Notes under the pieces: generated by a model
Seen by the model: only the letters and a program-made list of their open reading frames with translations
The model's database searches: none
Told to the model about the DNA's origin: nothing
From: Gracilinanus agilis
Taxonomy: Eukaryota
DNA: 64,000 nt
NCBI RefSeq assembly: GCF_016433145.1
Contig: NC_058135.1
Span: forward strand, 165,257,439-165,321,438
Direction of reading: 5' to 3'
Position numbers and translations under genes: made by a program
Shown here: positions 1-64,000 of the stretch, piece after piece
How the letters are laid out: each line of letters begins with the position of its first letter
Numbering within the stretch: the first letter of the stretch is position 1

Positions 1-79
1 AAGGAAGGAAGGAAGGAAGGAAGGAAGGAAGGAAGGAAGGAAGGAAGGAAGGAAGGAAGGAAGGAAGGAAGGAAGGAAG
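1..79. repeat. (AAGG)n microsatellite
   Basis: About 20 perfect units, truncated by the window edge. Confidence 0.99.
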
Positions 80-1580
80 GCATAAGAACCTAAAAGAAGT
101 TACAGGACCCTACCCCTACCCCAAGGGGAAAAAAATGTTAGGCAATGTGGTCTAAGAATTCAGAAAAGAGAAATCCTTTTTGACAACTGATCAGAGAAGC
201 CATGGCAGAAGTACTGGCATTTGAGCTGGGCTTTTGAGGGTGGGTAAAATTTCAACAGGCAGGACGTGAATAGTTGTTTAACTAATGAAAAAAATGGCAG
301 ATTTTAGCAGGGCTTGTTGGAGTGTGAGGTAGAAGGTAGCCAATTCATCAAAACATTTGAGTCCCAAAGAGAGAAATTAAAATTTGATAAGATGGCAATT
401 AGGGAGTTAGCGTGAGCTCTTGAGCAGGGCAGTAACCAGTCATTGATTGTACCTCTCTCCACCTTAAAATCAGCTGCCATGTTCACAGCTGGTGGAGATT
501 CTGACAAGACAAGCCTAGTGAATGCAGCATCCTTAAACCAAATGCCTCAAACAGCAATTTTCCTGCTCCCTGCCAGCTCTCTCTTTGTTAAGAGTTCATT
601 GGAGAGGTGACTAAACACCCTTCCTGGCAATACTTTTTTCGCATGGAAACATACTTCTCTCCAATTAGCTTCTCACTTCCCTCCCTAACATCGTGAACCA
701 AATTCTTGGCTGCTCTTGAGGATAATTGAATTGTGGCATCCTGACAGAGAAGTTCATCAAGTCCCTAAATGCATTAAATGAAATCCAAAAGGATAGCAAA
801 GCTTTTGGGAGTAAGGGAAAGAGAGGTTTTCGAAACTATGCATGGTGCTTGGCAGCGACCTTTTCTAAGGGCTGGACATTTGACAGCAAGGACAGAGAAT
901 CAAGAGTGACTTTGATCTGGTTTGACCCCAGTGTCAGGTCATCCCCTGAGATGCGTTCCCAAAGGATTTAAAGCTTAAACTATAGCTTTTAATGTCACTT
1001 GTCCTTTGTGAAAGAACCACTCCATCCAGGGGTTAAGGGTCTCCAGAGAGAATCCAAAAGCAGACAGCCCAAGAGAAAACCACTAAGCATGTCATTTATT
1101 GATTTGGGAGTCCTTTCCTCCCCATCCCACCCCCTCGAAGTTTTTGATAGAATGAATTGGATTACCCAGGTCTCTGCAAGAAAGCCAAAAGGCTTGTGCC
1201 ACCTGTTAAGGATTATTTACTTTTCAAAGAACTGACATTTCAGCTGCCCCAGCCTGCAGCTTCGCCACTGCTTAGGCCTGAGATACATTTAGTCTTCAGC
1301 TGTTTGGAGCAGAAAGAAAACTGGGCTTTTGGTGTCTCATAATCCATAAAGGCCATGCAGAAACCACACGAGTTTCAGTGGCTCTTTGAGCAAAGTGTTC
1401 ATATGGAAGCCTGGAGGCATTTGTGCTCATCAAAATGAAAAAGAAGCATTTCCAAACCCCAAGGAACAGTCAAAGACTGGTTGATTGAGAAGGAGGAATA
1501 TTATGTTGTCCTCATCACTCACACTAGCTGATAAAGTTTTGTTTCTTTTTTTTAAAGATACATTCAAATATTAACAACTT

Positions 1581-1778
1581 GGGGCAGCTAGGGAGCAGCA
1601 CAGTAGATAAAGTGTCAGGCCTAGAGCCAGAAGGACCTGGGTTCAAATTGGTCTCAGACATTCTCTGTGTGACCCTGGACAAGTCATTTAACCCCAGTTG
1701 CCTAGTCCTTAACTCTCTTCTGCCTTAGAATCAATAATAATAATGATTCTAAGACAGAAGGTAAGAATTTTTTTTTAA
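1581..1778 (+). mobile_element. tRNA/CORE-type marsupial SINE (SINE1_Mdo-like, older variant)
   Basis: GGGGCAGC head, B-box-like GGTTCAAAT, CORE tgtgaccctggacaagtca, 3' hairpin and tail. Confidence 0.85.
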
Positions 1779-1856
1779 ATTAACTAACCTTCATAAGAGT
1801 AGATGAGCATATAACAGGAATTTTGAAATTGAGAAATTTTCAAAAATAGATAGTGA

Positions 1857-2056
1857 GGGGGCAGCTGAGTAGCTCAGTGGATTGAGAACCAGGCCTAGAG
1901 ACGGGGAGGTCCTAGGTTCAAATCTGGCCTCAGACACTTCCCAGCTGTGTGACCCTGGGCAAGCCACTTGACTCCCATTGCCTACCCTTACCACTGTTCT
2001 GCCTTGGAGCCAATACACAATATTGACTCCAAGATGGAAGGTAAGGGTTTAAAAAA
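1857..2056 (+). mobile_element. SINE1_Mdo-like SINE, full length, with TSD
   Basis: Near-consensus body and A-tail. TSD aaaaatagatagtga at 1842-1856 and 2057-2071. Confidence 0.95.
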
Positions 2057-3574
2057 AAAAATAGATAGTGAGTTCTCTGACACTGGTAGCCCTCAGGTGG
2101 AGGCTATCTGATCTTTGAGGTGATGGAAAAGAGAGTAAATGGATTTTTGAAGTCCTGTCCAAGTCTAATGTTCATTGATTCTGAGTCTCCCTATAACCTT
2201 CTTCACTGCCAAACCTTTTAGAGTTACATTCACATTATAAAGCCAGAAGGAGAAAAGAAGAAAGTAAAGAAGAGCTGGAGATCATGATGACTCCTCCCCC
2301 ACATCCCTGATTCATTCAGACTTGGCTACAGATAAGAGAACATATTTCCCAACTTTCTTTATCACCCTTTGTGCCCCACCCTCCATCACTGGGGTCTTAA
2401 AAGTAAATCAGGCATATTTTCAGTCCTCTTTTGTTCCGGAGGCTGGCTGAACATTTCCATCCTGCAGGTTCTGCCTCAGTCCTCACTGGCTGCTTGGCCC
2501 ACAGCCTCCCTTGCCAAGCATTCCTGGCAGAGCACACCTCTGAGAGAGTGGCGTGGATGCTCCGGAAGCCCATGAATGAGAGGAGGGCACAGTGCCCGCC
2601 CAGGAGAGTGTTCAGAGGAACTGTTGGGGAAGAGGCTTAACACCAAAGAGGGGAAGGCAGCTGGAATAGATGAAGGCAAGAAGTGGGTGGTTTAATTCTT
2701 TGCATTTTTAAGAAGTAGTAATTCTTCATCTGTAAGCTGGATATTTAGTCATCAACTCCTTCTGTACAAAAAGACCTAGTTGCCAGAGAACTTTTGCTGT
2801 ACTATCAGCTACCACATTTAGCTTGTTTCCCTAGAGAGGTCAATATCTGCCTCCTTCCTATCCACCTCTTCCTCCTCTCTTCCTCCTCCTCTTCCCCTTC
2901 CCCTCTTCCCATGTTTCCTTTCCCCACCTCATCACCCCCCCACCCCGAACCAGGATCCACAATTTAGTTTGAATGCCACCAGCTATTTTTATATCAAATT
3001 AAGATTGGGAACCAGGAGGCCAAGGTTAGAGCTCATCCTAACTATAGAATATCAGGGATTAACAGAATGTGCAGGATAGATAAGTACCCCAGGCAAGGAA
3101 AAGCAAAGGGCAAACTGGGGATGGTCAACAAGGATCTAGAGCCTAGGTACAGCAGGAAGGGATCAAAGTATGTTTAATCACCAGATAATAGATATGTAGC
3201 TAGAAAGGATTTCAGAAGTCATAGAGTCTAACCCTCTTATTTTGCAGAGGAGGAAACTAAGACCCAAAGAGGTTAAATGACCTGTTCCAGATCACACAGT
3301 TATTGAGCATGAGAGATGGGTTTTGAATCCAGATCCTCTGACTCCAGAGCCAGAAAGTACTTCTACATTGTCTTCTAAGCTCTCAGTCAGTGAATAAACC
3401 TACTATGTAAGAGGCATTATACTAAGCCCTCAGGATACAGAAAAAGGCAAAAGATATTCTTTGTGCTAAGGACCAGGCAATTGGGGTTAAGTGACTTGCC
3501 CAGGATCACATGGCTAGAGTTGATCCCAGGACCTTTCCTCTCCATCCACAGAGCCACCTAGCTGCTCCTCTGTC

Positions 3575-3883
3575 TGACTTTTCATGACCCCATTTGGGTA
3601 TTTCTTGGCAAAGAAACTAGAGTGGTTTGCCATTTCCTTCTGCAGCTCATTTTACAGTTGAAGAAACTGAGACAAAAAGGGTTAAGTGACTTGCCAGGCT
3701 CATACAACTATAAATATCTGAGGTTAGATTTGAACTCTTCCTCAGGAAGAAGAGTCTTCCTGATTTCAGAACTGCTACTCTATTCCTGATTTCAGAACTG
3801 CTACTCTATTCCTGATTTCAGAACTGCTACTCTATTCCTGATTTCAAAACTGCTACTCTATTCACTGTACCACTTAGCTGCCT
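3575..3883 (-). mobile_element. MAR1-type CORE-SINE with RTE-derived tail, containing a minisatellite
   Basis: RTE/BovB-like tail (gagtggtttgccatttccttct), CORE segment and GGCAGCTAAG head. Confidence 0.8.
3757..3863. repeat. 26-bp minisatellite, about 4.1 copies
   Basis: Unit ttcctgatttcagaactgctactcta starts at 3757, 3783, 3809 and 3835 (one g>a in copy 4). Confidence 0.97.
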
Positions 3884-5554
3884 ATCTCTATCTTAGAATA
3901 TTTAAAATTTCATTATTGACAGCTGCTGTGTATTTGCAAAGACAGAGTGAGAGGCAGAAGCCATCTTGGTCCTGTCTTTTTAGGCACTTTTATCCAAGAT
4001 CTTTCCCTTAACATCCAGCAGAATCTAAGAAGAGTCCTAGGAATAGTAAGTTTTTAAAAGGGTGACCATTTTACCTAATTTCTATGTTTGGAGGAGAAAT
4101 AAGACCTGGTCTGGCATCTAGAATCATTAACAAAAGCTTTTTCTGAAACCTCTAATCAAGATCAGATCCCATATTATTCTCCAAAGGCAGAGGGGATAAC
4201 TTCCTTTTGAAAGCAAAAATAAGAGATTAAGGTGAAGAGAAAAATTGACATGGTTGGCATGGTTCCAATTCCTGCTTGTGCTTCCTGGATAAATCCTACA
4301 GGAAGGCACATTCAGAAGCTCGGAACCAGCTTGAAACTGGTCTCATTGCTCTCCAACTTGGTACCTACAGAAGGTCTTTTCATTACTTCGAGCACTTTGC
4401 ATGGTTAGAGAAATATAAGATTTAATAATAGGTGGGAATTTTGAAATAATATAGTCCAGCCTCCTCTTTTTATAGATATGAGAGACAGAATCAGAGACAG
4501 AGAGAGAGACAGAAAGAGAAGGAGGAGGAGGAGGAAGAAGAGAAGGAGAAGGAGGAAAGGGAAAAGAACAAGAAAGACAGAGAGAGAATGTAAGGGCACA
4601 GCTACAGACTTACTGTGAAGGATTTCAAAAGAAAAGGGAGGGGAAAAGGCTCAGTGACCTTCCCTCTATAGTTTCTCAATGGCAAGAAATCAGAGAAGCA
4701 TAGAATGCAGAGCTCAGCTTACCCAGCATCCTCTTCTACAGCAGACGTAGAAATGGGAAGACTCCAACACCTGCAAATTAAAAGAGACGTCTAGGAGAAG
4801 CAGAAAACAAAGAGAATAATCCCTGTCAGTGGGCTGGGCTGTTTCTGTGGGAGGACAGTGGAGATGGGAACACAAAAGCATTCTGTAGATAGTTGTCTTT
4901 GTCTTTAACTCCCAGCTCCATTTGGAGAGCTCCAGAGAAAAGGAATAGCCAAGAAGGCCAGTGAGCCATTTGGGCCTCACATAGCCCTGGGGCTATCTTG
5001 CTACTATTAGTATTTTTCTGCCCTCTCTTGCAGTCAGGAAACATTTTTGCTTGCAGATCCCACTTGGCAGAAGATGCCTATTCCCCACGTATGAGCAGCA
5101 TCATATAATTCCCCAGGATGTAGTTGTCTGCAATCACCCAAGCTTGTTGAAATGCAAATTATAGTTGCCTTGAGGCTTCACTGTAACTCGTGATCTTTGA
5201 AAGAAATTGTTGGCTTTGTCTCAATTAAATACACTTATTTTCATGTTTAAGAGTATAATCCATTTAAGGCAAATGAAGTCTTCTCCCCTACCCCTCTTCA
5301 CTTGGTCTTCTCTTCCCTTTCCAATGGTGGTGGACTGCTCATAGTGGGTGTTCCATAAATGTTTATGAATGAATGAATGAATGTATGAACAGAAAAAGGA
5401 AGGTATTGAGTATTCAGTAATCCTCCCTCAAACACAAAAAGCTTTACTAGCCCTTGGAGTTCATCTATGATCCTAAGAGCTACCAAAGTATAGCCCTCAC
5501 TGAAGTCACTGGGAAGAACCACAAATCTCAGGGTTGCTAGCCAACCTCTTGTCA

Positions 5555-5780
5555 GTGCCTTTGAGGGTCCATGGATGGATTCCAGGGAGAAGAGGGTCCA
5601 TGGACTTGGATAGTGGGGAAGGGGGATATTCTCCTGGTTTCATCAACCTCTAGCTGAAAGTTAGCATTTCCTTCAATTATGAATTTAAAAAAAAAAAACC
5701 CACAATATTCCGAGGAGTCCTATGTAAGCTCTAGCAGACTGCCAAAGGGGTTCATGACACAAGAATAGGTTAATATTACT
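5555..5780. mobile_element. Old hAT-Charlie-like DNA transposon remnant
   Basis: Segments gggtccatgga..., ctagctgaaagttagcatttccttcaattatgaat and gactgccaaaggggttcatgacacaa resemble ancient MER/Charlie MITEs. Recognised from memory; termini decayed. Confidence 0.55.
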
Positions 5781-7011
5781 GTATTTCTGTGGATTGAATC
5801 CTGGACCAGACTTGGTCTGCAGTCATTCAAAAACCATTTATTTGCTCAATGCCTTGGATATATATGTGTGATATCTGCCAGGCTCTGAGGGGACTACAAA
5901 AAATAAATGATAACCTATCTTCTAGTGCTCTAAAGTTTATCAGATGTTTTCCTCATAACATCCCTGTGAAGTAGGTATCATAATTACTATTATCCTAAGT
6001 TTATAGATAAGAAACTGAGATTTTGTACATAGCCAGGAAGTAGCAAAGATGAGTCCAAGCCCAGACCATCTGAAACTATATCGGTATTCTTTCCACTCCA
6101 CCATATTGCCTCGTTTATGGGACTGCTATCAGTAGAACTGAGCCCTAACCTGGGTTCCCCCTAATCGGACCCTTTAAGGCAAAGATATAGAGATTATGGA
6201 GAACAAAAAGGCCAGGAAAAAGAAAAGAGGAGAGGGAGAAGAGAAAACATTACCCTTATCAGTCAACCGCAGATTTCCACCAGCAATTTCCTTGGGTACA
6301 ACCCAAGGACACCAGACCATCATGAATGTGATGAGAGAAAGGGGGCAGGCTCATTTAGTGAAAAGAACATTGGGTTGAGAGTTCAAAGACCAGGGTCTGA
6401 GTCATCATTTGGGCCTCCTTGCTTTTCCTTATCTAGAACTGGATGCAGAGGAGAAAGCTGCTCTCCTAATTACCATGTTCCTGCCTCAGGTCCCTCATAT
6501 TGGAAAAGGGAAAATTCTCTGCCTGAGAGGGGAGAGACCCAAGCAGATAGCTTAAGGGCCCTTTTTCATTCTCTGGTTCTGTGTGGACCAGAATGGAATG
6601 GAAAGTTTTCAAGACCCCATCATGCTTTTTTCCCCCCTCCTAAACAACATGGTGTTCATGAAGTCTCAATGAAATGGTCAATCAATTTCTCCTTCCCTTT
6701 CCTTAACCATCACATATTTCTGGAACCAACTTTCTCAGAGCTTGAAGCTAACGTGCTTCAACTCTTTGGGTGAACTTGGCTTGCTGTTCTAGCTGAGTGT
6801 ATTCTGTATGTTGCTGACATATTCATCAGCTGTGGGCAAAAATACGGAATGTAGTAGAGAATATTTTTTTTTTTTTGCCTCAGTGTCAATATGTTGATCC
6901 CCATCTAGTTTTTCCTTTTATCTTTTTCCCTCCCTACACACTTCCTCCTCCTAAGCTCCCAATGTAGCTGAAGCTGCCACCAACTTGTTAAAAGCAATAT
7001 TTTATAATGCC

Positions 7012-7190
7012 TGGTGTCCAATTCAAATAGAATGAGAGCCACTAACCCGTGGGCTGCATGTTGATTTAGAAAAGCACATAATTATTTATATTTGCCCATA
7101 TTTTTATTTATTTTAAAAAATATCTCCCAATTACATTTTAGTCTGGTTCAGGTATACTGGGAGTTTCCAGGCAGCAAGTTTGATGGTAAT
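7012..7190. mobile_element. Probable marsupial hAT MITE remnant
   Basis: Decayed termini (ggtgtccaattcaaataga ... gcaagtttga) around an AT-rich core. Confidence 0.45.
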
Positions 7191-7436
7191 AATAATGGCA
7201 CCTTTATGGTAATAAAAATCACTATGGTCTAAGAGCCTACTTCTGAGTGACTGAGGACAAGTTATTTCTTTTCTCTAGGCCTCAGTTTTCTCATCTTTAA
7301 AATAAGGGGGTGGGGAGGGAATGGAATAGCATTTTGTGATTCTTTGATTTTGCCTTTGCATCTGGCCTGCTTGTAATCATAGAAGGAACAAGGTGGCTAA
7401 AAAGTCTATCAGTAGGAAATATATGGCCAGATACTT

Positions 7437-7663
7437 GGGGTTGTCTAGGTAGCAGAGTGGATAGAGCATCAGGCTTCAAGTCCAATAGCCTTATTTTTTT
7501 GAGTTCAAATCTGGTCTCAGACACCGAGTAGCTGTGTGACCTTGGGCAAATTTGCCTCAGTTTCTTTCTCTGTAAAATGAGCTGGAGAAGGAAATGGAAA
7601 ACAATTCCAATACCTCTGCCAAGAAAACCCCAACAGAGTCACAAAGAATTGGGCATGACTGAA
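7437..7663 (+). mobile_element. MAR1-type SINE
   Basis: tRNA-like head, CORE, RTE-type tail (gaaatggaaaacaattccaatacctctgccaagaaaacccc). Confidence 0.85.
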
Positions 7664-8384
7664 AATGGCACCAGTAATGATTTCTGGGACCACGGCAAAC
7701 TAGAAGAAAAGCCATATGTCCAGAAAATGAGGGATAGATTCTTTTATTAAGGGGGAGAGTTGCACAGAGTTTTTGGAATTAATATTGTGTTCTAGATTTT
7801 AAATTCTGGAGACTTGTAATAATCTAGAAGTTTCTGTCTTCAGAACTCACACTGGGCCACAAGCTAACACTGTCAACACAGGCTGTATTGGTAGTGAGAT
7901 TCTGTAAAATGGAAATTGAGAAGGTGCTGTCCTTGAGTGGAGTCTATTCCCTTCAGGAAAAAAAAAAAAGGCTATAAAAGATCTTGTTATCATTTTTTTA
8001 TATTTTTTTAAATTTTGTTTTCTGCTCCAGAAACAACAAGGATGACACAATATTGATTCTAAAAGGGCATTGTTCCCTTTCATAAGGAAGTAAAATAATC
8101 AACTGTTGTAGAGTTCATACTTTCCTCTAAAACCTCTCTTATATAAAACCCAAGTATAGCCTATATAATCGATGTTACTTTTCAGACTCTATCTACATAT
8201 ATCCTTACTTTGAGTTTTTGGTTGTTTGTTCTTTTTTTAGGGCAAAAACTATATTTAAGCTAGAATAAGTAGATGCTGCCATTCTATCCTTTGACTTACA
8301 CTTCTATAGCTGTGTTCTCTTTCTTCTCTCAGTTGTTCATCTGCTAAATCTGGACACAGGAGTGGGAGGTCTTCCATTGCTTTC

Positions 8385-8568
8385 TTTTTTTTTTTTTAAA
8401 TCCCTTACCTTCCATCTTAGAATTAATACTAGATAATGGTTCCAAGACAGAAGAGCTGTAAGAGCTAGAAATGGGGCTTGCCCAGGAAGTATCCAAGGCC
8501 AGATTTGAACCTAGGACCTCTAGTCTCTAGGCCTGGTTCTCAATCTATTGAACCACTTAGCTCTCCTC
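8385..8568 (-). mobile_element. SINE1_Mdo-like SINE
   Basis: Reverse-strand poly-T tail, 3' hairpin, B-box and head. Confidence 0.85.
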
Positions 8569-8660
8569 CATTTTTATTTTTTGTTGTTGTTTTGACACTT
8601 TCTGTTTTTGCATCATACCTTCTTATGATGATGATAATAATAATAATAAAATAGAGTTCT

Positions 8661-8888
8661 TTCAGACTCTTTGTGATCCTATTTAGAGTTTTTTTGGCAA
8701 AGATACTGGAGTGGTTCTCCATCCCCTTTTCCAGCTCATTTTACAGCTGAGGAAATTGAAGCAAACAGGTTTAAGTGACACGTTCATTTTCACATCACTA
8801 ATGTCTAAGGCCAGATTTGAACTCAGAAAGATGAGTCTTCCTGACTTCCAAGCCCAGCATTCTATCCACTGTTCCACCTAGCTGCCCC
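8661..8888 (-). mobile_element. MAR1-type SINE
   Basis: Reverse RTE tail (ttttggcaaagatactggagtggtt), CORE and ggggcagctaggtgg head. Confidence 0.85.
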
Positions 8889-8899
8889 CCAAAATAGAT

Positions 8900-9620
8900 A
8901 GCATTTATATAATGCTTTAACATTTGCAAAGCACTTTACAAGTATCTCGTAGAATATTCATAACTGTGGACATTGGTGCTATTATTTTCTCTACTTTATA
9001 GATGAGGAAACTAAGGCAGGCAGAGGTTAAGAGACTTGTCTAGTATCACACAGCTAGTAGGTATCTGCATCTGGATTTGAATTTAGGATTTCCTGACTCC
9101 AAGTCCTATGCTCTATCCCCCATGCTACTGAGCTATGGAAAGCTTCAGGGTCACAGGATAAGAACTGCCATTTATATGGTACCTTAAGGTTTATAAATCA
9201 TGTCATGTATATTTTATCAGCTACAACAATGCTTCAAGGTAGATACTACAGACATCATCATTCCCACTTTATAGAGGAAGAAACTGAGGCCAAGAAGTTC
9301 AAGGACACCCCCCCCAACCTCTAAACTATGGTCATCCAGTAAGTGCCAGTGAAAGGATATGAGCCCAAGTCTATTTGGCTTCATGGCATTAAGACCATAC
9401 TGCTTCGCTTTTAGTTAATCCCTTCTGGGGCACATTGTCTAATCCTGGTTATCATTACGCTTGGACCATAGATTCAGATCTGGGAGGCACCTTAGAACTC
9501 ATGTAGTCCAATCGCTTTATTTTACATGTAACGAAGCTAAGTGACTTGCCCCAAATCCCTAGTAAACTGAAAATCTGGGATTTGAACCTATGTATGGCTT
9601 CCACTCTAACTCCAGCCCTT
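8900..9620 (-). mobile_element. Cluster of MIR/CORE-SINE fragments
   Basis: Repeated MIR CORE motifs (atagatgaggaaactaaggc, gaaactgaggc, taagtgacttgccc). Confidence 0.7.
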
Positions 9621-10371
9621 TCCAAGGTACCATACTTCCTCCTTTCTAAAACAGAAATGCCCAAAGCAAAGGTCACCGCTGATCCAGTGTCTGCTTGGTC
9701 CTGGAAGGCCCCGAATGCTTTCTAGGCTGGTTGCAGGAAATTAATTACTCCAGGAATGTGGGCCCAAATTGGAGGAAGTTGGGGGAAGTGGGGAGGGAGT
9801 ATCACTAGGACTTTATCAGGCTCCACATTGACAGATTATCAGGACCCAATGCCTAGAATAGTCTTGAAAATTACCTGTGAGACTGTGCAAAAGGGAGCAT
9901 CCTATCCATCTTTAAAGGCATTCAAGGCTTCTATTACTTTGAGGAGACAAGGGATAATATAAGGAGGAAGCAGAAATTCTCATTGAAAGCAGAAACAAAT
10001 GCAACGCCACTTACTGACCAAATTTTCAGCAAAGCAGTTGCCATCAACAGCAACAAGAATCAGAAACCAGCAAAGAGCCACTCACAACCAAGTACCAACA
10101 GAGCACAGGTAGACATGAGCACAGCTTCTGAGATGGGGCATCCCCCAAGCTGTGAACCTCAGGAAATATTAAATTGGATTAACTTAGGTTGCATTCCATT
10201 CTTGAAACTTGGAAATGGGGTCTGTTCCTCCCTCTCTCCTTCCCCTCAGTTCCAGTTATTTAAAAAAAAAAAAAAAGTCATGCCCTTTTCCTTTCTTTCA
10301 TCCTGGGTAAGTCAGAATTCGATTTTCCCCGCTTTAATCGTATGTGGTGTTTCCCCCCCTCCTGTTCTTAG

Positions 10372-10464
10372 GTCATTGTGCTGTCCACGCGACTCCTAAA
10401 ACCACTTAACATTCCGGAGCTGTTATTTGCAACTGATCGACTTCATCCAGACATTGGCATCTGA
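10372..10464 (+). CDS. SCFD2: SCFD2 (Sec1 family domain-containing 2) last coding exon
   Basis: Pyrimidine tract + AG acceptor at 10370-10371 (ttccccccctcctgttcttag|GTC), phase 0. Translates VIVLSTRLLKPLNIPELLFATDRLHPDIGI*, matching the human SCFD2 C-terminus as I recall it (VIVLSTRLLKPLNIPELLFATDRLHPDLGF). TGA at 10462-10464. Convergent with RASL11B as in human. The preceding exon was not found in 1-10371, so it lies outside the window. Confidence 0.93.
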   Translation, partial: VIVLSTRLLKPLNIPELLFATDRLHPDIGI

Positions 10465-11533
10465 GCCAGATACATCAGCTAAGAAGATAAGCCTTCGCCA
10501 GGCTGGAAATACCTGTACTATTGTCTGGCACCAGTTGAGATATGTCTCCCAAACTGAGCTGCCCTGTTACTAATTGTAGGTATAATTGAATTGGGCCCTG
10601 GAGGGCCCTGATAAGTAGGGGGGGAGGGGATGTGCTTTACTTGGATTGTACCAGTTTTAAAAAAAGAAAAAAGACCATTTTCTGTTTCTGAAGGTGTCAA
10701 GCTGTCATTCCTCCAGCTCCCACCTGATCAGGGAGATTTCCCAATTGTTCTTAACCCTCTACTTCTTCACTCTCCGGTGATTAGATTTACCAGCTCTTTA
10801 ATCCGAAAGAAATACTTGTTGGCAATTATTACTGTCGTTCATCTTCTTTTCAGCTCGTCAGTAATGCCAAGGGGGATGCTGGCATTCCAGGTTTTGGAGG
10901 AAGGGAGAAAGGAGGGCTTGCTTTTCTTTGAGATTAGAAACAGGCTTGCACAAGCAGAACCATTGCGAATAGAGTTTGGGAACTGCTCTTCCCTTTAAGT
11001 CTGAAACTGAGGGGAAAGGGGGTTTTGGGGGTTTAACAACAGTACAGCGTAAGCTGGCTTGTCCTCCTAAAGCTCCATGAACTCTCTTGGCTCCTCTGGG
11101 AGGAGCAGAGCAGCAATTGAGAAGGATGGCGACGAAGGTCAAGATTTGGATCCCACTTCCTCCCGGGAAGCCTTCCTCCCTGCTCCCAGGGAAGGCTGAG
11201 TCAGAAAATAATTGGTCCCAATGGGTATATTCTCCAACCCCTTTGAAGTTTCTGTCTGCCTGACCTTTGCTAATTCTAATCTGCACTGAAATGTAAAGCT
11301 TTGCTTTCTGAAAATCTAACTTTTCCTTTCATCAGAAGCTAACCCCAAAGGCTCCAAGAGGGATAATGGAAGGGCTCTAAAAACCAAATGGGCTATGTGG
11401 GACCAAACAAGATGGTAGATGGGCAAAGGATTCCATAATTGCTGGGGAACCTCTGTTAAGTCCCAGAAGATGTTTGCACTAGTTGATAAAGCTAGAAACA
11501 ATAGCTCCTGTGAACTGATGAACAGGCTGTTGC

Positions 11534-11539
11534 AATAAA
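11534..11539 (+). terminator. SCFD2: Probable SCFD2 poly(A) signal (AATAAA); implies a 3'UTR of about 1.1 kb
   Basis: First AATAAA I found after the stop codon, in repeat-free sequence (tgttgcAATAAAatgag). Confidence 0.65.
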
Positions 11540-12277
11540 ATGAGACCAAACAAATGCCCAAGCATGACTGCAGTTTTAATTCGCTGCCTATCTACATTGG
11601 AGGGAAAACCTTGGCACCTGGGAAATCATTGGAAGAGCAAGTCAAGCAAGTTTTTTTTTTTCTGCCAGTTTTTTCTAGCTGGATCCAGAACAAGTTTCGG
11701 GGTTGCTGCTCCCAGGGAAGGCTGGGAATCCTCCTTGGGTGTATGCTAGCTCTGATCTGTGGGGAAGTCAAGGTCTGAACTAAAGTCTGCCAGCTGCTAG
11801 AGCTTTCTCTCCCTCCACAGATAGGGTCTTCTCTTTCCATGTCTTGTGCTAGTCAGTTCTGGGATAGGGGTTGATTTCCACCTACAGAATGTCACCTTCT
11901 AGAGGGCAAGAACTATCTAGGGTTTGCCTTCATAGCCACAACATTTTAATCAGCATTAATAATATTATGGAAGGAACCAAACATTTATTAAGCACCTACT
12001 ATGTGCCAGGCACTGTGCTAAGCATTTTATAAATACTATCTCATTTGATTCTCATAACAACTTGGTGCTATTATTATCTACATTTTACTGAGGCAAACAG
12101 AGGCTAAGTGACTTGCCCAGAGTCACAAAAAAATAAGAGTCTGAGGCCAAATTTAAATTCAGTTTGTAGTGACTTGGGACCAGCTCTCTTTCCATTTTGT
12201 CATGTGGCTTACTCTGGAAGATCTAAGTACCTCCTAGGTCCTAGACTGTTGGGCCAAAGATAAAAGAAGTACAGTCT

Positions 12278-12480
12278 GGGGGCAGCTGGATGGCTCAGTT
12301 GGATTGAGAACCAGGCCCAGAGATAGGAGGTCCTATTTTCAAAGGTGGGCTCAAACATTTCCTAACTATGTGATCCTGGGCAAGATTTAATCCCCCATTG
12401 CCTAGCCCTTATTACCCTTCTGCCCTAGAACCAATACTCAGTATTGATTCTAAGATGGAAGGTGAGAGTTTAAGAAACAA
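12278..12480 (+). mobile_element. SINE1_Mdo-like SINE
   Basis: Head, CORE and hairpin tail (ccctagaaccaatactcagtattgattctaag). Confidence 0.88.
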
Positions 12481-12689
12481 AATAAATATAATCTGCTGCC
12501 CTTGAGGAGTTTACACTCTACAGAGGAAATACCATGTTAAAATAGAGAAGGATATCATTATTTGAGGAGGGATTTGGGAAGGCTTTCTGCTGTAGGCCTT
12601 GAACCTTGTAACAGCCATTTGAAAATGAGTTTGCAAAGGAATTGAATTAAAGAAAGGAAGGTGGGATCAGATGGGTGCAGAATTAGGGT

Positions 12690-13178
12690 CTGTGCCCTCA
12701 CCCTGGGTCACCTCACACCTGGACTACAGGCTTAAGTCGTTGCACTCCAGTTCACTCTCCACTTAGGTGTCAAAGCAAATTCTTAGGTCTGATCTTGTCA
12801 CCTCCTATTACATAAATTCCAGTGGCTCTCTATCACCTCCCAGATCAAATATAAATTCCTCTCTTTGGCTTTTAAAAGGTTCCACAACACGTTCCCCTCT
12901 GATTTTCCCAATCTTCTCAGATCTTACTCCCTTCTATAAACCTTCTGATCCAGCGACCATAGGCTCCTTGCTGTCCCTCACATAAGATTCCCATCTCTGG
13001 ACATCTCTTGAGCCTTTGACTGACCTGCAAATCTGGAATTCTCTTCCTCCTCATCTCTGCCTCCTGGCCTCCCTGGCTTCCTTCAGCCTCTTGGTAAAAA
13101 GCTCACCTTCTACAAGAAGACTTTCCCAGTCTTCCTTAAAGCTGGTGCCTTCCCTCTGATCCTTAGTGCCAATTTATC

Positions 13179-13213
<35 letters not shown>

Positions 13214-13405
13214 TGTGTGTCTGTGTGTCTGTGTGTGTGTGTCTTATTTGCCCATAGTTGTTTTCATGTAGTCCCTCTTGTGAGCTCCTGGAGGACAGGG
13301 ACCCTTTTTGCCTTTTTATGATTATTTCCAGTGTTTAGCCTAGCACCTAGCACCTAGCACCTAGCACATAGTAGGGGCTTCATAACTGCTTGTTGAATTG
13401 ACTTG
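12690..13405 (+). mobile_element. L2 LINE 3' portion with embedded (TG)n and (CCTAGCA)4
   Basis: Typical L2 3' sequence ending tagcacatagtaggggcttcataactgcttgttgaattga. (TG)n at about 13182-13222; 7-bp tandem at 13339-13366. Confidence 0.8.
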
Positions 13406-14184
13406 AAGAAGGCTACAGTAGCCTGAAGGCCACTGTGTGCATGTGTATGTGTATATGCATATAAAAATATGTTTATATTCACTGTGTATACTGTGTGTGT
13501 GTGTGTGTGTGTATGTTTACATAATAATTCAAGAGAAGATAATCTTTCTGGAGAAAAAGCCAGTAACATTCCCACATTTCCTCATCGGTGATATTTCTCA
13601 AGAGCCTGCTTAAAATTAATCAGAAAAATGATTCAAAGTTCCCTATGGAAGAAGTGATTCTACCTCTCTCCCGCACATTTCCCTTCACTCCTCCCTCATG
13701 TAATGATGGATTTGGGAGTTATCTGGACTTTTGTCACCCTCTGAGTTGACTTTAGACTCCAGAAGGTCAGGGACTCTGTTTTAATCCACATTTTTTCCCT
13801 CTGAGTCCCCAAATGGAAAAAAGGGAATAGGTAGGGGAGTGGAGGTTTAGAGAGGAAGTAGTATATAAAAATGCAACAGAGTTTCTCTTTCTGGTTGTAG
13901 AATTAGGAGTCCTGTGATGTTGGGCAAGTCCGTAGGCCTTGTGTCTTTATGTATATACTTGAAATGTTAACTGCTGCATGACTCACAGAGATAGGGAAGG
14001 GATTAAGGACAAAAATAGCTGCCATCTGTGAAGGAGGGGGCACAAAGAAGGAGGAGGACACTATTACAGGATAGAATGGAAATAGAAAAAAAGATGAAAG
14101 GAGTAACTGGAGGCTAGTTTGGAATCCCTACAAGGAGAATAAGAAGAGGGAAAAGGAAAAATAATAATTGTTATTGTCTAGGAC

Positions 14185-14590
14185 TGCTGTTTTCAAAGTG
14201 TGATTCAGGGACCCCTGTGGGTGTCCCAAGACTCTTTTGGAGAGTGGAGGTCAAAGCTATTTTCATAATAATACTTCTAATATGTAAATATCAATAATCA
14301 TAACTTATTTTTAAAAGCTTTTTGGGGAGAGTCCTCAATAATTCTTTTTTTTAAAAACCCTTACCTTTCGTCTTAGAATCAATACTGTGTATATATTGGT
14401 TCCAAGGCAGAAGAGCAGTAAGGACCAGGCAATGGGGGTTAAGTGACTTGCCCAGGGTCACACAGCTAGGAAATGTCTGAGGCCAGATTTGAACCCAGGA
14501 CCTCCTGTCTTGTAATCTACTGCTGTCCCCAGTCATCAATAATTCTTAAGAGAATCAAGGGGTCCTGAGACCAAAAAAATTGAGAATTCC
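14185..14590 (+). mobile_element. hAT-Charlie (MER5-like) remnant interrupted by a SINE1 (-, 14347-14530)
   Basis: Left end ctgttttcaaagtgtgattcagggacccctg; right end gggtcctgagaccaaaaaaattgagaa. SINE TSD agtc(c/a)tcaataattctt at 14330-14346 and 14531-14547. Confidence 0.7.
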
Positions 14591-14995
14591 AAGTGAAACA
14601 ATACAATATCATATGTAATATGAATATAATATCTACCTAGCACTATCTGTGTGTGCAAGGCATTGGGAATACAAAGATGTAAGAACCAGCATTGTGGCTT
14701 CTATCAAGGAATTTATAATCTAGGGGAAAAAACAGCCCACTTAATTGCACCAGCTTACATTTATGTATTCATCATTCACATTTGTATGATTCTTCAAGGT
14801 TTTCAAAATGCTTTCCTTAGAAGAAGCCTTCAAGGTAGTGATGCTAACTATATGATTGCAAAGAGCTCTGGAGACATATCTATGTCTAGATACAGATATA
14901 ACTGTACGGATAGCTGAGCATCAGCACTCATCCAGGGGTGGCAAGCACAGCATGGGACTCAAGGCAAAGAGCTCGGCACAAAAGCCAATGAAAGA

Positions 14996-15185
14996 GGGGC
15001 AGCTGGGTAGCTCAGTGGATTGAGAGTCAGGCCTAGAGACGGGAGGTCCTAGGTTCAAATCCGGCCTCAGACACTTCCCAGCTGTGTGACCCTGGGCAAG
15101 TCACTTGACCCCCCATTGCCTACCCTTACCAATCTTCCACCTATAAGTCAATACACAGAAGTTAAGGGTTTAAAATTTAAAAAAA
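14996..15185 (+). mobile_element. Young SINE1_Mdo-like SINE (short-tail variant) with TSD
   Basis: CpGs retained. TSD aaagccaatgaaaga at 14981-14995 and 15186-15200. Confidence 0.96.
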
Positions 15186-16499
15186 AAAGCCAATGAAAGA
15201 GCAGGGAATTTTAGGGTTAAAAGACATTTCAGAGATCCCATAGTCGAACCCCTTCATTTTAAGCCAAAGGCTGAGACCCAGAGAGGTAAATGACTTGCCC
15301 TAAATCACAAAGGTAGTCATTAGCGGAACCAGGTTTTCAAAGTAGGTTCCAGGCCAATGCTGCCTTCTCCAATCCTTATCTAACTCGGGGGGCTAACAGA
15401 GAGCAGGAATCGGAGGAGGCCAGGAACCAGCCAGTGGAGTAGCCCGAGAAAGGAAGAGCCACCTAGGCAGGGAGAGATAAGCAATAGCAGGTCTGGGTAA
15501 TAAAAGGCATAGGGTGCCAGCAGGAAGACTGGAACTTGGTAAAATGCCAGCTACTTTCTGTGCTTCCGGTCTAAAGCCAGACCTGGCCTCCAAGTGTGGT
15601 GCAGGTGGAGACAAGCAAACTCACCTCTCTGGAGCAGGAGAGTGAGGAGGTGGAGAGTTAGGCAGCTACTGACAGTAATAAATCAGAACACAAGAATTTG
15701 CAAAGGTAAGAACCATTTTTCCTTCCTTGGGAGAGTCGGGAGTCTGGTGAGTCATCCTCAAACAACCCCAGAGCTTTTTAAGTCATCGTGAATTTTTGGT
15801 GAAAGAAGTTGGGGCTCCCATGCCATCGGTCCATAGGATGTGTCTGACAACAGTCTGCCATGTTAGTGTTCAGATTAACTTGAGTAGGCTAGTGACCGGT
15901 GAAGTGTTTATAAAGCCCTCACTATGTCAGGAGCATCTCTAAAAGGAGTAAGACTTCTGTAACAAGCACTACTCCAGTATTAGAATAATCCTCGACATAC
16001 TTTGTGCATCTCCTCACTTCTAATAAGCACGCTCACATCCTGTTGTATGTGGCTCTGCAGTGATGCTGCCTCTGAGAGTAACTCTGCCCTGAAAATGAGG
16101 GAGGAGGCGGAGATCATTTCCCTACAAGCCCTACACCTCCAGTTTTCAGAAGTCCCATTCACATAGCAGCCTACTGATTTCAGTTCAAAGTTTTTCAAAA
16201 ACACAATTTAAGCGCCTGTTACATACTTTGCTTACACGTAATGTGAATGTAGAACTTTCTGTATTTGTATCTGAATCCATTGGTAATTCTGTTTAAATGC
16301 TCCAGATGATCTATTGTAGTCATATTAAAGGGATCTGTGACTTTTCTCTAAATAAGGAACTCCTCTCCAAAGTCCTAACAGGTTACTTAGTAGAAAAGTA
16401 CTGGGAAGTTGTCTAAATGAGTCACAGCCTAAATATAGGTCCTCCTTACCCATAAGCCACACTCCCTTTAAATAATGCCAATATTGATTAAGTAGTGAT

Positions 16500-18690
16500 G
16501 TGTCCTATGGGGAACAGACTGCTTTTTGTTCCCAGGCTCTCATCCTACCATCATCCACATCGTGGCGGCTGTTCTCTTCCAGCATCATCCTTCCTCTTAC
16601 CTCAAGGATTTCAATGCCTGGCTCACAGTTGCTCTCTCATCCAAAACCCAACTCTTGTATTTGAGGACCCTCATGGACATGCTGAAATTCCTTCAGACAC
16701 CCTTGCTCCCCAGGTCATCAGCCTCCTCTGTTCCTATGACATGCCCTTTTACTCATAGGAACCAGGCACAAGGATGATCACACCCTTGATTTGTCATCAC
16801 CTCTGTCTGCCTTCTTCCTTCTCATTTAAAAGCGGCTGGATGGGTCTGGAAAGGGATCATCCTAAAGGCATGTTATCCAATTTCACTGGGTCCTTTCTGC
16901 TACAAATCAATCCTTTAACTCTTCCTTGATTAACCATCCTACTCTCCATAGTACCTGTACCCAAACCTTTTTTCCCCCTCTTACATCTTTTGGACCTCAT
17001 TTTTGTACCTTATTGAGAAATTCAAGATCATTCATGGAGAGCTCCATCTTCACCACAATTCCAAAGTCAAATTGCATTGACATCATGCCCCATTCCTTTC
17101 CCCTTTTGCTCTAGTCTCAGAGGCCCTTCTTCTTGTCAATGGCAATCCCTCAATTTTTACCCTTGATTCTTTCTCTGCTTCTATCCTCTAGCAATCCACT
17201 TCTTCAATTGTATCCTCAATCCCCATAATTTTCAACCTCTCCTCATCCACTGGCTCCTTTCTTGCTGCCTATTAAAATGCCTCTATCTCCACCAAATTTT
17301 CCCCAAAATCCTTCACTTCACCCTACCGTTCTCTCAAGTTATAGCTCTCCTTCTTCCCACAGCTAAATTTCTAGAAGAAGCTATTTATACTCCTTCCTTC
17401 TACTTTCTTCTCTTTCACTCCTTAGCCCCTTGTGATATTGCCCCCTTCCTTAACACACTATGGACACTTCACTAACCAATATCACTACTGATCCCTTTGT
17501 TACTAAATCCAGTAGCTTTTTCTCAGTTCTCATTCCTTTTTATCTCTCTGTAACATTTGACATTTGTCCAATCGCTCCTTCTGGATACTATCTCCTCCCT
17601 AAGGTTTTTGTGAAATTAATCTGCCATAGTTTTCTTTTTACCTATCTCTGTCTCCTTTAAATGAGCAAATTCTCGGCAGATTTTTTTATACTCTTTTTCA
17701 GTGATCTCACCAGCTTCCATGGATTCTGACATCATCCCTGTGAAGATGAATTCCAATTTGCATGTCAGTCCTTTGCTCAACTCTAGACCTATACCTCTGT
17801 CTTTCTACTGGGCATCTCCACTGGATGACCAAAACCAAACTCATTATTTTTCTCCATAAACCAATCTGTCCTCCTAACTCTATTCTTTGTGTTGAAGGTA
17901 TCACCGATTTTCCAATCACCCAGATTTGCAGCCCAAGACTCTTCTCTCTCATTCTGAGCCCATATTCCAGTCCATTATTGAGCCTTGTTCTGCTTCCTCC
18001 TGAACTTGGGATTTATCCTCTCCTCTCCTCTCCACTCAAAGAGCCACTAACCTAGGTTAGGCCCTTCTTGCCTGGACTAGTGTCATAGCTTCCTAGTTGT
18101 CCTCCCAGCCTCAATTATCTCCCCTCTCTTATCTTTCCCCCACACAGCTGCCAAAGTAATATTCCTAAAGTGTAGCCCATTATGCCACTTCCTGATTAAA
18201 AGCCTCAGAATAAAATACAAACTCCTCTCTCTAGTCAGCTCTTGAAGCCTTTCACAATCTGGTGCCATCTAATCCAGGAACTCTAAACCTTTTTGTGTGT
18301 CATGAACACTTGTGGCAGTCTTATAAAACCTTTGGACTTCTTGGACTAATGGGATTTAAAATAATAATGATGATAATAATAATCACCATTGTTATTATTA
18401 GGATGTTCTGGAACATCCAAAAAGTAGTTAGGATGCTTAAAGAACTCATGAGAGTTTTTTTGCCATTTGACTTCATAGATCTTCACACACTCAAATGAGG
18501 AACCCCTGCTCTGATTACATATTATCCCACATACACATTCTCTATATTCTAGTCATCCTACTTGCTATCCCTAATTCCATCTTCTACTTCCTTGAGGTCA
18601 GGGACTATCTTTCTATTCATGTCTCTAGCACCTAATACCAGGTGCTGTGTACACAGTAGTCACAATAAAAGCTTGTTGATTGCATAGTTG
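16500..18690 (+). mobile_element. Long L2 LINE fossil spanning the endonuclease, RT and 3' end
   Basis: Degenerate translations match L2 ORF2: IVAAVLFQHHPSSYLKDFNAWLTVALSS and DHTLDL (APE endonuclease); DTSLTNITTDPFVTKSSSFFSVLIPFYLSVTFD (RT, cf. ETAL.KVTNDLL.AKS..FSVLILLDLSAAFD); TKTKLIIF. L2 terminus at about 18600-18685. Confidence 0.85.
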
Positions 18691-19642
18691 GGGAAATCCT
18701 GTTAGCAGAAAGGAGTTTCAAAAGATGAAGCACCAGGGGAATAGAGCAAAGTATATTTGTTCCTTCAGGGCTCTGTATGGGTTGAAAGTTCAGTCTTGAG
18801 GCAGAGTTGCTACCATAATAGGGGAAATGTAGAATTATAGACTTTTAAATACCCACTATATTGTTTTAAAGGTCAAAGGTAAAAAAACAGCCCCTTCCCT
18901 CGAGGATCTTACATTCTAATGGGAGAGACAACAGTCAAACATTTATGGACAGACAAGATTTCTACTGGATAAACTAAAGATATACAAGCTAAATTGAAGG
19001 GTCCAAAGGAATCTTACTGCTCTGTGGCTAGAGAGAAGCTAACATTCCTTTTATGCATAGGGGTAGACCGTAGTAATATTAAAGAATCTGTCTCTGCCTG
19101 TTGGTTCTCCTAATAGATGAGCCCTCCTCCACCTGGGACCCCTTTTTATAAACATCTCTGATAGTGTAATGTTCTCCATGTAGGTCTGAATCTCTTGAGG
19201 AGTTCAGGCTTCCTCTGGCTAAGTAGAAGTAGTTTCTCATGGATCGTGGGGTTGCCTTTCTTTAGTCATTCTTGGCCAAGGCCTTGCAACCTCCTCACTC
19301 TGGCATTGAGGTCCTGGTAGAGAGGCCCCTGCCTCAGTCCTCTGTGATTCAGAGGTGAGTCATGTGTGATGTAGAGTGGAAGGAGTGCCGGTGATAAAGA
19401 TTTCCCCAAATATCCAATTGGAGCCCTAGTCCAATCTGTCTCTTCCTCTGGGTAAGGCTCAGCTTCTTCTAATAATGGGAGTTTCAGCCACATGAAACGA
19501 GCCAGCATGGTTTACTTTGGATGTTTTCTTCAGTTCTGTCTCCAGTGGACACTCCCTGATTGACTGCTGGCTAAAGCTGATGGACAGATATGTGGCAACA
19601 TAGATTCAATCCTCTTCCCAGTGCACACAGAACACACCCATT

Positions 19643-19644
<2 letters not shown>

Positions 19645-19698
<54 letters not shown>
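19645..19698. repeat. (AC)n microsatellite
   Basis: About 27 perfect units. Confidence 0.99.
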
Positions 19699-19700
<2 letters not shown>

Positions 19701-20269
19701 TAAACAAATAGTGTCAAGTAAAAACTTCATAACCTTTAAATTCAGTCTTCCCAAATGCTTGGCAACAACACACTTCTCTGCAAACAGCTGAATGTTCTGC
19801 AAAACACTTCAAAGTACTTTGTAACCCCATCAACAAAGCTGCGCCAGAGTCACTATGGATCATGGAACCAGGCAGTATTTCTCTTGTGGAGAAGAACTCC
19901 TCACTATTAAAAAGAAGAAGAAGAAGAAGAAGAAACATCCATTTCTCTGTCTGCATCAAATATTTTATTAATCTGCTTACAGAAAATTCTGTCAACAAAT
20001 AATCTCATGTAACAAATGCTCTCTCCCCTTTGGTTACAAAATTACCTGATAGATCTATTTTATATGTATAATATATATTATCCATCCATCCATCCATCCA
20101 GCTAGCTCTCTACCCTGCCTATCTAACTAGCTGGCTATCATGTGTGCATTTATTCATTTATATAGATCCGCCACCCATCCATCCTTGAGCATAGCTTCCA
20201 CTCCATTTTTTAATTAATCTTCCTAAAAAACATAAATTTGACCCAAAAAATCCATTTCAAATGTTCAAG

Positions 20270-20800
20270 ATGAGGAAGGCATGGCCAGGCAGCAGTTTAT
20301 CTGAAAAAGATCTGAGTGTTTTAGTGAACTACAAGCTCAAAATAGGAATCAACAGTGTAATATGGCATCAAAAAAAACTAATGAAGCATTTAAGGGAGAC
20401 ATCGCACCCAGAACTCAGGGGATGAGAGTCCTACCTTACTCCACCCAGGTTACATGCTATAATGTAGTATTGGATTCATTCTGGGTGCAATATTTAAGGA
20501 AGACTATTGCTGAGTATCCAGAAGAGGGATTTTTGTACCATTTGATGATCAAGTGAAGAAACTGAGAGTGTTTCGCCTGAATAAAAGAAGACCTAGGAAG
20601 ACGCAATAGCTCCCTTCAAGTAATTGAAAGACTTTAAAATGGAGAGGGGCTTAATATTACTCTGCTTGGCCTCAGAGGGTAGAAGTAGGAAAAATGAGGG
20701 GCCGTGCAAAGAGACAAATTTAAACTTTATTTAAAGAAAAACATTCTAACATCAAGAGCTGTCCAAGAGTGGAATGGGCTGCTTTAGGAGGGAATGGAAA
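20270..20800 (+). mobile_element. L3/CR1 LINE 3' fragment (RT C-terminus)
   Basis: Degenerate EKDLSVLVNYKL..QQC..MASKKTN...FWVQYLRK, matching CR1 EKDLGVLVD.KL.MSQQC..AAKKAN...QFW.P.FRK. Confidence 0.85.
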
Positions 20801-23800
20801 TGATCAATGACTGAATCACCACCTAGTGAAGGAATTCTTGTTTAGGGGCTGAACTAAAAAACCCCATGGTCTTTTACAACTCATTCCCGTGTCTAAAAAC
20901 CTTCTGACTCCCTGAGACCTAGAGGAAAAAAACCAAATTCCTCCCTAAGGCCTTCATACCCTAGCGCCATCCTGCCTTTTTAGCCCTCTGTTACATTACC
21001 CCCACATTACACACAGCTGCCCCCCAGCTTGATACATTCCCTTCCCATATCAAATTACCCTAGACTAGAGCACTTGGGATTATTCCTCAGCCTCCATCAC
21101 TTTCTGCCTGGTGTCTTCCTCCTCTCTGTGCCTGTTGTATTCCCCTGTGAGAAAATGAGCTCCTCAAGGACAGAGATCCCTTCATTTTTTATTTTGGGGT
21201 TCCCTGCACCCAGCTCGGAGCTTAGCGCTTATTAAAAAATTAATATTGGTTGGGTTAAATAGAACCTTTTTGGTGGAGAACCAGAAATAAAATGGCTGCT
21301 TAAGCTCCCCTTGTTGAGAGTGAAGAAAACATCTTCTTTCTTGGGTTGGTCATTATAAACCAGATCAGCAACGCTCTATTATCCTTGCGGGGTCACTCCC
21401 CACTGGGTCACTCTCTCTAAGACCTCTCTTGGGTTTCCTGAAGATTAAAGCCAGTGGGCTGTTCTCCCAGGCACCCCAAAAGTCAAAGAGACTGGAACAC
21501 TGAATCAATTATTTTCATTTTTAGATGGATTTATCCACAAACCCAATTATTAGACCTGGAAAATACTTTATTGTCCACATAAGAAGAAAAAGACAATTTT
21601 TGACCAAAAGAGTGACATTGCTTCTAAGCACGTTCATAGATTCTAAATGCTGTCTCCCACACTTGGCAGCTTCCTAAATGCTTTGGATAAGAAGTTCCCA
21701 GAAGGCAGGGATACACTACCCATCTTGGCACGGAGTGAGGCACCATGCACATTTCTTTGTATGATGAGTGTTTTTGATTTGAAGAAGAGTGGAAAATTCA
21801 AAACCCAGACATCAAGACAGACACATATCCGGTTCTAAGGCAAGCTGTCTGGTACAACTTCTCAGAAGGGGATACTTGGCTTCCTCAGCTTCCATGTCTT
21901 TATTAGTGATCTGGGAATGGCAGTGAGCAGCCTTCTAATGAAAACAGCAGATGTTATAACCACTAACCAAGCAGACCCAGGATCAACAAGAGGCTAAAAA
22001 CAGGCAGCAACAAATGTGAGCTTGCTTCAGTTTGAGAAAATGCAAGTGAAGAGGCATGAAGAAAGCTAGTAGGGGAGGTCCTACACCTACCTTGTTCTTA
22101 GGTATTGCAAGTACTGGTTTCCCTTTTTTAAAGAAAAGGAAACTCAGGCCTGGAAAGGTTTAGTTACTTTCCCATAGTCACACAGCTAGTGTCAGAGTTG
22201 ACACTTAAGTCAATCTCCACCCAGTTCTTAGTACAGGGCACTTTTTAAGTATTCTATAGTGCCTCCCCAAGTGACTTCCCCCAAATGGCAGCATTTCCCC
22301 ACATCATCTCCCTGATCCCTAATAAAGAGTGAGTGGAAGGAAAGAGAATGAAAAGGAAGTGGAAGAGGAAATGGGGTATACAACCCCCATTTTACAGATA
22401 GGAGTAAATGCTCATGTAGTGCCATGGTTCCCATTGACTCTGCTCAAAGTTAATGCCAGACATAGACTAATGAGAAATGAGAGGAAATCCTGGAAATGGT
22501 CTCCTGGTCCATCTCTTTCCCCTTCTCTGCCCCTTAGAAGGCTCTCAAAATTAGGGAGAATCAAAGAACACAGCTCTTATCAGACCCAGAATGAGTGGGA
22601 AGAGAGAAGTAATGGAACACCAGCAAATTGTAGGCTAGCACACTGTTCAGCACTTCGCAAGATAAAAACTGAAATTGGTCCTTAAAAGCACCTCCTTTTT
22701 TCCCTATGTAATCACAATAGTTTAGTCAGGATACTAGAGTTAAGCATGTGAAGATCATTAAGCCCTTGCTGCTAAAGCATCTTTAATCCACAAGATCGAA
22801 TAGATGAGACCAAAATGGAATTTTAAAATAGCTAGCTAATGATACCTGTTAGTGTTTTGGAAATGGGGTGCTATTTTGGCACAGAACTTAAGCCTACAGA
22901 GAGACTTGAAAGAGATCTACTGGGCAGATACACAAAGAAATGCCTATGTCATCCCCAGCCATGTCACGAGTGTATGGCAACCATTGTATAGGAACCCAAG
23001 GTCTTAGCAGACCTAAAGTATAATGGAAATGGCTCATTTTTTCTTTTCTTTTTTCTTTTTTTTTTTAAAGGTGGGAGGAATTCAGCCCTGGGATTTCTTC
23101 AGTGGAGGGAACAGTATTGAAAGTCACCCCACCAATACAAGTTAGCGATTCCTTTGTAATTTATGATACTGGGCTTTCCTTGGTTACTGAGGATGGACAG
23201 ACTGCCATCATGTACCGGGAAATTAATCTAGGACTTTCTGATTCCAGAGCAGGCCCTCTCTCCTGACTCTTTATTTGCATGATGAGCATGGATATAATAC
23301 TGGTATGTGTCAAAGGGAGAATTTGAATTCAGGTCTTCCTAATTCCAAGAGTGGCCCAATTTCTACTTTGTCAGCTACTACTCTTCTGGCTCAATGGTTT
23401 TTGCTAAAGCACTGAATGACCACCCCAAAGGCAGAGCCTCAAACAGTACTAGACTTTGTCCAAGATGGATAGACAGTGACCTGGAATATTTCAACATTCA
23501 AACCTAGTGACAAAGTATGAGTGGAAATGTTCCCAGAAGCAGCTACAGGTTATTGACCAAACTACAAAAAGAGAAGTAAAAAGATGGTCTCCTCAGAGAT
23601 TCAGTATGGTCTATCAACTATAGACTTGAGACCTTTCTTATTCTTATTATTTTTCTTTGGTGGGGCAGATATTGTCTTAGCATCTTACAAGGGAGAACCA
23701 CATTTGTCACCTGCCTGAAGTCTTCCTGAGGAACCAAGAGGGAAGTAGGATGTGTTCTTTTCTAGTATGTGACCTGGCAAGCAAATTATCAGTTATTCTT

Positions 23801-23884
23801 GCTGAATAATGAATCTGTAATACGGAAGGGTAATGTTGAGAATAAAGGCACTGGAGGTAAAAGTTTACTGATCTCAATGAGCTT

Positions 23885-23890
23885 TTTATT
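23885..23890 (-). terminator. RASL11B: Probable RASL11B poly(A) signal; 3'UTR about 1.07 kb
   Basis: The - strand reads atttattttaTGTAcAATAAAaagc: AATAAA preceded by a UGUA (CFIm-type) element and a U-rich tract. Confidence 0.8.
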
Positions 23891-24950
23891 GTACATAAAA
23901 TAAATTAATTACAGTTTAAGCAAAAGCACAAGTGGCTTTTTAAAGTGCATCTGTATAGTTTGGGGGACTCATTGACCTCCCCCACCCCCATCTTTTCACT
24001 CTAAGATGGTGCTTTAGCATTTAGCCACCAGTCATGGCTCAGCCAAGCCTAGAAGGCATTCCAGCTTCATTGCCAAGAGCTGTTATACAAAACACATAAT
24101 AATCAATTAACATGATATCCACCTGTTGGTTTTTTCTGCACCTGATACCAAAACAAAAGAAAACAATCTGACAGTTACTAACAATTACTAAGTGACTCAA
24201 CCGCTGCATCCTTTGGACCCAGCAAATCACACCCATCATATTTCAAGCAAGCATCAAGTACCTTTTTTTTGCATTGGTGTAAGCTTACAATCGTATGTGT
24301 TTGTCTTACAGAAAATTTAGGCCCAGAAACCCAACAGTGGTATCTATTAGTAGGAAGCATTTTGTTCCTTATTCATGAAGGAATTTGGTTGCCCCCTAAG
24401 TTAGAATGGCATTTTGCAAATTAATTTTTTGTGCTTCGGCACTGGAAACCTAAACTGCTATTGCAACATCATTCTTCTGGGCAAGGGGGGAGGTAAAGAG
24501 AAGCAAGTGAATGCTTTACTTGAGTTCTTCTAGCCTCATTGTACATCACAGTGTCCATACTTTTCCTGTGAAACAACAATTTTCCTGTGAAACAACAATC
24601 AACTGGTTTCTTTACAAAGGTGGTATGTGTAGACAAAGCCACAGCACTCATAGCCCACGAGGGGAAGACGACACATATTATTTCACTGATTCAGAGAGGT
24701 CCAACCCTTCTGAATAGCATTTATCCTGCTGGCCGCATGCTAGAACGACTTCATGAACGTATTCAAGGCTCATCGATTCTGTCCTGCCAAGAGAACAGCT
24801 CTTCCCTTTCTGCAGCAGTTCAGAAGGAGCTCTCAGCCTCTCAGGTTCAGCCCTTCCTTAGACCCTGTAGTAGCAGAATTCAGCATTCCAAGATTGGAAC
24901 TTCAGGACTACTTCCTTGGAAGACCAAAATCTCTCTTAAAAGTTCTGCTT

Positions 24951-25421
24951 TCAGACTGAAGTGACAGTCCTCACTTTAGCAGAGAGGGCTTGCTTGAACC
25001 TCCTCTTCAGGTCCTGCATATTGGGAGACTTTGGCCTAGGAATGAGAGAGGTTCTCCTCTTCTCTGGTGTGCTAGTGACCTGCTGTTTGTGACTCACTTC
25101 TTTGCACAGGACGTGGAAGGCATTGTAGACATCATTGTAATTCTCACTGACAGACACTTCGTAAAATGTGCAACCCAGCATGTTGGCCAGCTGCAGTCCA
25201 TGCTGTGGCTCTACCTGCTTGATATGGAGCAGATCTGCCTTGTTGGCCACAATGACAACTGGCAGCCGGGCCCCTGGGTGTAACTGCTGGACATGCTGGT
25301 GCAATTGGCCAATCAGCTCATAACTCTTGTAATCGATGATGGAGAAGACAATCACCACAGCATCAGCCCAGCGAATACATCTATTCAATTGTTCATTGCA
25401 GCTCAACCCTTGTTCGTGGAT
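24951..25421 (-). CDS. RASL11B: RASL11B coding exon 4 (156 aa + stop)
   Basis: Acceptor ctttctcggttttag|ATC. Encodes [23 protein letters not shown]...NKAD (G4)...EVSVSE (G5)...[18 protein letters not shown]. The four exons sum to 765 nt = 254 aa + TGA in one frame. Confidence 0.98.
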
Positions 25422-26124
25422 CTAAAACCGAGAAAGGTCATGAATTGATGGGGATAGAAAAAAGCCCAGTTTGGTCAACTTAAAGTCTAAGTCAGAAGAG
25501 TCTTTTGGACTCACACCATTGAGGGTCATAAATACAAATTACATTCCCACACATTTTGACTTTCTTAAGAATATGTTGATCCAGCTGCATGAAGCTGGAA
25601 TAAATAACCCTGCAGCTCACTACACTCAAGTGGAAAATTGACCTGCATAGTACTACACGCAGAGAGACTTTGTAGTTCCACAAAATGGGAAATTAGCTGG
25701 CTAGACAGTAAGTCTGGGGAAGTGAAGATATGAGCTGGAAGCATTTAAACCTGGAGAACTGCCCAGTTCAAGGGAGAGAGAGAGAGAGAGAGGAAAAAAA
25801 AAAAAAACCCACTATAACACTAGTATGGCTCTTTTGTCCACAGAGTAACTTTCCACAATATAAAACTGACTCTGAGTCTTAGTGTATATATCCACACATT
25901 TGGTTTTTAATACTAAAGTTTTTGGTTACAAGATTTTTTTCCCCATTTCAGACAGTAGACTTCTATACCCCAGAATTCCTCAAGCTGTGGCTGATCAGCT
26001 GCTAAAGAGATTCTCTTAATGCTCCATTAACTTACAACCTCTCCTTTCATAGCATTAGCTAGAGTAAGGACAATGCCACTTTGATGTAAAACAGATAATG
26101 TCTACGAAACTATAAGGATCTCAC

Positions 26125-26201
26125 CTGGACTCCTGGTGTATCTTGAACTTGAATTGCCAGTGTTTCTCCCTCTACTTGGACCTGCCGGGTATAAAGATTA
26201 C
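26125..26201 (-). CDS. RASL11B: RASL11B coding exon 3 (77 nt; not in the ORF track)
   Basis: Acceptor ttttcacttgaatag|GTAAT, donor CAG|GTGAGA. Encodes (G)[25 protein letters not shown] including the G3 motif DTPG, phase 1/0. Confidence 0.97.
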
Positions 26202-27573
26202 CTATTCAAGTGAAAAAGAAAAGAAAAAGGTTATTTATCCCCAAATGAGAAAGTTTTCAAAGCATTTCATTAATGGGGGGGGGGAAAACTAAACAAAATA
26301 AACCCATTTGCCCCAGTAAGTTCTAGTAACTTGAAATCTTATTAAGGTTTTTGTTTTTAACCAAAAGTCCATTGATACCAAAAGCAAAGCAATCTGCTGC
26401 TATTTAACAAAAGAATACAACATTATATTTATAGAGTCTGTTTTTTTATGACAGGAAACTCATTTGTTTTGAGAGGCTGACCTCTTCCCAAACTAAATTT
26501 CTATATATGAACAAGCATTTCCTCAAGTCTGTTTCCTTGCTGTAATTCATCAAATCCAAGAACATTGGAGTTGGCAGAGGCATGACATCATTTAATACAG
26601 CCCCCCAGTTTTACAGATGAGGAAACTGAGACAACAAGATTATGCCTGGCCCATGGTGCCACAGTTAATATGTGGCAGAGAACTTGGCCTCAGAAACCAA
26701 GTGGAATGCTGCTTTCCCTGCACCATGGTACCTTCTAATGTGCGTGTTTTTTCCAGTCCTGGATCACTACTTGACACATTTATCATTTAACATATCTGAC
26801 CTCTAAACAGGTTGTCAGATAGTTAAAAGTACAACCCACACCATCCACTAAAGAAAACACTTAAAATAATGATTGCCAAAACAAGAGCAAGTTGCCTTGA
26901 CTGATTTTATGGTGGCTAATAGTTTAGTGGGTATATTAAATAATTGCATATAGACCCTTCACATGTTTCTGAAGGTTTTAGCATACTGGATATGTGTATG
27001 AGTACATGTAATATATGTGTGTGTTCCTCGCCTCTGGTTCCTAATAACAAGGATTTTAAAATGTGTACTCATAATTATTCAGTCTAGCCCCTCCCAAAAA
27101 TAAAATCAAAGTCCCACTTATTTTTTTTTTCTTTTAGACACTACTAATGAAAGGGGGTAGGTTTAGGTTTATAACTACTCTGCTTTGGTCTTTGGTTTAA
27201 AAGGTCAAATCTGAAAGCCAGGACTACAGGGGGTAGGACCAGGCTATCTTTTTTATGACTCTAGCTACAGTGTTTTGGAGAGTGAGCCTAAGTACAAAGG
27301 GTACTTCCTACTGAGGCTCCAATAGTTAAAACATACCAAGGAGAAGAATTCTTTTTGGAGTAAAATGATGAATGAGTCCAGAATGGAACGAGGCCAGATG
27401 GTAGGGTGAAGGGATAGGGTGGGGGGAGGGAAGGAAAATTTTGTAAAGGCTGGAAGTCACAAATGTCAGGATGCTCACAGACTGGCTCTTTTTGAAGGAT
27501 TTACTTAATCCATACCAGTAATGGTACCAACCCAGCATTTCCCCCAAAAGAAGAGCTGTTAAAAGATGCTCAC

Positions 27574-27630
27574 CTGCATTTCTTTCATAGTCGCCAATGA
27601 ATCGTTTGGTCAGGAATCGTACCACCAGTG
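27574..27630 (-). CDS. RASL11B: RASL11B coding exon 2 (57 nt)
   Basis: Acceptor ttttctgacctacag|CA, donor CAG|GTGAGC. Encodes (A)LVVRFLTKRFIGDYERNA(G), phase 1/1. Confidence 0.97.
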
Positions 27631-28049
27631 CTGTAGGTCAGAAAAGAAAAAGGAAACCCGGTTATCCTTTGGAATGACAGGCTAACTGAGAGACCCACTA
27701 CCTGGGCTGTGAGCCCAGGCTCAGCAAATAGCTTCCCCAGGGAATGGGCGGCAGGAAGCCAAGTGAAATACCATTTCTACACTCATTGGCCCGGATCCTT
27801 GACCAGAACCACACTGGGAGAAGAGGGAAACAACAATTACTCTATTCGGGAGCTGGACTGATCATGTAGGGCAGTCCTCTGCCTCTGAGTAGGGCTGTAC
27901 CAAAGTCCGAACAGGTAAGTAGTAGTCCACATTTTTAAAAGGACCAAGAAAGCAACTTCACCATTTCCCCCAAGTGACTGGCTTCATGGTGAGAGGAAAT
28001 CAGAGATTAGAGACGATTAAGGAAGGTGGGGTTGGGGGACGAGAGTGGC

Positions 28050-29000
28050 AAGAGGTGGAGATCCGTAGGAGCTCCCAGATCCCCGATGCGCTTTACAACC
28101 CTTGCAATAAATAAGGACTATGATTACTCCCCTTCTCCAAATCGTAGTTGGAGGAGGAGGAAGTCACCTAGTGGCCAGCCAGAACAACCCGACCCTCCCA
28201 GAGCCAGTGCGGGTTCGGGCCCAGGACTCACCGGTCTTGCCGACTCCGCTAGCCCCCACGACAGCGATCTTGACTAGGCGGCGGCCCGACACTGCGCTCA
28301 GACAGCAGTCGATGGAGGCGGCGGCGGCGCTGCCGCTGCTGCCGGGAGTAGGGTATTCTGCAATGGTGCACATGTTCTGGATCAGGCGCATCGCCCCGGC
28401 CGAGGGCTGGACCGGACAAGGCGGGCGGGGCTGACTGGTCTGGCTAAGGGGGAAGATGGGCAGCCGCACCGGAGTCTCGGAGTGCACAGCGGCGGAGGCG
28501 GAGATGGAGGTGGAGGCAGCGGCAAGAAGCAGCGATAGCTCCCGGAGCTCTGCAAGAGGTTGTAGCCACTAAACGCTGCTCGAAAGCTCAAGCTTAGGGG
28601 CAGAGTTTGTGGCGGCTGTCTCCCAGCGCGCAGGCTATTTTGTGCTGATTTGGCCCTGCCCCTCGCCACCCGCAGCCAATCCAGTCATGGACATTGGGGA
28701 GACTCCGCCCCCTCCTGAGCCGTTGGCTGCAGCCCCTCCGCCCTTCTCCCCACCCCTCCGCCCCTCTCCCCTGCCTTCAGCCCCTGCTGAAAGGGGCGAG
28801 TCCAGTGCGGGGCCCCGTGAGGCTGCTGAGGCTTCCGGGACTGGGGAAAAGTGGGGCAGCCCAGACCTGCTGCCACACTACTCCCGGAGGTGAGCAACAT
28901 GTGCGTGTCTGAAAGCACCTGAAAAGGACACTCTTAGCCCTTAGGCATCCTCAAGGCTAGCCACGGGAGATGTGGGGGGCGCAGGTGGGCCAGGGGCACG
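28050..29000 (-). promoter_or_regulatory. RASL11B: CpG island / RASL11B promoter and 5'UTR
   Basis: Sharp CpG and GC enrichment in a CpG-poor window. GC boxes (ctccgccc) at about 28703, 28737 and 28756. CCAAT at 28676-28680 (+) and 28693-28697 (-). No upstream ATG in 28392-28620 on the - strand. A TSS near 28600 is inferred, not observed. Confidence 0.85.
28232..28391 (-). CDS. RASL11B: RASL11B coding exon 1 (53 codons + 1 nt)
   Basis: ATG at 28391-28389 in context gccggggcgATG. Encodes [53 protein letters not shown] with P-loop GxxxxGKT. Donor G|GTGAGT at 28231. Confidence 0.97.
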
Positions 29001-30627
29001 AGAGCCCGTGGACTAGCAGGCTGGGATGGGGGTAGGGCATAGAGGGAGACGCTATTAAGTTGACTGCCCAGCTCAGAAAGCCGGGATGGGCTGTCTCCCT
29101 CCCCGCCCCCTCTCCAGCCCACCCAACGTGGGCATACTCTGCCAGCTTCGTTTTACAAAGGTTGTCTCTGTGCCCTCCCCCTTCCATAAACACTTGCACA
29201 TGTAGGGCACTCTCTCCCTCATGCATCTGCACGCCCTCGCTCACGGGCAGGTACATGCTGCTGAGCAGTTCTGCCAAACTATTCATTCTCTGCCCAGCCT
29301 TGCTACAGCTAGGAGTAGGGGGAGGGGAGGAGAACAGCCGCCTTCCCTACAGCCACATCAATTCCTCTTTTCTTTGTGTCAAAGCGCTGTCTTTGTGTGG
29401 GTGAATCTCCACCTTCCACACCGTGGTTGGGTCTGTATGTTTATGCCTTTGTCTCTTTTCTTTCTCCCTCATTTGGGATGAGATTACATTGATTAGTTTT
29501 AAATTCGTTTGTGTTCTGTTTATGCCTTAAATAATGGATGGGATACAGTTGCAATAGATTGTACTAATTAACTATGTCCATAATGTGACATTCAATCGTA
29601 AGTAAAATAATGGAAATATGGAAGTTTTTTTTTTCTATAAAGTTAAGAGTCCTGGCATTAAAAATAAATAAAACAATCAGGCCTGCAGCATCATCTCATT
29701 CACTCACCAACAATTTAAGTGCCTACTGTTTACAGAGTGCAAATCTAGGGCCCAAGAGATATAAAGTTAAAATAAAATGCATCCTTGCTTTCTTGGACGA
29801 ACAAAAAAAATCATTTAGTTAGGCCTGCACAATAAGTCAGAAGATATTTATAGGGCACCTAGCAGTACTGGCACTCACTGATATAAATACATATTGCTAC
29901 TGTCAACATGGAACAATCATGGAAATGACTAGTATTGCTGCTGCTGCTACAGCTACAGAGAGGCAGAAATCCCAAGGGCCTTCCTTTGGTCTTTAATTTT
30001 GGAGTCATCATGAATTTTAGAAGTTCATGACTTCCACCAATACAATCACACATTATTTCTAACCTGTGAGATTCTTCTCCATTCCTTTCCACAAATTCTC
30101 TATAGAAGATATACCCAAGATATTGGAGACATTCCTCTCACTCTTTTAGTATCTTTTGGGGACCTCTGCAGCATTTGGGCTGTCCACACGCTATGTGACT
30201 CCATGCTAATAATACATGACCAGTCCACCTGCTATTTTACTTGTTGGAAAGAGATCATAGTTTTCTAGACTAAGAGCCAGAAGGGATGCTTGTGGTCATC
30301 TGGTCCAAATCTTCATTTTACCCAATCGTACAATGACAGAGCAGGAGGAATTCAACCCTGCCTCCTCTCACTCTCAAACAAATGCTTTTTCCAGTACTCT
30401 TGGCCTTAATGTCTTGCTCTTTTAGTCATTCACAATGTTGACAACTCCAAGGCACAAGGTAGGGAAGACTCACCCCGTTGGATGTATTTGTGAGGTGAAA
30501 CTTAACAAGACTCCCAAAGAAGATTCCTCACCAGTATTCTAAGGCATAGGATTCATAGCACTACATTAATGTTCTCACTTCATAATGGGGTGGAGTGCTG
30601 AACTTAGAATCATCAAAGCTGCATGGA

Positions 30628-30835
30628 GGGGGCAGCTAGGTAGCTCAGTGGATTGAGAGCCAGGCCTAGAGATGGGAGGTAGGTCCTAGGTTCAAATCCG
30701 GCCTCAGACACTTCCCAGCTGTGTGACCCTGGGCAAGTCACTTGACCCTCATTGCCTACCCTTACCACTCTTCCACCTATAAGTCAATACACAGAAGTTA
30801 AGGGTTTAAAATAAAAAAAAAAATAAAAAAAAAAT
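30628..30835 (+). mobile_element. Young SINE1_Mdo-like SINE (short-tail variant) with TSD
   Basis: TSD aaagctgcatgga at 30615-30627 and 30836-30848; A-rich tail. Confidence 0.96.
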
Positions 30836-31380
30836 AAAGCTGCATGGATTCCCATCTCCATGGCTTTCTAGTAATATTCCCTTAGACAAATTCCTGTACT
30901 CTCTGAGGTTTCTCTAAGATGGAGGCAAAAACACCTTCCTTAACTACCTTGTCGAGTAACTGAGGAAGCTGAGGTAAATAGAGTTAAGTGACATAAACAG
31001 GGTCACCCAGCTAGTAAGTGTCTCAGGCCAGATTTAACTCAGGAAGATGAGTTTCCTTGACTATCTGCTTTGCCATCTAGCTGCCTGTTCTCAATCTAGT
31101 TGGAATCCAATTGAATTTGTTCAATTCTATACTTAACCCTTCAGTGTATATTAGCATATCTTTATAACAGAAATAATAGCTCATACTTACCCAGTGCTTT
31201 ACAATGGGACAAACAACTTGACTCTAAACAATCCTGTAAAGTAGATGGTATATTATAGGAAGTGTAACTAACATCCATATGGTCCTTTCAGTGCCTGGAG
31301 TTCCACCAAAGGAGAGACTTGCAGAGTGAATGATAGGGATCCTTGGGGTAAAGCGGGATAAAGTGTAACAGCTAGCATAC

Positions 31381-31414
<34 letters not shown>

Positions 31415-34400
31415 TTCCTTCCTTGTTTCAAGATGTGACATTAGAGATTTTTGTTAAAGAAGCATAACTGCTTTACAAAAAAAAAAAAAGCAATAAATGG
31501 TTATTTTTGCCTAGAGAATGACAACCTTTTATTTTTCTACTGAACTTGACCCCTTAGCTAGACTAAAACAACTGTCGATGTGATCTAACTGCTATATCAT
31601 AACAGCTCTAATTTGTAGAATATATTGAGGATTGTAACACACTTTATGTACATTATCTCTACTTGATCTTCACAACAACTTTGTGTGATAGATGGTCCAA
31701 GGATTGTGATGATGAAGCTGACTGATCTTCAGAAGGTCAAATGATTTGCTTTAAGTCATATAGCTTGAAAGGGATAGAAACTAAATATTCTGACTGACTC
31801 CAGAACCAGAGCCCTTTCCACTATTCTAACCTCTGGGTTATTAACCAGTAAAAGTGCACCAAGGCAAATAACAGGAAATAAAATCTCAAGTGGCCATTAT
31901 GGCATAAAATGTATAATGGCTAATATGATAATCAATAAACAAGAGAGACACTTAGCAAATCTTAGCAAAAAGACAATAAAATATTCAGATTTACAGAGTA
32001 TTCTAGAATGTGCAGAGTAGATTATTAGTTTAAGAAGTGGTATATACAAGTGATTAATAGCTTCCATTAAGATAGCTCTATAAGGTTTACAAAGCACTTT
32101 TCCTTCTTTATCTCACTTGAACCTCATGACCACACTGTGAAGTAAGTGTTATAATTATCTCCAAAAAGCGAAGGACAGAGAGTGAGCAACTCGCCCAGAT
32201 TCCAATAGCATTTAAGCTTATGTCTGAGAGTGGGATTCACACCCCAGTCTTCCTGATTTTGAATCCTGTTTTTTATCCAGTATACCAGACTGTCTCCTGC
32301 ATAATATTAGCTTTCTACCCCCGTCTTCCCTCTGCCAAATGACAATCAGACAAAACAGTGATCATTCTGAGTCAATATTAGAGGACTCTTCAATTATTTT
32401 GAAATGCTACTTGTAGAACAAATAATATTTCTGGGAATTCATTTATCTAAAAATTCCTTTTAGAAAGAAAGTTTACCATGCTTCTTTAAATCCTGAAGTT
32501 TAACTTAGTTTAAAAGGAAAGATCCAGGACTATATGAGTGCCAACATTTGAGTTCAAGTGGAAAAAGAAAAAAAGACGAGCATTACTAATGTTTAGCACA
32601 TTTTTTATGGTTTAAATCAAGCCTGGTTTTTTGCTTTAAATTCAAACGTGGCAAGACCGTTGTCCTGAAAGAAAGGGAAATCTACATGAATTTTAAGTTT
32701 TAAAAAATCTTTAGTCTCATTTTCCATCCTATTTTTCTTTTGTAAAATTGTTAAGTATTGAGACAGTCATTAAATTACTGGTTGTGCTCATCTGCACTTG
32801 CAAATACCAATCCAAAGTTTACCAGCAAACAAATGACTGCAAAGAGAGTTTTACCCTAAGCTTTCTCCACTTCTTGGAACTTCATTTCCATTACTAGGAG
32901 ATTGGATCAACCTATGATTTTTCTGTCTGTAATACAAAAGCTTAATACAGTCTTCTTATTTTAGCCCCAAATCCATCTACCTGTACAATCAAGAATACAG
33001 AAAAGAACAGGCACAGGACAAAGAGAAAGACAGTGAACAGCCTGCTCTAATCTATAACAAATAACTCCCTGGGTACCAATAGGCAGAGTACTCTGACCCC
33101 TCCCCTTGAGTGTTCCCTTCCTGGGACACAGTTCATGAACTAGATCAATAACAGAATCACCCAAAATGGTCCAAGTGAGTCAGTATGCTCAGAAACAGTG
33201 TGAGGGAACAAGGAAATATAGATTGGGCTTTCATTCCTCAAGTTAACCAGCAGCCCCAGATGCAGCAAAAAATAAAACTCTCCCAAAGCAGGTTTCTAGT
33301 CTTTAATGGGGAAACAAAAATGAGACCAGGAGGAGGGGAGAAGGAGAAGAGGAAACTTCCCAATTTTCTACATAGCTTTTGTATGTAAAGTTTTCCCTGC
33401 ACCTTGTCTTCTTTAGAGCTGGAAGTGAGCTCTGGAAATTGGTTTTGGCTGTGGAGCTCAGCAGTAGATGAGTGAGGGCTGTGGTGAACTTTACAAATTT
33501 ATGGACACATTAGTGAGCAAGAAAGCAGCAGGAGTGACTGGCCCTCTCTCTGGAGCATGCCCCCATGGAAGTGAAAGGGCTTTGTCATCAACTGATATCA
33601 ATCAAGAGAGTTACAAACAGAGTCCTCTCTGCCTAGCTCCCTAGAGTGAGAATCAGGATGATTCCGTGGCAGATGTGTAAATTCCCTTTCCCTACCACAG
33701 TGGGAGGGAATCCTCCCTAACTAAGCCTTGGTGTCACTCCTCTCTCCACCCCAACCCCCAACCTCCCCCACAGTAGGGGAGAGCCTTTTAGGAGATGAAC
33801 ACCTGTTTGATTTGTCATTTTAAAAGGTTAAAGGGAAGGGGCTTGATGTTTTTGCTCTGGGAACCCAAAATTTAAGTTGAGATGCTATATGGGGCTCACT
33901 CTTATTATTTTATTTTCTTTTCAATATTTGTAGATTCTCATATGTTTTCTCCAAACCTCTTTATTTTCAGTTGGATATGTGCAACATTTCCATATTGCTG
34001 GTTTGGGCAGAAGGCTAATTTTTTAAAGTTCCTTCTTAAAAATCCTACTTCTGTCTCATGTTGGCAATGGACTTGGGATCAGGAAAAACTTGGGTTCAAA
34101 TTATGCCTCTTACACTAGCTGCATAATTCAATATCCCTGTGCCTCATTTTGCCCATCTGTTAAATAAAGATAATAATACTCACACAACTTATTTCAGTGT
34201 TGTTGTAAGGGACAAGTGAAATCATAGATGTGAAGGATCTTGTGCTTTATAAGCTCTAGTCATTCCAAAACTCCATTCCAAGCCTTACTCAGGGCGTGGT
34301 ATTGGTCTATAATAGCCTCTCACACAATAAAATAGCCAATCTAGGCCTAATTTCTTGTTTTAGGTGACTTCCCAAAGTAAATAACTGGCCCAGTGTTCAT

Positions 34401-35550
34401 TTACTATGCTTGTTGTTTTGGAAAGGACATAATGAAGAAATGGAAGTAGAAATATGATGTGACATTAAATGTTAGAAAGAATATCACAGATAAGAGCAAA
34501 GTTTTTTCTCCCAATGATGGAGTTCATTTGTAATGTGGGTTTTTTAATTGAATTTTTTTAAAAGTCCCAGGACCCAAATGTTCATAAACATTCTCCAACT
34601 TAAGAGAGGAGAAAGCATGTTAGGGGTGTTTATTTTCTAAGAAAGCGAATATCTGAGCAGTTACATATGTAAAGCTGAGCAAAAGGTTTACTTTCCCCAT
34701 GTCTCAGTAGAACACAGTGAAGATTAGGCAGATGTCTAGAAGGTCTAAGGACTTGAGTAAAGCAATCAGCAGGTCACCTGCTATCTTGGCCTTTCTGTCC
34801 AGGGCTAAACTACTGAGCCACGATCTTTAGGATCAAAGTACCAGGGGAGGCAAAGTGGAAATTAAATAACAAGATTTCTTTCCATTAGAAAGATCACCTG
34901 GACAACAGAACCCACGCTTACTTCAAATAGGATCCTTTGACACTAAAAAATGGGGGATGGGTCCATAATGTACCCTTGTTTCCTCCCTTTCACCCCCCCC
35001 CATCTCACATACCCAAGTTGGTTTCTATAGCAACATAATGGTAGACATTTTTTCCTTTCCACATACAAAAAAGAACTGGCTAAAGTTCTTTTTGGTTTGC
35101 ATTATAAATAGATTTCATATTTTCTACTTTGGAAGGTCTTATTCCCTTCCCTTTTAAAAAAATGTAATATTTAAATTAAAAGCAAAAAGAAACAGTGGAA
35201 GTAAGTCTTTTCTTTCAAAACATTTTCTGTGCCTTTTTCTCTCAGTCTTTCAAGAGCCTAAGTCTTTTATCTAAGAGCATGGAATGTCCTTCTCATAAGC
35301 AGTCTGATGACAGACATCTCTGAATAAATACATGCTTTATGCATTATTGGAAACGTATCAGGAAGCTGCCAATATGTTTTGATTGGGGAGGAGGTAATCC
35401 CATTGGTCATATTATAAATGCCTTCTAGAATATGAAGCTACATTAGTAACTAATATTAATCCATTATTAATAAAGCCATCATTGTGAGCTCTGTTTAGTG
35501 AATGAGAGAGTTCTGTTTCTTTGGTAAATATGCCATGATCACTTTTTAAT

Positions 35551-35770
35551 ATTTTAATTTTTTTTTATTTTTTTATTTAAAACCCTTAACTTCTGTGTAT
35601 TGGCTCCTAGTTAGAAGAGTGGTAAGGGTAGGCAATGGGGGTCAAGTGTCTTGCCCAGGGTCACACAGCTGGGAAGTGTCTGAGGCCAGATTTGAACCTA
35701 GGACCGCCTGTCTCTAGGCCTGGCTCTCAATCCACTGAGCTACCCAGCTGCACCCCCCCCCCCCCCCCCC
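35551..35770 (-). mobile_element. Young SINE1_Mdo-like SINE with a 5' G18 run and TSD
   Basis: TSD gatcactttttaat at 35537-35550 and 35771-35784; C18 run on the + strand at 35753-35770. Confidence 0.95.
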
Positions 35771-36085
35771 GATCACTTTTTAATTGTACCTTTTTACCCT
35801 TTTTATCCAACAGAACAAGATCCCACAATTATACGGTCCCAAACATCTAACCCTTTCTCCACATATGACTGCCAGCTTTGGGTCCTACAAGTATATATGA
35901 ATTCCAAAGAAGCCTTTTTATATGTAAAGATCTGAAGATACCTCCTGTTTCTGTTCTACAGACATGGAAAAGGTTCTAATCTTGGGGCAAGTTAAGTAAT
36001 TTACTGACATGTCCAGTTTGAATTTCAGTTGGGCTAAATTTGCCTAGTCTTCTACTTCTAATGCTGAAGTGGAAGCATATAAGCC

Positions 36086-36301
36086 ATTTTATTTATTTAT
36101 TTTTTAAAAACCCTTACCTCCTGCCTTAGAATCAATACTATGTGTTGGTTCTAAGATAGAAGAGCGCTAAGGGCTAGGCGATGAGGATTAAGTGACTTGC
36201 CCAGGGTCACACAGCTAGGAAGTGTCTGATGCCAGATTTGAACCCAGGACCTCTCATCTCTAGGTCTGGCTCTCAATACACTGAACTACCCAGAGGCCCC
36301 C
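36086..36301 (-). mobile_element. SINE1_Mdo-like SINE
   Basis: Reverse tail, hairpin, CORE and head. Confidence 0.88.
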
Positions 36302-38664
36302 CAAATAAACTATTTAAAAAGAAATCTTAGTTCCTCCGTTTGTTTTTTACCCACAGGGAAATTTCCTTTCCCCCAAAAAACATCTAATTCTATAGGACTA
36401 TGCAGTTCTTGTTACCATGCCAAGGGACTGGGAAGGAATGTAGCATGATTAACTTTTGTTTCTAATGCCAAATTCTTTATCTGAAGTCCCTGAACCATCA
36501 GGTAAAAAAGAGAAGAGCAGTGGCAGCTACCCCTGTGGCCAGCCAGGTCAAAGTCTAGTCCTAAATTTGAAATCAGAGGACTAGGTTTCAAATTACAGCC
36601 CTGTTATTTATTACCTGTGCATCCACGTATACATTATTTTGCCCTATATGGGCTTCCTTTCCTCAGCAGCAACCCTGAAGAGTTGAACTGCACACTTGAT
36701 GGTGTCTGTTCTACTTCAAATCTCATAATCTTAGGCCTGAGATTACTTACTGCCTTCTGGAATGTGCAGGACACTTCCCAGCACCCTTCTAAAAGAAGAC
36801 AAGGAAGTCATCAATGAGTTAAAGAGATGTAAAATTTCATTTTTTGTACCAGGAAAGTGGGGACAGATTTCTCTATTTCCAGCTCTCTGTATCACTGAGG
36901 GAAGAAGGAACAAAATGTTCTAGCATGGGGCCCATCCTCTTTGCTTTATATGGTTATCTCATGGATAGAAATAATCAGATATTGCCTAGGTGGGAATTAT
37001 TTGTGGACTATTCATACTATTTGCCATTCATCCCAGATTTCTAGGTTCACACCCACGTTCAAAATATGCATTGTGGAATCCAGGGCTGCACTCAAAAGTT
37101 AACTGAGGCATACCAGTGGCCCTATTGGCAAAGAGGCAAATGGAGTTTTCAAAAACATTTATGAAATTTGCTTTCCCAACAATAAAATGTAATTTACCAT
37201 TGCTTCAAAGAGAATATACAACTTAACAGTCTCACTAAGATATTTGCATTCAGTCAACATATCTATGATTATAATGAAAAAAAAAGTGTAACAAAGAAAA
37301 TTCCCCAAAGCCATTTAGAAAAAAAGAAAAATGACTCACGTAATCACTGAGTTTGACAAAGGAACTGGTTTCTATATAAAGGATAAACATCCCCAAAATA
37401 GAAGTAACACTTAGTAGAATGTAGCTCCTGGAGAAGTTGTACATTCCAAGCACCAAGAACACAAAGGTTGGTATGTTAGGGCATCTCTACTGGGAATGGA
37501 GTGTGAAGTCCATTAGTAATGAATCTGGAATGCAAATCTATCCTCTCCAAATGGGATTTAAATGTTTCAAGGTAGGAAAACTCCTGTGTTTGTTGGAGCT
37601 GTTATCTGGCTTTAACTTTACTTTGTTGTAAAAAGAAGCATCCCTCTGCTCCCATGTTAACTGCAGCAGATGAAGAATTCCATAGAACATACAGTGCAAT
37701 TCCAAGAGATTAACACTCATGTACAGAATATCTCATATACTACAGCACAGCAAAGGATAGGTTTTCTCCAATCACAATTATTATTTTGATCTGTTGTTAC
37801 GAACATTTACATGTTATCTATTTCCAACACATTATACAGGTTTACTACAATTTGCATTTTAGTAGGGGCCAGAGATAAATGAGGAAGGTTTCCTTGGTAG
37901 AGCCAAAAATAAAGACATCTTCTTAGTCTTGTTCACAGGAAAGAGACTGGCTAGTTTTCTCTGGGGCAAACTATATATAGCATCATTGAACACATCTGGA
38001 ATCTGCATGTGACCTTAGACAATTAATCAGCATATATTTATTAAGCTTTCACTCTTTGTGGACACTAAATTAGGCATACTGATACAAGTATTAAAAAAAT
38101 GAAACAATGCCAAGCTCGTGTTCTAATAGAAGGAAGTGACATCTCAAAAATACTTAGAATAATTCTAGGAGCCATTCCAAGATTGTTTGATTCTCTTACA
38201 GGCACAGTTCCTGGGAGTTTCTCAGTAGAAGTCCCAGATCACAGATAGATGGGTAAGAGCAGGAAAAAAGTAGATATGAATAAGGGGTAGAGAAAGATGA
38301 AAGGTCCATGAATGGGAACGGAATCCTGCTAGTGTATGACAGAAATTGTGTCATACATTTAAAAACTTTTTTTTTTATCAGAACTCTAGTCGACAAACTT
38401 AACTAACTTTACTTACTACTCTCTTTACCTTCAGATTAATCAGGCAATGCAGGAAGCATCTTAATACCTTTTGAACTCCTTGCCATGAGTCCCCATCAGA
38501 ATCCTTGGAACATTTTCACTCATCCTTCAAGGATACTACTTACATTGAAGCAAAAATTTCTTATAGGGGAGCACTGGGAGATATAATTAGTGATATAGAT
38601 GTGGGTCAGATTGTGGAAGACCTTGAATGGCAGACTAAATAATTTGGTCTTTATTATATAAATG

Positions 38665-39170
38665 AGTGTCTTCAAACCCTTTTTTTATCATTCACTTCAA
38701 ATATTTTAAGATAAATTATGTACCCCAATATGTATATTTATTTGCCAAATTATATATAAATTTATATGTATGAATTATTGCACTGATATATAATATATTA
38801 AAGCATATACAAAACAAAATTTTAATGATAAAATATTTTAAAATGTCATTTATTAATGGTACGAACCCTTCTTTCTCTCTCTAAAACATTATGTTATATG
38901 GCTTCCATATTACATTATAAAAATTATTTTCTAGTGAGAGCAATGTGATTGAATATGCTTCATTATTTTCTGAAAATCTTTGGGGATAGGGAGGACTTGG
39001 AAATAATAAATGTTAATAATTATTCAGTTAATTTGATCAATATAACTAGATTAAGATAATTTTCTTTTTTGAGATACTTTACTAAAAGATACACAATGCA
39101 GAAAGTAAAAGGTCATAAAAGTTAACAGAACAGTTTTCTTAGCAGTTGTCTTATTTCTCTAAGACTAGCT
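38665..39170. mobile_element. Possible decayed hAT DNA transposon (AT-rich)
   Basis: Charlie-like end gagtgtcttcaaaccctttttt followed by a very AT-rich core; weak evidence. Confidence 0.3.
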
Positions 39171-39299
39171 ATTCACCATATACAGTAAAAACCCAAATAA
39201 ATGTGAACTGTCTGTGGGTATAATTCAGCAGGAATTTTTTTTTTATAAATCCATTCCTCTTTCTTTGTGTTGTTCTGTTTAGTAAATGCTGTCATTTTC

Positions 39300-39740
39300 T
39301 CTTTGTTTTTAGATATCTTCCTTGTGTTTTTGTATGTTTGAGAGGTATCCAGAAAGCAGTTTGGTTGGACCCTACAGTGCAAGGAAGGAAAGGCAGGATC
39401 CTGGAAAGGTAGGAAGGGGACAAGTGATGAACAGCTTCACTTGTCAGATAGGCATTTATATTTGTCTCTAGAGGCAAAAGAGTCACTGGAGTTTGGTGAA
39501 TAGGGGAATAATGGTCAGATCTAAGCTTTAGGAAAATCACTCTGGCAGAAGAATAGAGGATATGTGAACTGGAATGGGGAGGCCTTGAATCAGGAGAACA
39601 ATTAAGAGGCCATTGCAATAGTCTAGGTGAGGGGTGAACCAAGGTAGCAGTTAGGAATAGAAGGGAGCAGCTGGATTCTAAAGAAAGATAGAGATGATGA
39701 TTTTTGGCAGTTGCTTGGAGTGTCTGATGAGTGAAAATGA
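39300..39740 (-). mobile_element. L2 LINE fragment
   Basis: Antisense L2 text (gaggccattgcaatagtctaggtgagggg; ctaagctttaggaaaatcactctggcag). Confidence 0.75.
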
Positions 39741-40792
39741 GTAGCGAAAAATATGGAGGTTATAAAAATCCATATGAAAAATTGTGCCCTGTACAGATAC
39801 GGATAAGTTTGGAAGGGTTGGAGAGGTCGGGAGGGTAAAGAAAACATGAGATCTTTGATCCATATTGCAGCCCATTCTTATCTGCTGATACTCTATCCCA
39901 ACCAAAATGAAAGTAGAGATGAGGTTTCTTCCTTCCACATCCCTGACTCAAGCATACAGAACCTGGGTTGGGGAGGAGTACTAATGGAGCTGTGAGGTGT
40001 TTGGGGGGAGAGGGGAGAGCAGGGAGTAGGTATGCTGAAGATGGATCATATCTCCCCAATAATGCCTGCACAGTTGCTGCTGTAGGTGCCTCAGTATCCT
40101 GAGGGGCCACACTCAGTCAGAAGCAGAGAGGCTGGGAGCAGCAGCAGGTATGATTGTGTTGAAGATAATCCTCATGATTGGTTACCAAGGAGAGAGCAGG
40201 ACAGACACCATCTTCCCACCTTCTAGAGATTTCATTGCTTAAATCCTTGGCATGGTACCACACCTTGGAGAGCAAGGAGAAAAGGAATAAGGAGCAAAGT
40301 AGAGTGAAAATAGCTATGGACCTGGAGTCAGAAAACTATTCAAATCATGGCTTCTCTTCTTATATTATTGTGACTTTAGACAACTTGCTTAACCTCTTGA
40401 AACCGTTTTCTCATCTATAAAATAGGAATAATAATATTAGTTCTGTCTCAAATAGTACTTTATTCTGTATTTCTCTAATGCACTGACTATGTAATATTGT
40501 ATATTGTAGTTATGTTAGTCTCTACTAATACTTGATACCAAACAGTAACATTAGTGTCACTCTTTACTAGGTGGCAGACTCTCCAATACCATACTGAAAC
40601 TTTCTATCTCCCCCAGTACCTAGCACATTGCTATGCCCACAGAAAGTCCTTAAGATAGTCCTTAAAGATCCTTGTGAGAAAAAAATGCAATACCCAGAAT
40701 AGGAGCTAACATTTGTAACTGCCTGATAATTTGAAAAATGTCTTCTTCTGTGAAACCTTGTGAAATAACATAAATAAATTTCAAGTGAAGTC

Positions 40793-40825
40793 AACAACAA
40801 CAACAGCAACAACAGCAACAACAGC

Positions 40826-40869
<44 letters not shown>
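40793..40869. repeat. Compound (CAA)n/(CAGCAACAA)3 trinucleotide repeat
   Basis: Read directly; explains the poly-Leu ORF on the - strand. Confidence 0.98.
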
Positions 40870-41189
40870 AAGATCCTTATGAGGATCAAAGTATGTAAAA
40901 CTGTCACTATGAGCCTCTATATATGAATGAATGAATGAATGAATGAATGAATGAATTAATGAAGCAGTTATTAAGTACTTTGTGTAAAGCTAAGTACTGA
41001 GGATACAAATAGAACAGTTAGAAAGTCTATGATTTGCTTTAAATTTTTTAAATTAATGATGCTTACTTTTAAATCACTTTCATTACTTAGTATATCCTAT
41101 ACTCATGCCCTCAAGCACAAACATACATACATACTTTTACCTAGGAAGCCATACCTTATAACCAAAAGTTTATTTACACATTTTTAAAT

Positions 41190-42325
41190 CATTATTTTTA
41201 AGATTTATAATTTAAAATTTTAGTTCCAAATTCTCTTCCTCCTTGCCCCTCCTCTATCCATCAAGAAAGCAAGCAATATGATATCAATTATACATGTGAA
41301 ATCATGTAAAGCATATTTCCATATTAGCCATGTTGCAAAAAAAATAGCAAGAAAAGTAAAGAAAGTTTAAAATATGCTTCAATCTGTATTCAGAGTTCAT
41401 CAAATGGATAGTATTTCTCATGAGTCCTTTAGAACTGTATTATAACCAAGAATTTTAAATAGAAAGGAAAATATGCAGTTCATTAAAACCAGAAACCATG
41501 TCAATTAAGTCATATTCCAATTTTTCCAACATTTCACATTCATCTCTGCAAAGAAGGGAACGAGCTACCTTTCCTCAAACTCTTCCCCAGGACCAGCATT
41601 CAGATTTGTTTGTTCTTTTCATTTAAATGTTTGTAGCCATTGTAGTTATTATTTTCCTGGTGCTGCTTACTTATTCTATTCATATAAGTCTTCCTTATAT
41701 GGTCTATGTAGTCATTGTTTTTACCAGACATTCATGTGCCTTGACATTTAAGTACCACGATGATTTGTTTAATCACTCTCTGTTTGATGATCATCAACTT
41801 TGTCTCTGGCTCTTTGATATCATAAAAAAAAGTGTTACTTTAATATTTTAGTGTATTACGGACCTTTCCTTTAGACTTTGACCTCCTTGATATATAGGCC
41901 TAATAGTTGGATCCCCAGTGGAGAATAGGGACAATTCAGTCACTTTTTCAGCATAATCCCAAATCACTGTCCAATAAATAACCCCTTTAATAGTGTATTA
42001 GTATGCCTGCCTTCTGTTAGCCCTTCCAACATCTTTTGTCGTCACTGAAATTTTATTGTGTATGAGGCAAAAATATCTTAGTTATTTTGATTTGCATTTC
42101 TCTTATAATTAGCGACTTGGAGCATTCTTTCATATTGATGTTAATAGTTTATAATTCTTTTGGGAACTGTTTGTTCATGTCCTTTGATCATTTATATATT
42201 CTGAGAGTCTTATATGTGTGTATTAATTCCCTTAGTATCTTGGATATCAGACTCTTTTCAGACATTTTCCATGTAAAGAATTTTCCCTACATCTACAGCT
42301 TCCCTTCTTATCTAGTTGCATTCAT
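41190..42325 (-). mobile_element. L1 LINE 3' fragment (ORF2 end + 3'UTR)
   Basis: The antisense translation ICISLIISDLEHSF...NCLFMSFDHL is typical of L1 ORF2 read backwards; marsupial L1 3'UTR motifs present. Confidence 0.85.
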
Positions 42326-42564
42326 TCTTCCCTGGACAAGTTGTATTTGAAGGACATTTAAGTGCAAATATCCAGTGAGCAGTTGGAAACGTGAAAATGC
42401 TAGAGGGGAAGTTTAATACCGGGGATTACATTTGGGAAGTTATCTGTAGAGAGGCCAGAGTTGATGACATCAGCATGTCTGCCTAGTAATAACTATCAGC
42501 AGTGGAGCCTTCCAGCTGAGAGGCTTCAGAGACATATTCGTAGCCTAACTCATTGTGAGTGTAG

Positions 42565-43501
42565 GTTTCCTTCCTGCTCAGAATCACAATGAATAAATGT
42601 CACCACCTTATGTGACTAGGGGGGTGTTCTGGGCCAGGCCTGACTTAGGTCAGATTTCTGGTTCAGGCCCAGGATTAGAATGGAATAATATGGGAGCAGC
42701 TGGGTGGCTCAGTGGATAGAGAGCCAGGTCTAGAGACAGGAGGTTCTGAGTTCAAATCTGATCTCAGACACTTCCTAGCTTTGTGAGTGACCCTGGACAA
42801 GTCACTTAACTCCCATTACCTAGCCCTTACTGCTCTTCTGCCTTGAAATCAATACACAGTGTTGATTCTAAGAGAGAAAATAATATAATTGTATAAATGT
42901 ATATATAATATAAAATAATATTGAAAAATATTAAAAATAAGGGTTCCAAAAAAAAGAATGAAATAATACACTCATAGGTATCCTTTAACAAAAGATTATT
43001 CAACAACAGCATGAAAAGGCTATCCAGAGAAGATACATCTTTGGTTCAGTTGAACATACCTCCTTCCCTCATTACATCCACATTAGTATATCAGGTCAGA
43101 ATGTCAATCAGCCTTGAGAGGACTTTTATGCCAAGGTGGACAGAGAAGCTTTAGTCCTGTGTGAAGGGAACCCCCTCCCAGGATCACCCATTTGGGTCTG
43201 ACCTGCATCCCTGCCTTCCAGTGTGAGTCACGGGCCAATGACCTAGGTATATGACTCAAAAAGGATCAGGTTAGGATCTGAAGTAAAGGAGAAGATAGAA
43301 AAGAGGGGGTTCCAGGAAGTGGGGCCTCTCTATTCACTCAGGGGAGTGGTGAAAGAAAGATGGCTGAGAGAGCCATGTGGAGAGCACCCAATGGCTAGTT
43401 AGAAATAGGCTTTTCTCTATATCTATCTGCCTTCTCTTATTCAAGTAAATATTAATAAACTCTATGGAAATTAAAGACCAGAGTTTAATTCAGTTTTAAC
43501 A
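42565..43501 (+). mobile_element. Probable solo LTR, interrupted by a SINE1 (42691-42954)
   Basis: Two AP-1 sites (43224-43230, 43252-43258), CCAAT 43235, AATAAA 43454-43459 and a terminal ...TTTAACA at 43501. The SINE TSD agaatg(g/a)aataata (42677-42690 / 42955-42968) shows both flanks were once contiguous. The 5' boundary and LTR TSD were not resolved. Confidence 0.55.
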
Positions 43502-43879
43502 GTCCCTTTGACATACTAAATCTTGAGAACAGTTTCAAAGCCCTTTTAGGGAAAAACTAGCCTTTGTAGCAGGGACCTTCTTGCCATGGTCCCAATTAGA
43601 TTAGTAGTAGATGCTGATCCTCTTCTAGGGAGTCATAGTAGAGAGGTTTTGTGAAAGAAAGACGAAGTGTTCTTAAACCTCTATCAATGGGTGTCAGGAA
43701 AGAGTTGGAGGATTGACCTGAGCTGATCAAATTTTAATGAGCAATGAATATTGATAGGAAATAGCCATTCAACTAAGTTAACTAGCCTCCTGTCTCAAGG
43801 TGTGTTCCTAGGGTTCCCCTTTTCCCACTATCAAGAAAGAACATCCAAAGAATAAGGAATTATCTTCTCAGATGATAGC

Positions 43880-44350
43880 TTTGAAGGTGAGAGTATGCAG
43901 TGGAAACAGATGATTGAAGAGAGCTTTGAGAATACCCACATTTAGGGATCAAGAAGAGAAAGAGCCAGGAAAGGAAAGATCAGAGAAATAACAAAACAAA
44001 ACAAAAAAAAAAGACTAAATTATGTTGTCAAAATCAAGGAAAGGCAGTGAATGATAATGTCAAATATGAAGAAGACTAAAAAGCATGGAAATTCAGTGAG
44101 CCCACAGGCTTCCTTGGGTCACAGGTGACAGGTGTTAGTCTAATGAACTGACCATCAAAGTATAAGTGAAAAAGCTAAAGGAAAACCAGTCTAGGGGTAG
44201 GGGTGTGGAGATGGTTAGCTGAATGTGTGAAGAGAGAGCAGGGTTGAGTGGGATTGCAGAGAGCTTGGGAGGAGAATGAAAGGAGCAGATGTAGAAAAAA
44301 CTAGAAAAAGGAAGTAGTAATATGGGAAAGTCCAAGAGGAAAAGAACATC
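43880..44350 (-). mobile_element. L2 LINE RT-region fragment
   Basis: Antisense L2 purine-rich text (gagaatacccacatttagggatcaagaagagaaagagccagg). Confidence 0.65.
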
Positions 44351-46774
44351 AGAGGTGGAGGAGGGAAAGTCTAGTCAGTAGAACTCTTTAAGACAATATT
44401 TTTTTTTCCTTTTTGCTCTCTCACCCCAGATTCCCAGAACTGACTCTAGGGCTGTGCAGGTAATAAAAACAACACAGTGATGGCGCATAATGTTCTATCC
44501 TTTGAGACACGCATGTTCCTTGATCTCGTCAGTCAGAATTGTTTAGGCTTGTCCCAAGCAATGAAGAACTTGAATTTAATTTGAGCAATTAGTTCACCTG
44601 ACCCCTGATGTCCCTAGGCCAGAAAGTGAAACAACATAAGACTCAAAACTCAAAACAGAAAGGTAAAATGGCACTCCTGTGTGTCTTGGTTGTTTTTCAT
44701 TTGCCCCAACATTGTTATATAATATGCCTGCCGTAGTACCATTCAGAAAGTGAATGACGTTGCTGGGCGAGGGATAACCTTCAGAGGAGTGAAAGGCAAG
44801 TCACTGGGGTTGGCTGGCTGTTAACAAATACCACTGCTCTACTTTAGTCCTGAATTGTCAACAAAAGCCATTGCTCACCTCGCTTCATATGTTCTGTCAA
44901 TGTGACCATTATTATGCCATTTAGTGGTTCCAGCAGGGGTTGGGAGAGAATTCTATTTTTGGCACAGATACAGAGTTTCTCTGGGCCTGACACAACTGCT
45001 TATGCTCAGCTTTACCCATCTGCACCCTACTTAAACCTCTTCACAATTGGATGCTTTATGGGCCAGTCATGGCTGTCTATGTACCACACTTCTTCTTCCC
45101 ATTGGTTTTTGGACAGGAAGCTTTTCATATTCATCACACAACAATGAGTGACAATGTAATATGATTAATGAAAATATAGGACTTGAAGTCAAGAAGACCT
45201 GAATTTTAATACCATCTCACTTACAGGCTATTCAGGAGCATGTCACTTAACCTCATAAATACTTAGTTTTCTCATCTGTAAATTGGGGATAATGATACTT
45301 GTATTACCTACCTCTTATTGATAATTATGAGGAAAGTACCTTAAAAGCCCTAAAGCAGTATCTCTGTAAATTATTATTGTTGGTGGTGCAACTGAAGGAT
45401 AGGGAGCTACAATGAAGAACCACGAGCAGGCCTTTGAAGGGATGGAGCCAGGTGGTAGAATACAGGCAAGGACTTGCCTGAGCTCCTCCAAGTTCCCCTC
45501 TGAACAACTTTAAAATAGCACCTAAATACTTAAAATTCACCTTAATGAATTCCAGAGAAGGAAAATCAACAAAAGGATGGGGTGAAACAGTTTTCCTTCC
45601 AAAGACAACTTAGTAAGTCAGCAGCAAAGATATGTCTCACTAGAGTGAATGTGGAACGTAGGCCAGTGCACAAGCCATTGGGGTGACTGCATGGGAAGTG
45701 ATGACTTCTGGAACTCTCAGTCCACAGACAGTAAGGCTTATCAACTGATAAGGAAGATTATGGGGCAACTGGGTGGCCAAATAAATAGAGATCCAGGCCT
45801 GGGGTCAGGAGGACCTGGTTTTAGATACTTCCTAGCTGTATGACCCTAGGCAAATCACTTAACACCATTTGCCTAGCATTTTCTCTTCTATCTTAGAGTC
45901 GTTAAAAAAGAAAGTAAGGATTTTTTTTTTAAAGGAGATCACATAAGACATTTTGCTGGCATTGTGTGCAAGACTCTGGCCATATGTGGTTCTGGCTATT
46001 AGTCCCAAGGCAAGAAGGAGCAATAGTACCCTAAAGCATTCAGCCACAGTGGAGCAAGGACCCTGGTCACAGTTCTGGGGTAGAAAAGTATTTGTGGCTG
46101 CTCATAGACTACAGCACAGGTCAGGAGAATAGTGATTACATTTCTTCTTAGGTCATACCACCTTAGAAGAACTGAAAACTTATAGAACCTTAGAACTAGC
46201 TTTGAAAATAGCCCAAGTTAAAATTTAAAAGACAAGAAATAGGCTGGAAAAATAAGCACACAATAAAAAAAAAAAAAAAAAAGAACTTGACCATAGAGAG
46301 TTACTAAAGGGACAAGGAAGATCAAAACACAATTTCAGAAGTCAACAATGCCAAAACAGCTACGTGCAGGCTCTGACCCAAAAAGAATTCCTGGGAAAGT
46401 CAAAAAGGATTCAAAAATCAAATAAGAGTTCTAGAGGAAAAATTGGGGAAAAAAATGAGAATGACATAAGAAAATCATGAAAAAAGTCAACAGCTTGAAG
46501 GAGAAGCACGCAAGCGCACGCGCGCGCACACACACACACACATACACACACTCACAACTGAAGAAGATAGTACCTTTAAAAACAAGAAACCAAATGGTAA
46601 AAGAGACACAACAATCAACTGAAGAGAATCGACTGCTCATTAAAAAAATAGAATTGACCAAATGGAAAAAAGATGTATAAAAATTCACTGCTAAAAAAAA
46701 ACAAACTTCTTAAAAAGTAGAATTGGGCACATGGTAAGAGAAGTAGAAAAGCTCTCTGAAGAAATTAATTCTTT

Positions 46775-46953
46775 TTTTTTTTAACCCTTAACTTCTGTGT
46801 ATTGGCTCCTAGCTGGAAGAGTGGTAAGGTGGGCAATGGGGGTCAAGTGACTTGCCCAGGGTCACACAGCTGGGAAGGTCTGAGGCTGGATTGAACCTAG
46901 GACCTCCCATCTCTAGGCCTGACTCTCAATCCACTGAGCTACCTAGCTGCCCT
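46775..46953 (-). mobile_element. Young SINE1 inserted in L1 ORF1
   Basis: TSD gaaattaattcttt at 46761-46774 and 46954-46967. Confidence 0.95.
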
Positions 46954-47139
46954 GAAATTAATTCTTTAAAAAAAAAATTAGAATTGGGCAAGTGGAAGCT
47001 AATGACATCATAAGACATCAAGAAATAGTAAAACAAAATCAAAAGAATGAAAAAATAGGAGAAAATGTGAAAATATCTCATTGGAAAAATAACTAACTTA
47101 GAAAATAGATCCAAGAGATATAATTTAAGAACTATTAGA

Positions 47140-47418
47140 TCCAGAGAAAGAACTGTGGGAGTAGAAAGAAGAAAAACAACTTCTTGATCACATGGGTTGA
47201 TGGGGATATGATTGGGGATGTAGACTCTAAATAATCACCCTAATGCAAATATTAATAATGTGGAAATAGTCTTGATCAATGGCACATGTAAAACCCAGTA
47301 GAATTGCTCATTGGCTACAGGAGGGGGATGGGAGGAAGGAGGGAAAGAACATGAATCATGTAACCATGGAAAAATAGTCTAAATTAATTAATTAAATAAA
47401 ATTCTTCAAATAAAAAAG
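47140..47418 (+). mobile_element. 5'-truncated younger L1 (3'UTR only) inserted in the old ORF1
   Basis: TSD gaactattaga at 47129-47139 and 47419-47429; A-rich tail; same family as the - strand copy at 51672-52330. Confidence 0.85.
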
Positions 47419-47974
47419 GAACTATTAGACCAATGAATGTTCAAAATAAATAAAGCTTCACTAAGATGTACAGACAATGGTGCATGCTTTTATATTTGCA
47501 AGTTGCAAATCCCCATAGGACCTGAAGTCTGAACCATGGTGACCTTTGAGTCAGGATTATAGGCAGGGTGATACAGTTTGCTTTGCTGGCAAGGAAACTC
47601 TGAGCATCCAGGATATGGTGGACTTAGAATTGAGATGGAGTTTGGGATTGTGCTCTGTGAGATGAACTAAACTATGAACCTCATCCCCTTCCTCTCCTCA
47701 GAGACTGAGGTGGAAAAGGAGGGAAGGGGGATTATGTCTTCCACATATTGGGGGAAGTATATTTGTATATTTGTGATTATATTTTGCAGTAAATATTCTT
47801 CCTCTTTGTAAAAGCTCAACAAATATAAGATTGTTCTCCAAAATGTTTTCACCAATTCCTCCAAGAATTCTTCAGTATCTATTTCTCCACAGCCACATGG
47901 GTAGATAAATGCCAGCTTGAAGCTAATAAGACCAAGATTCAATTCTTGGGCTCAAACTCTTTTTTTAAAAAAAT

Positions 47975-48465
47975 GTTTTTATTTGTTTTGTTAAATATTT
48001 CCCAAATACGCATTTAGAAAATTTTTAACATTCTTTTTTAAAAAAAGAGTTCTAAATTCCCTTCCTCTTGCCTCTACCCCACCCCCTTGAGAAAGCAAGC
48101 AATATGATATTGATTATACATGTAAAGTCATAAAAACATATTCTCTTATTTGTCATGTTGCAAAAGAAAACACACACAAAACAATAAAAATAAGAAAATG
48201 AAAAAAGGATACTTCAATATGCCCTCATTGTTTATCAGTTAAAGAGTAAAGTCCTTCATAATAAATGACCTTTACAATATTGCTATTATTACATACAATG
48301 TTCTCTTCACTTTACTTTGCATGAATTCATTTCTTCCCAGATTTCTCTGAAATCATCCTGCTTGTCATTTCTTATAACACAATAATATACCATCACAATC
48401 ATATATCACAACTTGTTCAGCCTTTTCCCAATTGATGAGCATCCCCTCAATTTCCAATTCTTTTT
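47975..48465 (-). mobile_element. L1 3'UTR fragment
   Basis: Same motifs as 41190-41800 (aaagcaagcaatatgatattgattatacatgt). Confidence 0.8.
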
Positions 48466-49929
48466 GGCTCAAATTCTTTCTAGCTTTGTGACCCTAGACA
48501 AGTCATTTAACCTATTTGAGTCCAAGTTTCCTCTATAGTATAGTGGTAATAATAGCATCCACCTTATAGGGTAATTAAAAGATAAAATGAAATAGTATAT
48601 AAAGACTGGTTTACAAACATTAAAGTTATATTTAATTGTTTTGTTACTACTATTACTATTGTGGACCTATTGTGATTTCTTGAGGTTGTTATGAGTCACA
48701 TTTCTTTGTTTAATCTTGTTCCTTTGGGGAATTTAAACATCTTTTCACCTGTGTAGATATATGTTTTAACAATTTGTATTTTCTCATTTTAGATTGTCTG
48801 TTTATGTCCTTTAATTGTTACTCCACTTAGAAGATATATTAGTTTCATAGTTGTGTTTCAATTCTTTGTGAATTCTCAATAATTATGTATTTACTATAAA
48901 TATTCCCTCTCATTCTATTTCTTTTCTTTATTTTTACAGGTATTGTTTGGTGTGGTGAAAATCCTTGAATCTTTATCTTCTAGTCCATCCATTTTTCTCT
49001 AATCACCTTTTACATTTGTTGAATTGAAAAAACTATTTTCCCTCACCTATCGTATTGCTTGCATTCTCAGGGGATAGAAGAACTGAAGAGAGGAAGAGAA
49101 TTTGGTACTGAAAATAAAAATGAAAATTTTTTTAAAATTTTGTCCACAGTTATGACAAATATAATACTGCATTTCCCTCTAAAATTTTAACTAATGCATA
49201 TAATCCATTTTTATTTTTATTTTTAGGCCTATCTTTTCTTCATTCTAAAGAAGAGAATACAGACTTGTTATTTTATTTATATAAATTTAACAAAATAACA
49301 ATAAAATTCCTTTATTTTATGTTAATTTTTTCATCAAATAAAGGTATTCCTTTGACCTAACACAGTGCCCTAAAACATATTTAGTTTTCATCAAATATTG
49401 ATTGATTGATGGGAGCTTCCCATAGATTACCTTACTCCTATTCCTTTTCCCTTGGGTTTATATTTCCCCATATTTTCTGTTTGTCTGAACTGCCCTTCTG
49501 AAATATTTAATGTTAGCTAATACAACATTCTGAAGATTCTCATATAGTTGGCAACTAATATGTCCATTTGAGAAATTTGGCTTGTTCTTTCTTTTGGGGC
49601 CAGTATTATTGAAAGATTCCTTGAAAATGGAAATTCTGCAAAATTTTCAAAGTCTGGATGCTTTTCAAATTTCTGTTTCTCTTGCTATGGTGCATTTTCT
49701 GAAATCATTCCTTATACCTAGAAACTCCACCAAGAAGATCTCCACCCATCCTTATAATAACACTTTAAGGGTGTAAGTTTACAAGTTTTATGGTTCCAAC
49801 CCTTAAAAAAATTTAAGACTTCTTTACAACAAACCTGCATATGTAAATAGGGCAGATGATATCCTCATTTTGCAGATAAAGAAACTGAGGCCTTGAGAGG
49901 TTGTACCTTACCCTTTCCTGGATCATCAT

Positions 49930-51110
49930 ACTTTTCTTGCCCACTAAATGTCATCCTCCTCCAAAGTTTTGTCCTGAGTTATCTTCTCTATCTCCAACCT
50001 CACTTGTATTGATCTCTTTAGCTTCATAGGCTCTATGATCATTTCTATGTGGATGATTCCCAAATCCATACATTTAATCCTAATCTTGTTCCTGGAACAG
50101 CATTGGCAAACATTTTTAAGTTCGTGTGCCCGAACTGCAACTTCAAGTTCTTGTGAGCCCCATCCCCACCCCTGCATTACCCTGGAGAGCATAGGGAGGA
50201 AGTGCTCACTTTGGACAGCTAGACAGAGGAGCAGGGCATGCAAAAAAAGTCCTCAGGTACTAGGAAGAGGGGGGATGGAGTAACTCCCTCCAGCCGACTC
50301 AGCACACATGCCAATACTTGTTGTTCTAGACTCTAATTCTATTTTACCAACTTCTTCCTTCATAGTTCCAATTCAATATTCCAATAGGCAATAAAAATCC
50401 AGCAGGTTCAAGCTCACCAATCTTTGCCATTTCACTTGACACCACTACCGTCCTTCTAGTCTCTGAGATTTATAATCATGGAGTTGTCTTAGGCTCCTGT
50501 TCCTTATCTTCACTATCCTATCAGTTGCCAAAATGTGTTAATTTTCTTTTTTACAATATGTATCATATCTGTCTTCTCCAACTCACATAGCATCTACCCT
50601 AATTCAAGCCCTCATCACTCCTCTCTAAGAATATTGCAACTGCTTCCTAATTAATTTCCTTGTCTCCAGTCTTTCCCTCTTTTAATTCATCCTTCACACA
50701 ACTGCCAAATGGATATTCCTAAAGTCTATATATAAGCATGTCTCTTCTCTCCTGAAAAACCTAAATCACTCCATATTAACCATAGGATAAACTACAGAAT
50801 AATTTTGCATTGAAAATCCTCCCTAATCTGGTTCCCATCTGATTTGCCAATTCCCTACCCCCCAATATTATTCCCTTTCATGAACTCTCTCAGTCAGATA
50901 AGCCAGTGAGCTATTCACCATATATAATATTCTATCTTACACCTCTGCACATATATCCATTATATCCAAAAGTAATTTTAATGTTAAATAATGTGAAAAG
51001 AAAAGGCATAAGTCAAACATATTCTTAAAATCATGTAAGCTTTTTTGAGAGTGTGGACAATTTTGTTTATATCTTTGTATCCCCAGAACCTAGCACAGTA
51101 CCTTTCACAT
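49930..51110 (+). mobile_element. L2 LINE (RT to 3' end), interrupted at about 50112-50340
   Basis: RT YADD-like segment (tctatgtggatgattcccaaatc) and an L2 3' terminus at about 51020-51110. Confidence 0.75.
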
Positions 51111-51119
51111 TTTTAGTCA

Positions 51120-51362
51120 CTTTCAATTGTTTCTGCTTCTTCACTATCCCATTTGGGGTTTTCTTGACCAAAGATACTGGAGTGGTTTGTCATTTCCTTC
51201 TTTAGCTCATTTTAAAGATGAGGAAACTGAGGCAAACAGGGTTTAGTGACTTGCCCAAAGTCACACAGCTAGTATGAGTCTGAAGCTAGTTTTGAATTTA
51301 GGAAGATGAGTCTTCCTGACTCCAAGCCCAGCACTTTAACCCCTGAGCCACCTAGTTGCCCC
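51120..51362 (-). mobile_element. MAR1-type SINE
   Basis: Reverse RTE tail, CORE and ggggcaactaggtggctc head. Confidence 0.88.
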
Positions 51363-51671
51363 TTCTCACATGGAATATGCATTTAACAAATATTTCTTGA
51401 ACTGAATTAGCTGTGGTTGCATAATTAACAAGTTTCTGAATCACGGTTCAAACCCAGATTTCCTAAATCCAAGACCTATCCTCTTGTCTACTTGCTTGTG
51501 CTATCTCTTATCTGGTATAGCTGGTACTTCATACTACATGTTTTCTATTTCTTTGAATAATTACATTATTTTTATGTCTCTATTTCTCTCAGTTGGGTTG
51601 GCTGTTATAAGCCTATTTTTGTTTGGTTCTATAAATTCTTCTGGGTTTTCTAATTTATTTTCTATATTGAT

Positions 51672-52330
51672 TTTTTTCTGTTTTTTAAAATTTAATTAAT
51701 TAATTAATTGAGAATATTTTTCCATGGTTACATGATTCATGTTCTTCCCCTCCCCTACACACCCCCCTCCCATAGCCAATAAGCAATTTCACTGGGTTTT
51801 ACATGTGTCATTGATCAAGACCTATTTCCATATTATTAATATTTGCGCTAGAGTGATCATTTAGAGCAGTGATTCCCAAAGTGGACACTACTGCCCCCTG
51901 GTGGGTGCTGCAGTGATCCAGAGAGGCGGTGATGGCCACAGGTGCATTTATCTTTCCTATTAATTGCTATTAAAATTTTAAAAAAAATTAATTTCCAGGG
52001 GGCTAAGTAATATTTTTTTCTGGAAAGGGAGAGGTAGGCCAAAAAAGTTTGGGAACCACTGATTTAGAGTCTACATCCTCAATCATATCCCCATCCAACC
52101 ATGTGATTAAGCAGTTGTTTTCTTCTGTGTTTCTGCTCCCACAGTTCTTTCTCTGGATGTGGGTAGTGTTCTTTCTCATAAGTCCCTCAGAAATGTCTTT
52201 GATCAGTGCATTGCTGTCCATTACATTCGATTGTGCCACAGTGTATCTGTTTCTGTGTATAATGTTCTCCTGGTTCTATTCTTTTCACTCTGCAGCCATT
52301 CCTAGAGTGGCCTTTTTCTTTATCATTTGC
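51672..52330 (-). mobile_element. L1 3' end, interrupted by a MITE
   Basis: L1 3'UTR continues on both sides of the MITE target-site duplication. Confidence 0.85.
51867..52061 (+). mobile_element. hAT/Charlie-type MITE, copy 1 (195 bp)
   Basis: TIRs CAGTGATTCCCAAA / TTTGGGAACCACTG; perfect 8-bp TSD atttagag (51859-51866, 52062-52069) with central TA. Confidence 0.96.
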
Positions 52331-52639
52331 TACCATTTTTTTTCTTTCCTACATTTTAACTTGATTTCCTTCTATAACTACTTACTTTCTTTAAGTTCTT
52401 CAATTTTGTCTTGAGATTTTCTTTCTAGTGTTAGTTCTTGCTTTATTTGAGAGGATCTCTGTATTTCTACCCCCTGCTTTGTATCTAGTACTTTTAGCTT
52501 GATAGTCTTTTAAAAAATTATATTGATACTTCTTTGCTTATGTCTAATTTTCATTGTGATTTCTTGACCATTTGCCTTCTCCTTAATGCTTCTATTCAGT
52601 TTTGTTTATTTATGTAAGAGGTATTGAAGAGCCAACCAC

Positions 52640-52835
52640 CCTTCAAAACTCTTAGCTTGCCATCTTGATTTATCTGCAAATTTGATATTCACTCCATTTA
52701 TGCCTTTCTCCAAATTAGTAATAAAAATGTTAAGCAACACAGGGACAAAGAAAACTCCCTGGAGTACTGTATTGGAATCTACCCTTGAGATTAATGCTGA
52801 ATGGTTAATGACTACTTTCTAAATTATATTATTCA
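52640..52835 (-). mobile_element. L3/CR1 RT fragment
   Basis: Antisense FADD-like segment (tatctgcaaatttgat) and GVPQGS-like segment. Confidence 0.7.
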
Positions 52836-53089
52836 ACCAGTTCTAAGGGAGTCCTAGAACCACGCTGAACCATCTCCTAAGAGTCTATTGTTTAATTTTC
52901 AGTATGAGCATTTATACCTTAGAAATTTGCAAAGGCTATAAATCAGGGTTTGATTTATTATGTTATTGATTTCTATACTTAAGAAAGTGATGGAGAAAAT
53001 GTTAATAGTGTAGACTAAATCCAAATTGTATTATATATAAACCCTGCCTCCCCCCAGCCAGTTGTTAAATATTTACCAGCAGACCACTG
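52835..53089 (-). mobile_element. MER63-like hAT-Blackjack MITE remnant
   Basis: Terminus agccagttgttaaatatttaccagcagaccactg matches the reverse of the MER63 end as I recall it (CAGTGGTGTGCTGGTAAATGTTTAACAACCGG). Confidence 0.65.
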
Positions 53090-53131
53090 AGACTCCAAAT
53101 CCAACTGGTCGTGCTTCCATATATCCTATAT

Positions 53132-53324
53132 CAGTGGTTCCCAAACTTTTTTGGCCTATTGCCCCCTTTCCAGAAAAAATATTACTTAGCGCCCCCTGGA
53201 AATTGTGAAACTATTTATTGAACTAAGAATAGAATGTAATACAAAAAAAGTGTGGCCATCACCACCTCCCTGGATTGCTGCAGCACCCACCAGAGGGCGG
53301 AGGCGCCCACTTTGGGAATCACTG
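53132..53324 (-). mobile_element. hAT/Charlie-type MITE, copy 2 (193 bp), inverted relative to copy 1
   Basis: TIRs CAGTGGTTCCCAAA / TTTGGGAATCACTG; perfect 8-bp TSD tcctatat (53124-53131, 53325-53332). Confidence 0.96.
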
Positions 53325-54646
53325 TCCTATATCTAGCTATCTATTTATCTTTCTCATAAGAATGTTATATGTTTTGCTGACATGTAAGTGTATTATGGTT
53401 ATAGAAATTCTCTGATCTAGCCCTCTAGTAATCCCATGAAAAGGAATAAGACTTGATCGTTTCTGGTATAGAGATAGCCTAGTTAGAGAAGAAAGCATAG
53501 CTGAGACATAAAATTTAAGATAAAATTTTAACATATAAATACCGAGGATGTCAAGTATATACCTTAGAGCCCACTGACAGTTTCTCTTCTATTTTAAAAA
53601 GTCATTGTGGATAACCAAAGAAGCAAATGAATGCCTTTTGTAGTTAGAGCAAAATGTATAATTTCTGTGTCATTTTCAGATCTGTGATGTGGAACTGATG
53701 ATAGCCTTAACCTTTTTGGAGAGGTCAGGTATATGATGATGCTTTTTTTCACCAGGTTAAAAATAAATGGAGTTTTAGCCAGAGTTTTAATGAGATGAAA
53801 AAAGGCATCCTTTTCTCTTAGATGAGAGAGCTCTTTGCCTATTAACCCACTCCTTTGGAGACACTGGAAAAGCAATAAGTTTTGAATTACTTCTGCAACA
53901 GCTGCAACGGTTTCCTCATCTGACACCAGACAAGACTGTTGCTGCTCCTGCCAATCACAACCAACTCCTCTTAGTTGAAAAGTTGAAGCCTTAGTCCCCT
54001 TTTTTGTTCTTCCACCTTATTTTAAACATCACTAACTGCATGCCTAATGGGCATTTTATTTTTTCTCTTATAGATTCAAACTGCCTGGGCCTTAGACTTG
54101 GGAAGGTCTAAGTGAGTTAGACCTCAAGCGGGGTTATTTACAAGTTTATTTGATTATTCTTTTTCACTTTACCTAAATGGTACCCAAAAAATTCCCCAGG
54201 CAGTTATTGAGGAGAGGCCTTTCCCTACCCACTTGACAGAGAATCTCTAGAGAATCTCTTATCTACTGTCTAAGTTGGAATGAGTGACTTTCTTTAAACT
54301 TATCCCCATCTCAGAGATAGGCATTTCTACATTTCACACCAGTTTTCTAATGTTGGCGAACCACTCTTTATTGGTTCTTTTGCATCCCATTATGCCCTAT
54401 GTGCAAATTTCCCTGAAGCCTTTGTAAACCTCAAAGAGGTCCCAAAACACTGGTGGGAGGAAGACACAAGCAGTGAGTTTCCTGACAACATTCCTGCCTG
54501 CCATTGAAGCAAAGCTCTTATACTTGGATTAAGAGATGATGTAAGAAATTGCAACAAGGATATGTGTAACCAAAGAAAAAAGAAAAAAAGATGTTGTACT
54601 CTTGTAAGTACCACAATACCTATGAATAATTGAAAGCTAGAGGAAA

Positions 54647-54823
54647 GGGACAGGTAGATGGCTCAGGGGATAGAGAGCCAGACCTAGAGATAGGAGGTCC
54701 TGGGGTCAAATGTGACCTCAGGCACTTCTTAGCTGTGTGACCTTGGGCAAGTCACTTAGCTTAATTGCCTAGCCCTTACCATTCTTCTGCCTTGGAACCA
54801 ATTAACAGCATTGATTCTAAGAT

Positions 54824-54825
<2 letters not shown>
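54647..54825 (+). mobile_element. SINE1_Mdo-like SINE whose tail runs into (GA)n
   Basis: Head, CORE and hairpin, then a direct transition to (GA)n. Confidence 0.88.
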
Positions 54826-54913
<88 letters not shown>

Positions 54914-55337
54914 AAGAAANNNNNNNNNNNNNNNNNNNNNNNNNNNNNNNNNNNNNNNNNNNNNNNNNNNNNNNNNNNNNNNNNNNNNNNNNNNNNNNNN
55001 NNNNNNNNNNNNNNNNNNNNNNNNNNNNNNNNNNNNNNNNNNNNNNNNNNNNNNNNNNNNNNNNNNNNNNNNNNNNNNNNNNNNNNNNNNNNNNNNNNNN
55101 NNNNNNNNNNNNNNNNNNNNNNNNNNNNNNNNNNNNNNNNNNNNNNNNNNNNNNNNNNNNNNNNNNNNNNNNNNNNNNNNNNNNNNNNNNNNNNNNNNNN
55201 NNNNNNNNNNNNNNNNNNNNNNNNNNNNNNNNNNNNNNNNNNNNNNNNNGGAAGGAAGGGAGGAAGGGAGGAAGGAAGGAAGGAAGGAAGGAAGGAAGGA
55301 AGGAAGGAAGGAAGGAAGGAAGGAAGGAAGGAAGGAA
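54826..55337. repeat. (GA)n and (GGAA)n purine tracts flanking the assembly gap
   Basis: (GA)n/(GAAA)n at 54826-54919; (GGAA)n at 55250-55337. Confidence 0.97.
54920..55249. other. Assembly gap (330 N)
   Basis: Run of N. Confidence 1.
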
Positions 55338-56432
55338 AGGAGAAAAAGAAAGGATAACCTAAGTGCTTCAATGGCCTCCTTGAAATAGGTCTAGAAGAAG
55401 AGAAAGGCTTCCTGTATGGGAACTAGCTCTTCTTAGGAAGATTTATGGAGAGACACAGACAAGAAGCACACAGTATGAGAAAGGGTGGATGGCTTGATAT
55501 CTGCCCTGGTACCTGGCCCTCTGTGCTCATACCAGTAAGGTCAGGGATCCACCAGAGTACATTCTGTTTGAAGAAAGAATTTCATCAAACAGTTGGGAAA
55601 AATAGGCAGTCTTGCTTTTTATATGTTTCTTATAACATCTGAGCATGCCAGTGATATTCTGGGCAATCAGGCTTGGCATTTATGTAGAACACCTGTCTCA
55701 CAGGGTCTCCAAGTACACTGCAGTCAGAGAACAAGAGGGAGCATCACTTGTTTTGCCCATCTTTCATGCTGTCTCTTTATTTCTGGAAAATCAATCTATT
55801 GTAATCTTGAAAAGCATAGCTTCCTCCCGAATTGGAAATGACCCTACTGTGAAATTTTTTAAAAGGCCAAACAATAAAAGAATCATAATACACGTCACCA
55901 GAAGGGGCCCCTGGCTGCTGCTGCCCTTACTAGTCTGTCTCCTTCTTCCAGACATTGCAAATGGCTTTTGTTTGTCTGCCAAATTCTGCCTGCCTCCTGA
56001 TCCTTGGGGAAGAAAGAGCAGACATTACCAGAGTCCTTTGGCTGCGAAGCGAATGCCAGAATCTGTGAGCTCAGGAATCTATGAGGAAAAGCTTCAGCAA
56101 GTAAACTCAAGGAAAACAATAAGTGGTAATTCCTTCATGTAAACAGGCTCAGCACCGTGTTTTGTTCGGTCTGGGCCTCTGTGGCTGCTTTTGTGGGTAC
56201 AAAGATTCCTTGTTCTCTAATTTCTTTTCTAAGAAAGTCACCAAGGGATTATGGTGAGAAAGCATACGGAAGGCAAAGCCAGCTGGAATGATAGGAAAGC
56301 TGTGTAAAAAACTTGGATCAGTTCCACTTCTGTGTAATGCACTTTTCAGACAGCCTGGGTGTCCCAGAGTGGAGACTGGTTCTTTGCAAGATGTAGAGTT
56401 CTGACTGAGGTAGTTTAGTTATATCCAGGAGA

Positions 56433-56645
56433 GTTGGGAGGCACAGTGGATAGAGCACTGGGATATGGCCTCAGGCATTCTTAATTGTGTGACCCCAGGC
56501 AAGTCACTTAACCCTGTTTGTCCCAGTTCCTTCATCTATAAAATGAGCTAGAGAAGGAAATGGCTAACAACTGTAATCATTTTTGCCAAGAAAACCTCCA
56601 AATGAGGGGTCACAAAGAATTGGACACAACTGAAACGACTGAACA
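56433..56645 (+). mobile_element. MAR1-type SINE
   Basis: Head, CORE and RTE tail ending ggacacaactgaaacgactgaac. Confidence 0.85.
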
Positions 56646-57574
56646 AGAAGAACAAAAGTTGTATTCAGAAAACATGTGTGTATCACCTTGGGAAATGGAA
56701 AAGGAATCAGAACTGATCACTTCCCTTTTTTCAAACAACTATATCCAAGAAATTTCCATTAATACTGATCAAATGTACTATTAAATTATTTTAGGACCAA
56801 GTGACAAATATTAACTCACTTCACCTCATAACCTTTTCTAGAAGGAGATTAGTATTCCCAAAAGAGAAAATGAGAAACTAAGAAAAGGTTCATTATCTAA
56901 AATTGGAAGGTCCCTCAAAGGCTTTCTAGTCCCACCTCTGCATTTTACAATGAGGAAACTGAGGCATAGGAAGGTTAAGCAACTTACCCAGGAATATATG
57001 AGTGTCAGAGGTGAGATTTGAAACCAGACCCTCAGATTCCAGAGCCAGTGTCCTTTCTAGTGTATCATGCTTCTTCTTCCTCTGCTTTGTCATTTTAGTC
57101 CTTGGATAAATACTGTCAAATGCCAGTTGTCCTTAAAGTCACCATAAAAGTTCAAAAAGAGTTCCTCCTTATGATGCTGGAAAAGTCTTTACTTTCTAGA
57201 TCTATTATCGATGTCCTAAAACTGAAGCCCCTATTGAACCAGTAAGAAAAGCCAAATGAGGAGGATAGGTTGTATATAGAAATGGCACTGTTCCCAGCGA
57301 CTGCCTGGAACCAAATACTGGACATCCCAACCAATAAGCTTCAGGTAAAAACTTTATGTATTTTTGAAACTCTCTACTCCCTCTGAGTGTCCAGAATTTC
57401 TTCAGTATAGCTACACTCTTCTCTAGTGCAGATCACAGCCTCTGTCATGCCTTTGAAAGGGTCTTCATGAATTATGACTAAAAAATTTCATCACTTACTG
57501 TTCATCACTGAAGGCAGCTGGTGGTATAGTGAATAGAGCACCTGGCTGGAAATCAGGAAATCTTTGTTGATCAG

Positions 57575-57636
57575 TCATTTTCAATTATATCCGATTCTTT
57601 GTGACCCCGTTTGAAATTTTTCTTTTTTTCTTTTTC

Positions 57637-57669
<33 letters not shown>

Positions 57670-57830
57670 AGCAAAGACACTGGAAGAGTTTGTCATTTCC
57701 TTCTCCAGCTCGTTTGACAGATAAGGAAACAGACAAACAGGGTTAGGTGATTTATCCAGGGTCACATCGCTAATAAATGTCTCAAGCCAGATTTAAACTC
57801 AGAAAGATGAATCTTTCTGACTTCAGGACT
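57575..57830 (-). mobile_element. MAR1-type SINE with a (CTTTT)n expansion
   Basis: Reverse RTE tail split by a pyrimidine expansion at about 57615-57668. Confidence 0.8.
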
Positions 57831-58939
57831 TGCAGACTATCCATTCCCCAAGTTCAAATATGGGCTCAAACACTTCTTCATTGTATGGCCCTGAGCAAGT
57901 CATTTAAACTTCTCTTTGCCCTAGTTTCCTCAATTATAAAATGAGGATAATAATGCCTCCCTCAAAGAGTGAGATAATCTTTTTAAAACACTCAGCCTGG
58001 TACCTGAGATAGAGTAGGTACTATATCATAAAAATGTTTATTCACTTCTCTTAATGTCCAATCTTGGGGCGACCAGCATTTATAAACTTCTCTAGGCCAG
58101 GCTTTGGCAATGGGCTTACAGTCCATATAGCCAGGCCAGTACTCAAAAGCCTTTCTACCTTTGTAGAATTTACTAGAGTTTGTGTTCTGCTGTCACAGTT
58201 TTTAAAAAGCCAAGATCATCTATATATCATTATGAGGCATCAGAGTAGGTCTCTGGCATAAAATCCACAAATATGTATTTCTGTTTCCAGAGGGGGCCTG
58301 TGATTTCAGGGGTAGAGGGTTAGCAATGGGGACAAATTGATAATCTGTTCTGAAATTCACAATCTCCGAGAGTTTCTGAGGACACTGAGAAATTCAGTGA
58401 CTTGCCTGAAGTAACGTAGACAATATGTGTGAGAAATTAGACTTGGCTCTAGGACTTAATGAATCTGAGGCCAGCCTTCCAGCCAATCCACCATGCTACC
58501 TCTCATGTGAAAATGTATTTATATAAATTTATGCACATACTTGATATATTACTTGAACAATATCCTCCAAAATGAAAATGTTTTAAAATATGCATCCCAA
58601 AAGATTAAAATTTATCAATAGTTCTTAGTCTTCTCTGGTCTCTGAGAACTCTCATTTAACCAACCTCTTAGAGCAGGGAAATATTTTGAAGGTAGATTCC
58701 AGGATGGAAAACTGCCCAGAGCACTGCATCAACTACCTGATGTCTGAAGCCATTTTTCCAGGAAGCAGCCCTGGTCAAGATGGAACATGGTAACTGCTCC
58801 TACATCTATTAAAGACCCAGAAAGACCGTGACACCATTGGATGGCTCACCATCAGAAAATTATATGAATTTATTAGGGGAAATAACATTAAAGAAGAGGC
58901 ATTACCACCCACTTTGCCACTGAACCCTAAGGACTATGA

Positions 58940-59103
58940 GACCATTCCATCTGACTTGCACCTGAAATCTTCTATATATTTGTGAGCTCCTTAAGAAAAG
59001 GGACTGTCATACTTTTATTTGTATACCCAGCACTAAGCACAGTACTTTGTAGATAGTAAGTGTTTAATAAATGCTTCATTCATTCATTCATTCATTCATT
59101 CAC
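58940..59103 (+). mobile_element. L2 3' terminus with (CATT)n tail
   Basis: gtgagctccttaagaaaagggactg...gcacagtac...aataaatgct(tcat)n. Confidence 0.8.
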
Positions 59104-62100
59104 AAACCCATCCCAAATCTCTTCACTTCAGGATATACACAGATTCACACATACTTCCTCAAAGAAAGAAATGGGAAGATTTTTTTCATTTTGGCACAAT
59201 TGAGCTAGGGAAGTAGGAAGGAATAGAGAGAGCCCCACTCAGGAATAATCATGGACAAATTAGAAGTAAGTTTTCCCAAGACTACGATTAAACTCCACAC
59301 CAGCTTCAGCCTTGGGATGTCATTGATTCCTGTGGCCAAGGAATTTGTCTTTAGAAGTTCTTGCAAAAGTGAGTTCTCTAGAGAGATCTCCTTAGGGCTT
59401 ACATGCAGATAAGTAAATAAAAATAATTTGAAGAAGGGAGGGAGCACTAAACACTAGAGGGAATCAGGACAGGCTTCACAGAGGAGGTAGCTGGCTTCTC
59501 GCTATATCTTGGAAAGAACGCTAGACTGGTACTGTAGAGACCATGGTTCTAGTTTTAAGGCCACTACTACAAATAAGCTGTGTAATCATGAGCAAGTCAT
59601 TTATCCCTTCAAGGACTCAGTTTTCTTATCTATAAAATAAGGGGTTCAACTAGACAATCTCTAAACTTTTCCAGTTCTAATATTCTATGCTCTCTAGTTT
59701 TCTACTACTCTTGGCTTCTGGACAGAGGTTGGGATTTGCATGGTTGAGTAAGTCCTTCTTTGAGGAGTCTTCCACATCCTACCACTTTCCCCACCATCCC
59801 TCCCAACAAAAAGCTCTCCACTGTCCTCATCCCATCACTGTCATTGTGGGGTGCACCAAGTTACTTTTCAAACAAAAATATATATATATATATATATATA
59901 TAAACTTCTGTTTGGTGATTTTTCAGACTTTTGTAGACTAGAAGTACTCCATACATCTTGGGCAAATAGAGGGATAAACTCTACTCCCTCTCAAGAAGCT
60001 GGAAGGAAATGGAGAATATTTCTCATCATCCTTTTTCTTACAGCTTTACACAGATTCATTCATTGTACTGCCTAAATGAGCTTGGGTCAGAGCAAGAAGG
60101 ATTTTCTTTCCAAAGTCACTGTAAACCTGAGGAAAGTTTGGCTTCCAGGACATCTGGCCACAAACAACACAGTACTGTATTTATAGTCAAAGCATTACTA
60201 ATTGCCTTGTTAACAGAGCTCCTCTCCAGAGAATGAAATTTAAGCAGAGAAATATCAAAACTTGATTGAGAAAGAATTGATTTGATCCAAGGCCTGATAG
60301 TATTTCCAGCCACCAGTTTCAGTAGTCCCACTGTGCCAATAAAGCCCATTTGAATGGTATTGCCAGGAGGATATGACCTGTCAGAGCAGATTTGCAAACA
60401 GGAAAGGAGGCAGAGGCCTTTCTTGTCTAGACATCTGATTAGTACAAAATCATAGGATTATGGAGACTTTGGATCTTGCTGGCTGCCATCTCTGAGGAGG
60501 CCAAACCTAGTATGAAAAGGCCTAAAGAGGAGAAAAAAATGTATTTTCCATTTAAAAAAAATGATGAATAGTGCTTATCCACCTTTCTCCTCTGACAATC
60601 AACTATGGACCAAGGGAATAGAGACAGAAAGTAAAGGCTCTGGTTCTTGGCAGTTTAGGACTGTCTTGCATGAGTCTGTATGGCCTACTCTGGTTATCTC
60701 AGACAGAAATATTAAAGAATCTCAGCATAATTTTTTTTGACCAAATATACTTTCTTTTCTTAAGTCTCAGTTTACTTGTATGCAAAATAACAGCATCATA
60801 CTAGATCTTTTCCAGGTCCTTCCCAGTTGTCATTAATGCTATCTTCCCTTTGATCTATTTCCTGACCAGGGCTTTGCTGAAATCATAGATACTACACGAG
60901 AGCAGGAAACTAATGCACCTGATCTAAGCTCTGAAAGATCCAAGTCAAGTCAAAGCTATTTGAAAAATTATTAGGCTTGTGACTTTGTAGAACAAAGGAA
61001 AAATCAGAACTCCAGAAGGACACACTGAAGGACTCTACAAAGAGCTCAAAACTGAGTTCTTCTCCCAACTTTATCATGGCTAGCCTTGGTTTTGGAGTCA
61101 AAAAAGTCCAGGTTTAAATCTTGACTCTTCTGTTTACTAAATGTCTGACTTTGGACAAGTTAGACTGAATGATCTCAGAGAGAATGGCCTTAACAAAGGC
61201 TTAAAGATAAGAATGAACCTGATATATTTAAAGGACAAACCTGTCTGGTTATCCTAGAGATAAAGGGGATGGTAAAGCAAAAGTTTTTCAAATATGGAGG
61301 AGACATGTTTGTGCTTGAGGGCAAAAGGACTGGAGCCTGTGGAGAGGGAGAAAAGATATTCAATTTGGGATAAGTATTGAAGTGAGTTCCCTCAGGCAAG
61401 GTGAAGGGATGGGATCTAGGAAAAACATGACTCAGGATCAGATTTAGAGGGAGGTAAGGTTGACAAAGCACTGACTCTGGAGACAGATCAGCACTGTGTT
61501 AGAGATGATAGTGGAAGTAGCTCTCTCTAGACCACCATCTTAGTAAATTAGGAGAAGAGGCCCTGGCCCCAAAGTGGGGCACTCATAAGCAGTGTAGGGG
61601 CAGTTTGGGACCAGCTGCTGAGGGCAGTGCATTAGGGTGTTGATGAGAGATAAATAAGGATATTACCACCCAGTATGAGCGTCCAGCTAAAGTTGAATGG
61701 CATGAATGCCTCCTAGGCCAGGAAGGAAGGGAGAAGACATATGTAATAAGGGAAATGAGTCATAACAGTGAAGTAATCTTATGGGCAACTTGTTAAGCCC
61801 CCTGTTTGGAGACATCATTGGTATCATTTCAGATGATGCTTGGCAGCCAGTTCATGTAAAGCAGGAGAAAAGATTGCTCTTTTCTATGCCCTTGGCAAAT
61901 CGTGTCCTTCTCTCGAATACTGTTGTCTTATTCTAACAGCAAAGAAAGTACCTTTTCTTTCCTCATTGACTCATTTTCCAAATCAAGTTTGAGCAAAGAA
62001 AAATACATAGGCCTGCTTGGCTCTATAAAATGTTTAGTGTCACACTTGGTCTTGATTGGTAACAGAATAGGGTAAGATGAATAAAGCTGGGAGCAGCGTC

Positions 62101-63537
62101 CAGTAATCAAGGCAGAGGCTGGCATTTTTCATCATTTGGACAAAACAGAGGTCAAAGCTAGAGAGGGTGCTGAAAGCAGGGAAGTCCTGTAGACCCAAGC
62201 AGCAAGAGATCTGCGAGAAGCCAGGAATCTTAGGTAAGACAGAGAGGAACAAAAATCAGGTCAGGAAAATGGAAAGGAAAGGAAATGGGCAAAAGAGGTC
62301 AAGTCATAGGTTCTAAGCAATGTAAAGACAAGACCAGGTCAAAGAAACTAATTAACAAAAGGTCAAGATCCTTGGACTAGGAGAGCTGACAATCTGATTT
62401 CTTGTTCCATTTCTGCCCCTTACTAGCTGTATAACTCTGGGCAAATCTCCTAACCTTGATGAACCTTGATGAACCTCCACTTCCTTATTTGTAAAATGAG
62501 GATAATAATACCTGTCCTGCTTGCCTCAATAGGATGTGGTACAGATCAAGATAAACAACATAATAAATCAATTAAACAACCATATATTAAGCACTTATTG
62601 TACAGTACCAAAAGACATATAAAGGCAAATTATCATCCTGCCTTCATGGACCTTAGCCCTTTGAACATTGTAAAATGCTATATTAATGTAAGGAGTAATC
62701 ATCATTATGATGCCTTATATTTATATGTCACTTTACAATTTACAAAATGTTTTCCTCACAATATCCCTACGAGGTCAATTGGATAAGTATTATTGTCCCC
62801 ATTTTATGTAATTGGAAACCAAGGCTCAGATATGTTAAGTGATTTACCCACAGGGATACATCATTACAAGCAGGACTTAAAACCAGTTCTGACTCCAATT
62901 AAGTGTTTCTACTATGTCATACTACCCACCATCAGTTATCATCATCATCATCATCCTCATCACTGCCATCACCAGCACCATCATCCTTGGACTAGAGCAA
63001 TGGGTTCCAAGGAATTGTGACTTTGCTCACAGACAGAGGACCTAGAACCCAGGTTTTTGACTCTTAATCTAGGACCTTTTAATTAAAATGGATCTCACCC
63101 ATTGCCAGTCATGTGCCGCTGGGCGAGTCACATAATGTCACCATACTTCAGTTTTCTCATCTGTAAAATTAGAACAATACTTGGCTTGCTTTATCACAGG
63201 GTCATTGAAAGGAAAACCCTTTGAAAACCTTAAAGTACCCTGTAACTGTAAGTTATTTTTACTGGATAAGGCTATGAGCAGCTAGAATGGAGGTGAATAT
63301 TGAGGCACTTTAAGTGCCTTCACTTTACTATTTTTATATATCTCAATTTGGTAAGAACCAATCCTGAGGGAAAGCTGATCTGGAGGCTTGCTGGGGATGA
63401 TGATTGCTGTGACAGCTGGCCAGCATGTGGTAAGAATGTGTTGGCAAGGAGCAGACATAGTTCCCTAGCAGATCTTCATAGGATCATGAAATCTTGAGAC
63501 AGAAAAGACATTAGAGATCATATAGTTCAAGTTGTCT

Positions 63538-63780
63538 GGGGCAGGTAGATGGTGCAATGGATAGAACACTGGACTTGGAATTGGGAAGATTCATCTTCAT
63601 AATTTCAGATCTGGCCTGAGACACTTGCTAGGTATGTGACCCTGGGCAAGTCACTTAATACTGTTTGCCTCAGTTTCCTCTTCTGGAAAAGGAAGTGGCA
63701 AACCACTCCAGTATCTTTGCCAGGAAAACCCCAAATGAGACCAACAAAGAGTCAAACACAACTGAATAGCAACAACAACA
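63538..63780 (+). mobile_element. MAR1-type SINE
   Basis: Head, CORE, RTE tail (gtggcaaaccactccagtatctttgcc) and (AAC)n end. Confidence 0.88.
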
Positions 63781-64000
63781 AAGTCCAAGTCTTTCCTAAA
63801 ACATGAATTCCCTCTACAATATTTCCGACAAGTGGTCTTCCCATCACTGCCTGAAAACTTCAGGCAGTAAGGAACTATCATTTTCCACTGGGTTGGACAA
63901 GTTTGTTAGAAAGTCCATTCTTTTACATAACCAAAATCTGCCTCCCTGAAATTTTACTTGCTGGTGTTAGTTTTTGCCTTTATAGACATGCAAATAAGAA

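What the first reader, a model, noticed from the sequence alone, without database searches (positions are those of the whole stretch)
51867..53324. Inverted pair of hAT MITEs creates a divergent CTCF-motif pair (candidate transposon-built boundary) about 24 kb upstream of RASL11B
Seen: each MITE carries a CTCF core. Copy 1 has CCACCAGGGGGCAGTA on the - strand (core 51891-51904). Copy 2 has CCACCAGAGGGCGG on the + strand (53287-53300). Because the copies are inverted, the motifs point away from each other, about 1.4 kb apart. Established: the CTCF core consensus is CCASYAGRKGGCRS, and divergent CTCF pairs typify domain boundaries. TE-driven spread of CTCF sites in mammals is mainly described for SINEs. 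Inference: two independent DNA-transposon insertions may have assembled a lineage-specific insulator that limits the RASL11B regulatory domain.
Basis: partly seen in the sequence, partly recalled or inferred. Interest (0 to 1): 0.78.

Follow-up and report, generated by a model that had tools for sequence, protein, structure and literature searches.

The report
Two CTCF-motif transposon relics, inverted
Two old copies of a small "jumping gene" relic lie head-to-head about 24 kb upstream of a Ras-family gene, and each carries a strong binding motif for the genome-folding protein CTCF. The motif was inherited from the transposon family, the layout is what chance gives one time in four, and nothing available here shows that they act as a chromatin boundary.

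Summary

- **The two elements.** Copies of a ~195-bp hAT-type MITE lie at 51867-52061 and 53132-53324 in inverted orientation. Each has its own 8-bp target-site duplication (ATTTAGAG, TCCTATAT), so they are independent insertions.
- **The motifs.** Each copy carries one full CTCF core near the same end. They are the only two strict consensus hits in 64 kb. They score 22.4 and 20.3 bits (p about 2e-8 and 9e-8) and point away from each other, 1.4 kb apart.
- **Origin of the motif.** It sits at the same position in both copies, so it came with the family and did not evolve at this site. The four differences between the two 19-mers are all at tolerated positions, but that is not beyond chance.
- **Layout.** Divergent orientation has a 1-in-4 prior.

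CTCF occupancy, methylation, insulation and orthologous presence could not be tested.

This scan has noted the same MITE-plus-CTCF idea in many other windows of this genome, in convergent, tandem and divergent layouts. One follow-up there reached the same verdict.

Verdict: a real, sequence-competent pair of potential CTCF sites. The boundary function is an untested hypothesis of low prior.

The parts
51859..51866 (.). Left target-site duplication of copy 1 (ATTTAGAG)
   Evidence: The same 8-mer recurs at 52062-52069. The paralogous repeat at about 47.2 kb holds a single uninterrupted copy of it.
51867..52061 (+). hAT-type MITE copy 1, 195 bp, with the CTCF-motif end on the left
   Evidence: 15-nt terminal inverted repeats at both ends, and a full-length alignment to copy 2. 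It is inserted into an older interspersed repeat.
51889..51907 (-). CTCF 19-mer of copy 1 (core 51891-51904), 22.4 bits, with no CpG in the core
   Evidence: p = 1.7e-8.
51995..52003 (-). Second, inverted copy of the 9-mer GCCCCCTGG inside copy 1 (subterminal repeat)
   Evidence: the window has only three exact copies of this 9-mer, and all three lie in the two MITEs. See, pair I9.
52062..52069 (.). Right target-site duplication of copy 1 (ATTTAGAG)
52070..53123 (.). Spacer of about 1.05 kb between the two elements. It is AT-rich and has no credible coding ORF. Its first ~90 bp continue the older repeat that copy 1 split.
53124..53131 (.). Left target-site duplication of copy 2 (TCCTATAT)
53132..53324 (-). 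hAT-type MITE copy 2, 193 bp, inverted relative to copy 1, with the CTCF-motif end on the right
53187..53205 (-). Partial CTCF-like word in copy 2 (8.7 bits). It matches the 3' 13 bases of the consensus and lacks the 5' CCA. It contains the subterminal GCCCCCTGG.
53284..53302 (+). CTCF 19-mer of copy 2 (core 53287-53300), 20.3 bits, with a CpG at 53298-53299
   Evidence: p = 8.9e-8.
53325..53332 (.). Right target-site duplication of copy 2 (TCCTATAT)
47139..47403 (-). Paralogous copy of the older repeat that copy 1 interrupted. It serves as an 'empty site' control.
   Evidence: 88-90% identity to both flanks of copy 1. The two alignments overlap by exactly the 8-bp target.
51132..51365 (-). 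Neighbouring tRNA-headed SINE whose head carries a weak CTCF-like word (51343-51361, 10.5 bits). This looks like the repeat type published as the opossum CTCF carrier.
   Evidence: PMC3368268 names MAR_Mdo (MIR family). Equating this SINE with MAR_Mdo is my inference.
24951..28487 (-). Ras-family gene (taken as RASL11B), from the first coding exon to the last exon. It is the gene whose regulatory domain was proposed to be limited.

Best explanation
These are two independent, old insertions of one non-autonomous hAT (Charlie-like) MITE family. The family sequence itself contains a near-consensus CTCF core about 25 nt from one end. Each copy therefore arrived as a ready-made, sequence-competent CTCF site. 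The head-to-head orientation of the two insertions makes the motifs divergent as a by-product.

The most likely state is neutral transposon relics in AT-rich, repeat-rich intergenic DNA. I estimate about a one-in-three chance that at least one copy is CTCF-occupied in some tissue. Copy 1 is the better candidate, because its core has lost its CpG and so cannot be methylated there. I see no specific reason to think the pair delimits the regulatory domain of the Ras gene.

Shown: the element structure, the independence of the insertions, the motif strength and orientation, and the inheritance of the motif. Inferred: neutrality and the occupancy odds.
For: - Structure and independent insertion.
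- The motif is at the homologous position in both copies, so it predates both insertions.
- Motif strength.
- No excess conservation. The 19-mers differ at 4 of 19 positions, against 16% for the whole element. All four differences are at degenerate positions, but about 12% of neutral pairs would keep the 12 informative positions intact (0.84^12).
- CpG decay looks ordinary. From the alignment I infer at least 5 ancestral CpGs, of which copy 1 keeps 1 and copy 2 keeps 3.
- Setting: 34-38% GC, nested in repeats, no ORFs, no Rfam family.
- A divergent layout has a prior of 1/4.
- Notes from this scan (leads only) report the same family in many other windows, in convergent, tandem and divergent pairs. 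Random orientation predicts exactly that.
- hAT-borne CTCF sites are documented in human (PMC6979391, PMC9902604, PMC7156512).
Against: - Both motifs score far above the usual thresholds and are the only strong ones in 64 kb. If CTCF binds anywhere here, it binds at these sites.
- The window's only two copies lie within 1.5 kb of each other. That has roughly a 5% chance for two uniformly placed insertions. It could reflect local hopping, a preference for a target region, or retention.
- All high-information motif positions are intact in both copies despite about 9% divergence per copy.
- No occupancy data could be consulted, so neutrality is a prior, not a result.
Confidence: 0.68

Rival explanations
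1. Both copies are occupied by CTCF and stall cohesin arriving from opposite sides. Together they form a lineage-specific insulating boundary that closes the upstream side of the Ras gene's regulatory domain.
For: - There are two strong motifs in the boundary-typical divergent layout (left on -, right on +), 1.4 kb apart.
- Copy 1's motif faces the gene, as the right-hand anchor of a loop containing it should.
- TE-derived CTCF sites, including hAT elements, do form loop anchors and TAD boundaries in other mammals (PMC6979391, PMC9902604).
Against: - There are no occupancy, methylation or contact data.
- The motif is inherited rather than evolved in place.
- The layout has a 25% prior.
- No strong + strand partner motif lies on the gene side within the window (best 12.0 bits at 44927).
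- The setting is repeat-rich and AT-rich.
- Only a minority of motif-bearing TE copies in any family are bound (general knowledge; not quantified here).
Confidence: 0.08
2. One or both copies bind CTCF as ordinary, redundant TE-derived sites. This is the raw material for binding-site turnover, and it has no domain-level role at this locus.
For: - The motifs score p < 1e-7.
- Copy 1's core is free of CpG.
- Co-opted or redundant TE CTCF sites are common, for example the MER20 turnover case in PMC6979391.
Against: The limits are the same as above: there are no binding data. Schmidt et al. (PMC3368268) tied the opossum liver CTCF expansion only to a MIR-family SINE. Their method keys on species-specific words and would tend to miss a carrier of the canonical word. 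PMC7156512 raises that same caveat about their method.
Confidence: 0.2
3. The C-rich word is primarily a subterminal transposase-recognition repeat of the element, and its likeness to a CTCF site is incidental. In vivo the copies are methylated and silent, with no CTCF role at all.
For: - The 9-mer GCCCCCTGG occurs in inverted orientation near both ends of the element. Its only three exact copies in the window lie in the two MITEs (pair I9). This is the pattern of hAT subterminal repeats.
- The second copy of the repeat gives only a partial CTCF match (8.7 bits).
Against: - A MITE family with the same termini, found in an unrelated animal host, lacks any CTCF-grade motif: 0 of 120 copies reach 13 bits. 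That terminal class therefore does not require the full CTCF word.
- A transposase site and a CTCF site are not mutually exclusive.
Confidence: 0.03
4. The relevant feature is the inverted repeat itself. If the locus is transcribed, the two arms pair into an imperfect duplex of about 190 bp, which would be an ADAR or small-RNA substrate like inverted SINE pairs.
For: - The arms of 82 nt (84% complementary) and 54 nt (91%) pair in the predicted fold of 51867-53324.
Against: There is no evidence of transcription. The site is intergenic, there is no Rfam match, and no shuffle control was possible at this length.
Confidence: 0.01

Closest known systems
MER20 / MER91B and other hAT (hAT-Charlie, hAT-Tip100) DNA-transposon relics that supply CTCF sites at loop anchors and TAD boundaries in human (PMC6979391, PMC9902604, PMC7156512, PMC10589630)
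   Same: It is a short non-autonomous hAT element that carries a CTCF motif as part of its own sequence. Copies are scattered by cut-and-paste transposition. Each copy is a potential oriented anchor.
   Different: This is a different family in a marsupial, and I did not establish its name. No binding or looping data exist here.
SINE-driven CTCF expansions: B2 in rodents, SINEC_Cf in dog, MAR_Mdo (MIR family) in opossum (Schmidt et al. 2012, PMC3368268)
   Same: A lineage-specific repeat carries the M1 core, with no canonical M2 evident next to it here. The host species and the concept are the same.
   Different: This is a DNA transposon, not a retroposon. Its motif is much closer to the consensus (20-22 bits) than the CTCF-like word in the head of the neighbouring SINE copies in this window (at most 10.5 bits). 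It was not reported in that study.
Clustered or divergent CTCF sites at TAD boundaries (established knowledge of loop extrusion and the convergent rule)
   Same: The pair has the divergent left(-)/right(+) layout within a cluster of less than 2 kb.
   Different: A boundary is defined by insulation in contact maps and by occupancy. Neither is known for this locus.

Membership tests
hAT-superfamily non-autonomous element (MITE) | 8-bp target-site duplication | tested here: met
   ATTTAGAG flanks copy 1 and TCCTATAT flanks copy 2. A paralogous empty site holds a single ATTTAGAG.
hAT-superfamily non-autonomous element (MITE) | Short terminal inverted repeats starting with CAG-type ends | tested here: met
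   The 15-nt CAGTGRTTCCCAAAS sits at all four ends and nowhere else in the window.
hAT-superfamily non-autonomous element (MITE) | Small size and no transposase ORF | tested here: met
   The copies are 195 and 193 bp. No ORF beyond spurious read-through was found.
hAT-superfamily non-autonomous element (MITE) | An autonomous hAT partner with matching termini in the same genome | not testable with these tools
   No access to the rest of this genome. Scans of the viral and prokaryote collections found no copies.
Functional CTCF binding site | Match to the CTCF core motif | tested here: met
   Strict IUPAC core. PWM scores of 22.4 and 20.3 bits, p < 1e-7. The matrix was recalled from memory; its consensus was checked against PMC10589630.
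Functional CTCF binding site | In vivo occupancy by CTCF, with cohesin | not testable with these tools
No peak tables are held for this locus.
Functional CTCF binding site | Unmethylated motif, or protection of CpGs from decay | tested here: inconclusive
   Of at least 5 inferred ancestral CpGs, copy 1 keeps 1 and copy 2 keeps 3 (read from the alignment). The numbers are too small, and they fit ordinary methylated decay.
Insulating domain boundary | Divergent orientation of clustered CTCF sites | tested here: met
   Left motif on -, right motif on +, 1396 bp apart. The prior for this layout by chance is 1/4.
Insulating domain boundary | Insulation minimum or loop anchors in contact maps, and an effect on neighbouring gene regulation | not testable with these tools
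   No Hi-C or Micro-C data are accessible. The literature search found no opossum study of this locus.
TE family that disperses CTCF sites (B2 / MER20 kind) | The motif is part of the family sequence, not a local mutation | tested here: met
   The motif lies at the same alignment columns in both independent copies. Only two copies were available.
TE family that disperses CTCF sites (B2 / MER20 kind) | Many genomic copies that keep the motif, enriched among bound sites | not testable with these tools
   The only support is unverified scan notes: 33 notes on the same idea in this genome. The metagenome scan returned a different family.

The most novel reading that the evidence does not exclude
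This hAT MITE family is a genuine DNA-transposon vehicle of functional CTCF sites in the opossum. The 2012 word-enrichment analysis missed it because the family carries the canonical, universally used CTCF word. On this reading, the pair at 51.9-53.3 kb is an occupied, divergent, transposon-built boundary upstream of the Ras gene.
Probability: 0.07. Interest if true: 0.55.

Novelty: new member of a known kind. Interest (0 to 1): 0.24.

Why it matters
If the family proved to be widely bound, it would give marsupials a cut-and-paste route for spreading CTCF anchors. That route would be independent of the SINE waves described so far and parallel to MER20 and MER91B in eutherians. It would be a useful natural experiment on how 3D genome architecture is rewired.

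This particular pair matters only if it is occupied and insulating. As it stands, it is a well-defined, cheaply testable candidate, not a result. The practical value of this check is threefold:
- the coordinates, orientation and motif quality are now verified;
- the motif is shown to be inherited from the family;
- the decisive data sets are named.

Tried and rejected
1. **Occupancy test.** I asked look-up of sequencing runs for ChIP libraries holding 51600-53600.

2. **More family copies from metagenomes.** A scan of metagenome contigs with a both-termini pattern returned 120 loci, but they are another family. It is a ~186-bp hAT MITE in an unidentified animal host, and it shares only the ~15-22 nt termini. 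The loci gave no blastn hit to the window at E <= 1e-10; with copy 1 as query only the 20-27 nt termini matched. None of the 120 copies has a CTCF-grade motif. It serves only as a negative control.

3. **More family copies elsewhere.** Patterns specific to the CTCF end found nothing in the viral or prokaryote genome collections.

4. **The same locus in other assemblies.** An exact-product look-up of a nearby 165-aa ORF found nothing on record.

5. **Family name.** A full-text search for the terminal sequences found no paper. Searches on opossum hAT elements and MITEs gave only the OC1 and hAT-1_MEu literature, so the Repbase/Dfam name is not established.

6. **Composite-transposon idea.** The two MITEs did not mobilise the spacer as one unit, because the outer flanks (ATTTAGAG and TCCTATAT) differ.

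7. **Gene name.** Pfam, the Atlas and PDB give only 'Ras family, nearest RERG'. I ran no further search on this.

8. **RNA families.** There is no Rfam family anywhere in the window.

Full report
**What is there**

Reading 51600-53600 shows two short elements with the same ends.
- Copy 1 runs from 51867 to 52061 (195 bp). ATTTAGAG lies immediately on both sides of it.
- Copy 2 runs from 53132 to 53324 (193 bp). TCCTATAT lies immediately on both sides of it.
- The 15-nt terminal inverted repeat CAGTGRTTCCCAAAS occurs four times in the 64-kb window. These are the four element ends and nothing else.
- Aligned in reverse complement, the copies match over their full length. The two end regions are well kept, and the AT-rich middle has small indels. 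Over 186 aligned bases the p-distance is 0.16 and K2P is 0.18.
- A sensitive blastn of both copies against the window finds no further copy or fragment.

Eight-base duplications, CAG-type terminal repeats, a size under 200 bp and no coding capacity define a non-autonomous hAT element (MITE). Different duplications mean two separate insertion events. The outer flanks differ too, so this is not one composite element.

A further control came from the window itself. Copy 1 interrupts an older interspersed repeat. A paralog of that repeat at 47139-47403 (- strand) matches both flanks at 88-90% identity. The two alignments overlap by exactly the 8-bp target, which is present there once and uninterrupted. 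This is a paralogous 'empty site'.

**The motifs**

- The strict IUPAC core CCASYAGRKGGCRS matches only twice in the window, at 51891-51904 on the - strand and 53287-53300 on the + strand. Dinucleotide shuffles expect 0.01 matches.
- I scored the window with the JASPAR MA0139.1 count matrix as I remember it. The matrix is from memory. Its consensus TGGCCACCAGGGGGCGCTA agrees with the canonical motif printed in PMC10589630.
- The two 19-mers score 22.4 and 20.3 bits out of a maximum of 29.5. Exact p-values are 1.7e-8 and 8.9e-8. The next best site in the window scores 12.7 bits.
- The left motif is on the - strand and the right motif on the + strand. They point away from each other, 1396 bp apart.
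- Copy 2's core holds a CpG at 53298-53299. In copy 1 the homologous CpG has decayed to CA, which the motif tolerates.

**Where the motif came from**

The motif occupies the same alignment columns in both copies, about 25 nt from the same end. It was therefore part of the element before either insertion. It did not evolve at this locus.

- The two 19-mers differ at four positions (11, 16, 18, 19). All four are degenerate or low-information positions.
- That looks suggestive. However, with 16% pairwise divergence, about 12% of neutral pairs would keep the 12 informative positions intact. It is not evidence of constraint.
- From the alignment I infer at least five ancestral CpGs. Copy 1 keeps one and copy 2 keeps three. 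That is unremarkable for methylated germline DNA, and the numbers are too small to say more.
- The 9-mer GCCCCCTGG, which is the 3' half of the CTCF match, occurs again in inverted orientation toward the other end of the element. All three exact copies of this 9-mer in the window lie in the two MITEs (pair I9).
- That is the pattern of hAT subterminal repeats. The CTCF-like word may therefore have begun as transposase-recognition sequence. This is an inference.
- The second occurrence gives only a partial CTCF match (8.7 bits in copy 2).

**Surroundings**

- The elements lie in 34-38% GC DNA. There are no credible ORFs and no Rfam family.
- Interspersed repeats surround them. A tRNA-headed SINE at 51132-51365 has about 18 relatives in the window.
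- The head of that SINE carries a weak CTCF-like word of at most 10.5 bits. It looks like the MIR-family SINE that Schmidt et al. named as the opossum CTCF carrier (PMC3368268). Equating the two is my inference.
- An assembly gap of 330 N lies near 54.9-55.2 kb between GA and GGAA microsatellites. I left it alone.
- On the - strand there is a Ras-family gene. Its last-exon ORF is 24951-25406 (Pfam Ras, E = 1e-15; nearest solved relative RERG).
- Its first coding exon has the ATG near 28391, inside a 63% GC island. The MITEs are thus 23.5-24.9 kb upstream, as stated.
- The name RASL11B fits my memory of that protein's N-terminus. No tool confirmed it.
I did not verify it independently.

**Attempts to go beyond the sequence**

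- *Occupancy.* The decisive test is CTCF occupancy. Opossum liver CTCF and STAG1 ChIP-seq exist (PMC3368268). I asked the sequencing-run finder for ChIP libraries holding this stretch. I neither retried nor sought a way around it, so no read-level evidence is available.
- *More family copies.* I scanned metagenome contigs with a pattern requiring both termini at MITE spacing. It returned 120 loci, but they are a different family.
  - It is a ~186-bp hAT MITE with 8-bp duplications (52 of 120 perfect) and a median 8.7% divergence from its consensus.
  - Its host is an unidentified animal whose contigs carry LINE endonuclease and reverse-transcriptase ORFs and a FAM102/EEIG1-like ORF.
  - It shares only the first 15-22 nt with the window elements. 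The loci gave no blastn hit to the window at E <= 1e-10, apart from those termini.
  - None of the 120 copies reaches 13 bits on the CTCF matrix; the maximum is 10.1. The full CTCF word is therefore not a requirement of this terminal class.
- *Other collections.* Patterns specific to the CTCF end found nothing in the viral or prokaryote collections. An exact-product look-up of a nearby ORF found nothing.
- *Consequence.* I cannot give the family's copy number or the share of copies that keep the motif.
- *Scan notes.* Notes from this scan are unchecked leads, not evidence. They report the same 'hAT MITE with CTCF core' in many other windows of this genome: 33 notes hold all three search words. 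The layouts reported are convergent, co-oriented and divergent. One follow-up there reached the verdict I reach here. If the family is that common, close pairs must arise by chance many times, and a quarter of them will be divergent.

**Literature**

- Schmidt et al. 2012 tied opossum-specific CTCF words to a MIR-family SINE, with bound sites 'in the hundreds'. They do not mention DNA transposons.
- Their screen keyed on words over-represented in one species. It is therefore poorly suited to a repeat that carries the canonical word used in all mammals. Diehl et al. raise the same caveat about that method (PMC7156512).
[quoted passage not shown] A MER20 insertion is shown replacing a decayed ancestral anchor (PMC6979391).
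- MER20 and MER91B are enriched at loop anchors and TAD boundaries (PMC9902604).
- hAT elements also stand out in an in-silico screen of 3D folding (PMC10589630).
- I found no paper in the held library on this opossum family or on this locus.

**Verdict**

The mechanism I think most likely is this: two neutral insertions of a motif-bearing MITE that happen to lie head-to-head. I put about one chance in three on at least one copy being occupied in some tissue, and under one in ten on the pair being a working boundary for the Ras gene.

Two things keep the stronger reading alive. These are the only strong motifs in 64 kb. And the window's only two copies sit within 1.5 kb of each other, which has roughly a 5% chance for two uniformly placed insertions (a post hoc figure). 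The concept of hAT relics supplying oriented CTCF anchors is established in eutherians. At best this is a new member of a known kind.

Noticed in passing
L001-L120 (e.g. L001:3702-3887): A ~186-bp hAT MITE family in host DNA within five JGI metagenomes (contig prefixes Ga0210059, JGI24158J21664, JGI24159J19872, JGI24021J15306, JGI24022J15233). Its terminal 15-22 nt are the same as those of the opossum MITE, but the interior is unrelated and has no CTCF motif. The host is an animal (LINE ORFs, a FAM102/EEIG1-like ORF) and was not identified. The shared termini could mean a related hAT transposase lineage in a distant host.
   Followed up: partly
window:47139-47403: A paralog of the older repeat that copy 1 split. 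It is uninterrupted and holds one copy of the 8-bp target, so it works as an empty-site control inside the same window.
   Followed up: yes
window:51132-51365 and 54633-54800 (plus about 16 more copies, e.g. heads at 8866, 30631, 46931): A tRNA-headed SINE whose head (GGCAGCTAGGTGGC...) is a weak CTCF-like word of 8-10.5 bits. It probably belongs to the MIR-family SINE type published as the opossum CTCF carrier. One copy lies 530 bp left of copy 1's motif and in the same orientation.
   Followed up: partly
window:54826-55337: An assembly gap of 330 N, flanked by a (GA)46 and a (GGAA)22 microsatellite.
   Followed up: no
window:28001-29000: A CpG-island-like block (63% GC) over the first coding exon and presumed promoter of the Ras-family gene. 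It holds two moderate CTCF-matrix hits on the - strand (28703-28721 and 28159-28177, both about 12.7 bits).
   Followed up: no
window:17001-18000: Strong strand asymmetry (GC skew -0.48, AT skew -0.26 over 1 kb), probably a pyrimidine-rich simple repeat. I did not examine it.
   Followed up: no
window:51867-53324: If this stretch is transcribed as one RNA, the two MITE arms are predicted to pair into a long imperfect duplex. There is no evidence of transcription.
   Followed up: partly
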